Origin: Gekko japonicus
Lineage: Eukaryota
DNA: 64,000 nucleotides
Assembly (NCBI RefSeq): GCF_001447785.1
Contig: NW_015160215.1
Location: 983,616 to 1,047,615 of the forward strand
Reading direction: 5' to 3'
Under the pieces are notes generated by a model. That model saw only the letters and a list, made by a program, of their open reading frames with translations, ran no database searches and was not told the DNA's origin. The position numbers and the translations under genes are program-made. Below are positions 1-64,000 of this stretch, in pieces; positions within the stretch are counted from its first letter, which is position 1, and each line of letters begins with the position of its first letter.

Positions 1-1560
1 ACGAACAATTTAAAACAGTTCAAAGAACATCCCAATAACTCCTTGCCCTCTAACAATCTGAGTAAGGCTGCAGATAAATCTAGTGGGAGCAATGAAGAAG
101 CATGGCTTTGTATACATTCAGATGAAGATCATCAATTAAGGCTACCAGTGCTGTCTCAGTCCCATAGCCTGGCTTGAAATCATACTGAAAAGAACCCAGA
201 ACAGAAGAGTCATTTAAAAGACCTGAAGGTGGTCCACCATTGTTCTCTCAATTACCTTTTCCCGGGGCTTTTTTTGTAGGAAAAAGCCCAACAAGAACTC
301 ATTAGCATAATAATTCCTGCCCCAAAATTTCCCAGAGAGGGCAAATTGGAGACAGGAAGACAATTGGCTGCATCAAAGTAGTGGGCAGATAACTGTTTCT
401 TTGAGTTGTGAAGGGAAGATACCCTGACTGAGTGACTGATTTATGATTGACACCAAGGATTCATTAATGTGACCCTTACATGATTTCAGCAGGCAGGATG
501 AGCAAGGATCCCAAGAACACAAGTGATAGCTTTCATAGATCCAACGACTCTGTTGACATCCATCATGGTAACTGGGTCAGAAGGGTCCATAGATGAACCA
601 GGCATGCATTAGTCATATCTTCTGACTGAGTTATGTTACAAGCAGCATCCAACTCAGAATGTGTTCGAGAGATTTTATCAGCAAAAAAAAACCTTTGCAA
701 AAGTATCAGAACTGATTTCCTGTTGTTCAGACTCAGTTTTAGGAGTCAGCAGATGTCTAGATAACGTATACAGCTGGGAATGGTTGTGAATTAGCTGATG
801 CAATGAAGGCAGAGAAATAACATTTCTTTGCTGGTATCACCACTGTTTCATTGGTCACCCAATGAGCTCTATAACATGTTCTCTGGGATTCAGCACATTT
901 CCCACCTGCGCAGCTCTAGATATCTGCTTACTCTCTTCAAGTCACCCAGCTCCATGGTAAACCATTGGCTGAAGTTCTACCCCAAGGGCAGGGGAGGTTG
1001 ACAGTGGGCAACCTTATTGATAGTTTCCTAGGAACATCACATTCCAAGCTTCCATGGCAGCCTCAGCAGAGTATTCATTTGGAATCCTTAACATAGCAAC
1101 AACAACAACCATAACCCAGAGCATTCTGGAATGCAGTAAGACTCATGAGTCTCACAGTTTGTTGTGTTGCTAATGTGTCAAGATTATCATTTAAGATCAG
1201 CTACATTTCAAGTGTGTGCACTGCAAATTAGCACCATTCTTCATGATGATGCACACTCAGAATTTACCAGACTGATGCAGTTCCCTAGCAGTGGTGTGAG
1301 AACATGCAAAATATTCAAGATATAATTTCAGAATACTGGATGAGCTCAGCTTTGGGAGCCTGGAAGGCAAAATTAGGAAGGCTGCCATGCAGGAGAGATA
1401 ACCATTTCTCCCTAACTCCAGCATGATCAGGAGAACCAAGGAACACATCTCTTTAATAATAGGTTTTTTTACTTGACAGGTGGGTAGACCAAATGGCAGA
1501 TGGGCAATGATGATCAGCACAGGTGTATTACATGTATGCACAATATATTTTCAAGTTCTT
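1..1560 (-). mobile_element. Decayed L2-clade LINE ORF2 fragment (RT and upstream region), interrupted by a MITE remnant at ~262-310
   Basis: Minus-strand translation gives degenerate L2 motifs (PGYGTETALVALIDDL, LDLSAA, IINQSLSQGIFP..LKETVI.PLL, PVSNLP.LGKI, WFTMEL..LKR) with many stops and frameshifts. The right boundary is approximate. Confidence 0.75.
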
Positions 1561-1671
1561 GCTAGGGTGGGTAGGACATCCTCATTGCATCCTCACTGCC
1601 CATGTAAGCTTTCCTATTGTTTGTACCTGCAGCTTATAATGTGATCACTATTTGTGGTTGGAGCACAGGAG

Positions 1672-2025
1672 TACGGTTGCCAGGCCCACTAAACCACCTG
1701 GTGGGGGATGGGGGTGAACTTACTGGGAGCTGGGAGGGAAGAAGCTGGAAATAAATGTGAGGAACCTACATCACCTGGAAGTGACATAGGCATCTTGGGG
1801 ACATCAGGGGTGATGCTCTGGTTTGTGGGCAAAATCTCTATGGTAGAATTAGCTTCTATCATAGAGTTTTGCCCAAAAACCAGAGTGTCGCCCCCAATGT
1901 CTCCAATATGCCTACGTCACTTCCGGGTGATGTAAGCATGTCACATTTATTTCCGGCTTTTTTGCATGGTTTTTTGGGGGTACTTGGGGGGTGAAACACC
2001 CCCATGGGGGGGTCTGGCATCTCTA
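1672..2025. mobile_element. hAT-type MITE (TAGGGTTGCC-terminus family) with a ~200-bp internal hairpin
   Basis: Degenerate TIRs tacggttgcca / tggcatctcta; 8-bp TSD cacaggag/tacaggag; long palindrome ~1748-1953 centred on tagaattagcttcta. Confidence 0.8.
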
Positions 2026-2746
2026 TACAGGAGTGATCTCAAATTACTTATGTAATTGGCAATAAATGTGCCTTAATCCTTCACTACCTTAGCAAGTGTT
2101 ACAGATAACTGGATCCTCAGATGGTTGAACCCACATTGTGGTAAGTGTTCACTTTGTGCATGATTTTCTGTTTTCACCAAATGAAATATAAAGACTGCTT
2201 TATGTGTTGATATCTATTACTGCTCTAGCCTATCCTTGTGCTGAACATAGCCTAGAAAAGTACAAAAAGAGATTCCTTACAGAGCAATTTACCCCTCTCA
2301 ATTTAGGAAAGCATTCTGATGTCTTAGTTGAACTATATAACACTTCTCAACATGCCTCATGGCATATAAAATCTGTTTGTTGGTAACTTGTTTAAATGAA
2401 TCATAAGCTATTCATTAGTATGAAACATGATACCATTAAGGCTGCAATCCTAAGTATGCTTACTTGGAAGTCTAACTGAAATCAACAGACTTACTTATGA
2501 ATAAATATATTTAGGATTGTATACATATGAAATACATAGGTTCAGTACTAATTTAATTTGTTTAAAAATGTTTAAAAATTATTTCCTTAATATCATCAAT
2601 ACTTGAACCATCAGTTTTATATTTTTAGCTTACACCTACACCTGAATTTGCATAAAGTTAGCAGCAATAGCAATGTAAACTGCAGACATAATATAAAGTA
2701 AGACAAGGTCAGAAATCAATAGCTGTCCTAGCAGAAACGTGTATAA

Positions 2747-3345
2747 GGCCCCGGTCACATGAGCGAGATAATCTGGGGAGGAAGTGAGGCTTTTTGCTCT
2801 GGAGCAAAATGAAGTGCGGTATCACGATCAGACATTTCTCCCGATGCTCCGCGCACATACCCCCAGGAGTGATCACATGTCGACATTGTGGCAAGGGGGG
2901 GGGGGAGAAGCGGCATTGTGCGATCACACACGCGGCGATCGCAAGGTGCCGCTTCCCGACTGCATGGGCATTTTTTTTTCAGCTAGAGGTCCCGCCTGCG
3001 CATTACTATGGAAGTGAATCTATAGAAGAGTGGGCATGTGCAGCTCCATGTTTGTGTGCATACCATGGAGGCTTAAACAAAACATCCGGTGTGAGACAGA
3101 ACTCAGACGGGCGCCAGATGCTATGGGATACTAGTGCTTCCGCGATCCGATGCCTGCCCGCGTCGGGTGTTTTCTGGAACATACTGCATTTCCTCTACTA
3201 TCTTTTAACTGTGCTTCTTCAGCCAGGCATCACAGGTTGCCTATGGGTGTTGGACACTTGCCAGATGTTCACGTGTGATTGTGCCCATAAAATACGCACA
3301 GCAGCCATCCCTATCATGCTGCAAATTCTCCGTGTGACCAGGGCC
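2747..3345. mobile_element. PIF/Harbinger-type MITE
   Basis: TIRs ggccccggtcacatg / cgtgtgaccagggcc; TAA on both flanks (3-bp TWA TSD); CpG-rich interior. Confidence 0.75.
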
Positions 3346-4097
3346 TAAGTCACCTTACTCTGAAGACCCCAAGATATCTATGCTTTCAGAAGGGTGCTAT
3401 TGGGAGAAATAGTGTTCTATCCTAGTATGTATCACTGCTGCTGCAAAGGAGTGAATATGTGTATGTTTTTCCCCCTTACATTTCTATCTAAGTTTATATC
3501 CTTGGGCATTATTTAATCAAGAGCAAGCAGCCCTAAAAGAAGTCAAACCATGAAGCAAAAATAATGCAAAAAAGGAGTAAAAGAAATTAGAGGAAACAAG
3601 AAAAAATCCAATATTAAAATGTCATAATAGTAGTATGCTAGGCGAAAATTAAAAATTGGTTATTAATGTACACAGACAGATTTATTATGTTTTTCTGACT
3701 ATTACAAAATGTCTGCTTTAAACAAATGGCCTCCATAGACAGGTCAAAAGCATGAATCAGGGTGAATATCTCTGAAACTGATTTCGATGACAACTATGCA
3801 AGTAAGATAGCTCATTCCAGATGTAGGCCTTGGAATTCATATGTAGGAAGGAGACTCTTATTCATCATGCAGATGGTACTTTCAGTATATCAATAGGGTT
3901 AAGGTTTGATATGAGTCTGGCAAGGACAGCCCATAAAAGTCAGAAATATATCCAGAAAAAATAGACCATTCCTGTGCAGACTAGAGAAATGTAGACAGTA
4001 TTCAGGAGGGGAAAGCCATTCATAAAAACACTTTGTAGACATTCATTCAGTTTCCTCTAGGGAGTTTAGAGTATTTGCTTAGAACAACAAGACAACC

Positions 4098-4102
<5 letters not shown>

Positions 4103-4177
<75 letters not shown>
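4103..4177. repeat. Compound microsatellite (TC)n(AC)n
   Basis: Directly visible. Confidence 0.98.
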
Positions 4178-4181
<4 letters not shown>

Positions 4182-4239
4182 ATTGATCTGCTGAAGTAGG
4201 TTCTCATATCTATGCTACTCCCAAATGCTACTTACTTAC

Positions 4240-4430
4240 CTTGCTGCTAAAATGGTAGCTGCTGAAGTTAATACAGCAGTGGATACTCTCTTCCTTGCTG
4301 CTGTGGGTGTAGATGATGTGATGATGCCAGATGGATGGGTGGACGGATGGACAAGGCTGTCCCTGCATCCCTCCCCCCTCCAGTATTTTGGACATTGCTC
4401 AAACAACATCCTCTACATCTTGCATGCACT
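4240..4430 (-). other. Candidate spliced exon of an unidentified host gene (191 nt)
   Basis: Minus strand shows a pyrimidine tract plus TTTTAG acceptor and a consensus AAG|GTAAGT donor, in apparently non-repetitive sequence. No recognisable protein. Confidence 0.35.
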
Positions 4431-5922
4431 CTAAAATGTGTTTGAAACACCAGAGGAGAAGTACAAGGAAGCAGAGTCCCTTTTATCACTTTTCCTGGCT
4501 AACCAGTTGAATAACTGACACTGTGGTCACAGCTTCAGCAGCTGAAATTAGGAAAGTGACGTTGGAAAGAGGAAGAAGGTAGAAGGCAACAGAAAAGATC
4601 TTGGAATATTTTGTATTGAAATGCAAGCATTTGCAATCATTATGGTTCTTTTGTGTGTGTGGGTCAATCTCTGTTTACGCTGACTGACCTCCTAGCCTCA
4701 CTCTGGCACCAGGAAGGTGCAGGTGATTGCCTTGAAGAGGGAGTAGTGATGTCGCCGGATGTGCCTATGGCGCTACAGCAGCCAGATCCTGCCCTATTTT
4801 CCACTGCGCCTAGGCACCTAGGCATCTGCCGTGAGGAAAATGCTGCTTACAGCTGCGCCTCCGGGCCAACAATGTGAATGCTGCTTCGCGCCTCCTCCTA
4901 GTATGCTCCCGCATCAGTCCGCACAGTGTGATGGGGAAAACCCGGAACAGTTTGTTCTGGCTCTTTTTTGCAACGACTCCCTCCTGCTTCAAACTGCCAG
5001 TCTGAACTCAGCCAAAGACTGTTCAATTTGGAAAGCTGAGCTACGAAAGTGTGCCTCTGGATTAGTAAAGGAAAGGGCCAATATAACCTCAGAGGAGACT
5101 GCAGAGGAAAAGTGGGATAGCTGTTTCATAGTTACACATGAAAAAGGGGAACTTGGATGGCGTATTGACTCAAGACCCACAAGTCACATGACCAGTGACC
5201 AAGAATTCTTTACAGAAATTGATTATACAATGAAAGACAAAGTTTTCCCCACCAATGGAAAAAGCATCTCTGTTGAAGGAGTGGAACAGGGATTTTTGAA
5301 TTGTATTACCCCACCTGGGAGCAAACACAGCATACCTGTGAAGAATGTTTTGTCTCTGCCAAAACTAGAAGGGGATTACTCCCAGTAAAAGACTAGCAAA
5401 ATAATGGCTTTTCAATATACTTCTGTAAGAAAAAATGCACTGTCTGGAAAGGTCAAAATGTCTGGTGAGTGGAATCTCAAATGTCCATTTATATAAAATT
5501 ATGACTGAGAATAACAAAGCCAGAGTAGTGATTCAAAACTCCCATGACAAGTGCATTCACTTATGGCATAGATGCCTAGGGCACAGATACCCCAAGGCAA
5601 TAAAGGAACTTGTAAACAAGGGCCTGACAAAGGACTTAGTGAAATCTAAATGTCCCACACAAATAAAATGCATATATTGCATTTAAGCTAAGGCAACATG
5701 TATTCCTCTGCCTAAGAGCAGCCAAAGCAGAGCCAAGCAACACCCTTTGGAACTAATGCACAGTAGTATATGTGGGCCAATGAGGAAAACCAGTCCAGCT
5801 GGGAATAAATACTTTATAACATTAATTGATGACCATTTGTCCAGATTTATCACAACATGCTATATAAAGCAAAAGAGTGAAATGCTGGAATTTTTTTTTT
5901 TAATTGTAGCAATACTCAGTAA

Positions 5923-6922
5923 TAGGGATGTGCATTTGGATATTTCTGGTCCAAATATATATCCCCAAAAATCCTTTTCAGTATTTCCCAGATATATTTA
6001 GTTTTCTGGATGGTATCCAGGATTTTTCAGGGTACTTGGAAATGGGTCCTGCAAAATCCTGGATATATTCAGGAGCAACTGGGAATATTGGGAGCCAGTG
6101 TTTTAAGGCTCCCAGGTCGGGTTTTTCTTTCATTTTACTGTGTATCTATGTCTTGTTAGGTCTTGGTATGGGCTGCCATGTTGGCTTGGCTTTGAATCTG
6201 TCCTTTGAAATTGGTTTTGTTTTTCTTGTCACACTGTGTTCTTTTCTCAACTTGGTTTACATCAGGTTCGAGGTTTTCATTGGATTCTTTGGTTCAACAT
6301 TAGCTTGGATTCTTAGGTAGTACATTGGCATGGAGTCGCTGATTTGACATTTGTTGGGCTTGCTACAGAATTCCTTGTTAAATCAGTTTGGCTTGGAGGA
6401 TTCTCTGGTTTGACATTTGTTGTATTAGGTTTACCAAATATTCCCTTGCTTCTGCTGGGATTCCCACATTCTGTATTGGTTCTGTAGGCTTGTTGGTTCT
6501 TTTGGGAGGCTTTTGTCCAGTGGTTGTTTTGCTCACTGCTGTGTTGTTGGCTATTCTTAGTGCTGGAGAAGGCATGGAATGTCCCTCCCATAGGAAACAA
6601 TGGAGGATGATTGGAGAAACCTTGTTGAGGGGCCCATAGGTCAAATAATCTGAAACATGGGAGTTATTCATTGGACAGGCACCAGCAGCTCCATTGCAAT
6701 TTTGGTGCCATTTGCTCAAAAACCAACCCCTCCAGACCTCTGGGAAGATTCCCCATGGGGAATAATGGAGCAGAATAATATTAGAAACCTGAAGTCAGGG
6801 CAGGGGGATGACCTGGATCTGACTACCAGACTGGTATCTGGAACCTGGAAAACCAGGAATACCAATATTGTTTGGCTCCCTGATATCTGGATCAGAAAAA
6901 TACTGGGTTTTTCTTTCTTTCT
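5923..6922. mobile_element. Non-autonomous hAT-like element nested in the Copia integrase; right end lost
   Basis: Begins tagggatgtgca, a terminus shared with 8321 and 22530. Copia homology stops here and resumes at ~6925 with the integrase core missing. Confidence 0.65.
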
Positions 6923-7486
6923 GGAGTCTTGTAGAGAAGGCAAGAAGCATGCTAATGGATGCAGGTCTTTCAAACAAGTTTTGTGGAGAAGCCATAATTA
7001 CAAGCACCTATTTACAGAATAAATTGAGACAACTCCATAAAAAATGTGGCATGGAACAAAATCTGCACTAGGTCACATTAGAGTATTTGTCTGCAGAGCC
7101 TATGTGCATATCCCAAGTAAAAAATGCTCTAAACTGGGAGACAGGGCAATTGAGGGAGTGCTGATAGGCTACAGTGAACAAAGTAAAGGATAATAATGGA
7201 CCAACCTAAAACAAGTAAAGTGACAGTAAATCACAGTGTTTACTTTGATGACAGCTTCAGGTTGAGCACAATGATACCAGTGAACCCTGAGAAATTTCAG
7301 CCATGACTATGAATGTAAGTGAGGATCAAGGTGAAGACACACACCACATGACTGAAATTAAAGTTCCTGATGGCTGAGAGCATGATGAGCCTATCCAGGT
7401 TTCAGACCCTACGCTTAAAAGATAAAGTAGGATCCCAAAAGGCATACCACCCTCCAACCTCTCTTATACGTCACAAACACACTAAG

Positions 7487-7642
7487 ATAGATTCAGGTTG
7501 GTAGTTGTGTTGGTCTGAAGCAACAGAACAAAGTTTGAGTCCAGTGGCACCTTTAAGACCAACAAAGTTTAATTCTGGGTTTAAGCTTTCAGAATTAAAT
7601 TTTGTTGGTCTTAAAGGTGCTACTGGACCCAAACTTTGTTGT
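7487..7642. mobile_element. Short foldback Penelope-derived insertion nested in Copia
   Basis: Inverted arms gtccagtggcacctttaagaccaacaaa / tttgttggtcttaaaggtgctactggac; 14-bp TSD acaaacacactaag / acaaatgcactaag. Confidence 0.75.
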
Positions 7643-8320
7643 ACAAATGCACTAAGTAATGGAACCTACCTGTTGGGAAGACACTGCTAAATTACCAGAA
7701 TATGAAGTCAACAAATGGAGAGCAGCAGTGCAGGGAAATATAAACTCTCTCTGTGAAAATGGGGCTTACACACTTGCAAAATTACCACTCAACCAAAAAG
7801 CAGTCAAATGTAATTTAAAGTTAAATATCACGCAGAAGGAGGAGTTGAGTGCTACAAATCAAGGCTGGTGGCTAAAGGATATTCCTAAAAATATGATGAA
7901 GATTTATAATGCTACATTTGCCTCAGTGGTAATTTCAGCACCATACGAGCATTGCTATGAGTGGCAGCTATTAATGGATGTGAAGACAGCCTTTCTGCAT
8001 GGAGACATCAAAGAGGATCCCTGTGTGGCCCAGTCACCTGGGTTTGTGGATCCAGAAGGGGAAAACCAGGTATGTATACTTCACAAATGAATTTATGGTT
8101 TGAAACGGGCTGTGTGGGCCTGGAATGAGAAAATTAATCAAGTACTTATACAGGTAGGGTTCATTAGAAGTAACTTTATTCCAGAAAGGAAAACAACAAC
8201 AACAACAACAACAACAACATATGGACTTATCTACTTGTATATGTGGATGAGATCAAGAAAAGGATGAGGATATAATAGACCGCAAGTTCAACCAAAATTT
8301 TGAAACCAAGGACCTAGGGA

Positions 8321-9322
8321 TAGGGATGGGCATGAACTGGCTCAAAAATTAAAGTTGATCACAAATTTTGGCTGGTTCATGGTTCATAAAGTGATGTTCA
8401 TGGAAGGGCAACCAGCACGAACATTCCATGAACTTTCATGCTGTCTCTGCTCAACTAAGCTGTTTACAAAACTTCAAAGCAACCCCTCACTGAGTTCCAG
8501 TGCTTGCCAGGGGTGCCTGCCAAGCTATCATGACGTTACTTTGGGGACCCCCTGTTGGAACTCTGGGGATGTCTGCCTTTCTGTCATTCAGAACCTACCT
8601 TTGGAGACTTTTGAGGTCTGTGATTGTAGGGAAAATGCTTGGTTTGTTTCCAGTGTCTGGTGGGGGTGGGGGTCTACCCAGGTGAAGTTTCCCTTGGAGT
8701 TTTGTGTCACTGGCTTGTTCCTGAACCATTCCATAGACTACTGTAACTGCAACTGTCTTTTCCAGAGAGATCACTGGGGAAATCTTTTGGGAGGGGTCAT
8801 AACTGGAACCTCAAAAATATAATCTGCCCCCAACTTGGAGAGATTTTAGTGGGTGGCTGAGTGAGGTTCCCTTGTGTTTGGTGTGTGTAGCTTGCAGGGG
8901 GTCCATTCTATAAACTTTTGAACTTGCACCTGACCTTTTCTTGAGGGCATCTTCTTTGGGGGACAATAACTTGGACCCCCCCAAGTCTAATCTGCACATA
9001 ACTTGGAGGCCATGTAGAGGCCTATGCATTCCTACACACTCCTAAACCTCCTGAACCTGTGCCTATCATTTCCCCAGAAAGCATGGGGGGGGACCTTCAT
9101 TAATGGGGTGTAACTTGGACCCCATGAATTCAATCCTCACCAAACTTGGAGGACAGATAGAGGAGAGTCAACCAGAGATCCCCTGTGAGATGGTGCCTGT
9201 AGCATGCTGGGGGGGCATTCTACTGCATCCCAAACTTCACAAACTGAACTGGTTTGTTTAGCATCAAAAAGTTTGTGACATCATGAACCAAACTGCATTT
9301 TTCCAGTTCGAGTCCATCCATA
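8321..9322. mobile_element. Non-autonomous hAT element nested in the Copia RT
   Basis: TIRs tagggatgggc / gtccatccata; perfect 8-bp TSD cctaggga. Removing it rejoins RT as FETKDLG-NITHYM. Confidence 0.88.
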
Positions 9323-10222
9323 CCTAGGGAACATTACACACTACATGAGGATTCAAAGTGAAAGGAATGAAGAAGGGAGTTTCTTCCTCAACCAAAACCA
9401 AATGATCATTGAGATGCTGGAATACTTCAAAATGATGGAAGCAAAGGAAGTAAGAACCCCCATGGCAACAGATCATTTAAAGAATTGACATGAGATCAGT
9501 CCACTGCAAAGCAATGTCAAATATCATAAAGCAGTAGGAAAACTGCTGTATACTGCCACAGTGACCAGGCCGGACATAGCAGAAGCAATAGGAATTCTAG
9601 ATAGAAAAGTTGAGCAACCAACCCAGCATGACTGGACAGGAGTGAAGAAGGTAATGTAGTACTTAAAGGGCCCTATTGAGATACAGTTAAAATTACCATC
9701 TACCTCATACTCTTTAGGGTCTCAGACCATCTCGCAAAGACCTCTTTGGTTATGTTGGCACAGAATGGACAAGTGACAATATAGACCATGTCTACTACTG
9801 GATATCTTTTCCTGCATGGTGTGTGTATGGGGGTCAATCTCCTGGACCAGCAGAATACAAACAACAGTAATCCTCTCATCTACAGAGGATGAATATGTGG
9901 CTGCAGCACGTGTCAGTCAAGAAAGAATCTGGATAGGTCAACTATTTGCTGGCATGGGACTAAACATTAACAAGCCAACACTGCTAATGGAGGACAATCG
10001 GGATGCATAAAGAGATAATAGATCCACACTGAGAGAATAGTTCTGCACACTAAACATATTGATGTGAATCATCATATGTTGAGACAATCATGTGAAAAAG
10101 AGTAATTGAACTTAAGTATTATCCCTCAGAGGAGATGGTTGCAGATGTGCCTGCAGAACTCCACAACCATTTTGTAAAGGCAATGGGACTCATGGAATGA
10201 TCCATATGCCAATGAGAAGGGG

Positions 10223-10498
10223 TATTAGAATAGCAATAGCAATGGATTGTGCACTGCAGAAGTGGAGAAGAATTTAAAGGGTGATGTTACCTAGACTAAT
10301 TGGGGCTTAGACATTTCTTTTAGTTTCCACTTTGCTTGTTCCTTCCCTTGGTACTCGCTCGATCTACTGCAGACCGGAAGAGAGGTCGGCACTGTACCTA
10401 TGTAGTGTTCTGTTCTGTGTGTCTGAAAGTTGACTAAAGGTTTTGCTTTGTAAAATAATCTCTACTGTAGACTCACTCTTATTTGCAAAACTGCAACA
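10223..10498 (+). repeat. Copia 3' LTR
   Basis: Follows the polypurine tract gagaagggg, starts tattag (decayed TGTTAG) and has a plausible end at ...caaca. Confidence 0.65.
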
Positions 10499-11993
10499 TC
10501 TATCACAATTTAACCCTGAAAATGAGTTTTTATTTGCTGAGGTGACTTTTTTAGCTTTTCGTGCCTATGGTCATCCCACCAAATAGCCAATGTAACTGAA
10601 TATGAGATGTGTCTGGTGCTTCATGTTAATCGGCTTCATCCTCAGCATGGTAGCCCTCATAGTGACAGTGGAGCCCTGAGCATGATTCAAACAAAGCAAA
10701 ATGAATGTGTTTAAAACCTGAACTTCTGAGCATTGTTCCAGGCTTGGCTAAAGTTTTTTGCACTTTTTGAACAGAGTTTTGTTTGTGTGGCTTAATGTAA
10801 ACAGAAACCAATGCCTGGCTCGTATTAATGAGGTAGCTCTTTACACTCACATTGTATATTGTGATTGGCTCATGACTGCCTATGGCAGCCTGGGGGCCTA
10901 ATGTCTCTTAAGCTACCGAAGTTCTATAACATTCATTATTCTGTGTCAAGCTAAAATTACCTTGTAGGAGCATTGCATAATGTCTGGTATATTAATCATT
11001 AGAGATATTTTTGAAGCACTCAATTACATTATGAAGGCTGGGTTATGTTCTTATCTTTCTAATGGTCACATGTAAAGCACCAAAGCCCCTATTACTTTGT
11101 AATAAGAAATGCATACCCGGCAGAATAATACATTATGCACATCCTTGTCTATAGGATGGAAAAGGTCAGCTTGCAACTTGAATATTTTTGTCCTCTAGAT
11201 CAATTTCACTTAAAAGAGTTCATTAGAAAGAATGGCTTTATCTTTTCAATATGTCCTAACAGCATGCTATCACTTTACAGAACCAGATTTTGACTATTTT
11301 ATTCCATTGAAAGCAGAATGAATTACATCAATCTGGTTGATGCCCATTCATTTTGGGGTTATCATCTTAAAAGTGTTTCAGGATACATTTAAACCGGCCC
11401 TTTGTTGCCAAGAAGTGTGTGTGTGTGTGTGTGTGTGTAAAAGCTAAAATCTACAACCCACTTACTTTTGAAGAATCCCACTGGCTGTAATGAAAAACTC
11501 TGAATATGTGGGTGACACATTGCAGTTTTAGTGACTCCTATTCCTAATCTAATAATGACAAACTTTTGCTTTCATTTGCAGATTCTGGCATTTCTAGCAG
11601 GTGTTGAGTTTATCCACTTTCACATCCAGGTCTTTGCTTTCATAAAGCAGGAACCCTGCTGAAAGAGTCCGTGACTAACAAAAGCTATCCTATTTCAATA
11701 ACATCACATTGTAACATCAAACATTAAAAAATAGTTGAAAAGGTATTTATTTAAAGTTTTAATATCTCAACCAGGTCATTTGCCCTCTTTTTACCACTTG
11801 AAGCTCTCAACTTAATTCAGAATGGAGTGATCCTGAGAGAGGAAAGTGGATATTTTTTGAATTTATAGAGTGAACAATGTGCTTCAAAAGCTACCAAGTT
11901 ATCAGTATTTTTCCTGTGGGAGGGGCAGCACTAAATTCAGGTGGGTACTTTACAGTTAACAGATGATAGATGCTCAAGCGACATTGCCTTTAA

Positions 11994-12222
11994 ATTATTT
12001 AACTCATTTATATACCACTTTTCTCCCCAACAGGGACCCAAAGTGGCTTACAACATGCTCCCATTCTCTTTTTTATTCCCCCAACAACCCCATGAGGTAG
12101 GATAACCTAAGGGTATGTGATTGGCCCAAGGAGCCCCAGCAAGCTTCTATGTGCAGAGTGGGGATTTGAACTTGAGCCTTCTGGATCCTAGTCCAGCACT
12201 CTAACCATTACACATGCTGGTT
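11994..12222 (-). mobile_element. Squam3-type tRNA/CORE SINE, old copy
   Basis: Homologous to the other copies; B-box-like sequence; L2-like 3' end with an AT-rich tail. Confidence 0.75.
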
Positions 12223-13543
12223 CCATCTGAGACAATGAAATCATGGACATAACAGTCTGCTGATGGGAGAGAATCCAGCCCTCACTGGCTTTACAGAGAG
12301 TAAAAACAGTGCAGTAATGGTACTGAGCATCTATTAAAGGACCTTCTTCCACTTACTAACAGATGTCAGTGCTGGTCTGCTCGGAATGGGAAGTTCCAGA
12401 ATTTAGTTCAGACTTGTATTACAGTTCCTCTGACAGCATTGAGCAGAAGACCACACTTGGAAAGACTCTTCTAAGAGTCTTCTAAGAGTCTGCTTCTTTT
12501 GCTCACAGCAGGCTTTCCAGATGTTGAAAAAGTTGGACAAATCCATTAAAAGCTGCCCAGATGGCAATATCTTTGCTAAAGTGTTGGCACTGATAACCTA
12601 AATTCCTGGAGTATGGGTATGAAGGGCAGTAAAGATTTCAGAAATGTTCATAATTAAGGTCATTTGAAACTGCAGAAGCCTTTTAAAATACTTACAAGTG
12701 CTTTAAAAATCTCAGTGAGTCAACACTTCCACCTATTTAGCCAGTCTGAAAATGTATAGATCCCAAAACACCTTTCCCCCCTCCCATTTGTCCTAGAAAA
12801 AGTTAACATTCAAAGCGAGTGTCTGGAACACATCTCATTTTTGTGGGGTGGAAGCAGTGCTGCGCATTGCCTCTCTTACCTACGAGCCTGGTAATATGTT
12901 TCATTTAGTACTTGCTGCCTTGCTGCCAAGGATGCTGCCTTGGGGCTAACTCTGGCTATGCTGATTGCTCTTTTCTATTAATTCATTTTCAACCTCTAAA
13001 TGCATAAACAGTTCCACAAGGGTACACTAAGGTCCCTGCACTCCTTCTTCTGAAGGAAAATGACCATTGACAGATTCTTCTGAATTTTGCACACTTTGGG
13101 AAGCTGGGAGCAATGCAACTGAGTCACATTATGCAAGGAAGGAGAGCCTTTCAATTTGTCTATCTGGGCTCAGAAAGAGAAAGCTAGTATGACACCTGTA
13201 GCATATATATCTATCAGTTGGTTTAGTAGTGAGTGAATTTGCTCCAGTCTGTCCCTTAATCCATTGGGCTGAGTTCTTAATGCTGGTGTAACTAGGAGAA
13301 TTTCTAAAATTGATTTTATCATTGGAGCCTGCACACTTGTCATGGCTTTTTTTTGGGGGGGGGGTTGTGGTTGTCCCCAACTCTACATTTGACCATGGTG
13401 CATATGTAGAAAACTGCAAGAAAAGCCATCTAGATGCCATCACACATGTACTTGCCTCAGGAAACTTCTTATGAGGTTTTACTGCTGTGCCGAACAACGG
13501 TAAATATTGGTAAAAGAAACAACAACAATAACAAAACAATTAT

Positions 13544-13993
13544 ATGTTGTCGAAGGCTTTCACAGCCGGAGTTCATTCGTTGCTGTAGATTTTCCGGGAT
13601 GTGTGGCCATGGTCTTGGCATTGTAGAACCTGACATTCTGCCAGTAACTGTGACTACAGATAAGATTAGAATTTCAACAGCCAATCCACATACAAAAGAA
13701 CCTCCTCAGGAAACAGGAAACCTCCTCAGGAAATAATCTATATACAAAAGAACCTCCTCAGGAAAGCTCTTCCATTAGCATGTTCATAGCCTGGGGGACT
13801 CCTACATGATAATGACTCAGCCCCACCTTCTGGAGTAGATATAAATTACCTGCCTACCATTTTCTTCTCACCTTGACACAGAGAGAACTCCATCTTTCTA
13901 TGTTATATCTCTGAGGATGCCAGTCACAGTTACTGGCAAAATGTCAGGTTCTACAATGTCCATGGCCACACAACCCGGAAAATCTACAGCAAC
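13544..13993 (+). mobile_element. Penelope-like element 3' end with an inverted terminal segment and a decayed hammerhead
   Basis: 13578-13655 is the inverted copy of 13921-13993; TSD taacaaaacaattat / taacaaaataattgt; hammerhead-like core at 13911-13948. Confidence 0.8.
13908..13948 (+). ncRNA. Minimal type I hammerhead ribozyme motif, CpG-decayed and probably inactive
   Basis: CTGAGGA-T-GCCAGT-cacagtt-ACTGGC-AAAA-TGTC-AGG. The expected GAAA-CGTC is altered by two CpG-type transitions. Confidence 0.7.
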
Positions 13994-16239
13994 TAACAAA
14001 ATAATTGTTATACTATTCTACTCATATGGCTATCAAGCTTGCTCCTTTGCAGTCCCCCCCCCTATTATCCATATGTATGTCAGGAGGAAAGGGGAGAAAT
14101 ATTAAAAGGAAATTACTAAAAAAGTTTAGGCTTTAACTAAAAGTGTGCATTTCTATACACAATACTCTGTACAAAATGTTAGTATTGATTCAGTAAACAA
14201 CTAATTCACAACTATAAAATCAGGGGGGAAATTTAGATGAGAAAAAATTTGGAAGCATCTCTACATGATTTTTGGGTCCATATGAGAGCTGAGCAAAGAG
14301 CAGCAGACAACTGCTGAGACCCTCATGAAGACTGCTAGTTTGCTGCAGTGTGGAGGGCTACAGAGGCTGATGGGTTCCACAACTATGGGGTGGGCAGAGA
14401 AACATGGAGTGGTTTTGTTGCGGGCCACTGAACTCATATTTCCTGGGCTCAGAATTATTAGCATCAGCATCTTGCAGTACTTTCTGATATGAAAGTGAGC
14501 AGTGCCACCACAAATTCTTCAGAAAGTATATCCAAATCAGTAGACTCAGAGCATCCATCCAACCCAGAGAAGAACCCTCTTCCTCCCTTCTTTCCCTCCT
14601 GCTCTACCCAGCCTCACTGCTGCTTGGTCAGATTGTTGGTGCTGGCTGGCCAGGCAGTTAGGCTTATGGTTCACCAACCAATGGGCAAGTGGCCATGATG
14701 TTTCTTTCTCTTGATCCCTCTTCCTTGGTGCACATTGTGATGTCTGACCTCTTAATGTCAGGAGCTGGGAAAGTCAGCTTCATTTGCCCTGAGCGATGCC
14801 AAAACAAAATCTCAGTGTGGGGAAACCAGGAGAGGTTGTTGTTGTGGGGGGGGGGAAACTAGAAAGAGGAGCTGTCTGTCTGCCTGTCAGCCAGCTAGAC
14901 TCTCAGCTGCTGACCTGCAGCAACCACTATCATCACCACATCTGGTAGGGCAGCTGTTAGCTACTTATTGCCTGGTTGGTGAGCTGCCACCATCACCACC
15001 ACACAAGCTGAGAGTATTGCTGTAGCCAAAGGCGCAGTGCTAAGTGGGTGGGTGTAAGGATTGGGGCAATTAGGGAGTTCTCCATGGTCACTTCAACAAT
15101 CCTTTAAAATTTGAACTGGAGAGCATTCATGAGTAGGTTGAGAATTGTGCAAGACTATGCAGGAAACTTGCAGTGCTGCTTTTCATCCTGCTTCCTGTTT
15201 AGAGTATGCTCTAAACCCCTGTTGCATCAAGGCTTGGTACAGTATGTTGGAGTACATTAGGCTTTTAAAAATCTGGACCCCTTGTGGTTGCCTTCTTTAG
15301 CAGCCTCCTTGCACAGCTGAATGCAGGGCAGGAATATCAAGATTTCTCTGGAGCAACTGATGTCCAGAACTTCCCATCCATATTAGATCTGGATGATCAT
15401 GTTGTATCATGTGGTTAGAAAACAGCCAAGAGGCTTCTGTGATCCAGTATACAAGCCGTTCAACAGACTTCTGCACTGTAGAAAATGTGTTCTGCATCCC
15501 TCGCGTAATGTCAGTGTGACCATATCTGCAAACGTAAATGAGTGACATTCAATTATATTCATAGGCAATGCAAAAAGCCACTGAGGAAGCAATTTACTGC
15601 TCTAGCACAGTATGCAATTCTTCACTTGAAATCAATTTTTCATTATATGGAGGAATAGTATGTTGAGTTGATATATTTGTTCTTGTAATTTGATAGAGTA
15701 GCTGGTAATGTGTAAAGCTTGTCTCTATCAGGAAAATGACATTTGACAAACTAGGGAAATGTGTAAGAATCTCTGCTAATAAAATCACATCATGTTTTCT
15801 GATAGAATTTCTGAGTTAATGACAGAAGGTTCCACACCCAGACATAAGTGAACTCTCAGAGTCCAAACTGTCTCAGTCTGCCCTTTTCCTAGTGTAATTG
15901 GTGATGTTGCATCTGAAGAACGACTGACAGATGACTTCAGGATATGACCTTTCACCTTTAATGCCTGCCACCTGGTCTCCAGTACTGTAATGCACGTAGA
16001 GAATTCTGTGGTTGCCAGGTTGTTTGTTCTTAAAACAAAACAAAACAAAAACTATGAATGTTTATTCAAACATTTTGAATAATGATATTGGATATACTGT
16101 GTATTAGGAATTATAGACAACAAGAAGGGGGACTCGCGATACTTGCAGGGAGGGAAGTATTCCCCACAGCTCCTGGCTGGCAGAAGCAGGAGGAGCTCCG
16201 CAGGAGGAGGAAGCGGCAGCAGGGGAGCCCAGCAGGTGG

Positions 16240-16560
16240 ACCTATCAGGCCCACCAAGTCTTCTCCCTCCTCCCTCCCCCCCAGTGGCAGCGAGGCCTGA
16301 GGCCCACCAAGCCTTCTCCCCCCCCCACTCCCAACACCAGCGGCGGTGAGGCCTGCCAAGCCTCCTCCCTCCCTGCAGTGGTGGCAAGGCCTGGGGCCTG
16401 CCAAGACTTCTCCTGCCCCTCTCTCCAGTGGCAGTGCGGCCTGAAGCCCGCCAAGCCTTCTCCCTCCTCCCCTCCCCCCGGTGGCAGTGAGGCCTGAGTG
16501 GCTCACAGCCACTGGCCCGCCAAGCATTCTCCTGCCTCCCTCTGGTGGCGGCAGTGAGAC
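16240..16560. repeat. GC-rich minisatellite, ~50-60 bp unit, about 6 degenerate copies
   Basis: Repeated gtggcag.gaggcctg...ccaagccttctccc units. Confidence 0.85.
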
Positions 16561-16769
16561 AGTTGCCAGGGCATTCTCTGTGTATGTGCACAGAATGCTC
16601 TTTTACTTTTTGGGGGGTTTAAGTATTCCCCCTATAGTTTTTTTAACTTTTTAGATTTTTCTGCACACCTGGGGATTGCCCCAAATGTGCAGGAAAATCT
16701 CTTTGCCCCCTAGGTGCCCTTGATGTGCGAATTTAGTTATCCGCACACAGGGGGAGCCTTGGCTATTAG

Positions 16770-17257
16770 CAGGGGTCATTTCATAGAAAAAGAGGTGCAG
16801 GAGCTCATTAGAATAACTTATTCACATAACTTATTTGCATATGGCACACCCCCTGACATCACCGGAAGTGTGTTAGAAGGCAACACCCACCGCTCAGGAT
16901 CCACTGGACTGTTTTGGATTGCTAGCTATTGGGGGCGGGGATGTGCAGATCTGCCCTCACAGAGGAGGGAGAGCTTGTACCTGAATAAAACTTGGTCTTA
17001 AAGGTGCCACTAGACTGTTTTGGATTGCTAGCTGTGGGGGGGGGGGGAATGTGCAGATCTGCCCTCACAGAGCAGGGAGAGTTTGTACCTGAAGTCAGGC
17101 CGGGAGGCTCTGCAACTTACCTGGCTGCTTCTTGCTCCTTGTGGCCCAACTGAGGGCTGCTGGGAGCAGGGGGTGGGGCTTGTTGCATGTGCCCACCCCC
17201 TGGGCTCCTTACTGCCGGAGCTCCGCTCCTGTGCGCTCCCGCAGGAAATTACCCCTG
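16770..17257. mobile_element. hAT MITE nested in Helitron copy 1
   Basis: TIRs caggggtcattt / aaattacccctg; perfect 8-bp TSD gctattag. Confidence 0.92.
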
Positions 17258-17915
17258 GCTATTAGTATATAGAAGTTGACTTATGTTAAGGCAATAATTA
17301 AACCAAGAACACTTTGCTAATAACATTGTCTATTTATTAATACAATCTAATTGAATAAAATAAAATGATGATGGAAGTTTATGTGATCCTCTTTAGGGTA
17401 GTGTACAACTTCCTATACGGTACCAATCCAGCTGAAAAGCAATTAGACAGCAAATAAGTGATGATTTATGGAACACTATAAAACCTTGAATTCTTACTAA
17501 TAGTTAATGTTATTGTGATTTAAGAAAAAAACACAAACAAAATCAGAAAAGGGGGGGAGAAAATTCTGTTAATTACAGCAGAAGAAAGAAAGTGTACCAA
17601 ATGGGAGGATAATTTCTTTACTCTTACTAACTCTGTAGAAGAGAAAAGATCAGCAGGTGCGAATTATTTGCATCTTACAAGCTGCACATATTAAAGCTCT
17701 GGGTTCAAATCCAGACTCAGCCCTAAAGATCACTAAATGACCATAGGCTTTACAATAAATGGCTACTAGCCAAGTTGACTAATAGTAGCCTCCATTTCCA
17801 GAGGGCGTTAACATCTGAATAACAATGCTAGGAGGCAGCATCAGGTGAAGGCCTTTGGGCAGCTTGTTGGTCACTGTGAAACTGTAAATTGGAATAGATG
17901 GACCATAGATCTAAT

Positions 17916-18218
17916 CAGGGCTCTTTTTGTAGAAAAAGCCCAGCAGGAACTCATTAGCACAATAGGCCACACCCAACAGCAGGAACTCATTAGCATATTG
18001 GGCCACACCCCTGACAGCACAGCTCATTATCACATATGTGCTTTTTTGTAGCAGGAACTCCTTTGCATGTTAAGCCACACACCCCTAATGTAGCCAATCC
18101 TAATGAGTTTCTGATTTTGGGTGTGGCCTATTATGCTAATGAGTTCCTGCTGGGCATGGCCAACTTGGGAGCCAGCCAGAACTCCGTTCCTGTGTGTTCC
18201 TGCCCAAAAATAGCCCTG
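17916..18218. mobile_element. hAT MITE, inserted at a CR1 3' UTR remnant (~17750-17915)
   Basis: TIRs cagggctctttttg / caaaaatagccctg; TSD gatctaat/gatgtaat; repeated caggaactcattagca motifs. Confidence 0.88.
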
Positions 18219-19503
18219 GATGTAATCCAGCAGGACCCTTTATGATCTGATGAATGTGGAAGCCTGTGCATTTTATGTACTCTTGGAGTTTGCAAAGCTC
18301 TGGGATGAGCTGTATGTGTGCATCTACACATGTTGCACAATGAATTCTACATACCATCTTCCTATGAATGAGATAGATAACGGTCATATTAGTTTTCACA
18401 CAATTATTGTGCAGAAGCGAGAAAGATACCATTCAAGTATCTCATACAATGCAGGATGTGATATGGAATTTGGCACTTTGTGTAGATTCTGGTAATGGAT
18501 ACATAAACTTGAGAAACTTAAGGCAATAAGAAATGAGTTGATATGGCTTTTTCATTTCTTTTTTATTTTCTGTGTTGTCATTGTTAGTGCTTTTGGACTA
18601 CCTCATTTCCATTTCTGTTGTTGACACTTTTTTTATTTCAGGAAAATTCAGCATGAAGATGCAGAACATAATGGTTTGTTTTCTTATAAGGGAGGAGCAA
18701 AATTGAAATAGAGATATTCATATTGAGCCAGAAAACTTGAAAAAAGGTAGTGGGGAAATCTAATGAAATTAGAGCTGGAAACCGACAACAGTTTTTAAGG
18801 GAACTGAAAGAAGTTTAACAGAGGTGCCACTGTTCATGGTTTGTATGCATAGGCACACACACAAACCCATTCCCACCTGCACCATTTACATTGCAGCCCT
18901 AAACAGAGTTACACCTAAATCCATTCAAGTCCCTTGGGTGATGGAGTGACACAGTCCTTCAGAAATTCTCACCGATTGCATAGATTTGCAGGAAAGTTAC
19001 ACTTGGCAACAAGTTTTCCCTGTTGAAACTAATGGAAGTTAAGATTTGATTTTCTAAGACAATTAACTTCAATTCCAGTGTAAAAGAATTCAGACACAAA
19101 TTTGAAAAATAACAAATGATCCACCTCCACCTTTCCCCCTGCACACCTTTAATGCCGTATCATCATTTCATGCTTTTCATGTGTAAGTGCAAAGCTTTTT
19201 TCTGTATTAATCAAAAAAAATTCTTTTAGCTCTGGTCTTTTAAAAAGAGTTTGAATTGTTCAAAATTAGCATGAAAAATGTACAAAATAGCACAATTAAC
19301 ATAAAATTGCATTAAGCATCAGATTAGCATATCCTGCCAGTGAGTTTTCTACATAAAATACTGGCAGCCCTTCACCTTGTATCATCTAATAAGCTGTATT
19401 TAATACATTGTATTCAGAGTTTGCAGCTTTTCTTCATCCAAAAAAAGCCTCTCTAGATTGTAGGTTATAATAGCTGGTAGAGATGAGAGTTCACTTTTTC
19501 CCA

Positions 19504-19642
19504 NNNNNNNNNNNNNNNNNNNNNNNNNNNNNNNNNNNNNNNNNNNNNNNNNNNNNNNNNNNNNNNNNNNNNNNNNNNNNNNNNNNNNNNNNNNNNNNNN
19601 NNNNNNNNNNNNNNNNNNNNNNNNNNNNNNNNNNNNNNNNNN
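19504..19642. other. Assembly gap (run of N)
   Basis: Directly visible. Confidence 1.
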
Positions 19643-19699
19643 CCTACTGAAACTGAAGGAATTGCTAATTATCTTTAACCTATCAGAATTATGTCTATC

Positions 19700-19995
19700 A
19701 AAAAACCAGAGGGAGACATGATCAAATTTTTTCAAACACTTGAAGGTCTGTCACATGAAAAAATTGTTCTGGTGCTCCAGAGATCAAGACTATCTAGTGG
19801 GCTTCAGTTTCAGGAGGGTAAGTTTTGGTTGAACATTAGAAGAAACTTCCTAATAGTAAGAATGGCTCAGCTATGAAAGTCATTACTGGATGTTTTCCAG
19901 GACAGGCTGAATCACTATCTGTTGGGAATGCTCTAGCTTCGTGCTTCCTGCAATGAGACAAAAAAATTGGTCTAGATGACCTGTGAAGCCTCTTC
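19700..19995 (+). mobile_element. Old CR1 LINE 3' fragment
   Basis: GDMIKFFQTL..., LQFQEGKFWLNIRRNFLIVR resemble the CR1 ORF2 C-terminus. Confidence 0.75.
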
Positions 19996-20205
19996 CTGCC
20001 AGGTAAATGAAATTCAGGGGGAGCAATTTGCTTCAATTGCTTCATTGTTGGCTTAAATATTAGCAGTGTTTTTAATGGTGGAAAGTATACCATCAGAAAA
20101 GCTGTTTGTTGCCTTCAAGGATCACACAATCTAAAATGTATAGGCACAGAAGTGGTTTATAGTTCAGATCCATAAGGACAGTATACAATGTAAATTATGG
20201 CAACA

Positions 20206-20730
20206 CAAGAAAGGGGACCCGCGATACTCATGGGGGGGGGGGTCCAGGCAGAGCAGGAGGAGGAGGAAGCAGCAGCAGGTAAGCTTCCCCCCCATCCCTG
20301 CTGATTCCCCCCCTCAGGCGGCCCGCAGCCGCTGGGCCTTGCCGGTCTCCTCCCCGGTCTCCTCCCATCCCCCAACTCTCGCCAATCTCCCCCCTGTCTC
20401 CTCCCCCACCCCGGATCTGGCAGCAAGGCCGTCTCACCGATCTTCTTCTTCCCCTTCCCCCCCACTCCGGCGGTCTCCTCCTCTGAGAGGCTTCCAACCA
20501 CCAGCTTGCCACAGTTCCCAGAGTGTTCCCTGTGCATGCACAGGGAAGGCTGTTTTACTTTTGGGGGGATTTAAATATCGCCCAGTTTCTTTTTTCAACT
20601 TTTTAGATTTTTGTGCACACCTGGGGACTGCCCCAAGTATGCAGGAAAATCTCCCTGCTCCTCAGATGCCCCCGATGTGCGGATTTAGATATCCGCACAC
20701 AGGGGGTGCCTTCACTATTAGAAATATAGA
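20206..20730 (-). mobile_element. Non-autonomous Helitron copy 2
   Basis: Minus strand: A|TCTATATTTCTAATAG at the 5' end; CCCATGA-GTA-TCGCGGG hairpin then TCCCCTTTCTTG|T at the 3' end; insertion between A and T. Confidence 0.8.
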
Positions 20731-20735
20731 TGGGG

Positions 20736-22013
20736 CAGAGGTAATCTGGCAAACAAACGCGGAAAGACATGAAAATATCCACCTAATAATTTTTTTGGAA
20801 GCAGCTTTAGAAGTCTGGGACAGAAGACGACAGACACTTCTTTCAAAAAACTCCAGACTATCATCTTTTTTAAACCAAAACTGGTTTACCCCAGGAAAAG
20901 AACAAAAGGTGTTTCAGGCATGGAGACACGCTGGTATAACACGGTTGATCGACCTAACCGATAAAGGACTCCCCCTCACAAAAGCACAAATAGAGCAGAA
21001 AATTGGCGAGAAAGTACCTTGGTTCCGTTTTCTTCAAGTTCAACACATGCTGAGGGAAAGATCCCCCTCTGACTCATCCAACAAACAATTCACGGACTTT
21101 GAAAAACTAATTACACACAAAACTGACTCTAGTAAAGGCCTTATCTCCAAACTCTACAAGATCCTACGCAAGACTACAAAACTCACGCCCCTGAAATCCC
21201 AAAATCAATGGGCAAAGGATTGCCAAAATAGGATTCAGCCAGACCAATGGCCAGAGATATGGTCATCGCCAAACTTATCATCCAAGTCTTTCAATATCAA
21301 ATTAACCTCCTTTAAGATGCTATACCGCTGTTACCTAACTCCAGTTCGCCTGAACCAGATCTACCCCGGCTATGATAAAAAATGCTGGAAAGGCTGTGGA
21401 CAACCAGCAGATTTTCTCCATTGCTGGTGGTTGGGTCCAAAAATCCAATCGTTTTGGTCTCAGATTCTAACTAATATCAAAAGTATCATAGGTCTTGACT
21501 TACCTGCACTCCCAGAAACGGTCCTTCTAGACGTCATCCCAGACACCTGTGAACAGAAAACACAAAAAAGGTTAATCGCTACTTTACTGGCAATAGATAA
21601 GATAACAGTGGCTCAAAAATGGAAAGGAAACGTCATACCTAGCCTTTTTGACTGGCAGAATAATTTATGGGAACATTTCGTATATGGAAAAATGATCCAG
21701 AAACAATCACAAGGCGCCGCGACAACTTTCCAGGCAATATGGTTCCCGATACTGCAATACCTGGTGCAAAGCGAAATAATCCCAAAAAAAGACTACCTTA
21801 AAGATCTACTATTTTTCTGAACACTATATGACTCCTGAACCTTCTCTAATGTTCTTCCTTAATACGCGACAAACACGTCAAACTTGTTTTCTTTGATCTC
21901 TGTATTTGTATGCACTTCCTGAATGTGGTTAAACAGATGTACATGTTTTATTAGCTATTATTATTTTTGTGAAAAATTAATAAAAAGTTATTAAAAAAAA
22001 GAAAAGAAAAGAA
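20736..22013 (+). mobile_element. Young 5'-truncated L1-clade LINE (ORF2 C-terminus, 3' UTR, A-rich tail)
   Basis: Open frame to 21820 with YLTPVRL, CWKGC, DFLHCWW, IQSFW motifs; AATAAA and an A/GAAA tail; perfect 16-bp TSD agaaatatagatgggg (20720-20735 and 22014-22029). Confidence 0.93.
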
Positions 22014-22529
22014 AGAAATATAGATGGGGTAGGTCTCTCTCATTCAGGTCAAGTAGGATTTTGAGGACACATGCTGCTTGTGTATTGGAACAGTTGTTGG
22101 CATTCAGTATTATTTTAGGAAGCTAGTTTAGCTTGGAAGCCACTGTGGGTCCCTGTTCACAGTTTATGGCATTACGGAAATTATGCATGGCTTCAGATTA
22201 TAATCTGGTCATACCTGATCTAAAGGCAACATTTTAATAATAAGTGCTGCTTTTGCATCTGCAGAGCAAATGCTAGTTGTCATGTTTTCATATGCTTAAA
22301 GTTTAGTAGTTCAAACTACTACTGCAGACAATACATGCAAAATATTTGTGATCCCACTTAAAATACTTGGTGAATGCACATGGTGTGGGAATCAGGCAGG
22401 GCAGGCAAACTGGCAAGCCTAGAAGACAACCCACACAGCTGCCTCCTCCCTTGCTGCCAGGAACAAGAAAAACCTAAGTAATTTTTCTTTCTTTCAGGTG
22501 ATATGAGCAGAAGGCAGATGCAAGACAAG

Positions 22530-23024
22530 TAGGGATGGGCACAATTCATTTGTCATGAATTTTGCTCTGTTTGTGATGGGTCTACCATCATGAACTTCGT
22601 GACCGTTTACGGTAGTTCATAGCAATTCATGGAGAGAGCAGAAAGCAGGAGTTTAAAAGGGACTCAGAGTCCTTCTAAACCCCTGCTTTCTGCTCCCTGT
22701 GAAAGCTGCAAAAACAGCTCCTCAACTTTACGTTTAAAGGGACTGCACAAGACAGCCTGAAAAACATCTGAGCATTGGGGAACTGCACATGACAACCCAA
22801 AACAGCTGAGCAGTGGGGATCAGGCACTACCCGCCGCTCATCTGTTTTTCAGGCTTTCTTGTGCACTCCCTTTAAAGGTACTTCAGTCCCTTTCAATGAA
22901 GTTCATGGGGCCACAAACCAATTTGGTTCACAAACAAACTTCCCAGTTTGGTTTGTGGTTCAATTCATGGTTCAGCCATGAACTGACACGAGCCACATTT
23001 TTTTCCGGTTTGTGCCCATCCCTA
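22530..23024. mobile_element. hAT MITE (TAGGGATGGGCAC family)
   Basis: Perfect TIR tagggatgggcacaa / ttgtgcccatcccta; degenerate TSD aagacaag/gacacaag. Confidence 0.88.
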
Positions 23025-23845
23025 GACACAAGTGACAGCCACAGGAAAGCAGTGCACGAAGGTACATTTTCATACAATTCTGACCAATTTGTAGTGTTCA
23101 ATCACATAATGTTTGTGAAAGGTAGAGAGGGTCTGCTTTGACAACCATCTTTACATTTTTGTTACAGTGCAAACTTTAGGCTTCCAAAAGGTAAATAATA
23201 CATGACAAAAATCTACTGAAGTTATGGAACCTCTGACTGGTATTTTTTCTTTAAATATTAAACATTATTTTTGAAGTTGCTTGAACTGTGCTCAGTTGCA
23301 TACAACTGTTTCCCTGTTAGAAGAGAAATGTGCCAGACTCAGCCTTTTCCCCCTTCCCCCCCCCTTTGATGTCCATGCATACTAATGTTGGTTAGAACTT
23401 CTTAATAATGAATGAAGTATAGTACAAACCATACACAATTCCTGAACCAATAATTTAATGTTCATTTTAAGGTTAAAAGTTTTTGTAGGACTGGGTTTGC
23501 AAGTTTTCTGTGTGGGCCATCATAACAGATACATTACCATTTGAAATGATTCCATGCACGATCCATTGGGAATTCACTGAAATTAATAAGAGCTCCTGTA
23601 GCCTTCATTTGTGTTAATGGGTGTTGAACATCTCAGTAGACTGTAGGGTTGCCATATGGCTGCTGGGGGTAGGAGAACTCCTGCCACAATAGGCCCTTCT
23701 CTCTGCTGCTCATCTGGGTAATAGGAAAAATGGGAGGTGGATGCCAGTCTCCTGATGTACTGACATCACTTCTGGAGCAACTGGAAGTGACAGCAGCATG
23801 TAGATGATGATACTCCAGTATTAATTGAAACTCTATGGTTACTAC

Positions 23846-24053
23846 CAGTGTTCCCTCTAAGCTGAGTTAGTGTGAGCTAGCTCACAGTTTTTTAGCCTCC
23901 GGCTCACAGATTGTTGTCATAGCTCAGGAAGGATGTGGCTCCAGAGCAAACTAATTCATGCAGCAGCCCAATTGCTCGCTCACAACTTTAATGCCAGCAG
24001 CTCACAAAGTAGAATTTTTGCTCACAAGACTCCACAGCTTAGAGGGAGCCTTG
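23846..24053. mobile_element. hAT MITE (nested)
   Basis: TIRs cagtgttccctctaagctg / cagcttagagggagccttg; perfect TSD gttactac. Confidence 0.9.
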
Positions 24054-24137
24054 GTTACTACTCAGTTTTGATTAATGCAACAGCATCACTAAAGACACAC
24101 TGACATCACTTCTGGTTGTGGATGGAAGTGATTTCAG

Positions 24138-24557
24138 CAGGGGTCGTTTCATAGAAAAAGAGCTAGGGGAACTCATTAGCATATGCCACACCCTCTGACA
24201 TCACCGAAAGTGTGTCATAAGGCCACACCCCCTGACATCACCGGAAGTGTGTCATAAGGCGACACACCCTGCCCCCAACGGTCCCGGCCGCCGCCGGCCT
24301 TGCGGCTCCACTGCTGAGCCCCATGAGGCCGGTGGGAGTGCAAGGAAGCCCCGCGAAGGCCCTCCCTGGCCCCAGGCAGGCAGGGGTGGGGAGAGGCAGG
24401 GAGGAAGCAACTTACCCTCCCTCTTCTCCTGCCTCCTCCTGGCTGAATGAAGCGGGGCGGCCGGAAGCAGGGGGCGGGGCTTCGTCATGTGCCCCGCCCC
24501 CCGTACCTCACCCGGGGGAACTGCAATTCCCCGCGATCCCCCCCGAAATGACCTCTG
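24138..24557. mobile_element. hAT MITE (nested; same terminal family as 16770)
   Basis: TIRs caggggtcgtttc / gaaatgacctctg; TSD gatttcag/gatgtcag; CpG-rich. Confidence 0.88.
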
Positions 24558-26930
24558 GATGTCAGCGTGTCACTATGTCACGATGTCTCTGTTGAGGTTC
24601 CACTTTCAGAGGTGGCTGTCCCACTGGTTGCCAGCCTTATGCCCTTCAGTAAAAAAAGTAACAAACTCAAATACAAGTCAGACATGGAAATGGTATGATC
24701 TATCCCCAAATAATCTGAGGGCATTAAATTTTAAATTTGACCCAAATGCCCAAAGCAAAGATTAGATTTATTTTGGGTACAATAGCTATAATTTGTTGCA
24801 TTCAATTATCTGTTGCTGGGTTTGAGCCACACGGAAGTTTGAACAGTTTTGTGAAAAGCAGATTTTAAAATATCTTCTGTAAAGAAGTTGTTTAAAAGCA
24901 CAGAACTTAGTAAAGATTGACTTATCAGTAGAGTAGTACTGCATGACCCAGTTACAGAGGTCAGTAGATCAGAGGTAGCTTACTAAGATCCTGCAGGTGG
25001 CAGAGACATTTTTGTATAAACTTTTTCATATATATTTAGGATGATGTAAAGGGGAAGGGCAGGATTATTGATTTCCTAATGTGGTAGAATGATGGTAGTG
25101 TAGGCCAAATCCTTCTTCAACTGTTTTCAGACAAATTGCCTATTTTGGAAAGCTTTGCGGAAAACAAATGCTGCAGACAAAATTTGAAGATGCACTTTAG
25201 GGAGCCATGCTTGTTCATGAAGTTTATAATGATATATTTATCTTGTGTACAGAACCAGACTTGTAGATAAAACTGAAGTGGGAGGAAGGAAATTACTGAT
25301 GTGGTTCCGAGCTGAAATAGCAGGAAAGGTGTGAGTAAAAGAAGATTCCGTGGGAGAACTGTGCTTTGAAACCAAAGGATTTAAATGAAAAATAGAAATG
25401 TTATTGAATAATGGATAAAGATGCAGCACCACGGGATATTTGATGGAGTTGCCAACTGCTGTTTTACTCCCTATGGAAGGCTTCATCTGCTAATACTTTC
25501 AAAATAGTTTTATTTTTCTAGTGACATTTTGGGGCCTCTGTGTATTTGTGGGTTTTTCCCCAGTTTGTGTGGTTTTCTGTCAGATTATTGGCCTGGATCT
25601 GAAGTAGTAAGAAAATGGTTAATAGTAAACATCTTACGGTTGCTCAGAGGGTTACCAGATCTACCTTGGCTACCGGCAGGGGATGGGAAGTAGGGTTGCC
25701 ATCTCCAGGCTGGGAAACTCCTGGAGATGTGTGGGTGAAGCCAGGGGAGGACAGGGACCTCGGTAAAGTACAATGCCATAGTATCCGTTTTTTCCCCAGG
25801 GGAACTGATCTCTGTAGTCTGGAGATGAGCTGTAAAGAGGCTGGCATCCCCAACTGATAATCTCCCAAAGAGGAAGTCAGCAATGGCAACTGCTTATTGC
25901 CTAATTTATGTAGTTTTGAAAGTGCTGAGCACTGAGACAGGCTCTCAGTCCATGCATTTATTCTGCAGTCACAGGCTTTCCAGGGTGCAAAAATGATGCC
26001 GGCATCACACACACTACTGACGAATCTAAAGTAATTTATGATGAGGGTATTGTAATAGGAATTGAGGAAGATTCTCCTGGTTCCCCCAAAAACTGATATC
26101 GGCAACTTGTGAAGGAACACAACAGGTTTGTTTAACTTGGGCCTAGAGGCCCCAATTGTAACCACTCCAGCAGTTATCTTAACAACTTCTTCTTACCAGA
26201 CACACAAGGAAGCAGATGGCTTTTCAACTAAACATTAATTCTTTCTTAACTTTATCACCTTCTGTATATATACTATGACTGTCTTATGCTTACTCTGTAC
26301 GTTGGTCTCAAGACCGCAATAATAAACTAAACTAAACACCTGTTGTAACTTTTTATCACTGAGAATTTTCCATGCAGGGTCCTGTGTGTATGGCTGTCCC
26401 TTTTGTGTAACTCTCTCCCTCACAAAGGGGGAGAAAGATAGCGGGCAACTACAAACATGCTTTTGTAGCTATTACTATCTCCCGGCCTTGGCTCCTGGCC
26501 TCTGCTGCTGATCTTTGCTACAGCAGCAGCAAAAATGTGGTATGGGAAGTGCTATCTGGTTGTGCACAGAAGTCACATCATGACATTAGGAATTCCCCAA
26601 ATCTCTACAGGTTTATCATAGAGACTGTGGAATTCCTAGAATCTTGTGATGTTGCTTCCCAGTACTATCAGAAGTCTCAGTGTGACATTGCACCATGTCA
26701 TCTACCCCTTATTTTTGCTCCTGCTGGAGTGAAGAGGCTAGCTGGCAGTCCTACTTCTGTAACCACCCAGAAAACCTCTGAACTGGGCCCCTATTACTAA
26801 AATAATACTCAGATCTCCTCAGATTTTATCTTTAAGTCATAGGAGCAAATATCTTGGATTATTTTCTCTCTCTGAATCAGCTGAAGGTTGGCAACCATAC
26901 TTACAGCAGTTTAGTTATTTGTTTTGCAAG

Positions 26931-27298
26931 CAGGGTTGCCAGGCACAGCAACTGGCAGGAGTCTGGGAGGGCAGGGACATGGGAAGGGCTGTTGGCAGCA
27001 GCGTAATGTCACTTCCAGGAAAAACTTGGAAATTTTGTCATACATCTCTGGGAATCACTGGAAATTCTATGGCAATTCTTAGAGGGGACTGACAATTCAT
27101 TTGGGTTTTCCACAGAAGTGACATCATGCCATTGGTCCAGCAGTGATTTTATTGTTTTTCTCTTGCTGCCACTCAGATTCTGGGTTTTCCCAAAAAGTCT
27201 TTTGTCCTGACAGCATTTTTTAATTTATTTTTCTCCCTCTGCTGCTCAGGGTTGCCAGCTGGATGTCTCCCACCATAGCAGGAGGCCTGGAAACTCTA
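26931..27298. mobile_element. TAGGGTTGCC-family hAT MITE
   Basis: Termini cagggttgccagg / cctggaaactcta; TSD tttgcaag/tttgcaac. Confidence 0.8.
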
Positions 27299-28806
27299 TT
27301 TGCAACAGTTTTCAACCCTAACTCAACAGAGAGACTGCTTTCAGTTTCAACCAGTTCTGCTAAAATCATCTGCAAGATTCATAAGTCTAGGCCATTCAAC
27401 AGAGCTGGCTATAGATAAGTGTTTAGCTTATTTCAGTCATTATGTTTGGGAATGTCCAGCTACATGTTTTGGGTGTGATACGTGTGATCCTCCCAATATT
27501 TATGGTCCCCATTTTGTCTGAATAGGGCACTATGATTACTTTCAGCTTCACTACATTCTACACAAAACCCTGGGCTTGCTGTAGTTGTGTATAATAAGGT
27601 AGAAAATATGTACAGCGTGCTGCTCAGAAGAAATAGCAATCACACATATTGGAAAGTTCATGATTAGCGCGTATCTCATGAATGCACGGCTGAACACCTT
27701 GTACAATAACAACTGAAAAGGGCTTTAGTTTTATGGTGGATACATTTTGTCCCAGATCATGCAGACAGATGGATTTGGGAGTAAATAAATAGTCCATAGA
27801 GAAGCACTGAAGTGTTTTGGTGCTGTTCTCATCTCTGCACTCCAAGCTATACCTGCTTAAATCCTCTCTTTTAAATTTTAAATGAAGCTCTAATAAAATA
27901 AGCCTCCTTCTTATAAAGACAACATTCCAAAGCTAATGCATTTTGTTGTCACAATTTCTTTCTGTACACATTGAAAACTGATGTCAGTGGAAAGCAGTTC
28001 TCTAATTCTCCCTTGCATTCATTCCTCATTAGCTGGCTTTTTATCCCCCTCAGTGTCTCATTGGCCTAGAAATGCCCCGCTCCATTCCTCTAGTTGCTTC
28101 TGTTCTGTTGAGTAGTGCATTCTCCATTTCTCCTGTGAGGTCTCTTCACAGTTCTCTTCATAACCAGTTCAATTATCACATGCACAGAAGTCTTTGTTTC
28201 TTTAGTGGCTTTTCTAATTTCAAACCTTAAAGTTCCTCCCCAGCCAGTCAGTAATGAAGATTGGTTAGCTGTGCACGCTACTATGAAAGTGCAGGTTTTG
28301 CTGATTTATTTTCTGAAGAAACGAAAGACAATTTTCTGTTCAAAGCTCTTTCTTTACTTATGCCTGATATCAAACACTTCAATATTTCATTTTGGCAAAT
28401 ATACACCTATTTTACAGGAAGTGAGGAGCTAGTATTTTTAGAATGTCAAAGTTCAGTATACCCCAACAAAATGGTGAGATCTAGAAATTCAGATTGAATA
28501 CATCAACCAGCGGCTTAGATCATGTGGTTCGGTTCTGCAAATGAGGGTGAAGCCTCTTGCATGGGGGGAAGGTACTTTGTGTTGGAGGAAAGTACTAGGG
28601 ATGTCAAGATCTCTGCCACAAATGAGTTCACCAGGAGAAATGACCATAATCAAAGGTAACACATCTGCTGATCTGATCTCAGGATTAGCTCATTAGTACA
28701 GCAAATGTCCAGTCTCCTTGTGACCTTGCTGCCAGCAAACAGCACTTATCGCACCAGCTGAATTCCTGATTTGAGGACTGCACTCTCAGTCCCCAAAGTC
28801 TGGAAT

Positions 28807-29030
28807 GAAGAAGAGTTGGTTTTTGTACCCCGCTTTCTCTACCCAAAGGAGTCTCGGAGCGGCTTACAATCACCTTCCCTTCCTCTCCCCACAACAGTCA
28901 ACTTGTGAGGTACGCGGGGCTGAGACTGGCCCAAGGTCACCCAGCAGGCTTCATGTGGAGGAGTGGGGAATCAAACTCCATTTTCCAGATTAGAGTCTGC
29001 CACTTATAACCACTACACCATGCTGACCCT
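28807..29030 (-). mobile_element. Squam3-type SINE
   Basis: tRNA-like head (minus strand TGGTGTAGTGG), CORE-like body and (CTT)n tail. Confidence 0.85.
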
Positions 29031-30870
29031 CATGCTGGAATGAAAGGACACAGACTATAATAATGGTCACTTGGATTAGAATGAATGCTTTTCCAGGGCT
29101 GTTTTGGCCCCTCAGCCCACCGCCTAAGCTGATTTACTCAGATGTAAGCCCCCTTTATTCAGTGAGCTTACTCTCAAGAGAAAGGATTGCCTGCTCATTT
29201 TGGTTGCAAGAGACCATATTAAACTAATTCCCATGTTTTTCCCGGGAATTATCCTCAAGTAAGCATGTATAAATTTGCAGTGTGCAGCTTTTATTAGCAA
29301 AGTTTATTAGTATAATGTGTAGCAAAGCAAGAGAGAGATGACTGACTGGGTGGTATTACCTAGTAGTTGTTGGGTTGGTATCCTGTCCCTTCCTCCAGCC
29401 AAGGAACATGGAATCATGGCTGGGAGGTAGGTGGAATCTTTCCAGGAGTGTTTGGGCCTCCCATCCCATTTTTAATGAGGTCTACTCAGATGAAGGACCC
29501 AACCTCATTTTAATTGCAGAGGTCGTATTAAACCCACCCCCTTGTTCTTCAAAATCCATTCCTCCTTTTATGAGTAACTGCAACCTCTATGATAAGCTCC
29601 TTTTTAAAAAAAGCTACGCAGTCAAATCATGCTAGTCGTCAGTACTCAGAATTCATTAATGGGAATAACAAAAGATAGAATCTACTTTAAAACTAATTCA
29701 TTTTGGAAGACTGATTTGAACATGGCTGCAGATAAAATAATTATGTCTATGCAGTAGTAGTGACATTGGGGCCTAAGAGACAATATGCATGTCTGAAAGC
29801 TGACTGTGTGTAAATGCTGTTGCGCAGCCACCCCCTTCCCTAACAAACTCCGGAGAATGGTTCAGTGATGGGTCATTGATAAATGAGTGACATATTCACA
29901 CCTGGTGATCACAAGATGACCTAAACCTGCAGGAGTTCAGGCATCCCTAGAAAATACAACCATTAGTGTGTGGGGGGGAATCTACAGGATCCAATGGTAT
30001 AGGAATCAAATTCAGCCCATTTATGAAGCAGCTGAGGCGGATGATGCTATAGAATTTTCAAGCTTTATGATTTGATTTTAATATCCCCATTTTGATTGTT
30101 CATCTGCCTTGTGAAAATCTTTATTTCAATGTCATTTTCTATTTCTTTGCACTGAATTATTCTGAGGAATGTATTTTTCAATACGTTATACATATAAACA
30201 ACATTCATTGTATGTGTAATTTGAGTTTAAAATTTTGTTTAAAGATATCCACTGATACCAGCAACTAAAAGGGCTGGACCAGAAAACATTCACAATAGCA
30301 ATATATGTAAGCAAAAAGAAACAAAAACAGCATATCTATTCTACATCTTATGAAAACCATTAAATTTCACCTAAAGGCCAAAAATGAGTTTTGAGTGCAT
30401 GCTGGACTAAATATCTGAAGAAGTTTCAAGGAAGTCAAACTTTATATGTGTGTGTATGTACACACACACACACACACCACAAGCAATATTTCTTAGATCT
30501 GTAGAAGGAATAACAACTCTCCAGAGAACATGTACAATATCTATTGGCCAGATACCCTTGAGGAATATATAATTTCCCACTCCATTTCCCTTTGTTTTAC
30601 CTTCAGAATCAGGGACATTGCTTCTGATGATGCACCTTCATAGCTTGTGAGGATACTAATGAGCCATGCTCTAGAATCTCCTGTGCTTTGAACAAAAGAA
30701 TGTGCTGCGCTGTCATAATCTCACCAGGTAATTCAGTGGCCTTTTCTGGATAGGAGGTATCTTTCTTTGTTGTTTGCTCTCCCAGTGGCTTTAAGTAGAC
30801 AGTTCCTCTGTATAAAGGTGAATGCCATCCTTTAAGTTAAATCACACTTCCACATCCATTGAAGACAATG

Positions 30871-31122
30871 GGAGCCAGTTTGGTGTAGTGGTTAAGAGCT
30901 GCAGGACTCTAATCTGGAGAATCAGGTTTAATTTCCTACTCCTCCACATGAAGCCATCTGGGGGACCTTGGGTCAGTCACAGGTCTCTAAGAGCCCTCTC
31001 AGCCCCACCTATTTCACAGAGTGTCTGTTGTGAGGAGAGGAAGGGAAGGAGATTGTAAGCCACTCTGAGACTCCTTTGGGTAGTAAAGGGTGGGGTATAA
31101 AACCCAACTCTTCTCGTCTTCT
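30871..31122 (+). mobile_element. Squam3-type SINE, full length
   Basis: ggagccagtttggtgtagtggttaagagc A-box head; gaccttgggtcagtcac CORE-like body; tgtaagccactctgag 3' end; CTT tail. Confidence 0.88.
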
Positions 31123-31404
31123 TTGTTCTACTGAAGGCAAGTATGGTAGTTGCTGTAGCAACATAATCTATTTTATTGGGTAATGAAATAGAAGAGTAAT
31201 GAAACAGCACAATAGATGTGCACCTTGATAGACACCCAAATAGTATAGCAGCCTCTTTACCAGCAATTCAAAACTGCTATTCCCAGTGACTTTTTAAAAT
31301 TTCAGAAACAAAGAAAAAGGAAAAAGCCTCTGCTTAAAGCAGTGTTTTACTTCAACCAGGAATACATTCCCCCATCCTTCTGGGTGAAACTTCAAATTTG
31401 CATT

Positions 31405-31570
31405 AACAAAAGGACAGAACTATGCAAAAGAATAAAAATATGTGAATCTGACATTAAAAATCACTATATTCAGCAGCCAGTGGGGGAACATTTTAATCTT
31501 TCAAGGCATACTGTTGTTGATCTAGAGGTTACAGTGCTCCTACAAAATAACTGTAATGGGAAACTCCAAA
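31405..31570 (+). mobile_element. Penelope GIY-YIG endonuclease C-terminal fragment
   Basis: Translates to LCKRI...SDIKNHYIQQPVGEHFNLSRHTVVDLEVTVL. Confidence 0.85.
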
Positions 31571-32520
31571 ACACACAGAAAAACCTTTGCAACTCCCCCA
31601 CTCTGGGGGAGATTTGACTGTTTTCCTCTATTGGTGAAGACCTTTTTGTTTCATCTGGTAAACCCCAAATAATGGTTATTGGCCCTTCTTCTAGTGTTCT
31701 GTGTTTTTAATTGAATTTTATAATTTTAACTGTATTTATAATTGTTTTAATGTTTATGTGTTCACTGCCTTGTGAATCCTGATTGGGTGGAAAGGTGGAA
31801 TAAAAATGTTTTAAATTAAATAGTTTAATTAAGACCTTTTCCTCAAAATAGAGTTATTCCAGGTTTTCTTGGGAGTTGGTCCACAAACATTGGAATCAGT
31901 TTGATCGGGGTTCTGCACATCTGGCTTAAATAATTAGAATTTTCAAGGAGGGTGCTGTCACCATCAGTATCCTTATCAGTGTTGTTATAGCGCCCTCCTT
32001 ATTTTTTTTAATAAAAGTCTTTAAAATATCAATATAACACTGTAATGTTGTAATAATAGTTTAATCAGGTTCTCTGAGTTTCCAGCTTTCTTTCTTTCTT
32101 TTTTTTAAAGTAAGTCTTTAGCATCCTTCCTGGCAAGGATATGGTTTTTCCCTTATATCTACCTCAACATAGGATACCTGCCCCAGTGAACAGCTCGTAT
32201 ACCTTTAGCTCAAATAACAGTGCAGTCGGGGTGTGTGTGTGTGTGTCCCCTGCCTCTTTTAATGTGCTTCCTTATAAGGCTCCATGGGGAAACGATCATT
32301 TGGCCCCTGTCTCTATTCAAGAGCTTCCCATGGTTCACCTGTCTCCCTACTCATTCCCTAAACAGAAACGTCACAGATTTAAAACTATATTTTGGAAAAT
32401 TTGTAGACAGGGTGAATCTATGTTCTTGTTGCTCACCCTGTTAAAGCCATGTTATAGGGCTTTTGGATGATTGCTGATACAACACAGTACAAATGATTCC
32501 GTTAAACATGAGAATGGATG

Positions 32521-32678
32521 AACAAATTTTGAATCTATTGGCACCTTTAAGACCAACAAAAGTGTATTCACACGAAAGCTCATAGCTTGAATAAACCTTT
32601 GTTGGTCTTAAAGGTGCCACTGGACTCAAAATTAGTTCTACTACTTCAGACCAACATGGCTACCCCCTTGGATCGATA
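32521..32678. mobile_element. Short foldback Penelope-derived insertion
   Basis: Same inverted arms as 7487; perfect 10-bp TSD agaatggatg; the loop retains cacacGAAAgctcata (hammerhead 3' half). Confidence 0.8.
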
Positions 32679-33225
32679 AGAATGGATGGTTAAACTACCA
32701 GTTCTATGCTAGGGAGGCATGAATGGTACAATTAATCAGTTCTAAAAGTACAACCACCATTAAAAAGCTACTGGCCTATATGAATAGCCTGATCATTGTC
32801 TTGAATATAATGAAGAAAAATTACTTGTCAGGGTATTGGATATATTTTCCATTGTAATCTAAAGACAAGCAATGTGCATATAGGCATTTATAAAAGGTTA
32901 TATAAGAATGTATGGATTTATGAAGATTTAGAAGATTCTTCAGTTCCTGTTGCAATGTCTTGGATGTGAATGGAAGCAGCAAGCAAGTTTTTTTGACCCC
33001 CCCCCTGCCAAATGCAGACCTCCATCTCCTCCCAAAGCTGTTTCCAGGGTCCCTTTTCTACCAGAAGCAGCATTTGGGGGTATTTTGGTCTTCAGCAAGT
33101 GGTGGAGGAGTGAACAGAAACTCCTTCCATCCATGACAATCTCTGGTGGATCCAAGCCAATAATTCCAAAATCCTGGGATACTATCCACAATGAGTCACA
33201 GAAAGCCTTATGGACAGGAAGCCGT

Positions 33226-33367
33226 TAAAAAGACAAAGAGTCCAGTAGCACCTTAAAGACTAATGAAATTTGTGGCAGAGTATGATTTTTCGTGAGCCAC
33301 AGCTCACTTCTTCAGTAGAACTCTTGCTCTTTTCTACTAAATACAGATTAAAACGACTACCCATCTA
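33226..33367 (-). mobile_element. Short Penelope-derived insertion with a hammerhead core
   Basis: Related terminal sequence tccagtagcaccttaaagac; minus strand CTGAAGA-A-GTGAGC-tgtg-GCTCAC-GAAA at 33315-33288; degenerate TSD gacaggaagccgt/gataggaaacagt. Confidence 0.75.
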
Positions 33368-35082
33368 GATAGGAAACAGTGTTTCTTACACTGAACAACA
33401 TGGGATGCATGATTTTTGAAGCAGCAGGGATACCAGAAGCCTTAGACTGAATACAAACATAATCCCACTAGTAGGTCCCCTCAGAAAAAGGAGGGGGGCC
33501 CTCTTTCTTGTGGTTCAATTTAGAAAATGAATTCTAGCTGGGTTTTGACATTATACTTTGTCTTTCCTCTAATTAAGGAAGTTAACTACAATGCAACAAT
33601 TTATAAACTCAGGGCAGATGTTAAAGGGTGGAGAAAAACTATCACTTATTTGCCATAGAAATAGGAGACCATCTGTACACCGAGTAACAGCATATTTAAC
33701 TCATTTTAGCATCAGCAAAGTGAATACAGTATGAGTTTGAACTGTAGCTCATTCAGTACTTGAAATAGTTATGTTCTTGGTTTTAATGTTAATGTCATGT
33801 TGAGAATATGTCCACAATTCACACCCTCCTACATGTTCACAGGCAAACCATGGCACATCCTTTTTCCCCACTAAACCTTTATATTTGGTGTTGAATAAGG
33901 GGGAAAAAATCAGGGCGATAATAATTTAAACACAATATAAGATGACAAGTCCACGGGGGAAAAAAACCATAAGCTAGTCAAAGGAATGTTGAATAACTTT
34001 GATACCACTTAGATGTAACTACTAAATCAGTCATCATGAAACTGAAATGAAATAACATTACTCAAAGAAGCCCATCTAATAATTTTGAAATAACATATGC
34101 AGGTGGCACTTGTTGATTGACATCTCTTCCAAATTTATATTTTTGAAAAAGAAAGTATTTTACGTTAAACTTTTATTTATATGTTTTTGGGTTTGTTTAT
34201 TGGGGGGGGGATTCTTAGTTGATGTGTCAGTTTTGTCACTATTAGTTGTCTCAGACACTTTCATACCAATTCTTTAATGGTAGCAAAGGGTGACAGTAAA
34301 GGATCTTCTTCTACGATGGATTTTCTAACCACAAGATGGTATTTGCCAAATGGTGATGGGTGAAAGTGATTACTGAAATGGGCTGAAGTCTGAGGAAAGA
34401 GCGTTTTAGATAAGAAATTATTAGATGCAGTTGTTTTCCTTTTAAAAAAATAGAATTGAAGTACTATTTTCTTCATTGTGTTGCATAGAGTGAAAGGGTT
34501 GTTTTGAGTTCCAGTAATTTTTGAAATAACTATAATATTGAAAGGATAAGAACTGATTGGCAGGGATGATCCTTAGCTTCTTTGGAGGCTATTGCCACCA
34601 TTCTTATGTCTAGCTGTTCTTAACGGGCTCAATGAATGTGTGTGTGTGTGTGTGTCCAGTGACTAATCTCAACAGTTGTCAAAGATATATCCTTTCACAC
34701 TGAATCTTCAAAGTGAAAAAAAATGGACAGCAGTCACACTACAGTAAGGTAATTCAACTAAACCTGAGTTGTAAGTCTGCATTCAACTAAACCTGAGTTG
34801 TAAGGGACAACTGTGAACTGTGAAAATTAAACACTAGGAGCCACTTTATAAATCCAGATTAATCTGTGGATCTGTTCATTGGAAGGTTGTTTGTGTAAAT
34901 AATGTTGCCACATATTAGGTTTAAAACTGTAGTTGAAATATCCACAGATCCCTGCTTTGCCTCAATATGCCATATTTTGGAAAGTATTTGTGTATTTTTT
35001 TTGTATACATATCGTTTACCCACAAGGTTACTGTTTGAATTTTGGGAAGATTGCTTCCCTGAGTCTGCCTATAAGATGATAT

Positions 35083-35606
35083 AAGAACATAAGAAGAACC
35101 CTGCTGTATCAGGGTTCAATCCATCTAGTCCAGCATCCTGTCCCACACAGTAGCTAACTAGTTCCTCTAGACAGCCAATAACAGGGTACAGAGGTTGAGA
35201 CCTTCCCCTGATGTTGCTTCCTGGCTCTAGGACTCAAAGGATTAGTACCTCTGAATGTGGAGGTTCCCCTCAGTCACTATGGCTAGTAGCCATTGATTGA
35301 TCCTCCACAAATTCATCTAATCCCCTTTTAAAACTGTTTATTCCTGTGACCATCACTACATCCTCGGGCAGTGAATTCCACATTTTAATCACACTCGGTA
35401 TAAAGTAGTATTTCCTTTTGTTCATCCGGACCCTACTGCCCACCAGCTTCATTGGATGCCCTTGAGTTCTAATATTTTGGGAGAAGAAGAAAAAGTTCTC
35501 TATGTCAACATTTTGCATAATTTTATAAACTTCTATCATATCCCCCATTAGTCATCTCTTTTCTAAACTGAAAAGTCCCAAACTCTTCAGCCTTTCCTCA
35601 TACATA
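35083..35606 (-). mobile_element. CR1 LINE 3' end
   Basis: GDMIEVYKIM..TQGHPMKL..RKYYF..WNSLPEDVV..FKRGLDEF; CR1-type 3' UTR and TTCTTATG tail. Confidence 0.92.
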
Positions 35607-36565
35607 TAGACATTCTTAAAGGGAAAAGGGAAGAGAGAAAGTATGAATCCAAGAAAGGCTCAAAACCTGAGAGAATCAGTGAAAGAGAAAGTGGAAGTAG
35701 ATCCTGGCTGTAAGGAAAAGAGGAGGAATCACAACAGGACAGAATGAAATCATGTAAATAAACAGCCACGTCAGATAGAATTGATAATTGTGAACATAAC
35801 TGTAATGTAATGTAATGTATTCCAAATAAGTACACTAAAATAAAGAGGATGTATAGCCTCTCTTGGGAGCAAAAAAGTAATGTAAAGTGAATGTGAAGAG
35901 TGACTCTTTGTCTCTATCCAAGTGATCGGTCTACAAAGACAGAGAGGAATGTGGACAAGGAAAAGGCAGTAGCAGGGGAACTAGTTCAGTAGGTTAAAGA
36001 AGAAGTAGGGTTTTTAAAAATTATTTTACAACATTTATACCCCTCATAAGGGTCACCAATGCCACTAACAAATTTAAAACATATATAATCACATCTTTAA
36101 AAGCATTTAAACCAACAAATATCTGTTAAAGCAGGCATACAGCGCAGGGCACCAGCAGCTGGTCTTAGATCATGGTCAGTCTTGTATTGGCTGAGCGTAT
36201 TAGGCAAGTATAATAGCAGGAATCTATAGATTAGGCAGTTGCTGGTCATAAAATAGTAAATACTTCTGAATCATTTTAACAGCTAAAACAGTGGTACTCA
36301 CTGTGGCTTGAGAAGAGCCACTTTCACATTTACTAACAACCCAAAGAGTCACATTTACTTCCATCCCTGGCAGGAGGCCTGTACATTAGGAAGGTTCATA
36401 GCTTACCCATTTCTCCAGTGGTGGCTGTTTCAAAGTGGAAACCACCTGCCACCTACAAGCCCCACCAGGGAAGGGCCTTGCCCACTTTCCTGAAGCATGC
36501 GGTTAGTGCCACATTGAGAAACAGTGCTCAGAAGACCCACAAGTGACATGTCACTGAGTCACAAG

Positions 36566-36782
36566 TAAGCTTGCCAACATCCACATGGGGCCTGGAGATC
36601 TCCTGGAATTCCAACTGATCTCCAGATGACAGAGATTAGTTCCTTTGGAGAAAATGGCTGCTTTGGAGGGTGGGCTTTATGGCATTATAGCTTGATGATG
36701 TACATCCCCTCCACAAACCCTGCCCTTCCTAGGATCCACCCCAAATCTCTGGGAATTTCCCAACCCAGAGTGAGCAGCCCTA
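36566..36782. mobile_element. Degenerate TAGGGTTGCC-family MITE (related to ~25690-25850)
   Basis: Degenerate TIRs; internal homology to 25690-25850 in inverted orientation. Confidence 0.6.
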
Positions 36783-39700
36783 CACATGTGGCTCACAAAC
36801 CACTGAATGAATATCCCTGGGCTAACACTTTTAATGTTTCATGAACTTTCATAGGTTACATACTACTTCATTTGACCCACGGAGTGGTATGGAAAGGATG
36901 GAAAGTAGACATTCATGGATTCAGATTTATTTTTTAAAGTTAAACAGCAGTGTGAACAATGGGACTAAGATATCATCTGTGATGACATCTGGATGTCTGT
37001 TCTGTACTTTCAACCTTTGGTGGTCTGGGACTTGCCTGCTCTAACCTGATCTTGAGTTCATTTGTGCTGTTATAGAACTGGGACATACCTCTTGCCCTTC
37101 TTTGTCTTTAGGCTCTGTTGGGTATGTATGTATCCTGAAATGTACTCATGAAATAAGTTGGAATCTGTGCTGATGTGCAGCCACATGTGATTATTTCAGA
37201 GGGAAGTCTGCATACACAGAATACATAGCTCTGTGATTCCCGCTTTCATTCAGTTTCTGTCCTCACATGATCAGTCTTAAGAACAATGTGAAAGAATGGC
37301 TGAGCCTGTAAACATCCAAAACTGATTCTTGGGAATCAACCCTAAATGCTTCTTTTGGCAGGCAACTCAAAGCCACCACTAAACTTCTTATATCATTCTT
37401 GAAACCTCATGCTAGCTGGGTGGCTGGTCCTATTTCACTGGAAATTGTTCCGGCAGCTTGTAATTGCCAGTGCATTTCTGTGCTCCATCTTTGTCCTTCT
37501 CTGAGCCATAGCCCACAGAGAATGATGTGGCTCCAGCTAACGCTAAAAAAATGCATCTCTCAAAAATGCTGGGGGGAAATAAAGTGGTTTAAAAGAAGCC
37601 AGACAGGACTGAGGAGGAGTTTCTTTCTAAAAATTATGGCTTCCAGGAACATGGCAATAGCCCAAAAATACTGCAGTGAAGTGCTCCATTGGATGTGGAG
37701 GAGACGGGGAAGGATAACACTGGCTGATCCGTAATGGTTTGGATTATTTCCATTGCCAGAAAAAAGAGAGATCACACTTTTGTTGTATTTATTGAATACA
37801 GTATGCAAACCTGTTGTCCTTCTGGGTAAATAATTATGTAAAATCCTATGATATGCACTTGACATTTTTCAAGATTTTACTGTAGAGCACACTATCCCAA
37901 ATCCTGTGTGATAGAAAACAAACCAGTGAGAATTGTGCTATTGAAGCTGTCCACATGCAAAAGCCTGTTTATTTCCTAAAACAGTTAAATGCTTAGCCTT
38001 GCTAAATTCACAAGCATTAAAAAAACTTTTCTCCGCATCATCCTGCTCCTCATTACCCAGATTGCACTCTTGTGTTTGATGCTGGAGAGATCCATGACCT
38101 CACCAAAACAATTTTTGTTAACTCAAACCATTATCTTGCAACACAAAGGCCTGAGACACATCTGTCAACAACTGCTCTGCCAAGTCACCCCACAAGTATT
38201 TGATTATGATTTCATAAACAGAAACATTTCTCCAAAGATCTTTGACAAATCTGTGAGTGGGCAAGGGAAGAACATGAAGACAGCTGAATTAAACAAAAGA
38301 AGTTCTGCTGCAATGCAAACCATTTTTGCCTCCCTTGGTGAATTAAGCAGCTCGAGAAATACCAAACCCTTAAGGATCATTAAGAACAGAACAATGTAGA
38401 AAAAAAAGGTTCTTTCTTCTGCTGAAGTATTACAGTCAGTAAAACAATGCAGCTGATCAAGATGCATTTCCAAACGTATACTTCAGTGATTAAGGAAGTG
38501 GATTAGATACATTTCAGAGACATTTTAGGCACTCTGAAATTCCTTTGAAATGATGGTATTTCAGAGGATGGAACTTAAACTCCACTGCCTTCTTGGAGGC
38601 AAGGTGTCTTTTTCAGTACACACAGCACAGCAAGATAGCTGGGTTTGCCCCCAATGTACATTCAACAGGAAGCAGCAGCTAATCCCAGTTCTCTGGAAAT
38701 GAATGTATTGAATCCAAGCTCATATAAACAGAAGGAATTTGTTGAGGTGGATCTTCCCATGCATTTGGTTTCCAAAGCAGCCCTTTGGGTTCTCTGAAAT
38801 CCTACTGTGGTTGATTACAGCTCTTTGGCTGTTTTCATGGCATCTACTACAGGCAAGGAACAGCAAGGAGATGGCAATCCGTAGTATCTACACATTGTGG
38901 CATGTTGGCCAGCAAACAACAACAACCCTCAGCACTGGCTTTTTGCAGTAGCACAGAGGAGTGTCAGGGAAATGAGAAGTGGAGACAATCAGTTTCTACA
39001 AACTCCTTCGATTCATAGAGATTGAATTCAACCCAGAGGCTGAAGCTCTGTGTGCTGTGTCAAGCAATAGCACAGTGATGGGAACTGCAAGATCTCCAAC
39101 AGCAAGAAGCTTGCTGTCAATTTGAGAATGAAAGGAACTTTGTAGATATGTTTTTTCCTGAATTGCTACTTGTACTTGTGTCCTTTCCTTTCTTCAAAAT
39201 ATTTCTTTGCAGTCCAAGGTGGCTTACATATCTGTTTGCATTTCAGTCTTAGCCGTTTTTGCCTACTTTAGGTGTTTGATGTCTCTGACCAGCCCAAGTC
39301 ATAATTGGCACTGACTGTTTCCACCACCAAATTTGTGTGAGATGTCTTTTAATTTCCCATGAGAAAAAAACCTTTACTGTGGAGCAAAAGAACATTTTGT
39401 GCTTCATATTTTCTCGATACATAACCTTTGCAAAGAATGGATTCAAGATATTGCACTATTGTAAGTTGAATTTGTCAAGGAGACGTAAACATTAAACCCA
39501 GCTGCATGGCACACAATCCATTACTCTGAAACTCTGCGACACTCACATACTTCATTCTACACATGGGGTTGTTTGCATTCTTTTTTTTTTTTAAATTCAA
39601 GCTTTTTTTCAAGACTTGGGTCATTTTTGGCTTTCCTAAGCGCAGTTTGTGGTATGGTGCAAAGGAGAAATACATACATGTCTCCCCATTTATTGGTAAG

Positions 39701-42700
39701 GTTGGGGGTTGTACTTCCTGAAGTACTTTGACTATCTGAGAGCTTTATAACCCTAACAATTGGGTGCTCATATTTGTGTGCAAGAAAAGGTTTTTACAAC
39801 AATAACAAAAAATGTGCAAGGTTGAAACCTCAGCAGCTGCTGAGTTATTCGCTCTTTGTGTGTCTGAACTTCCACAATATTTTTAGTTGTGTCTCCTTTT
39901 TTCTTCTTTTGCAAGGCTGTAACCTACAATATTTAGCACTTACAAAATGACTTCAGTGGCAGGGTTCCTCCCCCCCTCCCATCCATGAACTTCTTCTTTC
40001 TATGTAGAACATTTTTACACCAGTCAGCACATTGGAGCTGTAACTGAGGGTATAACCATTGTTTATAGGTTTTCTGTAGATTTTTATTACAGCTGTGACA
40101 TTAGATTGATGGACTATTTCCATCTTGTTCCCTGCCAATTGCCCGCTGAATGGATACATGACGGCATGATGGATGTGTGACGGGGCCATGGTGGGGAGAC
40201 AGCTGTTGCAATAACAATAGCTGTGATCGTGAAATGGTGTTAACCTCTTACTGTTGCTGCTAATTTCCTTTAATCTAACATTTAACAAAATCCAGAGGAA
40301 AAGAGAGAGAAAAGAAGCTTGTAAAAAGGAAAGTGAGGGAGCTGACAATCATCCTTTCTGGCCCAATTAAGGCAATTCCCTGCTCGATGGGAAGAAGTCC
40401 TCAAGGAACCTTTCAAAGGAGAATACTGCAATGTTCTAGGCAGAGCCAAAGGTTAGCATGGCTAGAAAAGAGATTTACTTTCCACTGAGGGAAGAAGGAA
40501 AGAAATGTCTGCAATTTCACAGCAGGGAATACCCAGGTCTTGCCTGAGGAGAAGCATGAACTTGCCAAGAAGCAACCATTTGGAGGTTTGTGTCAGGGAA
40601 AAAATGCTCTGAGATAAGTCATCAGTTCCTTTGAACACTTAAAAGTGTGAGGTTTATTTACTGTTTCAAAGAGCTACTGGTGTTATCTCTGGAGAGATGT
40701 TAGAAACTGAGGCGGAATATCTCCAGCCCAGTTTTAACATTTGAAATGCTGTCATTGGCTTCATTTCACAGCAAATCCATAGCCCAAAGAGGAAAGACGG
40801 AAGGAGACTGGCTTTCCCCTGTCAAGGTTAACTACAGAAGTGCTGTCATGGTTATTTCATTGTTGGGATAGTAGAATGGGATCCAGGTACTGCAAAACTG
40901 TCCTGCACCATAGTTTGTTCATCATGGTGAAGCACTCATTAGAGGAAGAGGAGTCCATCATATACAAGTGTATCTTCTGCAAGTGTATCTTCTTGGCAAG
41001 CTTTTTAAAAAGTGACCGCTGTGACCTCAACGTGACCTCATCATTCTCACTCCTTTACTCTGTAGCTGAGGTACTGTGGGGCAATTGCTAAGACTGGTGA
41101 CTGGGAAGTCCTAAGTTCCAATTCACTTTAACCAATAACTTATTAGGTAAGCCATTTTAAATAATTTTAATTTTCCCACATCTCAGTCCTCCACCTGTAA
41201 CCCAGGAATAAAAACATTTGCTTCGTTAAAAGGCCTGTTGTAAGCTAAAATTTCAGTGAATTTAAGTGTGCTTGATACACCTGAGAACAAAACACGTTAG
41301 CCTCAACCCAGTAGAGAATTAAATGTGCTCAAACCCATTGATTTTGGTTGGTTTAAGCACACTTCCATGTGTGCTCTGTTTTGGTAATTTTGAATCCACA
41401 AGATGTCATTCCCATCATTGCCTGTGATCCCACAACATTAGCACTAATACATTTCAAATATCAAAGGTCCCTGTTGGTAAACTGACCCTTACTCCTATGC
41501 CCCAACGATGTTGCTTTTAAAGAAATCACTTCCCATAATTATATTTGGACTTTCAAGTGCCATGTGAGTTACCAATGGAAGCTTCCTATCAGAAATAGAA
41601 ATGTATCCCACACAATCTAAATGCTTTAATAATTGCTATAGGCATTTTTGTGCACAGTCTGCAACCTAATATTATTTTATTTGTTGAATAATTAATATTT
41701 TAATTGCATTCTTTTTTAATTAGATAAAAAGAAATAGATTAAATAATTAAGAATATTACTGCTAATTATACTTTATTCTGTTTGCGGAATATGTTTTGCA
41801 ATTGGGCTCTCTGTGCTTCAAATACAAGTTTAAACAAAACAAAACTTGCTGGTGAACTTTCATTTTGATACTACTTGCAGAATCAAATAACAGCAGAGGT
41901 CCACATGGTAGCATGGTTTAGGCCGCAGAAGAATTATTTTCTTTCTAAATTTTGGAGTGAGTGACTCAGCATGGCTGGACATTGGTGTGTGTGTGTGTGT
42001 GTGTGTGTTACATCATTCTAAGGGTGTATATGTGCTATCTCCTCGAAAGGGATGCCTCTCTTTGTCTGAACTGGGGAGCTGCCTTCTGCTCCCTCTTCTC
42101 TCTCTGTTTCTCTCTCCATGGCCTTCCATGGAGACACATGTCTCTGAAGGTCTCTCCTGTAGAAAACAATGCCTTCATATTCCCATACATATGATGCTAG
42201 ATTAGCTGGCCATTTGTGACAGGGAATGTACTCTTTAGATTGGGCTTCTTTCTCTTATTTTGACAGCAACATGAATGTGAACTGGATCTACTTTTTTGCA
42301 ATATACCTTTAATGCAATATACTTTTTGGGAGATTTGTTTACTGCACTCAGTATCATGCTTCTGTGGCTAGACAAAACTCTGCTATATTAACCCAGTATC
42401 CCAGTAATAAAGCTATTGTTTTTAGGTCCTCAAATAACAACGGTCATCTTGTACAATATATTATGGCAAGTACAGAGCTGGTATATGGTTTTACAATCAA
42501 GTCTGCTGTCTAGAAATCGTGGAAGAGATGAAGCAGCTGGATTTAAGCAAGGCAGAGAAAAATTAGCAGGGATCAGCAGCAGGTAAGACACAGGCAACAG
42601 AAGGAAACAGATCAGACGGAATCACTGATGGGCAGTGCTGGTATTAACCATGAAATAAGAGGGTAAATTACTTGGGACAGCAGACTCCAGACCGCTGTTT

Positions 42701-43515
42701 TGGACATGCTATCTCTGCCTTTTGGTATCATTCAAATAATGATCCCCAATCCATTAATATGTTTTTTACTTTTGCCTCAGATAATGACTAGGCAATTAGT
42801 TTTAGGAATTATGAAAATCAGGGAACCGATTGGGAAAGGGAGCTCTAATGGGGGGGGGGGGATAACTCAGATGTGCATTTCTACAGGAGTGTTTTGAGTA
42901 GGTAGAACCCCTATTTCTAGAATGCTCACATTTCTAGATCCATAAGGACTCAATACAGCCAGGATGTCAATCTTGGACTGATCAATGCCTTGCAGTGAGC
43001 ATGCTTCTACCTTATGTGGCTGGTAGAAAGATTAAAAAAGAAACTCGTTGGAGTTGTATTATGTAGTCCTTAAAAGTGCCTGCTGGAGGGAAGGGCACAT
43101 TCTGGATCAGGACCACAGAACAGGGCAAAGGGTTCCCCCCCACCCACCCATTATATTTTCTCAGAAATAGTTGGGCTGGGAAGCCTTTCTTTTCAAAGAA
43201 ATTGTTGGGGGGGGGGGTTAAGCCCCCTTCCTCTGTGCACCATAGTCCCAATCTCAATCAGGCCCATGTGTACCTGGAAGGCATGGATTGCCAAAACATG
43301 TCTTTGTAATATGGGAACCAGACCTAGGGGCCAACATTCTTCCTAACACTGAACTCATGGAAAACATAAGTAAGATCACTTCCTGCATTTACAGATGTCT
43401 GCTGAAGTGTGACTGAGGATGCGGGTGAGCTTCCTGTTTCATTCTGCCTAAGTTTTTGTTTCTGTTTTGAACGCTTCCAATACATATACCAGACAAAAAT
43501 CTGTGATGTTGGCAA

Positions 43516-44643
43516 ATGACCCTCATTTCGTTCTTGTGGGAAGGGAAAAAGTCCAGGATTAGCTCGGGTATTTTGACTAAGCCAGCTTCACGAGGAGGGT
43601 TGGATTTCCCCCTCCTAAGTGCTTATCATCAAGCTTCCATTCTAGCAGCAATGGTGACGGCACAACAGGAATCCCCACCACTTTGGTGCCAGATGGAACA
43701 GATCTATGTAGCTCCTTACTCTCTCCAAGAAGCTAGTTGGATGCCGTCCTCACGCAGCTCTAAAACTCATTGGGATAACCCTTGCCTAAATGTGATGCTT
43801 AGGAGTTGGGATTGTAAAAGAAAGCTATTGATCCCGGGCATTTCGCCACTTACCACCATTGTGAATCAAGTTTGGTTTCAACCAGCACAGGAGATAGGGG
43901 CATACAAAGATTGGATAGAAGCGGGATTTTCTTGGCTGATTGACTTCGTTTTGTGTGGGAAAATGCGAGAAAAAGCATATTTTGAAGAACAGGCTGGGGT
44001 AAGCTGCTCCTGGCACAGTTACCTACAATTGAAAAACCTAATGGAATTTTTGGATATGAATTTAATAGACCCCTTTCTGGATTGGAAAAACTCTTGTTGA
44101 TTTACTCTGACTCTTCCAAGGGACTAATGGCAAACTTATACAAACTACTTCAAGAGGCAGAAACACAATCACTGCAAAGACATCAACTTCGCTGGCAGGA
44201 GGACTTAATGATGAATATACTGGATCAAGTGTGGACTGAAATCTGGAACTCACCAATCAATCATTCTAGAAACTTTACCATCCATTTACAATTTTTTAAG
44301 CTGGTCACTAGGTGGTATTATACACCAGAAAAGCTAAACAAGATGAATCCAACAGTGAGCCCATGCTACTGGAAGAAGTGTGGAAACATAGGGTCATATT
44401 TGCACTGTTGGTGGGAGTGCCCAATCATAAATGCCTTCTGGGTGGAGGTTATCGGGAAAATAAGTGAGATCACTTCACAATCGCTACAGATCTGCCCCGA
44501 ACTTGCACTTCTTGATTTGCTTCACCTGACTTCTGCTACAAAGGCCCAGAAGGAACTCATTTCCAAACTGTTAGCAGCTGCAAGTTTAGCCATTGCTTCT
44601 ACCGGGAAAGCCAGTTCGCTTCCTTCAATTAAAACCTGGTTTG
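43516..44643 (+). mobile_element. L1-clade ORF2 C-terminal fragment (frameshifted)
   Basis: FLWEGKKSRI..GGLDFP..YHQA, WYYTPEKL, WKKCG..GSYLHCWWECP..FW; collinear with the L1 at 20736. Confidence 0.9.
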
Positions 44644-44720
44644 AAAAGGGAAAGGAGTTTGTAAGCCACTCTGAGACTCCAAGTGAAGGGCGGGGTATAA
44701 ATCCAATCTCTTCTTCTTCA
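44644..44720 (+). mobile_element. Squam3-type SINE 3' end fused to the L1 fragment
   Basis: gggaaaggagtttgtaagccactctgagactcc...(ctt)n. Confidence 0.85.
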
Positions 44721-47203
44721 TCAAAGTCACAGATCAGTTCCAATGTTGTTTAAAAGCCACAGGAGCTGGTTTTGCTGACAAGGGTCAGCATGGATGGTGG
44801 AGGAGGCTTTTGCTTCCCACAAGCTTTTCCCTTGATCCAAAGAACCCCAATTATTTGCATAAATCTGGAGCTTTATGTATGTGGAGTAGTCTGAGCACTC
44901 ACAGATCAGCACAGACAGACTCCTCCAAGGAAATTCCTTTTCTGGTGTTTGTCTCCAAAGGAGGTTGACTGAGAGCACTCACCTCCTGATCCCTTGCAAG
45001 GATCTGATTGGAAGGGAGAAATGCCACTGCCTGGGAAATTCAGAAAATCACCCCCCCCAAAAAAAAAACCCCCACAAGTTGCCTTCTGCTGACTGCAGTC
45101 ATGGACTCACCAAATAACTTTATGGAAGCTGCAGAGACCACCCACTCTTCCAAAGTACAAAGATAACTGATCTACTTTACAAGATTGTTCTAATAATCAT
45201 TAAGGTAGTTTACAGGTAATATATAGGAAGTACTTGGATGCTATGTACTATTAATAGTACTGTTACTGATTTTTTGCTGAAATACTAAATGCTCAGTATT
45301 CATTGTATATTTTGAGAATATGTTCTACATGAAAGCTATGAAAGTAGAATTCTTTAATGTAATGTTGCTTTTTCATAGCCCGGGTCTGCACTGGATCAAC
45401 ATGACAGTGTGATCAGGCACACTATGGACCAATATGTCCCATCCAACCAGTTTACTGGTAGGCTGTAGCATGAAGGGAATTGGATCTGACCTGGAATCAT
45501 ACCTTTGAAAGGGTATTGAGATTATTCCTGAATCTGGGGATGATCCATGAGGATCCATCTACCTCCTACTCCCTTTGCTGTAATTCTGCAAAGCTAACAA
45601 GAATATTGCAAAGTTAGCATGGGAAATAGACAAATAAAGGTAGCACAGTAATCTGAAGAGAGAAAGTGTGCCATGTCTACAATTTGGAGATGTGGCCGAA
45701 GCAAATAGACGAGTCTTTAAAACTTTGAATAGATTAACTAAATATAACATTCGATCACAAACTAATATTCTGAAGACAGTCCCTGTGCACAGCATAAAGA
45801 AATGTGATGGATCAGTTTAACTATATGGCACTACCAGATGTCAGTCAGAGAAATACAGTAGGTCTAGAAAGGATTTAGAAAGTTCATCCTCTCAAGGCAG
45901 TGTTACAGGATTTCTCTCTGTCTTAAATTGTCATTAAGGGAATATCCATGATGGTTGGGCTTTCAACCAAGACACTAAGGCTGCACAGTCCTAAGAATAC
46001 TTGCTTGGGAGTAAGCCATATGCAATAAAATAAAATTAGACTTACTTCCCAGTAGGCATGCTTAGAATTGCTCCCTAAATAATAGTGTGGCTTCATTATT
46101 CTGATTCTATTCTTGATTTTAGATGTAAACAAGAATATTAAAGTGGGGGGGGACTCAAAATATTTGCCAGCGTGGCCCAAATTATTACAAGACTTTTAGA
46201 CTTGTCTTCCAATCTAGAAACTCTGAACTGGACTGAACAAATAACAGGATACCAGTAGATTATTATTGTGAATATCTGCAACATTATGTAGAGGATTCAA
46301 ATCCAGAAATTATGATAAATTTAGATACAATAGCTATGTCTGGTGCACTATACTGAAAGCCAAAGAAGCCTGTTATTAAAAAGTATGGAACTTGAGAAAG
46401 AGACTTAAGCTTTCCAGAAGCTGGTGTGACACAGTTGTAAGCGTATGAACTGTGATCCAGAGGGCCTCCGTTCAAATGTCACCTCCATCACAAATCCATT
46501 ACTTGGTTTTAGGCAACCCATTTTGGTCTTAGGCAACCCATTTTTTCTCAGCTTCTGATCTGCAATAAGGAGATAATACTAGTTGCCTACCTTAAAGGAT
46601 TGTTGGAATGTCTATCATTTTTAGCGCTATGCAAATGTTACACATAATAATACAAGAAGGACATAGACAATTGATGAGGATGCTGCAAATTTCACTACAA
46701 ACATGTTGGATAATCAATCTTACTGTGTCTGAAGCTTTTGATCAGACATGAGACAATCACCTGATCTGTTCAGTATATGCTGAACAGCTATGAACACCGG
46801 CCAAAAAGGTTTGCATTGTACTTGCAGAACTGCACAAGTGCAAAGATGCTGCTTTGCTGACTCAAACCAATGAACAGCCATTAGTGTCACTAGAGAATAC
46901 TCAGATGAACACCATAGGACAGAATGTTATTAAAACACAGCATGTATTTATATAAATTGTGACTGATTTAATTGTATCTTTAAACAACTGTTGGGGGGAT
47001 AGAAGTGAACTGGGCTGCATAAGAATGTGCATGCACAAAAAGCCGATTGTACTGTACTGTGTGGTTAAGATGGAACACATTGAAGCAACCTGTTGAACAG
47101 CCACAAATTGGGCAATGAACAGTCAAAACAATCCTCAAACAATCAGGTCCCCATTTGCAACTGATGTGAATTGAACTGGCTGGCATTTGAACATCCCTAA
47201 CAA

Positions 47204-47526
47204 GCTGCGGTGGCTCAGTGGTTAAGATGCTGAACTGCAGGCTGGAAGGTTGGTAGTTCAGCAGTTCGAGACCTGAGTGCTGCATGATGGAGTGAGCTCC
47301 TGTCTCTGGTTCCAGCTCCTGCCAACCTAGCAGTTCAAAATTGCAAGTAGATAAATAGGTACTACTTTGGTAGGAAGGTAACAGTGTTCCATGTGCCTCG
47401 GCATCTAGTCATGCCGGCCACATGATCACGGAAACATCTTCAGACAGCACTGGCTCTTCAGCTTGGAAATGGAGATGAGCACTGCAACCCTAGAGTCGGA
47501 TTCGACTGGCTTTCAAGCAAGGGAAA
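47204..47526 (+). mobile_element. Sauria SINE (Squam1), near full length
   Basis: A box ggtggctcagtgg, B box gttcgagacc, ctgccaacctagcagttc, gtagataaataggtac, ccctagagtcgga (BovB-like tail); perfect 9-bp TSD ccctaacaa. Confidence 0.9.
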
Positions 47527-47725
47527 CCCTAACAACTGAATGATAATGTTGTAAACAACTGGATTTCTATTATTGTTGTTATTTATTTAATGTCATTATA
47601 ATCTCATTGTCACAACTCCTGTGCTCTTTTGCTCTCGCTCTCACTCTGTCTCCAGCTGTAGCCAGCAAAAAGTATTGAACAGGGTGGCCATTATTAGAAG
47701 AGTATACTGAATTAATTGGATCTTT

Positions 47726-47906
47726 GGGTTGGATCCAGCCAGCTTTTTCACACAATCTCACCTATTTCCCTTATTACTACAACCCCCTATTCCTCATGGC
47801 TTTTTGTAAATGCAGGTCCCATGATTGCCAGCACAGACTTTTTGGGTGGCCAAAGGGTATTTTTCTTCCCTTTTTCACTAGAAGAAAAGCTGACTGGATC
47901 CAACTC
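47726..47906. mobile_element. Palindromic MITE, GGGTTGGATCCA family (related copy ~49729-49876)
   Basis: TIRs gggttggatccagccagctttt / aaaagctgactggatccaactc. Confidence 0.7.
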
Positions 47907-48633
47907 GAAGGTCTAGTAGGTCAACCAGTATGACCATCCTAGTAGCAAGGCAATTCTTATAATACAGAGAAAATAAGGGCTGCTGGATCGTCATTACTTT
48001 ACAAAATTTGCTTTTTTACTTTAATGTTCAGAATGGAGCACAATTATTTTGAAAACCTGCAGTACTGGAGAGAAGGGGGGAAAACACATCTCCAATATTA
48101 TGCAAAGCACATTTCCTAAGGTTTCCCAACCCTTTCTCTGTGCCGGCATCCTTATAGCACCACAAGAGAATTCTTGCTTTAAAAATGCATTGAATTCAAA
48201 GATCAAACAGGTAGAAGCCAAAGCAAGTTCTTCAGCACCCCCACACTAATAATCAGTCATCTTAACTCACCTTGAGCCACTTACAGAGTTGCTGAATCCA
48301 AAAAACAATTGCCACCTAAAACCTTAAGCCCAAACAAAATAACTCAACACAGTCTGCCATCATCATCACCTATGTTAGACTTGCTGTTTTCTGAATAAAC
48401 TAACCAGGAATAATAGTTAGCAGCAAATCTTAAAATGCAAGTCAAGCATGCACACCCAACTTGTTGGCACTGTTAAAGTAAAATGTACAAAAGCAGTTTT
48501 TGCTTTTAAGGAGCATTGATATTTGAACTTCAGTGTTGTGAAGAAGAATCCAAAAGGCAGGCAGAGGTTTAGAAATTTACTGTCTCTGTCTTCCCATGTG
48601 ACTCTATCATACATTAAAAAATCCCCAAATGCT

Positions 48634-48923
48634 TGTGAAAAGTACTGAGAAGTGTGATTTCAGAAAGTACTTTTATTCAGAAGGAACAAGACAAAGAAAG
48701 CCAGCTCGCAGGCCGGTTTATATGCACTGAAAACCCACCACCTAAACACACCCCCTATTTCCCTATAGGCTATTTACAGTGGCTCTCGGCCGTGGACCTG
48801 GCCCTCTGATAGGTGCGGGCTAGGATCCGCTTGGCTATTGTCTTTAGAGGAGCGAAGCTCCGATGTTCGGCCTGACCGCATGGCCCAACGGTCGCGCACG
48901 TGGTCATGGCGGAGTACATTACA
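48634..48923 (-). mobile_element. Solo LTR (Gypsy or ERV type), CpG-rich
   Basis: Minus strand TGTAATGTACT...AGTACTTTTCACA termini; TATA-like CATATAAA followed by AATAAA in LTR order. Only a 3-bp flank match (gct). Confidence 0.7.
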
Positions 48924-50345
48924 GCTAGATATTCCATTTGTGAAACCAAAACTGAGAAAAAACGAACACACACACACATCAGTAGTTCTAGATCTTAGAA
49001 AGTTGGTGAGAAACCAGACATCTGTGTATGCATGCACATGTATGGACATCCCTTTCTTCACTTGATAGTGTCTCCTGACTAGGATTGTCTAATGGAAAAA
49101 AATAAACATTAGCACACAATACATTTTCCAGAAATTCAACACAAGAACTAAAAAAAAATCTTTATATTAAGTGAAGATTTGCAAGCTTGCTTTGTAGAAT
49201 AATTGTAGCAATTAAAGTCTTTTGGCAGTGTTCAGGAGCCTGAGAAATGGCAGAGGGAAAGAACAACTCTTTCTCCTTTGAGACTACATTCTGTGCATTC
49301 CCTCTCTCTTAGTTTACCCATGAGGACTCCCTTTCTACCTAAATCAAATTATATTGAATCCATCTTGAATTCAGATGTTCCTTATTTTAGGATCCTTGTC
49401 ATATTATTTGTCTAATGGGCATGCTCAACTCATTTTATCTTTATGAATTTCAAATCATTTTGCTAGTGAATTTTCTCTCTGTCTGGAGACTTAGTACTTA
49501 CATCTTCTATCTTCATGATTAACACTTTATCACCTTTCATATCTAAGAGAATGTGCAGGTAATTGCTGAGTGGTAGCATGCCACAATTAAAAAATGCTGA
49601 TCACCATTTGTTTTTTTTTAAAAAAAGTATAAAGAATAAGGTAGCCATAAAAATCTGAGCATATATCCATCTGATATAGTTTAACTACCATGTCAATGGC
49701 ATAAATCCATAAGAGTAAATAAAATGAATGGGTTAGATCCAAAGATTACATTCTACTAATAATGGAGCTCTCATCTGACACAAAGACAGTGCACAGGGTC
49801 ATGGCCCAGCAGAAGAGTTGTGTCCTATCAGTGGAAGGCTCTACCATTAATGAAACAGAACCTTTGGATCCAGCCCCATAACTTCAAGAACAAAAGGAAA
49901 GAAGATAATGGGGGAAAGTTACTGACACTGGAAATTATCTGATCCTTTGAGAGCATACAATTTTTAATAGACTTTTATTTTTATACCATGATTATTTTTA
50001 AAACAAAATTATTGAAAGAAATGCAACAAAACAGCAAAGATAAAAAACGCATTACAGTCAAACAACAGAATATGAAGTGAAAACAGAACTGTAAAATCCA
50101 AGAATAGACAAGGAGTAAACAAGATACCCCAACACATTCCACAGAGTAACCTTCGCATCCGTCAAAATCAACCCAAAGTGAGATTAATTTCAGCCCTCTT
50201 CATGAACAAAAATGGTGATTGAGCCTGAGAGAGTCATAAAGTATTTTGTTAGCATCTCTATGACATTTTTTATGTGGATAAATAGATAAAAATGGGCCCA
50301 AGGGATGTAGGAAGCCTTTGATGGAAGAATGTCATTTTCCGACAT

Positions 50346-50819
50346 ATATTTATTTATTTATTTATTTATTCGATTTGTTATCCCGCCCTAACCCCTAAGG
50401 GTCTCTGGCCGGCTTACAGACAGTGCTAATCACATTTACAGAATCTAACCTAAGGCCACAGATATACAGGGGTGGTAACTACCCTACCAGGCACCCTTTT
50501 TGCGTCGGATCTTCGGTTGTTGTCCTGTTCTTGCGGGCGGTAGCGGCGTCCTTTTCTGGTGCTGGTCTTTGGAGTTCCCTTCTTGAAGAACCCTTGACCA
50601 GACTGCAACAAACTGATCATAACCTTTAGATATGACCATAGCAGTGTTTTGCGTGACTTGTATTTGTCTAAAATAAACTGCTCTTTCAGGAACAGCTGTG
50701 CCAGAGCTTGTGACTGACCCAAGGTCACATCAGCAGGGGCAAGTGGAGGAGTGGGGAATCAAACTCGGTTCTCCCAGATTAGAGTCCTCACACTTACCCA
50801 CTACACCAAACTGGCTCTC
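50346..50819 (-). mobile_element. Composite retroposon: Squam3-type 5' half, ~255-bp unassigned segment, L2-type 3' end with (TAAA)n
   Basis: SINE head at 50676-50819; tail at 50346-50418; the middle is unlike other SINE copies in the window. Confidence 0.6.
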
Positions 50820-51061
50820 TTATTGATCAAAATAGAGAACCCAGAGACAATTTGTAAGCAAACATATCATGTATCTTAGCCCTCAGACTACCCCACACCA
50901 TGCCCACTGCCACCTCTTCCTTCTCCAGGAACTCCTTAAATAGTAGTAGTACTATTTAAGGTACTAATTACTATTCAAGACATGAGTCTCAAAGGCACTG
51001 AATGATTTGATTTATCACATGCCATCATACACACACAGACAAATGTTCTATTTTTCTTTTT

Positions 51062-52105
51062 AAATATTTATTTATTACATTTATTAATTGCCCCATCTCA
51101 GCTTACTCCGAGCTCTGGGTGATGTCATAATGTCATGGAATACAAAATACTGAACATTAAATTTTGTATAAAACATTAATAAAAATGTCAGTATAGATAA
51201 AGAGATCCAGACAGTGATTTTCCTGTATTATTATGCATCCTGATTCTGGACTACCAGTCCCTTTTTTCTGGGTCGGGGGAAGGGAGCTCAGAACCTGGAA
51301 GGAAGAAGAATGAAGGAAGGGTGCCAGCCAATGGGTAATCATTGCTGCCCTCAACCAAAAGCCTGGCAGAACATCTCTGCCTTACAAACCCTGCAGAATT
51401 GCATAAGTTCCCACAAGGCCCTGACATCATTTGCAGAGAGTTCCATCAGGTTGGGGCCAGGACCAAAAAGCCTCTGGCCCTGGTAGAGGACAGCCGGACA
51501 TTTCTAGGGCCAGTGATCACCAGCAAGCTGCTGTTCAAAGAGCGTAAAGCTCTCCCAGGGGCATACTGGAGGAGATGGTCCCATAGATTCATTGGTCCCA
51601 GACCGCTCAAGGCCTTAAAGGTCAATACCAAAACCTTGAACCTGACACAGTACTCCACTGGAAACCAGTGTAGCTGGCAAAGGACTGGTTGTATATATGC
51701 CATCCATGATGTTCCCGTCAGGACTTGCACCACCATGTTCTGAATCAGCTGGATTTTCTGGATCAGTTTCAAGGGTAGGCCAGCATAGATCGGGTTACAG
51801 TAGTCTAGTCTGGAGGTGACCGTTGCATGGATTACCATGGCTAGGTCAGGGCACGATAGGAAAGGAGCCAATTGTTAGGCATGGTGGAGATGGAAAAATG
51901 CTTGCCTAGTGACATGTGTGACCTCAGCCTCCATTGATAGGGAGGCATCCAGAGTCATGCCCAAGCTCTTAATGGGTGGCACCAGTGTCAGTGGTGCCCC
52001 ATCCAGAGCTGGGAATCTAGGCTCCAATCCTGAGCCCCCCCAGCCACAGAACCTCTGTCTTTGTTGGGCTCAGTTCAGCCTGCTCTTTTTTAACCATCCC
52101 ACCAC
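51062..52105 (-). mobile_element. L2-clade LINE 3' fragment
   Basis: IHATVTSRLDYCNPIYAGLPLK..LCQLHWFPVEYCVRFKVLVLTFKAL; TAAA-type tail. Confidence 0.9.
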
Positions 52106-53229
52106 AGCCTATTTCCAAAATTGGATGGATGGGGAGGGGTCTTCAAAAGTAGCCCTTGTGAAACGAAACAATGGACCACAACAAGGAAGGAGGGCAAATG
52201 CAGAGTTTTGAGTAGAAATGTAAGAACAGAAATATTCTCAGTTAGTCACCGTAAGATTATGTTACAAAAATGGATTCAGACAGGGTTTTTTAAAAAAACA
52301 ACAACAATCCCAGTGGCTGGTACTATTCCCCCTCCCCCCACAGTGGGAATCAGTGGAGAGAAGTGTCCCTGCACCGAAAATTTACAGTTTCTAAAATTAT
52401 ATATATATTTTCCTGGTGCACACAACTAATATGGAATTTCTCTATGAGGAAAACTGTTGCACTTTTTTCATGTGCAGCTGCTGGAGATACTGCAGCTTTG
52501 ATCAAGCATTGCCTCCAATCAAAACATTACACACTCACACAATGACTCTCAAATTGGACTAATGTTTCAAACTAGCCAAATAAGGTAAGTGGTTTGTTAT
52601 TGCAGCCATAAATATTTACATCTAGTGGTGACAATAAGGAGTCTGGAATGGCTATGTAATTTTAGTTGCTTTCCACAAGCATGTCAGTAGTTCTCTTTAT
52701 CTCCTGGAGGCTTGCAATGAATAACTCCTGCCAGCTGAATAAGAGCACACACTTCAGCTGTTGTCTTTGGTCTAATTGGCTATTACTAAGGTATTACTTA
52801 CCTGTGGGATCTGGCTTGGTTCCCATGCCACATCTCTTTAAAAGCTCCCTTTTCTTGGCATACATTCAGTCCATAGAATGTGGATTAAAATGCTACTGAC
52901 TTTGTTCTGATTCATATCCTAATAGAGAAAACAGCAGGATGGCAGGCAACTTACACTGTATTCTTCAGTTATGTCAAGATTTGATGTCCTTGGTAGGCAC
53001 TTCTTACTCTTATAGGAGCCTATGGTAAAAGTAGGGAGTTGGCTCTTTGCCTTCCCAGTTCAACTGGAGTTCATCTGTGATATAGTATGGTCCCAGTTCC
53101 AGCCAAAAAAGGCTCATTGACACACTGAGTTCCAGTTCATGTGGGAAAAGCTGTAACTGTGAGATAGTGGAACCTCAAAAGGGGCAATAGTCTTGCCCTG
53201 ATGCAGAAAGTAGGTAGTTCAGAAACAGT

Positions 53230-53503
53230 TGCCAGCTCCCCCAGGACATCCGCGCCCTCCGGGATCTCCACCAGTTCCGGAGAGCGGTGAAGACAGAGTT
53301 ATTCCGCCAAGCATTCAACAACCCAGATTGAGTATGTCAGCATTTTATAGTCGCCGTCTTGTGTATGTTATAATGCGGGTAAATTGTGATTTTAATGTAT
53401 ATTGTTTTAGAGGTATTGTTTTATTGCTTTTATTGTTGTAAGCTGCCCTGAGCCGCTTCGGCGGGAGGGCGGGATAAAAATCGAATAAATAAATAAATAT
53501 AAA
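53230..53503 (+). mobile_element. Young, severely 5'-truncated L2 3' end
   Basis: LPQDIRALRDLHQFRRAVKTELFRQAF; 3' end tgtaagctgccctgagccgcttcggcgggagggcggg; (TAAA)n; CpGs retained. Confidence 0.85.
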
Positions 53504-54848
53504 TACAGTACCATGTCCATTCTACCACTAGCTGCTCATCATTGGCTAGAGACAGCCTCGTTATAAATTTAAATAAATAAATAAATAAATAAGCTTCTCA
53601 CTCTTGTGGCTCAGTGATTTGACAGAGTCTGCTAGGAGTGCTGCTCCAGAGGAATGTGTAGCATCTTGGAAGAACCTACCATATTGGGAAGCTGCAGCAC
53701 TCTTGTCTAGTATCTCACATACATTAAGCCACCCAGCTACCTGCCGGGGGATTGCCAACCCCAGCCCCAATTTCCCAGCCCTGAGGAACTGAGAAAAAAA
53801 ATGGCCTCCACATAGTGACACATCAGGAGCCTGGATTGTCCCCTGGTCCTCCCCAAACTCCTCAGGCATCACCCCCATTTGCCAAGGGAGTGTTGGGAAC
53901 CCTAACCAGGATAGATGCAGATGTTCTATATGGCAAGAAATGCAAATTGCCCAGGCCATCTGTGGCCTTTTCTCTTCAGGCCACAGGAGTGAGAGAGTAA
54001 CATACTTTACTTCCTTATATCTAGATCTTCTCTGAAATATAGTCCAAACAGATGTACCAGTTTTGGTACTAACATATTGCCTGCATTTACAGTGTAGATA
54101 ATGAAGCAACCAGGGAAATATTACTTGCTCATCAAGAAAAATTATTTATTTTTAAGAGTGAATTGGAAAACACAACAGTTTAAAACAACTGTGCTATTTA
54201 TGTTCTGCTTGAAATGCATTAAGGAGGGTTGCTCAGCTTAGCTTTGCAGTAGTTTCACAGCATTTGCTTGAAAGAGCCAGCTGTTGTACTTTATATAATA
54301 TTGCCTATTCGTTTGCAAGGAGACACTCCTGGCCAAAAAGAAAAAGAAAAAAAAGCTTAGTATGCTCTTCCATATATATTTCTGATTTTTTTTTTTTTAA
54401 AATGTACAATCTAAATCATCTTCATTTCTTCAGATAAAGTATATTTAATTATGAGATTGGTTAAGCCATATTATCTTCTTGGGCTTATAGCACTTAATCA
54501 ATAACCAGTGGAATCTCCCGTAGAAATCTAAGTGTCAGGGAACAAAAATAGCAGTTGGAATATTGTCTTTCACTCTCCTTTCCCCCTGCTATCACCTCAT
54601 TATTCACACTGTGTTTTGGGCCGTTTCTAGAGGAACTTGGTTGGGCATGTTGCCTCCACATTGTGTTCTCTAGTGTTTTTAGCACAGTCACAAAACTTTT
54701 CAGCACAACCTCCATTTCAAGATGTGATCCATCAGTATCATGTGTAAACAGCAAGGCTGGTACAGCCTGTCATTTAGAAGCTAAGCTTAGTTCTGTTCTG
54801 ACCTCTCTTTGCAAACTACATCTTGAATGGGTTGTGATACGCTGTGAA

Positions 54849-55050
54849 AGAGCCAGTGTGGCGTAGTTAGTGGTCAGAGTATCAGACTGGGAAATGGGAG
54901 ATCCATGTTTGAATCCCCATTTTGGCATGGAAATGCATTGGGTGACTTTGGACCAGTCACAGACTCTCAACCAAAATTATCTCACAGGGTTGTAGGCTGC
55001 TTTGGATCCCTGTAGGAGAGAAAGGCGGAGTACAAATGAAACAAATAACA
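54849..55050 (+). mobile_element. Squam3-type SINE
   Basis: agagccagtgtggcgtag head; gtttgaatccc B box; CORE-like body. Confidence 0.8.
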
Positions 55051-56770
55051 TAAGTAAATGATAGTGATGTTTTGTTGTTCCTGGATTATATTCGGCTTCC
55101 TTTGACAAATCTATGAAAATAACAGCTACTTTTCTCGCCTCTGTTTAAGTAACGCTGGTATGCTTTCCTTGCCTGGGAAGTTTGAAGAGATTCTGAAATT
55201 AATGCATGCCTAAACAATTCTCCTCTACACTTTTAGATGTGAAACATCTTCCAGATATTCTTAAAATCGTTGAATAGTTGATACATATTCATGTTTTTAA
55301 TAAAGGTGTTTAACATTTGGCAGTTTTATACCTTACATACAATGGCATTTTTATATGTTGCCAACATTCATATTCACTGGGCTCTGAATATGAACTTTTA
55401 ACTGTTTGCAATACTAATCTCTTCCAAATCACAAGTATTTCACCTTCTCCTCCTCTACCTGTTGCCTGAAATGCTTTTGGCAGCATCCAAGATATATAAG
55501 CCGTACAAATGCCATCCTCCAAAAAACTGATGTTGCATCACTGCTTCAGGCTCCACTGTAATCACCCCGGTAGCTACTCAGTGTGGTGAGGCCCAGTATA
55601 TACCTGATGTGGGATGGGCCCCACCCCCCAGCCACGTCAGGTCTTGCCTGATTGGCCAGGGGGAATTGAAGGGGAGGCCATGTAGCCACAGCAAACTCCC
55701 TGCAGACCCCACTGCACTGAGGCCTATTGCCCTACCTCCTGCCCCCCATGGGCCTGCAAACTCAACCCTGGATAAGTCCGGGATCCATGCTTTTCAGCAA
55801 AATAGCTCATTTATTCATGACCAATTCTGAATCTAGTGCATCACGTTATGATATTCAGGTTCTGAATGTAGTTGACACCTAGCATTTGATAATAGTTAGG
55901 ATTTCACATTATTGATACCTGAAATCCTGACAAACTTAAACAATCTCAAGTTGACAAGAATTTTAAAGAACTCCAATTTTAGCTTGTAAAACAAAACTTC
56001 ATATTCAACATGTCAATGCACATTTTTATTTAAGATTTCACATTTCAAAACTTTATTTCACATTCAAATTTTTATTCAGAATTTCACAGTCACATGTTTA
56101 AAAACAGACACATTTCAAATGCTTGTGCAAATTTATTTTTGCTCTAATTGTATGCATGTGTTTTAGGGGACTGACTCCTGAGTACAGATACTGAGAACTT
56201 TACAGCAAATTCAGTCTACAGAGAAACTTAATTCATTCAAAATACCCATTTTGGGGAGAGCCAAACCTCCCATTTGATCACCTCAAAGATTTGTTCACAA
56301 TTCGACACGAACACTATTGTAAGAATTTTTGTATTACTTGGTTTGGCAGCTGGCTGGGTAAGTTGCTGCTTATTCAGGCTTGATTACTATGCCCAAACTG
56401 GTGATTGGGTAGCTCTCTTAAAAGATGCTAAGTTAGGCTGATTGTGTTGCTTTTCCACCTGTGCAATTGGTAGAATTCACCAGTCAGCATTCCGCCATCT
56501 CTGCATTTTCCTTTGGTCTCCATAGATAGGAAGCTTTCCTTTTTGTTCTTTGGGACTATTATGTTTCTCATGTTGGCAGAGTTCAGGAAATAATCCAATT
56601 CACGCTTTGGAGTTTGCTTTCAATGACTTTACTGCAACAGGAGTTTGCAATAAAGACAATAACTGACTGTAGGCCATTAATGCAACAGAGGGGCCTTCAG
56701 AGCACAAGCACTAACACATATTAACACACAGCAGAGAGAGAAAGCAACAAGAGGTAAGCTAAACTGCAAG

Positions 56771-57102
56771 TAGGGTTGCCAAGTTGAAAATCGTTGGGAG
56801 CGGGGGACTCCCGTCTGACGTCCTATGCGCGCGCACAAACACTCCACACGCACGTCACCAGGAAGTGATGTTATGACGCCGGGCAGGCAGGGGGTGGGGC
56901 CACGACCATCCGAGGGGGAAACATAGAGTTTCCCCCTCGGATGGTCGTGGCCCCACCCCCAGCGTGCCTGGCATCATAATGTCACTTTCTGGTGACGCGC
57001 ACACCGGGGTGGGGTTCCCCCCGGGTCCCGATCTGCCGCCGGCGGGGAACGGGCCTCTGGGGTGGGGGTTTCCCCACCCCCTGGGGGGACTTGGCAGTTC
57101 TA
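56771..57102. mobile_element. Young TAGGGTTGCC-family hAT MITE with an internal hairpin
   Basis: Termini tagggttgccaagt / acttggcagttcta; perfect TSD actgcaag; near-perfect hairpin ggggccacgaccatccgagggggaaac / gtttccccctcggatggtcgtggcccc. Confidence 0.9.
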
Positions 57103-57479
57103 ACTGCAAGAGAAAACATTTAATAAACCCTAAACACTAGAGAATGCTCCACAGCTCCCCCTAGGGTACAAGTGGACTAAACTACTCTTTCAGCAGTACT
57201 TACAGTAACTACACTCTTAGCAGGTTGTCATTTCCCCAACATATCAAAGTTGTACACCTCCATAGCTTCAACTGTAGATTAATATTAGGAGGTATGCTGA
57301 ATACTTTTCTTTAGCTTGTAAAAACACCACCTCCTGAATTGTAAGACCATACCTGCTGAGTACAAGCTCTAGCCAGGACAAGCAGGAAATGTTACTTATA
57401 GTTGGTCAGTTTCAGGCTCCTCTGTGAGGACATCATGATATCATCAGTCATCATCATCATTGGAGTTTGTGGGGTGGTC

Positions 57480-58167
57480 TTACAGTGGCTTACCTCATAA
57501 CTCTGAGGTCGGGGACAGAGGGTGGCATTAGGAGGGAGGGTGTCAACTAGGTTCCCCTTAACATGTGGGGCTCCTCAGGGGACAATTTTCTCCCTGATGT
57601 TGTTTAACATCTATATGCACCCCTTGCCCAGCTGACAAGGAGCTTGCCCAGCTATATCTGTTGATGGGTGGCTGCCTGGACTCCCTCCACAAAATCCGGC
57701 CGAGGATCTGGAGGCCATGATGGGATGGTTGAGGAAGAGTCAGTTGAAACTGAATCCAGCTAAGATGGAGGTTCTGTGGCTGAGTCAGGGAGTCTTGGGA
57801 TTGGGGTCCCAGCTTCCCATTCTTGATTGTGCACCTCTAATATTGGCACAAACTATCAGGAGTTAGGGCATGGTCCTGGATACCTCCTTATCCATGGAGA
57901 TCCAGAACACAAATGTTGCCAAGCTGGTGTTCTACCAGCTACATCAGGCTAGGCAGCTGGCCCCTTTCCTATCTCGCCCTGACCTAGCCACAGGAATCCA
58001 TGCAACAGTCGCCTCCAGATTGGATTACTGTAACTCACTCTACACTGGCCTGCCCTTGAGACTGATCCAGAAACTCCAGCTGGTCCAGAATGTGGTGGCA
58101 CAGGTCCTGATGGGGACACCACGGACTGCATACATTCAACCCGTGCTGCACCAGCTACATTGGCTCA
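57480..58167 (+). mobile_element. L2-clade RT fragment
   Basis: LTCGAPQGTI...LFNIYM, LKLNPAKME, SRLDYCNSLYTGLPL, LHQLHWL. Confidence 0.9.
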
Positions 58168-60998
58168 GGAGAAGTCGCCTTGTGTTGGAGGAACATATCA
58201 GTACTGGTAGAATGAATGGAATAGAAGCACACAGCCAGTTAGGTATTTTCAGTGGCATTGTAGAATAGGAGGCTTGCACTCAGCTTGTTGGCATAGACTT
58301 AATTGTTTTGAATGACATATAGGGCACCTTGTGTATGAAAAGTACATTCTTACCTTCCAAGACGGTGCCATGTAACTGAGTTTGTCCTCCAAGGATGTTC
58401 TTACTATTAAGATTCTGGTTTTGTGAATTCCTGGGCTTGGTGAGAAGACATGACTAATGATTCAGAATTAAATATAACCCTTGGAGCTGACAGTGACAGA
58501 TGTATTTGAAGCACCAAGACTAGTCAGATAGTGATAATACCGGATCCTGTTCATCCTGTCACCAGCTTTTAATTGACATTCAACTCCCCCCCCCCATTTT
58601 CTAAAGGCATAGCTATCTCAGAATCACACAGTTGTTTCGGAATGAGTACCTCACTGTTGTTGTTGTGCACCACATATTTTGTACAGCATTCTGTTTTCTA
58701 CCAAACCAAATTACATACTTTAAATCTCAGCTGTCAGGAAGATAATATTTTGGCAGCCTGTTAAGTGCAAAGGAAAAAGAGCTATGACTTCAAAGATTAT
58801 TGTTGTGATATTGCTTCCCCTTGCCTGGTTTTCCTGAGGAAGTGATGGTTCTTCTGAGGAGGAGGGGCATCTAAATCATAAAGTACTTGAGTTTTGTTTT
58901 TCAAACACTTTTAACAGCCTGACCTTGCTTTTTCTATGTTAGCTTCTGTCCTTCTAAGCCAACTGTTGTAAAGCATAATAATAATTACAATAGCAGTAAT
59001 GATTAATGACTTTCAAGCAGAAATGATTTTTTCCCCACAAAGGATAAAGTATCGGGGGGTACACTTTAGATAGACTTTTCTATGCAACCTTGAGCAACAT
59101 GTCCCTGGGAAAGTATGCTGTCTCTTTAGAAGAGGCAATCTCTGAACAGCTTTGGATGTTCATACAAAGTTGCTTTACAAGGAGTCAGGCATTGGTTCAT
59201 ACAGTTGTCTGCTCTGATGGGCAGCAGGTGTTCAATGTCTCGTATAAAGAAAGGTCTTTCTCAACAGCTGCTGAGATCCTTTGAGCTGGAGAAGGTGGAG
59301 TTCTGGGACTTTACAAGTACAAATCATATGCTGGACTGCTACGTAACAGCCATTCCACAGAAACTGTTCTTCCTCATGCATTCATCACACTGCAAGAGAG
59401 ATGTATGAATGCCTGCTTCAGAAGTTAATGGTTCTTTCTCTTCTACCACATCTGTGAACAATTCAATAATGCACCAAGGGCTAGTTTAAATAAGACACTG
59501 GATGCTCAAAAAGCACTGTTTCGTGCCAGGTTCCATGTGGTTGTGCATTTCATTTAAAGTGTGCTTCATCTGTGCACAGTGTTTGTACAGCAGTGGTCAA
59601 TGGTCTGTAAGAAAATAGGCTGGTTTGTGAATGCTATTCCCATATGGGCTAATATTCAAGTTTAAAACCCTTTACATAAGATGACAGGCTTGGAACCCTA
59701 TATGTGTGTACACTTTTGTTCCCAGTATCTTGTTTTAATTAGTCCTCAGTGACTGCAGAACTGGTTCTTAAAAATCTTGGAGAGACTAAACTGAATGCCT
59801 AATTATATGTTATGGTTTTCCACAGGTCTGCAAAATCAAATATGTATTGGCAGTTCTGGGCTTGGAACTTAATCCCAGGCCTTCATGGGTCCAGTTTGGA
59901 TCAGGACCATGGCACACAAAAAGAGAGGGCTTCAGCTTCTCCTCTGCACCATTTCCCCCCCAATCTGAAATGGCCCTTGGGGGTTCTTATTTGCTGTGTT
60001 GGTGGCTGAACGTATTCTGATGGGAGAAACTTAAATATCCCCAATGGGGCAAACAAACTGCCCTTGGCCCTGTTTATGACTGGGAAAATAGCATAGTGGG
60101 AAGGCTTATATCCCCACTCCTCAAGTGTCATACCCCTGATCCAGGCCTGTGATAAGGTCCAAGCATGGAACTTGCAGTGCACACTGAGTGGGCAGGAACT
60201 GCAATGTGTAGCTACACCCTAGGGTCTGAGATCAGATAAGGGAATAAGGCCTTCTGTGGATACAGAATCTGCTTTTGGGCTGGTAATAAAACATGATTGA
60301 GTCAAGATTGTCTTAATTTTTTCTCAATTAGCATGTAACAAATCATAACATAGTATAAGGATTAGGATATATACTAAAATCTGATTAGAAGAAAGACTGC
60401 TGTGAAGATGAGAGAAAGAAATGTAGCGCCTAGAAGCACATAGCTAATTGAAGCTCTCATGTGGTGCTGCAAAATTTTGTGAAAGATTCACACCAGTCAT
60501 GACCTGCTGATGGAGGTAGCAATTTATGATGACAGTTACGATCAACAGAATGTAGATACACTCCGAAATGTTGAAAACTTTTTGTTAATAGTACATAGTA
60601 AAGCCAGGCTGAGGGTCTTCTCTTGACGACTATACCCATAAGCAGTGACTTGCATGTGTGAATGAGCCATGTCACTTCACATACCACACAGAACTTTTGT
60701 ATCACCTCACCTCAACCCCAGTGCTTTCTCAGGTCCACATCTTGATTTGCTACATGGGGAGGAAGAGAGGCCATGAGCGCCAAGTCATCTGTATGGTGCG
60801 CATGTGTGGAGCAAGTGCCCATGCACATGCCTCTTCCCCATGAGTAGCAACATTTTGAAAGCAACAATGCTGATCACAGGGAGAGGGCATTCAGAAAGGC
60901 ACTTCCTGCCCTTGTTTGCACTGTGCAGATGACTCAGAGATCACCTAGAGGTGGCGCCAGGGCCAGCACACTCATCCCTGCTCTCTGTCCCCATGCAG

Positions 60999-61299
60999 GG
61001 AAGAAGAAGAAGAAGAAGAAGATATTGGATTTATACCCTGCCCTTCACTTCCCAAAGGAGTTTCAGAGCAGTTTACAATCTCCTTTCCCTTCCCCTCCTC
61101 TCCCCACAACAGACGCCCTATGAGGTAGGTGGGGCTGAGAGAGCTCTTTCGAGAACTGTTCATGATGAGAGAACAGCTCTGAAAGAAATTGTAACTGACC
61201 CAAGGTGACACCAACAGCTGCATGTGAAGGAGTGGGGAATCAAAACCAGTTCTTCCAGATTAGAATCAGCACTCCTAACCAGTACACCAAACTGGCTCT
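60999..61299 (-). mobile_element. Squam3-type SINE (long variant) with (CTT)n tail
   Basis: Full head-to-tail homology with 30871-31122; (gaa)n on the + strand. Confidence 0.88.
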
Positions 61300-62669
61300 G
61301 TCAATACAATGATGGATTGTCTGCACAGAGCTTTTCTGTCATCTAATCAAGTGAGGACAAATCAAGGGACATGCATATCTAGACCAGCCATTAGAAGACA
61401 AGTTACAATATAGTTCATTAAAATATGGAAGAGAGGTTTTTTTGTACACCAGAGACAACCTATATATCAGAAAGAAACAGATTGTCACAACAGGATTCTG
61501 AGGGAAACATAGTTTAGAGGATGTTAAACAGACCTGAAGTTTATGATCCAGAAGTGCAACTATGGACATATTCTGTCATACAAGATCTGGTTGTGACTGA
61601 AATGAGAAATCCCAAGTTGCAGAGACTCTCATGGGAGATCTGGATCTCAGTTTAGATAAAGTAGCTGGAATGTACCAGACAGCTGGGATTACCTGTGCCA
61701 GACTGAAAACGAATAAAGGGGAACTTTACACAGAGTGACTAGAATAAAGACAGATTTGAAAGGACAGCAAACAGGAAGCAGTGATTAAGACAAGAGAACA
61801 GGATAGTATACAAGCAGATAACAGCGTAAGGTGTCAGGGTACTGCTCAAGAATTTGCAGACAATGTGCCTACAATGTCCTGCCTTGGGCAAGTGCTACAA
61901 TTCAATTATTTCAATAGGGTCTGCTGCAAACAGACACATACAAATGCAAGAGATATTTCAGACTGTGCTAGCTGGAGAGTAGTAAAGGAAGTCACCATGC
62001 ATGGCAGCAATGTGTGTGTGGCCTGACATGCTCTCTCTTTAAAAAGACCAGGAAGGAAGTGACGAAAACGGTCCAGTCTGTCTACTCTAGGCTGTGCAAG
62101 AGAGGAGCTGGCAAGAGGACAGGGGGACCAGTACTCACAAACTCCCCCCCCCACTGGGTTGTCCAACTGGACTCCCATCCCCTGCTGCTTACTCCCACCA
62201 CTCCACAGTGTGAGTCATGTTGTTACATGATTTTTATATACAATTTATACATCACATGCCAACATAATGCCATGTCTAAGCAAAAGTGAAACTAAGTTAT
62301 CAAGACATCTGGCAACATTCCTAATGTTTAGATACCTGTAATCCCATTCTGTGCAGGCATATACCAATATGTCCATCAAACACTGGCATGTTTTGTTCCA
62401 AGGACCAAGATATAGTTTAACCTGCCCTTGCTAGCATGACATTTCAAGCAGACTCAAAGTATCACATGTATGCTTTCCACTCTTCTAACACTGAGAGCTT
62501 AGCCAAAGAGGTTCCAGTTCACAGCACCGCATCAGGAGAAGTAGAAATACTTAGAAACAATGTCAGAATATCTAATCCCCTTCTATGGAAGAGCAAGGAC
62601 AGAATGGGATTTATCCTTCACTTAAAATACATTCTGGCTTGATGCCTCCTAAAACTGGTTGAAGAAAAT

Positions 62670-63090
62670 TGTCAGCTATGCTGCCATGAAGGTTGGGGAG
62701 GTTGGTCTGTGTCTGGTTAATTGCTATTGCTTTCCTTTCCGGTTAATTGCTACTGCATTCCTTTCTGTGCTGTCTCTGCTGTATGCCGAAATGCTTATCT
62801 ATACAGATGTGCAGGAGGGTGTTGTAGTGTCTGGGATTTCCCTAGGTCCCGTGGGAGAGTGTTCGTTCTCAGCTTCAACTACCTAACGATCTCTAAGCCT
62901 TATTACATGCGTGGGAGGGTGCCTAATTGGCCAGTGCTGGGGGGGGGCATATGAATACCCTATATCCTATTATGCCCATGGGGCTGCCGCCATTCTTAAC
63001 AGTGCCTATGTTACTGCATCTATAGCTCTGCAATAAAAGTATTACCGTTCCTGAATGCGTGTACTTCGTTGTTGGCTGTGGGTTCTGACA
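62670..63090 (+). repeat. Gypsy 5' LTR
   Basis: TGTCAG...CTGACA inverted termini; AATAAA at 63032. Confidence 0.85.
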
Positions 63091-63092
63091 TT

Positions 63093-63103
63093 CTGTTAAG
63101 AAT
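63093..63103 (+). promoter_or_regulatory. Self-priming primer-binding site
   Basis: ctgttaagaat is the exact reverse complement of attcttaacag at 62992-63002 inside the LTR; there is no TGG-starting tRNA PBS. Confidence 0.75.
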
Positions 63104-63875
63104 ACTCCATTCTCTATCTCCGCGCACCTCTCTACAACCGAGATGAGCGACGGAGAGGAGAAACCAATTCCTGAGAATGACGACTCCGGGGGGGGGTCCC
63201 GACTCCTACAACGACTGGTCAGGGGACCCCCACGACCCAGTCGACGGTGCCAGTGACTACCACGCCGCCGGTAACTGCAGCTGACGGAGCCGTTCCTAAG
63301 ACGACATCGACCCTGGTGTTTCTGACCCCGACGGGGCCGAGGCGGCTGCCCGGCCATGGATATCGGCCAAACTCCAGCTGGAGCCAGTTTCACCCAGACT
63401 CTACTGCCGAGACTTATATGCTCATGCAGGGGCCACCGAGAGACAGCCGATTCGACTGGGGGTTTTCTGGGGCCGGGGGGTTCCCCCCCTTTAGGGAACC
63501 ATTCGAGTCTTTACCAGGGGCATGGGTGACAGAGAGGACGAAGGTGAAAAGTGGCCAGGTGTCCCCGGAGGAGGGATTGGAACTAGCCCAGCGGATGGAA
63601 GTGGCAGATCAGGAGAGACGGCAAATGCAGAGGACGCTGGAGGACGTCATCCAGGCGATCCCGCAGCTGGTAATCCAAGCCACCAGAGAGGAGAGGGAGG
63701 CCCGACCGGCGGTCCCCGCAGGGCCGGTTGCCATTTCCTGGGTTCTGCAAACTCTTTGGCTGACGCCTTGTCCCGCGTACCCCAACACAACAGCCAAGAA
63801 GATGTAGTCTTGGACTCAGTGTTCACATCCTCACAGCTGGGCAGGGCAGTGACAACTCGCAGCCAAGCCCGCCTA

Positions 63876-64000
63876 ACTTCTCCTCCCTCTGTGATGTTGC
63901 ACCCGCCTCCTGCCAGGGTGCGGAAGGAGGTAACAGACACTTCTCCTCACTCTGTGATGTTGCACCCGCCTCCTGCTGGGGCAGGGAAGGAGGAAACAGA
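63876..64000 (+). repeat. 63-bp in-frame tandem repeat (at least 2 copies)
   Basis: Units start at 63876 and 63939 and encode TSP(P/H)SVMLHPPPA..(R/G)KE.TD. Confidence 0.9.

What the first reader, a model, noticed from the sequence alone, without database searches (positions are those of the whole stretch)
62960..63110. Gypsy element with a tRNA-independent 11-nt self-priming site
Seen: 2 nt after the LTR end (CTGACA, 63090) there is no TGG-starting tRNA PBS. Instead CTGTTAAGAAT (63093-63103) pairs perfectly, for exactly 11 bp, with ATTCTTAACAG (62992-63002). That site lies in an initiator-like CCATT context, ~30-40 nt after TATA-like sequence and upstream of AATAAA. Known: S. pombe Tf1 primes reverse transcription with the first 11 nt of its own mRNA, and this is proposed for the Tf1/sushi lineage. 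Inference: this squamate family self-primes and its transcript starts at 62992.
Basis: partly seen in the sequence, partly recalled or inferred. Interest (0 to 1): 0.7.

Follow-up and report, generated by a model that had tools for sequence, protein, structure and literature searches.

The report
Self-priming lizard Gypsy retrotransposon family
This dead jumping gene has no tRNA docking site; the 11 bases after its left repeat pair with 11 bases inside that repeat, related families keep the pairing with different letters, and misjoined copies break exactly there, so the family likely starts copying itself with the first bases of its own RNA, a trick known from yeast Tf1 and already proposed for vertebrate relatives.

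Summary
Observation confirmed. The 5' LTR is 62670-63090. The primer-binding site (PBS) CTGTTAAGAAT (63093-63103) is the exact complement of ATTCTTAACAG (62992-63002); 5 of 20,000 shuffles do as well. The copy is an old, internally deleted chromovirus (chromodomain integrase). Pairing is perfect in 21 of 30 close copies. Four sister families in the genome use other primer/PBS words, always 2 nt after the LTR; 5 of 11 pairs change on both sides. In families A-D the primer's first A sits in an initiator, about 31 nt after a TATA-like block (28 of 28 rows). These look like fossils of a cDNA that ends at PBS base 11 and re-primes on its own primer copy. The start site is inferred; RNA-seq could not map it. 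Tf1 and sushi were not in the tree. Self-priming is known for Tf1 and proposed for vertebrate Tf1/sushi elements; this scan also noted it in other genomes. Verdict: new member of a known kind.

The parts
62665..62669 (+). Left target-site duplication AAAAT (right copy AATAT, one mismatch, beyond the window)
   Evidence: two other two-LTR copies have perfect 5-bp duplications
62670..63090 (+). 5' LTR, 421 bp, TGTCAG...CTGACA. The 3' LTR lies beyond the window at G000:C505:1049064-1049492, 93% identical
62961..62965 (+). TATA-like block at -31 from the primer's first base
   Evidence: A/T in 29 of 29 rows at -31 to -28
62990..62996 (+). Initiator-type YYANWYY (CCATTCT); predicted +1 is A62992
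   Evidence: 28 of 28 rows of families A-D; motif definition recalled
62992..63002 (+). Predicted 11-nt self-primer ATTCTTAACAG (predicted RNA 5' end)
63008..63013 (+). ATGTTA, predicted to pair with TGACAT at 63086-63091 (second duplex, beside the PBS)
   Evidence: a 4-6 bp helix between the start of R and the LTR end in all 28 rows, through the TGTT motif in 26
63032..63037 (+). AATAAA polyadenylation signal
   Evidence: AAT-AA conserved across the aligned families
63093..63103 (+). Primer-binding site CTGTTAAGAAT, 2 nt after the LTR
63143..63731 (+). 5' part of gag, out of frame from a G run near 63188-63197 and cut at about 63731 by a deletion of about 2.8 kb (rest of gag, protease, RT, most of RNase H)
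63732..64000 (+). End of RNase H and linker with a 63-bp tandem duplication; integrase, GPY/F-SH3 module, a truncated chromodomain and the PPT follow beyond the window

Best explanation
This is a dead, internally deleted copy of a squamate Ty3/Gypsy chromovirus family whose PBS is the exact complement of an 11-mer in its own LTR, and the family likely primed reverse transcription Tf1-style with that 11-mer as the 5' end of its own RNA. Steps: (1, inferred) RNA polymerase II starts at A62992, 31 nt after the TATA-like block. (2, predicted by folding and supported by covariation) R-U5 folds into a long hairpin that brings bases 1-11 onto the PBS, with a short second duplex beside it. (3, from Tf1 biology, untested here) RNase H cuts after base 11 and RT extends the 11-mer across the TT spacer into U5. 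(4, inferred from misjoined copies) the plus strand copies the primer to its first base and stops, leaving a 3' end that reads CTGTTAAGAAT. In roughly 5-10% of PBS-bearing loci that end re-annealed to a primer copy in U3-R and ran backwards into U3, leaving LTR-TT-PBS-inverted-U3 insertions.
For: Exact 11-bp match; 5 of 20,000 by chance. The minimum-energy fold of 62992-63130 contains the duplex, z -3.96, 0 of 200 shuffles as stable; pair probabilities 0.82-1.0. Five primer/PBS words in one genome: A ATTCTTAACAG, B ATTCTGAACAG, C ATTCCTAACAA, D AGTTCTAACAA, E GTGCTGGCAA (10 bp), each PBS 2 nt after the LTR's CA. 5 of 11 pairs change on both sides and none on one side only; RNAalifold predicts exactly these 11 pairs. 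TATA-like block and initiator in 28 of 28 A-D rows. Junction PBS-to-inverted-U3: 19 exact matches genome-wide, control 0, among 283 LTR-end+PBS sites; 18 of the 19 read, all 18 real. Reciprocal junction: 1 match, control 2, and that match is unrelated DNA. In the first 96 listed PBS loci, 11 leave the element's leader exactly after PBS base 11 (9 fold-backs, 2 others), against 6 flagged as leaving it within the next 100 or so bases. In 10 of 13 loci that keep their own U3, the arm differs from it by 0-2 of 14 bases, against a median of 4-8 for other copies. Family D shows the same join in 11 of 20 loci read, out of 91 with G after the PBS and 857 with the normal C. About half of Tf1 cDNA keeps a single-stranded PBS at its 3' end (PMC11042837, passages). 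Chromodomain over Pfam cut-off in 2 of the 3 integrase C-termini scanned; gag-pol overlap in -1 frame at G GGA AAC/T in 7 of 8 family-A copies scanned.
Against: No mapped 5' end: two RNA-seq lays show no start pile-up at the primer; U3 is covered as deeply as R-U5, so reads are mostly read-through of LTRs and say little. The 28 rows counted were chosen for perfect pairing, so their 100% is by construction, and the 5 double changes are about 5 events, not 39. Nine of 30 close copies are imperfect. A small lineage has a G-to-A change in the PBS with an unchanged LTR primer (4 loci genome-wide, 3 of them close kin), so 11 of 11 is not strictly needed. The third duplex of the Tf1 'pretzel' is weak (66% paired, variable register). 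Family E lacks the initiator at the primer's first base. Similar PBS-to-inverted-element joins were noted by this scan in tRNA-primed families (unchecked notes), so a break at the PBS end is not in itself unique to self-primers. One of 13 arms (L053) is no closer to its own U3 than to other copies.
Confidence: 0.88

Rival explanations
1. The primer is the element's own RNA but not its capped 5' end: it is cut from the same 11-mer in the 3' R region, from a second RNA, or from a transcript that starts upstream, and the inverted-U3 arms are copies of untrimmed primers.
For: Such a primer carries U3 on its 5' side, so copying it gives the same junction. One family-D arm (L174) runs on through U3 into internal sequence. 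Short arms of 9-16 nt could be upstream starts.
Against: Pairing begins exactly at an initiator A about 31 nt after a TATA-like block in four families. Arm lengths are scattered (about 9 to over 320 nt) with no cluster. Five arms stop exactly at LTR base 1 and meet host DNA (L052, L054, L130, L163, L165), as a DNA template that begins at the LTR would give. About 90% of loci continue into normal leader.
Confidence: 0.07
2. A host tRNA fragment or other small RNA primes; the LTR 11-mer only forms a structural hairpin.
For: Half-tRNA priming exists in some Ty1/copia lineages (PMC6317226, passages). Only 60 tRNA calls from 30 of 59 Rfam loci were checked, not the full set.
Against: No TGG at the PBS. 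Best tRNA match 8 of 11; for the four 11-mers no exact 3' match longer than 3 nt. Five different PBS words would need five different RNAs, each mirrored in its own LTR. Misjoined copies show no foreign bases after PBS base 11.
Confidence: 0.03
3. The 11-bp inverted repeat is incidental, and the inverted-U3 loci come from genomic inversions or replication slips at that repeat.
For: Any template switch inside an 11-bp inverted repeat gives the same letters.
Against: An inversion makes both junctions; only one type is found (19 against no true reciprocal). Several arms jump onward into internal element sequence (L055, L161, L177). Fixed position and compensatory changes across families argue against chance.
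Confidence: 0.02

Closest known systems
Tf1/Tf2 of Schizosaccharomyces pombe (also Tj1, Tosmo1-3, Tcry1): self-primed chromoviruses (bioRxiv 10.1101/2022.12.06.519325, PMC4600332, PMC11042837; passages read)
   Same: No tRNA PBS; PBS just after the 5' LTR complementary to the predicted RNA 5' end; an adjoining duplex; chromodomain integrase; signs of a free PBS end on the cDNA.
   Different: Vertebrate host; gag has a CCHC-like knuckle and a -1 gag-pol overlap (fission-yeast elements lack CCHC and do not frameshift); third duplex not clearly present; mechanism shown by experiment in Tf1, only inferred here.
Vertebrate Tf1/sushi group, GyDB V-clade (sushi-ichi, Amn-ichi/ni/san; Butler et al. 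2001 known only through citations; PMC2774666 passages)
   Same: Vertebrate chromovirus with chromodomain, -1 frameshift layout and predicted self-priming; V-clade is reported in amniotes.
   Different: The RT falls in a squamate-only branch apart from the fish, frog and Ustilago rows of my tree; named V-clade references were not available. I found no paper on self-priming in squamate elements or on PBS-to-inverted-U3 by-products.
Integrase-independent Tf1 insertion through single-stranded PBS homology (PMC11042837, passages)
   Same: A cDNA 3' end bearing the PBS anneals to matching sequence. This could explain arms that are a whole U3 ending in host DNA, or that come from another subfamily (L163).
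   Different: In Tf1 the reported targets are PBS look-alikes and pre-existing Tf2 PBS in the same orientation; here the target is the primer copy in U3-R, which gives an inverted join. 'Inverted' and 'hairpin' do not occur in that paper's main text.

Membership tests
Ty3/Gypsy LTR retrotransposon | Paired TG...CA LTRs, 5-bp target duplication, PPT, gag-PR-RT-RH-IN order | tested here: met
   the window copy lacks PR-RT through deletion, the order comes from longer copies
Chromovirus | Chromodomain at the integrase C-terminus | tested here: met
   PF00385 25.7 and 25.3 bits (cut-off 25.1) in L034 and L046; truncated, 18 bits, in the window copy
Tf1/sushi group | PBS not complementary to a tRNA 3' end | tested here: met
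   No TGG; best 8 of 11 among 60 tRNA calls, partial set
Tf1/sushi group | PBS complementary to an LTR segment, kept through compensatory change | tested here: met
Tf1/sushi group | That segment is the transcript's 5' end | tested here: inconclusive
   Promoter geometry fits; RNA-seq gave no start signal
Tf1/sushi group | Three-duplex 'pretzel' around the PBS | tested here: inconclusive
   Central duplex and a 4-6 bp upstream duplex present; downstream duplex 3-8 bp in variable register, 66% paired
Tf1/sushi group (non-fission-yeast members) | CCHC in Gag and -1 gag-pol frameshift | tested here: met
   zf-CCHC 19.6 bits, just under the 20.8 cut-off, in L039; -1 overlap at G GGA AAC/T in 7 of 8 family-A copies, not seen by this scan in families C-E; frameshifting itself untested
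Tf1/sushi group | RT-IN monophyly with Tf1, sushi-ichi, Maggy | tested here: inconclusive
   38-row RT tree (28 of 120 listed homologues plus 10 own copies), midpoint root, no named reference and no outgroup
Tf1/sushi group | RNase H cleavage after the primer and priming from it | not testable with these tools
   Needs biochemistry or cDNA-end sequencing

The most novel reading that the evidence does not exclude
A vertebrate genome holds a fossil record of self-primed reverse transcription: squamate chromoviruses leave a free 11-nt PBS end on the plus strand, which in about 5-10% of PBS-bearing insertions snapped back onto, or annealed to, the primer copy in an LTR and produced inverted-U3 insertions. 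These joins fix the primer's 5' end from DNA alone and give a genome-only test for self-priming in any lineage.
Probability: 0.6. Interest if true: 0.52.

Novelty: new member of a known kind. Interest (0 to 1): 0.4.

Why it matters
In the papers I could read, self-priming is demonstrated for yeast Tf1 and 'implicated' or predicted for fungal, plant and vertebrate relatives. Here a reptile lineage gives two independent kinds of sequence evidence: compensatory changes across five families, and dozens of misjoined copies that break at the primer's first base. This does not change the textbook picture. It firms up the vertebrate case and offers a cheap signature for testing self-priming elsewhere. 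The inverted joins would also form double-stranded RNA when read through, and some are present in RNA-seq reads.

Tried and rejected
RNA-seq for the start site: no listed run holds the stretch as indexed RNA; raw reads of three same-species runs laid on family A and family D gave no start pile-up at the primer and cannot decide. The opposite-strand joints in those reads are not evidence of live priming, because genomic loci carry the same joins (one read joint matches locus L264). The sigma-70 promoter scan is irrelevant to a vertebrate LTR and found nothing. No Tf1 RT appeared among solved structures, so no named Tf1 or sushi sequence could enter the tree. Six of 20 loci fetched around RT hits (L138, L149, L152, L153, L154, L157) gave no usable 5' LTR-PBS (rearranged or N-masked) and were left out of the family comparison. 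Family B has no RT in the tree. The primary Tf1 papers (PMC1369541, PMC109269, PMC230564, PMID 16873283) are not held, and Butler 2001 was not looked up; they and their figures of the 'pretzel' may bear on the third duplex and on whether snap-back products were seen before. No supplements were read. I considered reading the PBS G-to-A lineage as the footprint of a 5'-LTR-only primer mutation (which the Tf1 model predicts) but could not separate it from a mutation in the master copy's PBS.

Full report
Observation. A genome search with 62700-63400 scored 40 of 3,878 candidates and gave 30 loci. In nearly all of them the match begins at 62670. A second LTR lies 2,358 bp downstream, beyond the window, 93% identical. 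So the 5' LTR is 62670-63090, followed by TT and the PBS. Only 5 of 20,000 resampled LTRs held an equally long complement.

The element. The window copy is 3.2 kb. It keeps the start of gag, the end of RNase H, and integrase with a GPY/F-SH3 module and a truncated chromodomain; about 2.8 kb is deleted at about 63731. Longer copies give Gag, RT, integrase and a chromodomain over the Pfam cut-off, with a -1 gag-pol overlap at G GGA AAC/T in 7 of 8 copies scanned. The closest RT relatives are gecko and snake elements (up to 67%), then fish, frog and Ustilago elements, many with chromodomains. In a 38-row RT tree, families A, C and D form one clade (99/98) inside a squamate-only branch (100/100); family E groups with a Podarcis element. 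The tree has no named Tf1 or sushi row and no outgroup.

Conservation in the family. Among the 30 close copies, 21 pair perfectly. Five have a changed primer, one has a T-to-C and three a G-to-A change in the PBS. The LTR-end+PBS word occurs 283 times. I read the first 96 listed: the LTR primer is perfect in 78, one base off in 10, and missing through truncation or deletion in 8. U3 upstream of the primer differs widely between these subfamilies while the 11-mer stays.

Covariation. A sister gag found beside one copy led to family B, with primer ATTCTGAACAG and PBS CTGTTCAGAAT; 22 of the 31 loci with a recognisable PBS (36 read) pair perfectly. Searches with gecko and Podarcis RTs led to 20 more loci, 14 usable: C ATTCCTAACAA (6), D AGTTCTAACAA (6), E GTGCTGGCAA (2; 10 bp, primer 297 nt from the LTR end). 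On 28 rows of A-D, chosen for perfect pairing, 5 of 11 pairs change on both sides and none on one side; 39 cells against 11.9 in shuffles (0 of 500), though the count of such pairs alone is not above shuffles (150 of 500); slid controls fall to about 40% paired. These are about five events, and under self-priming the coupling may come from the PBS being copied off the primer as much as from selection. Either way the duplex is in use.

Promoter geometry. Aligned on the primer's first base, positions -31 to -28 are A or T in 29 of 29 rows, and the initiator pattern YYANWYY (recalled definition) centres on that base in 28 of 28 A-D rows but not in E. This is the usual TATA-to-start spacing (established knowledge). 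RNA-seq could not confirm it: U3 is covered like R-U5 and about ten times deeper than the leader, with no start pile-up at the primer.

RNA structure. The predicted first 139 nt fold into one long hairpin closed by the 11-bp duplex, z -3.96. A second helix joins TGTT(A), a few bases after the primer, to the LTR's last bases; it is 4-6 bp, uses that motif in 26 of 28 rows, and is U-G in A/B where C/D have U-A. The third helix of the Tf1 'pretzel' (described in 10.1101/2022.12.06.519325, passages) is not convincing here.

An opposite-strand joint in the RNA reads led me to search for U3-end + primer + reverse of U5. It occurs 19 times, control 0. All 18 read are LTR end + TT + PBS followed at once by the reverse complement of the U3 bases just before the primer, in many subfamilies, with arms from about 14 nt to the whole U3. 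The reciprocal join gave one unrelated match, control 2. In the 96-locus sample, 9 are fold-backs and 2 more break at the same base, against 6 flagged as breaking over the next 100 or so bases. In 10 of 13 loci that keep their own U3 the arm is within 2 of 14 bases of it. Family D repeats the pattern in 11 of 20 loci read. The simplest reading is that the plus strand ends at PBS base 11 because that is the primer's 5' end, and this end then re-primes on the primer copy, mostly in cis. Arms that are a whole U3 ending in host DNA, or that come from another subfamily (L163), may instead reflect annealing to another LTR, akin to the PBS-directed Tf1 insertions of PMC11042837 (passages). Unchecked notes of this scan report PBS-end joins in tRNA-primed families too; what is specific here is the fixed landing register and the lack of foreign bases.

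tRNA rival. No TGG follows the LTR. Sixty tRNA calls from 30 of 59 Rfam loci match the primers at 8 of 11 at best. The set is partial.

What is known. Self-priming is described as common to the Tf1/sushi group of fungi, vertebrates and non-seed plants (PMC6317226, passages; PMC4600332, passages). Vertebrate chromoviruses form the V-clade, present in amniotes (PMC2774666, passages). PMC3601003 and PMC5371799 (passages) added only background. Seven literature searches (listings and abstract starts) showed no paper on squamate self-priming or on these by-products, but the primary Tf1 papers were not held and Butler 2001 was not read. The scan has noted self-priming layouts in other genomes.

Verdict. 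It works like Tf1 (0.88) and is very likely a V-clade chromovirus, though tree membership and the start site remain untested. It is a new member of a known kind with unusually good fossil evidence. Interest 0.40.

Noticed in passing
L034:1363-2045 (G000:C3942): One family copy carries, inside gag, an uninterrupted host-like reading frame with TIL and VWD domains, resembling a piece of a tectorin or mucin-type mRNA (name recalled). It may be a host transcript captured by template switching.
   Followed up: partly
L268-L271: Four loci genome-wide have PBS CTGTTAAAAAT; three are close kin with an unchanged LTR primer, two sharing a private AATAAACG variant. A lineage spread with a 10 of 11 duplex.
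   Followed up: partly
L052:1414 and L165:1412 (oriented as): In two fold-back loci the R-U5 piece begins 4-5 nt inside the primer, close to where a minus-strand strong-stop would end.
   Followed up: no
G000: Families D and E are much younger than the window's family: dozens of copies score identically against the RT queries and some LTR pairs are 100% identical.
   Followed up: no
window 63876-64000: 63-bp tandem duplication in the RNase H-integrase linker, present in the window copy but not in three longer copies.
   Followed up: no
L166/L167 (G000:C2269): A family-D locus jumps from the last PBS base directly into internal sequence, twice in tandem.
   Followed up: no
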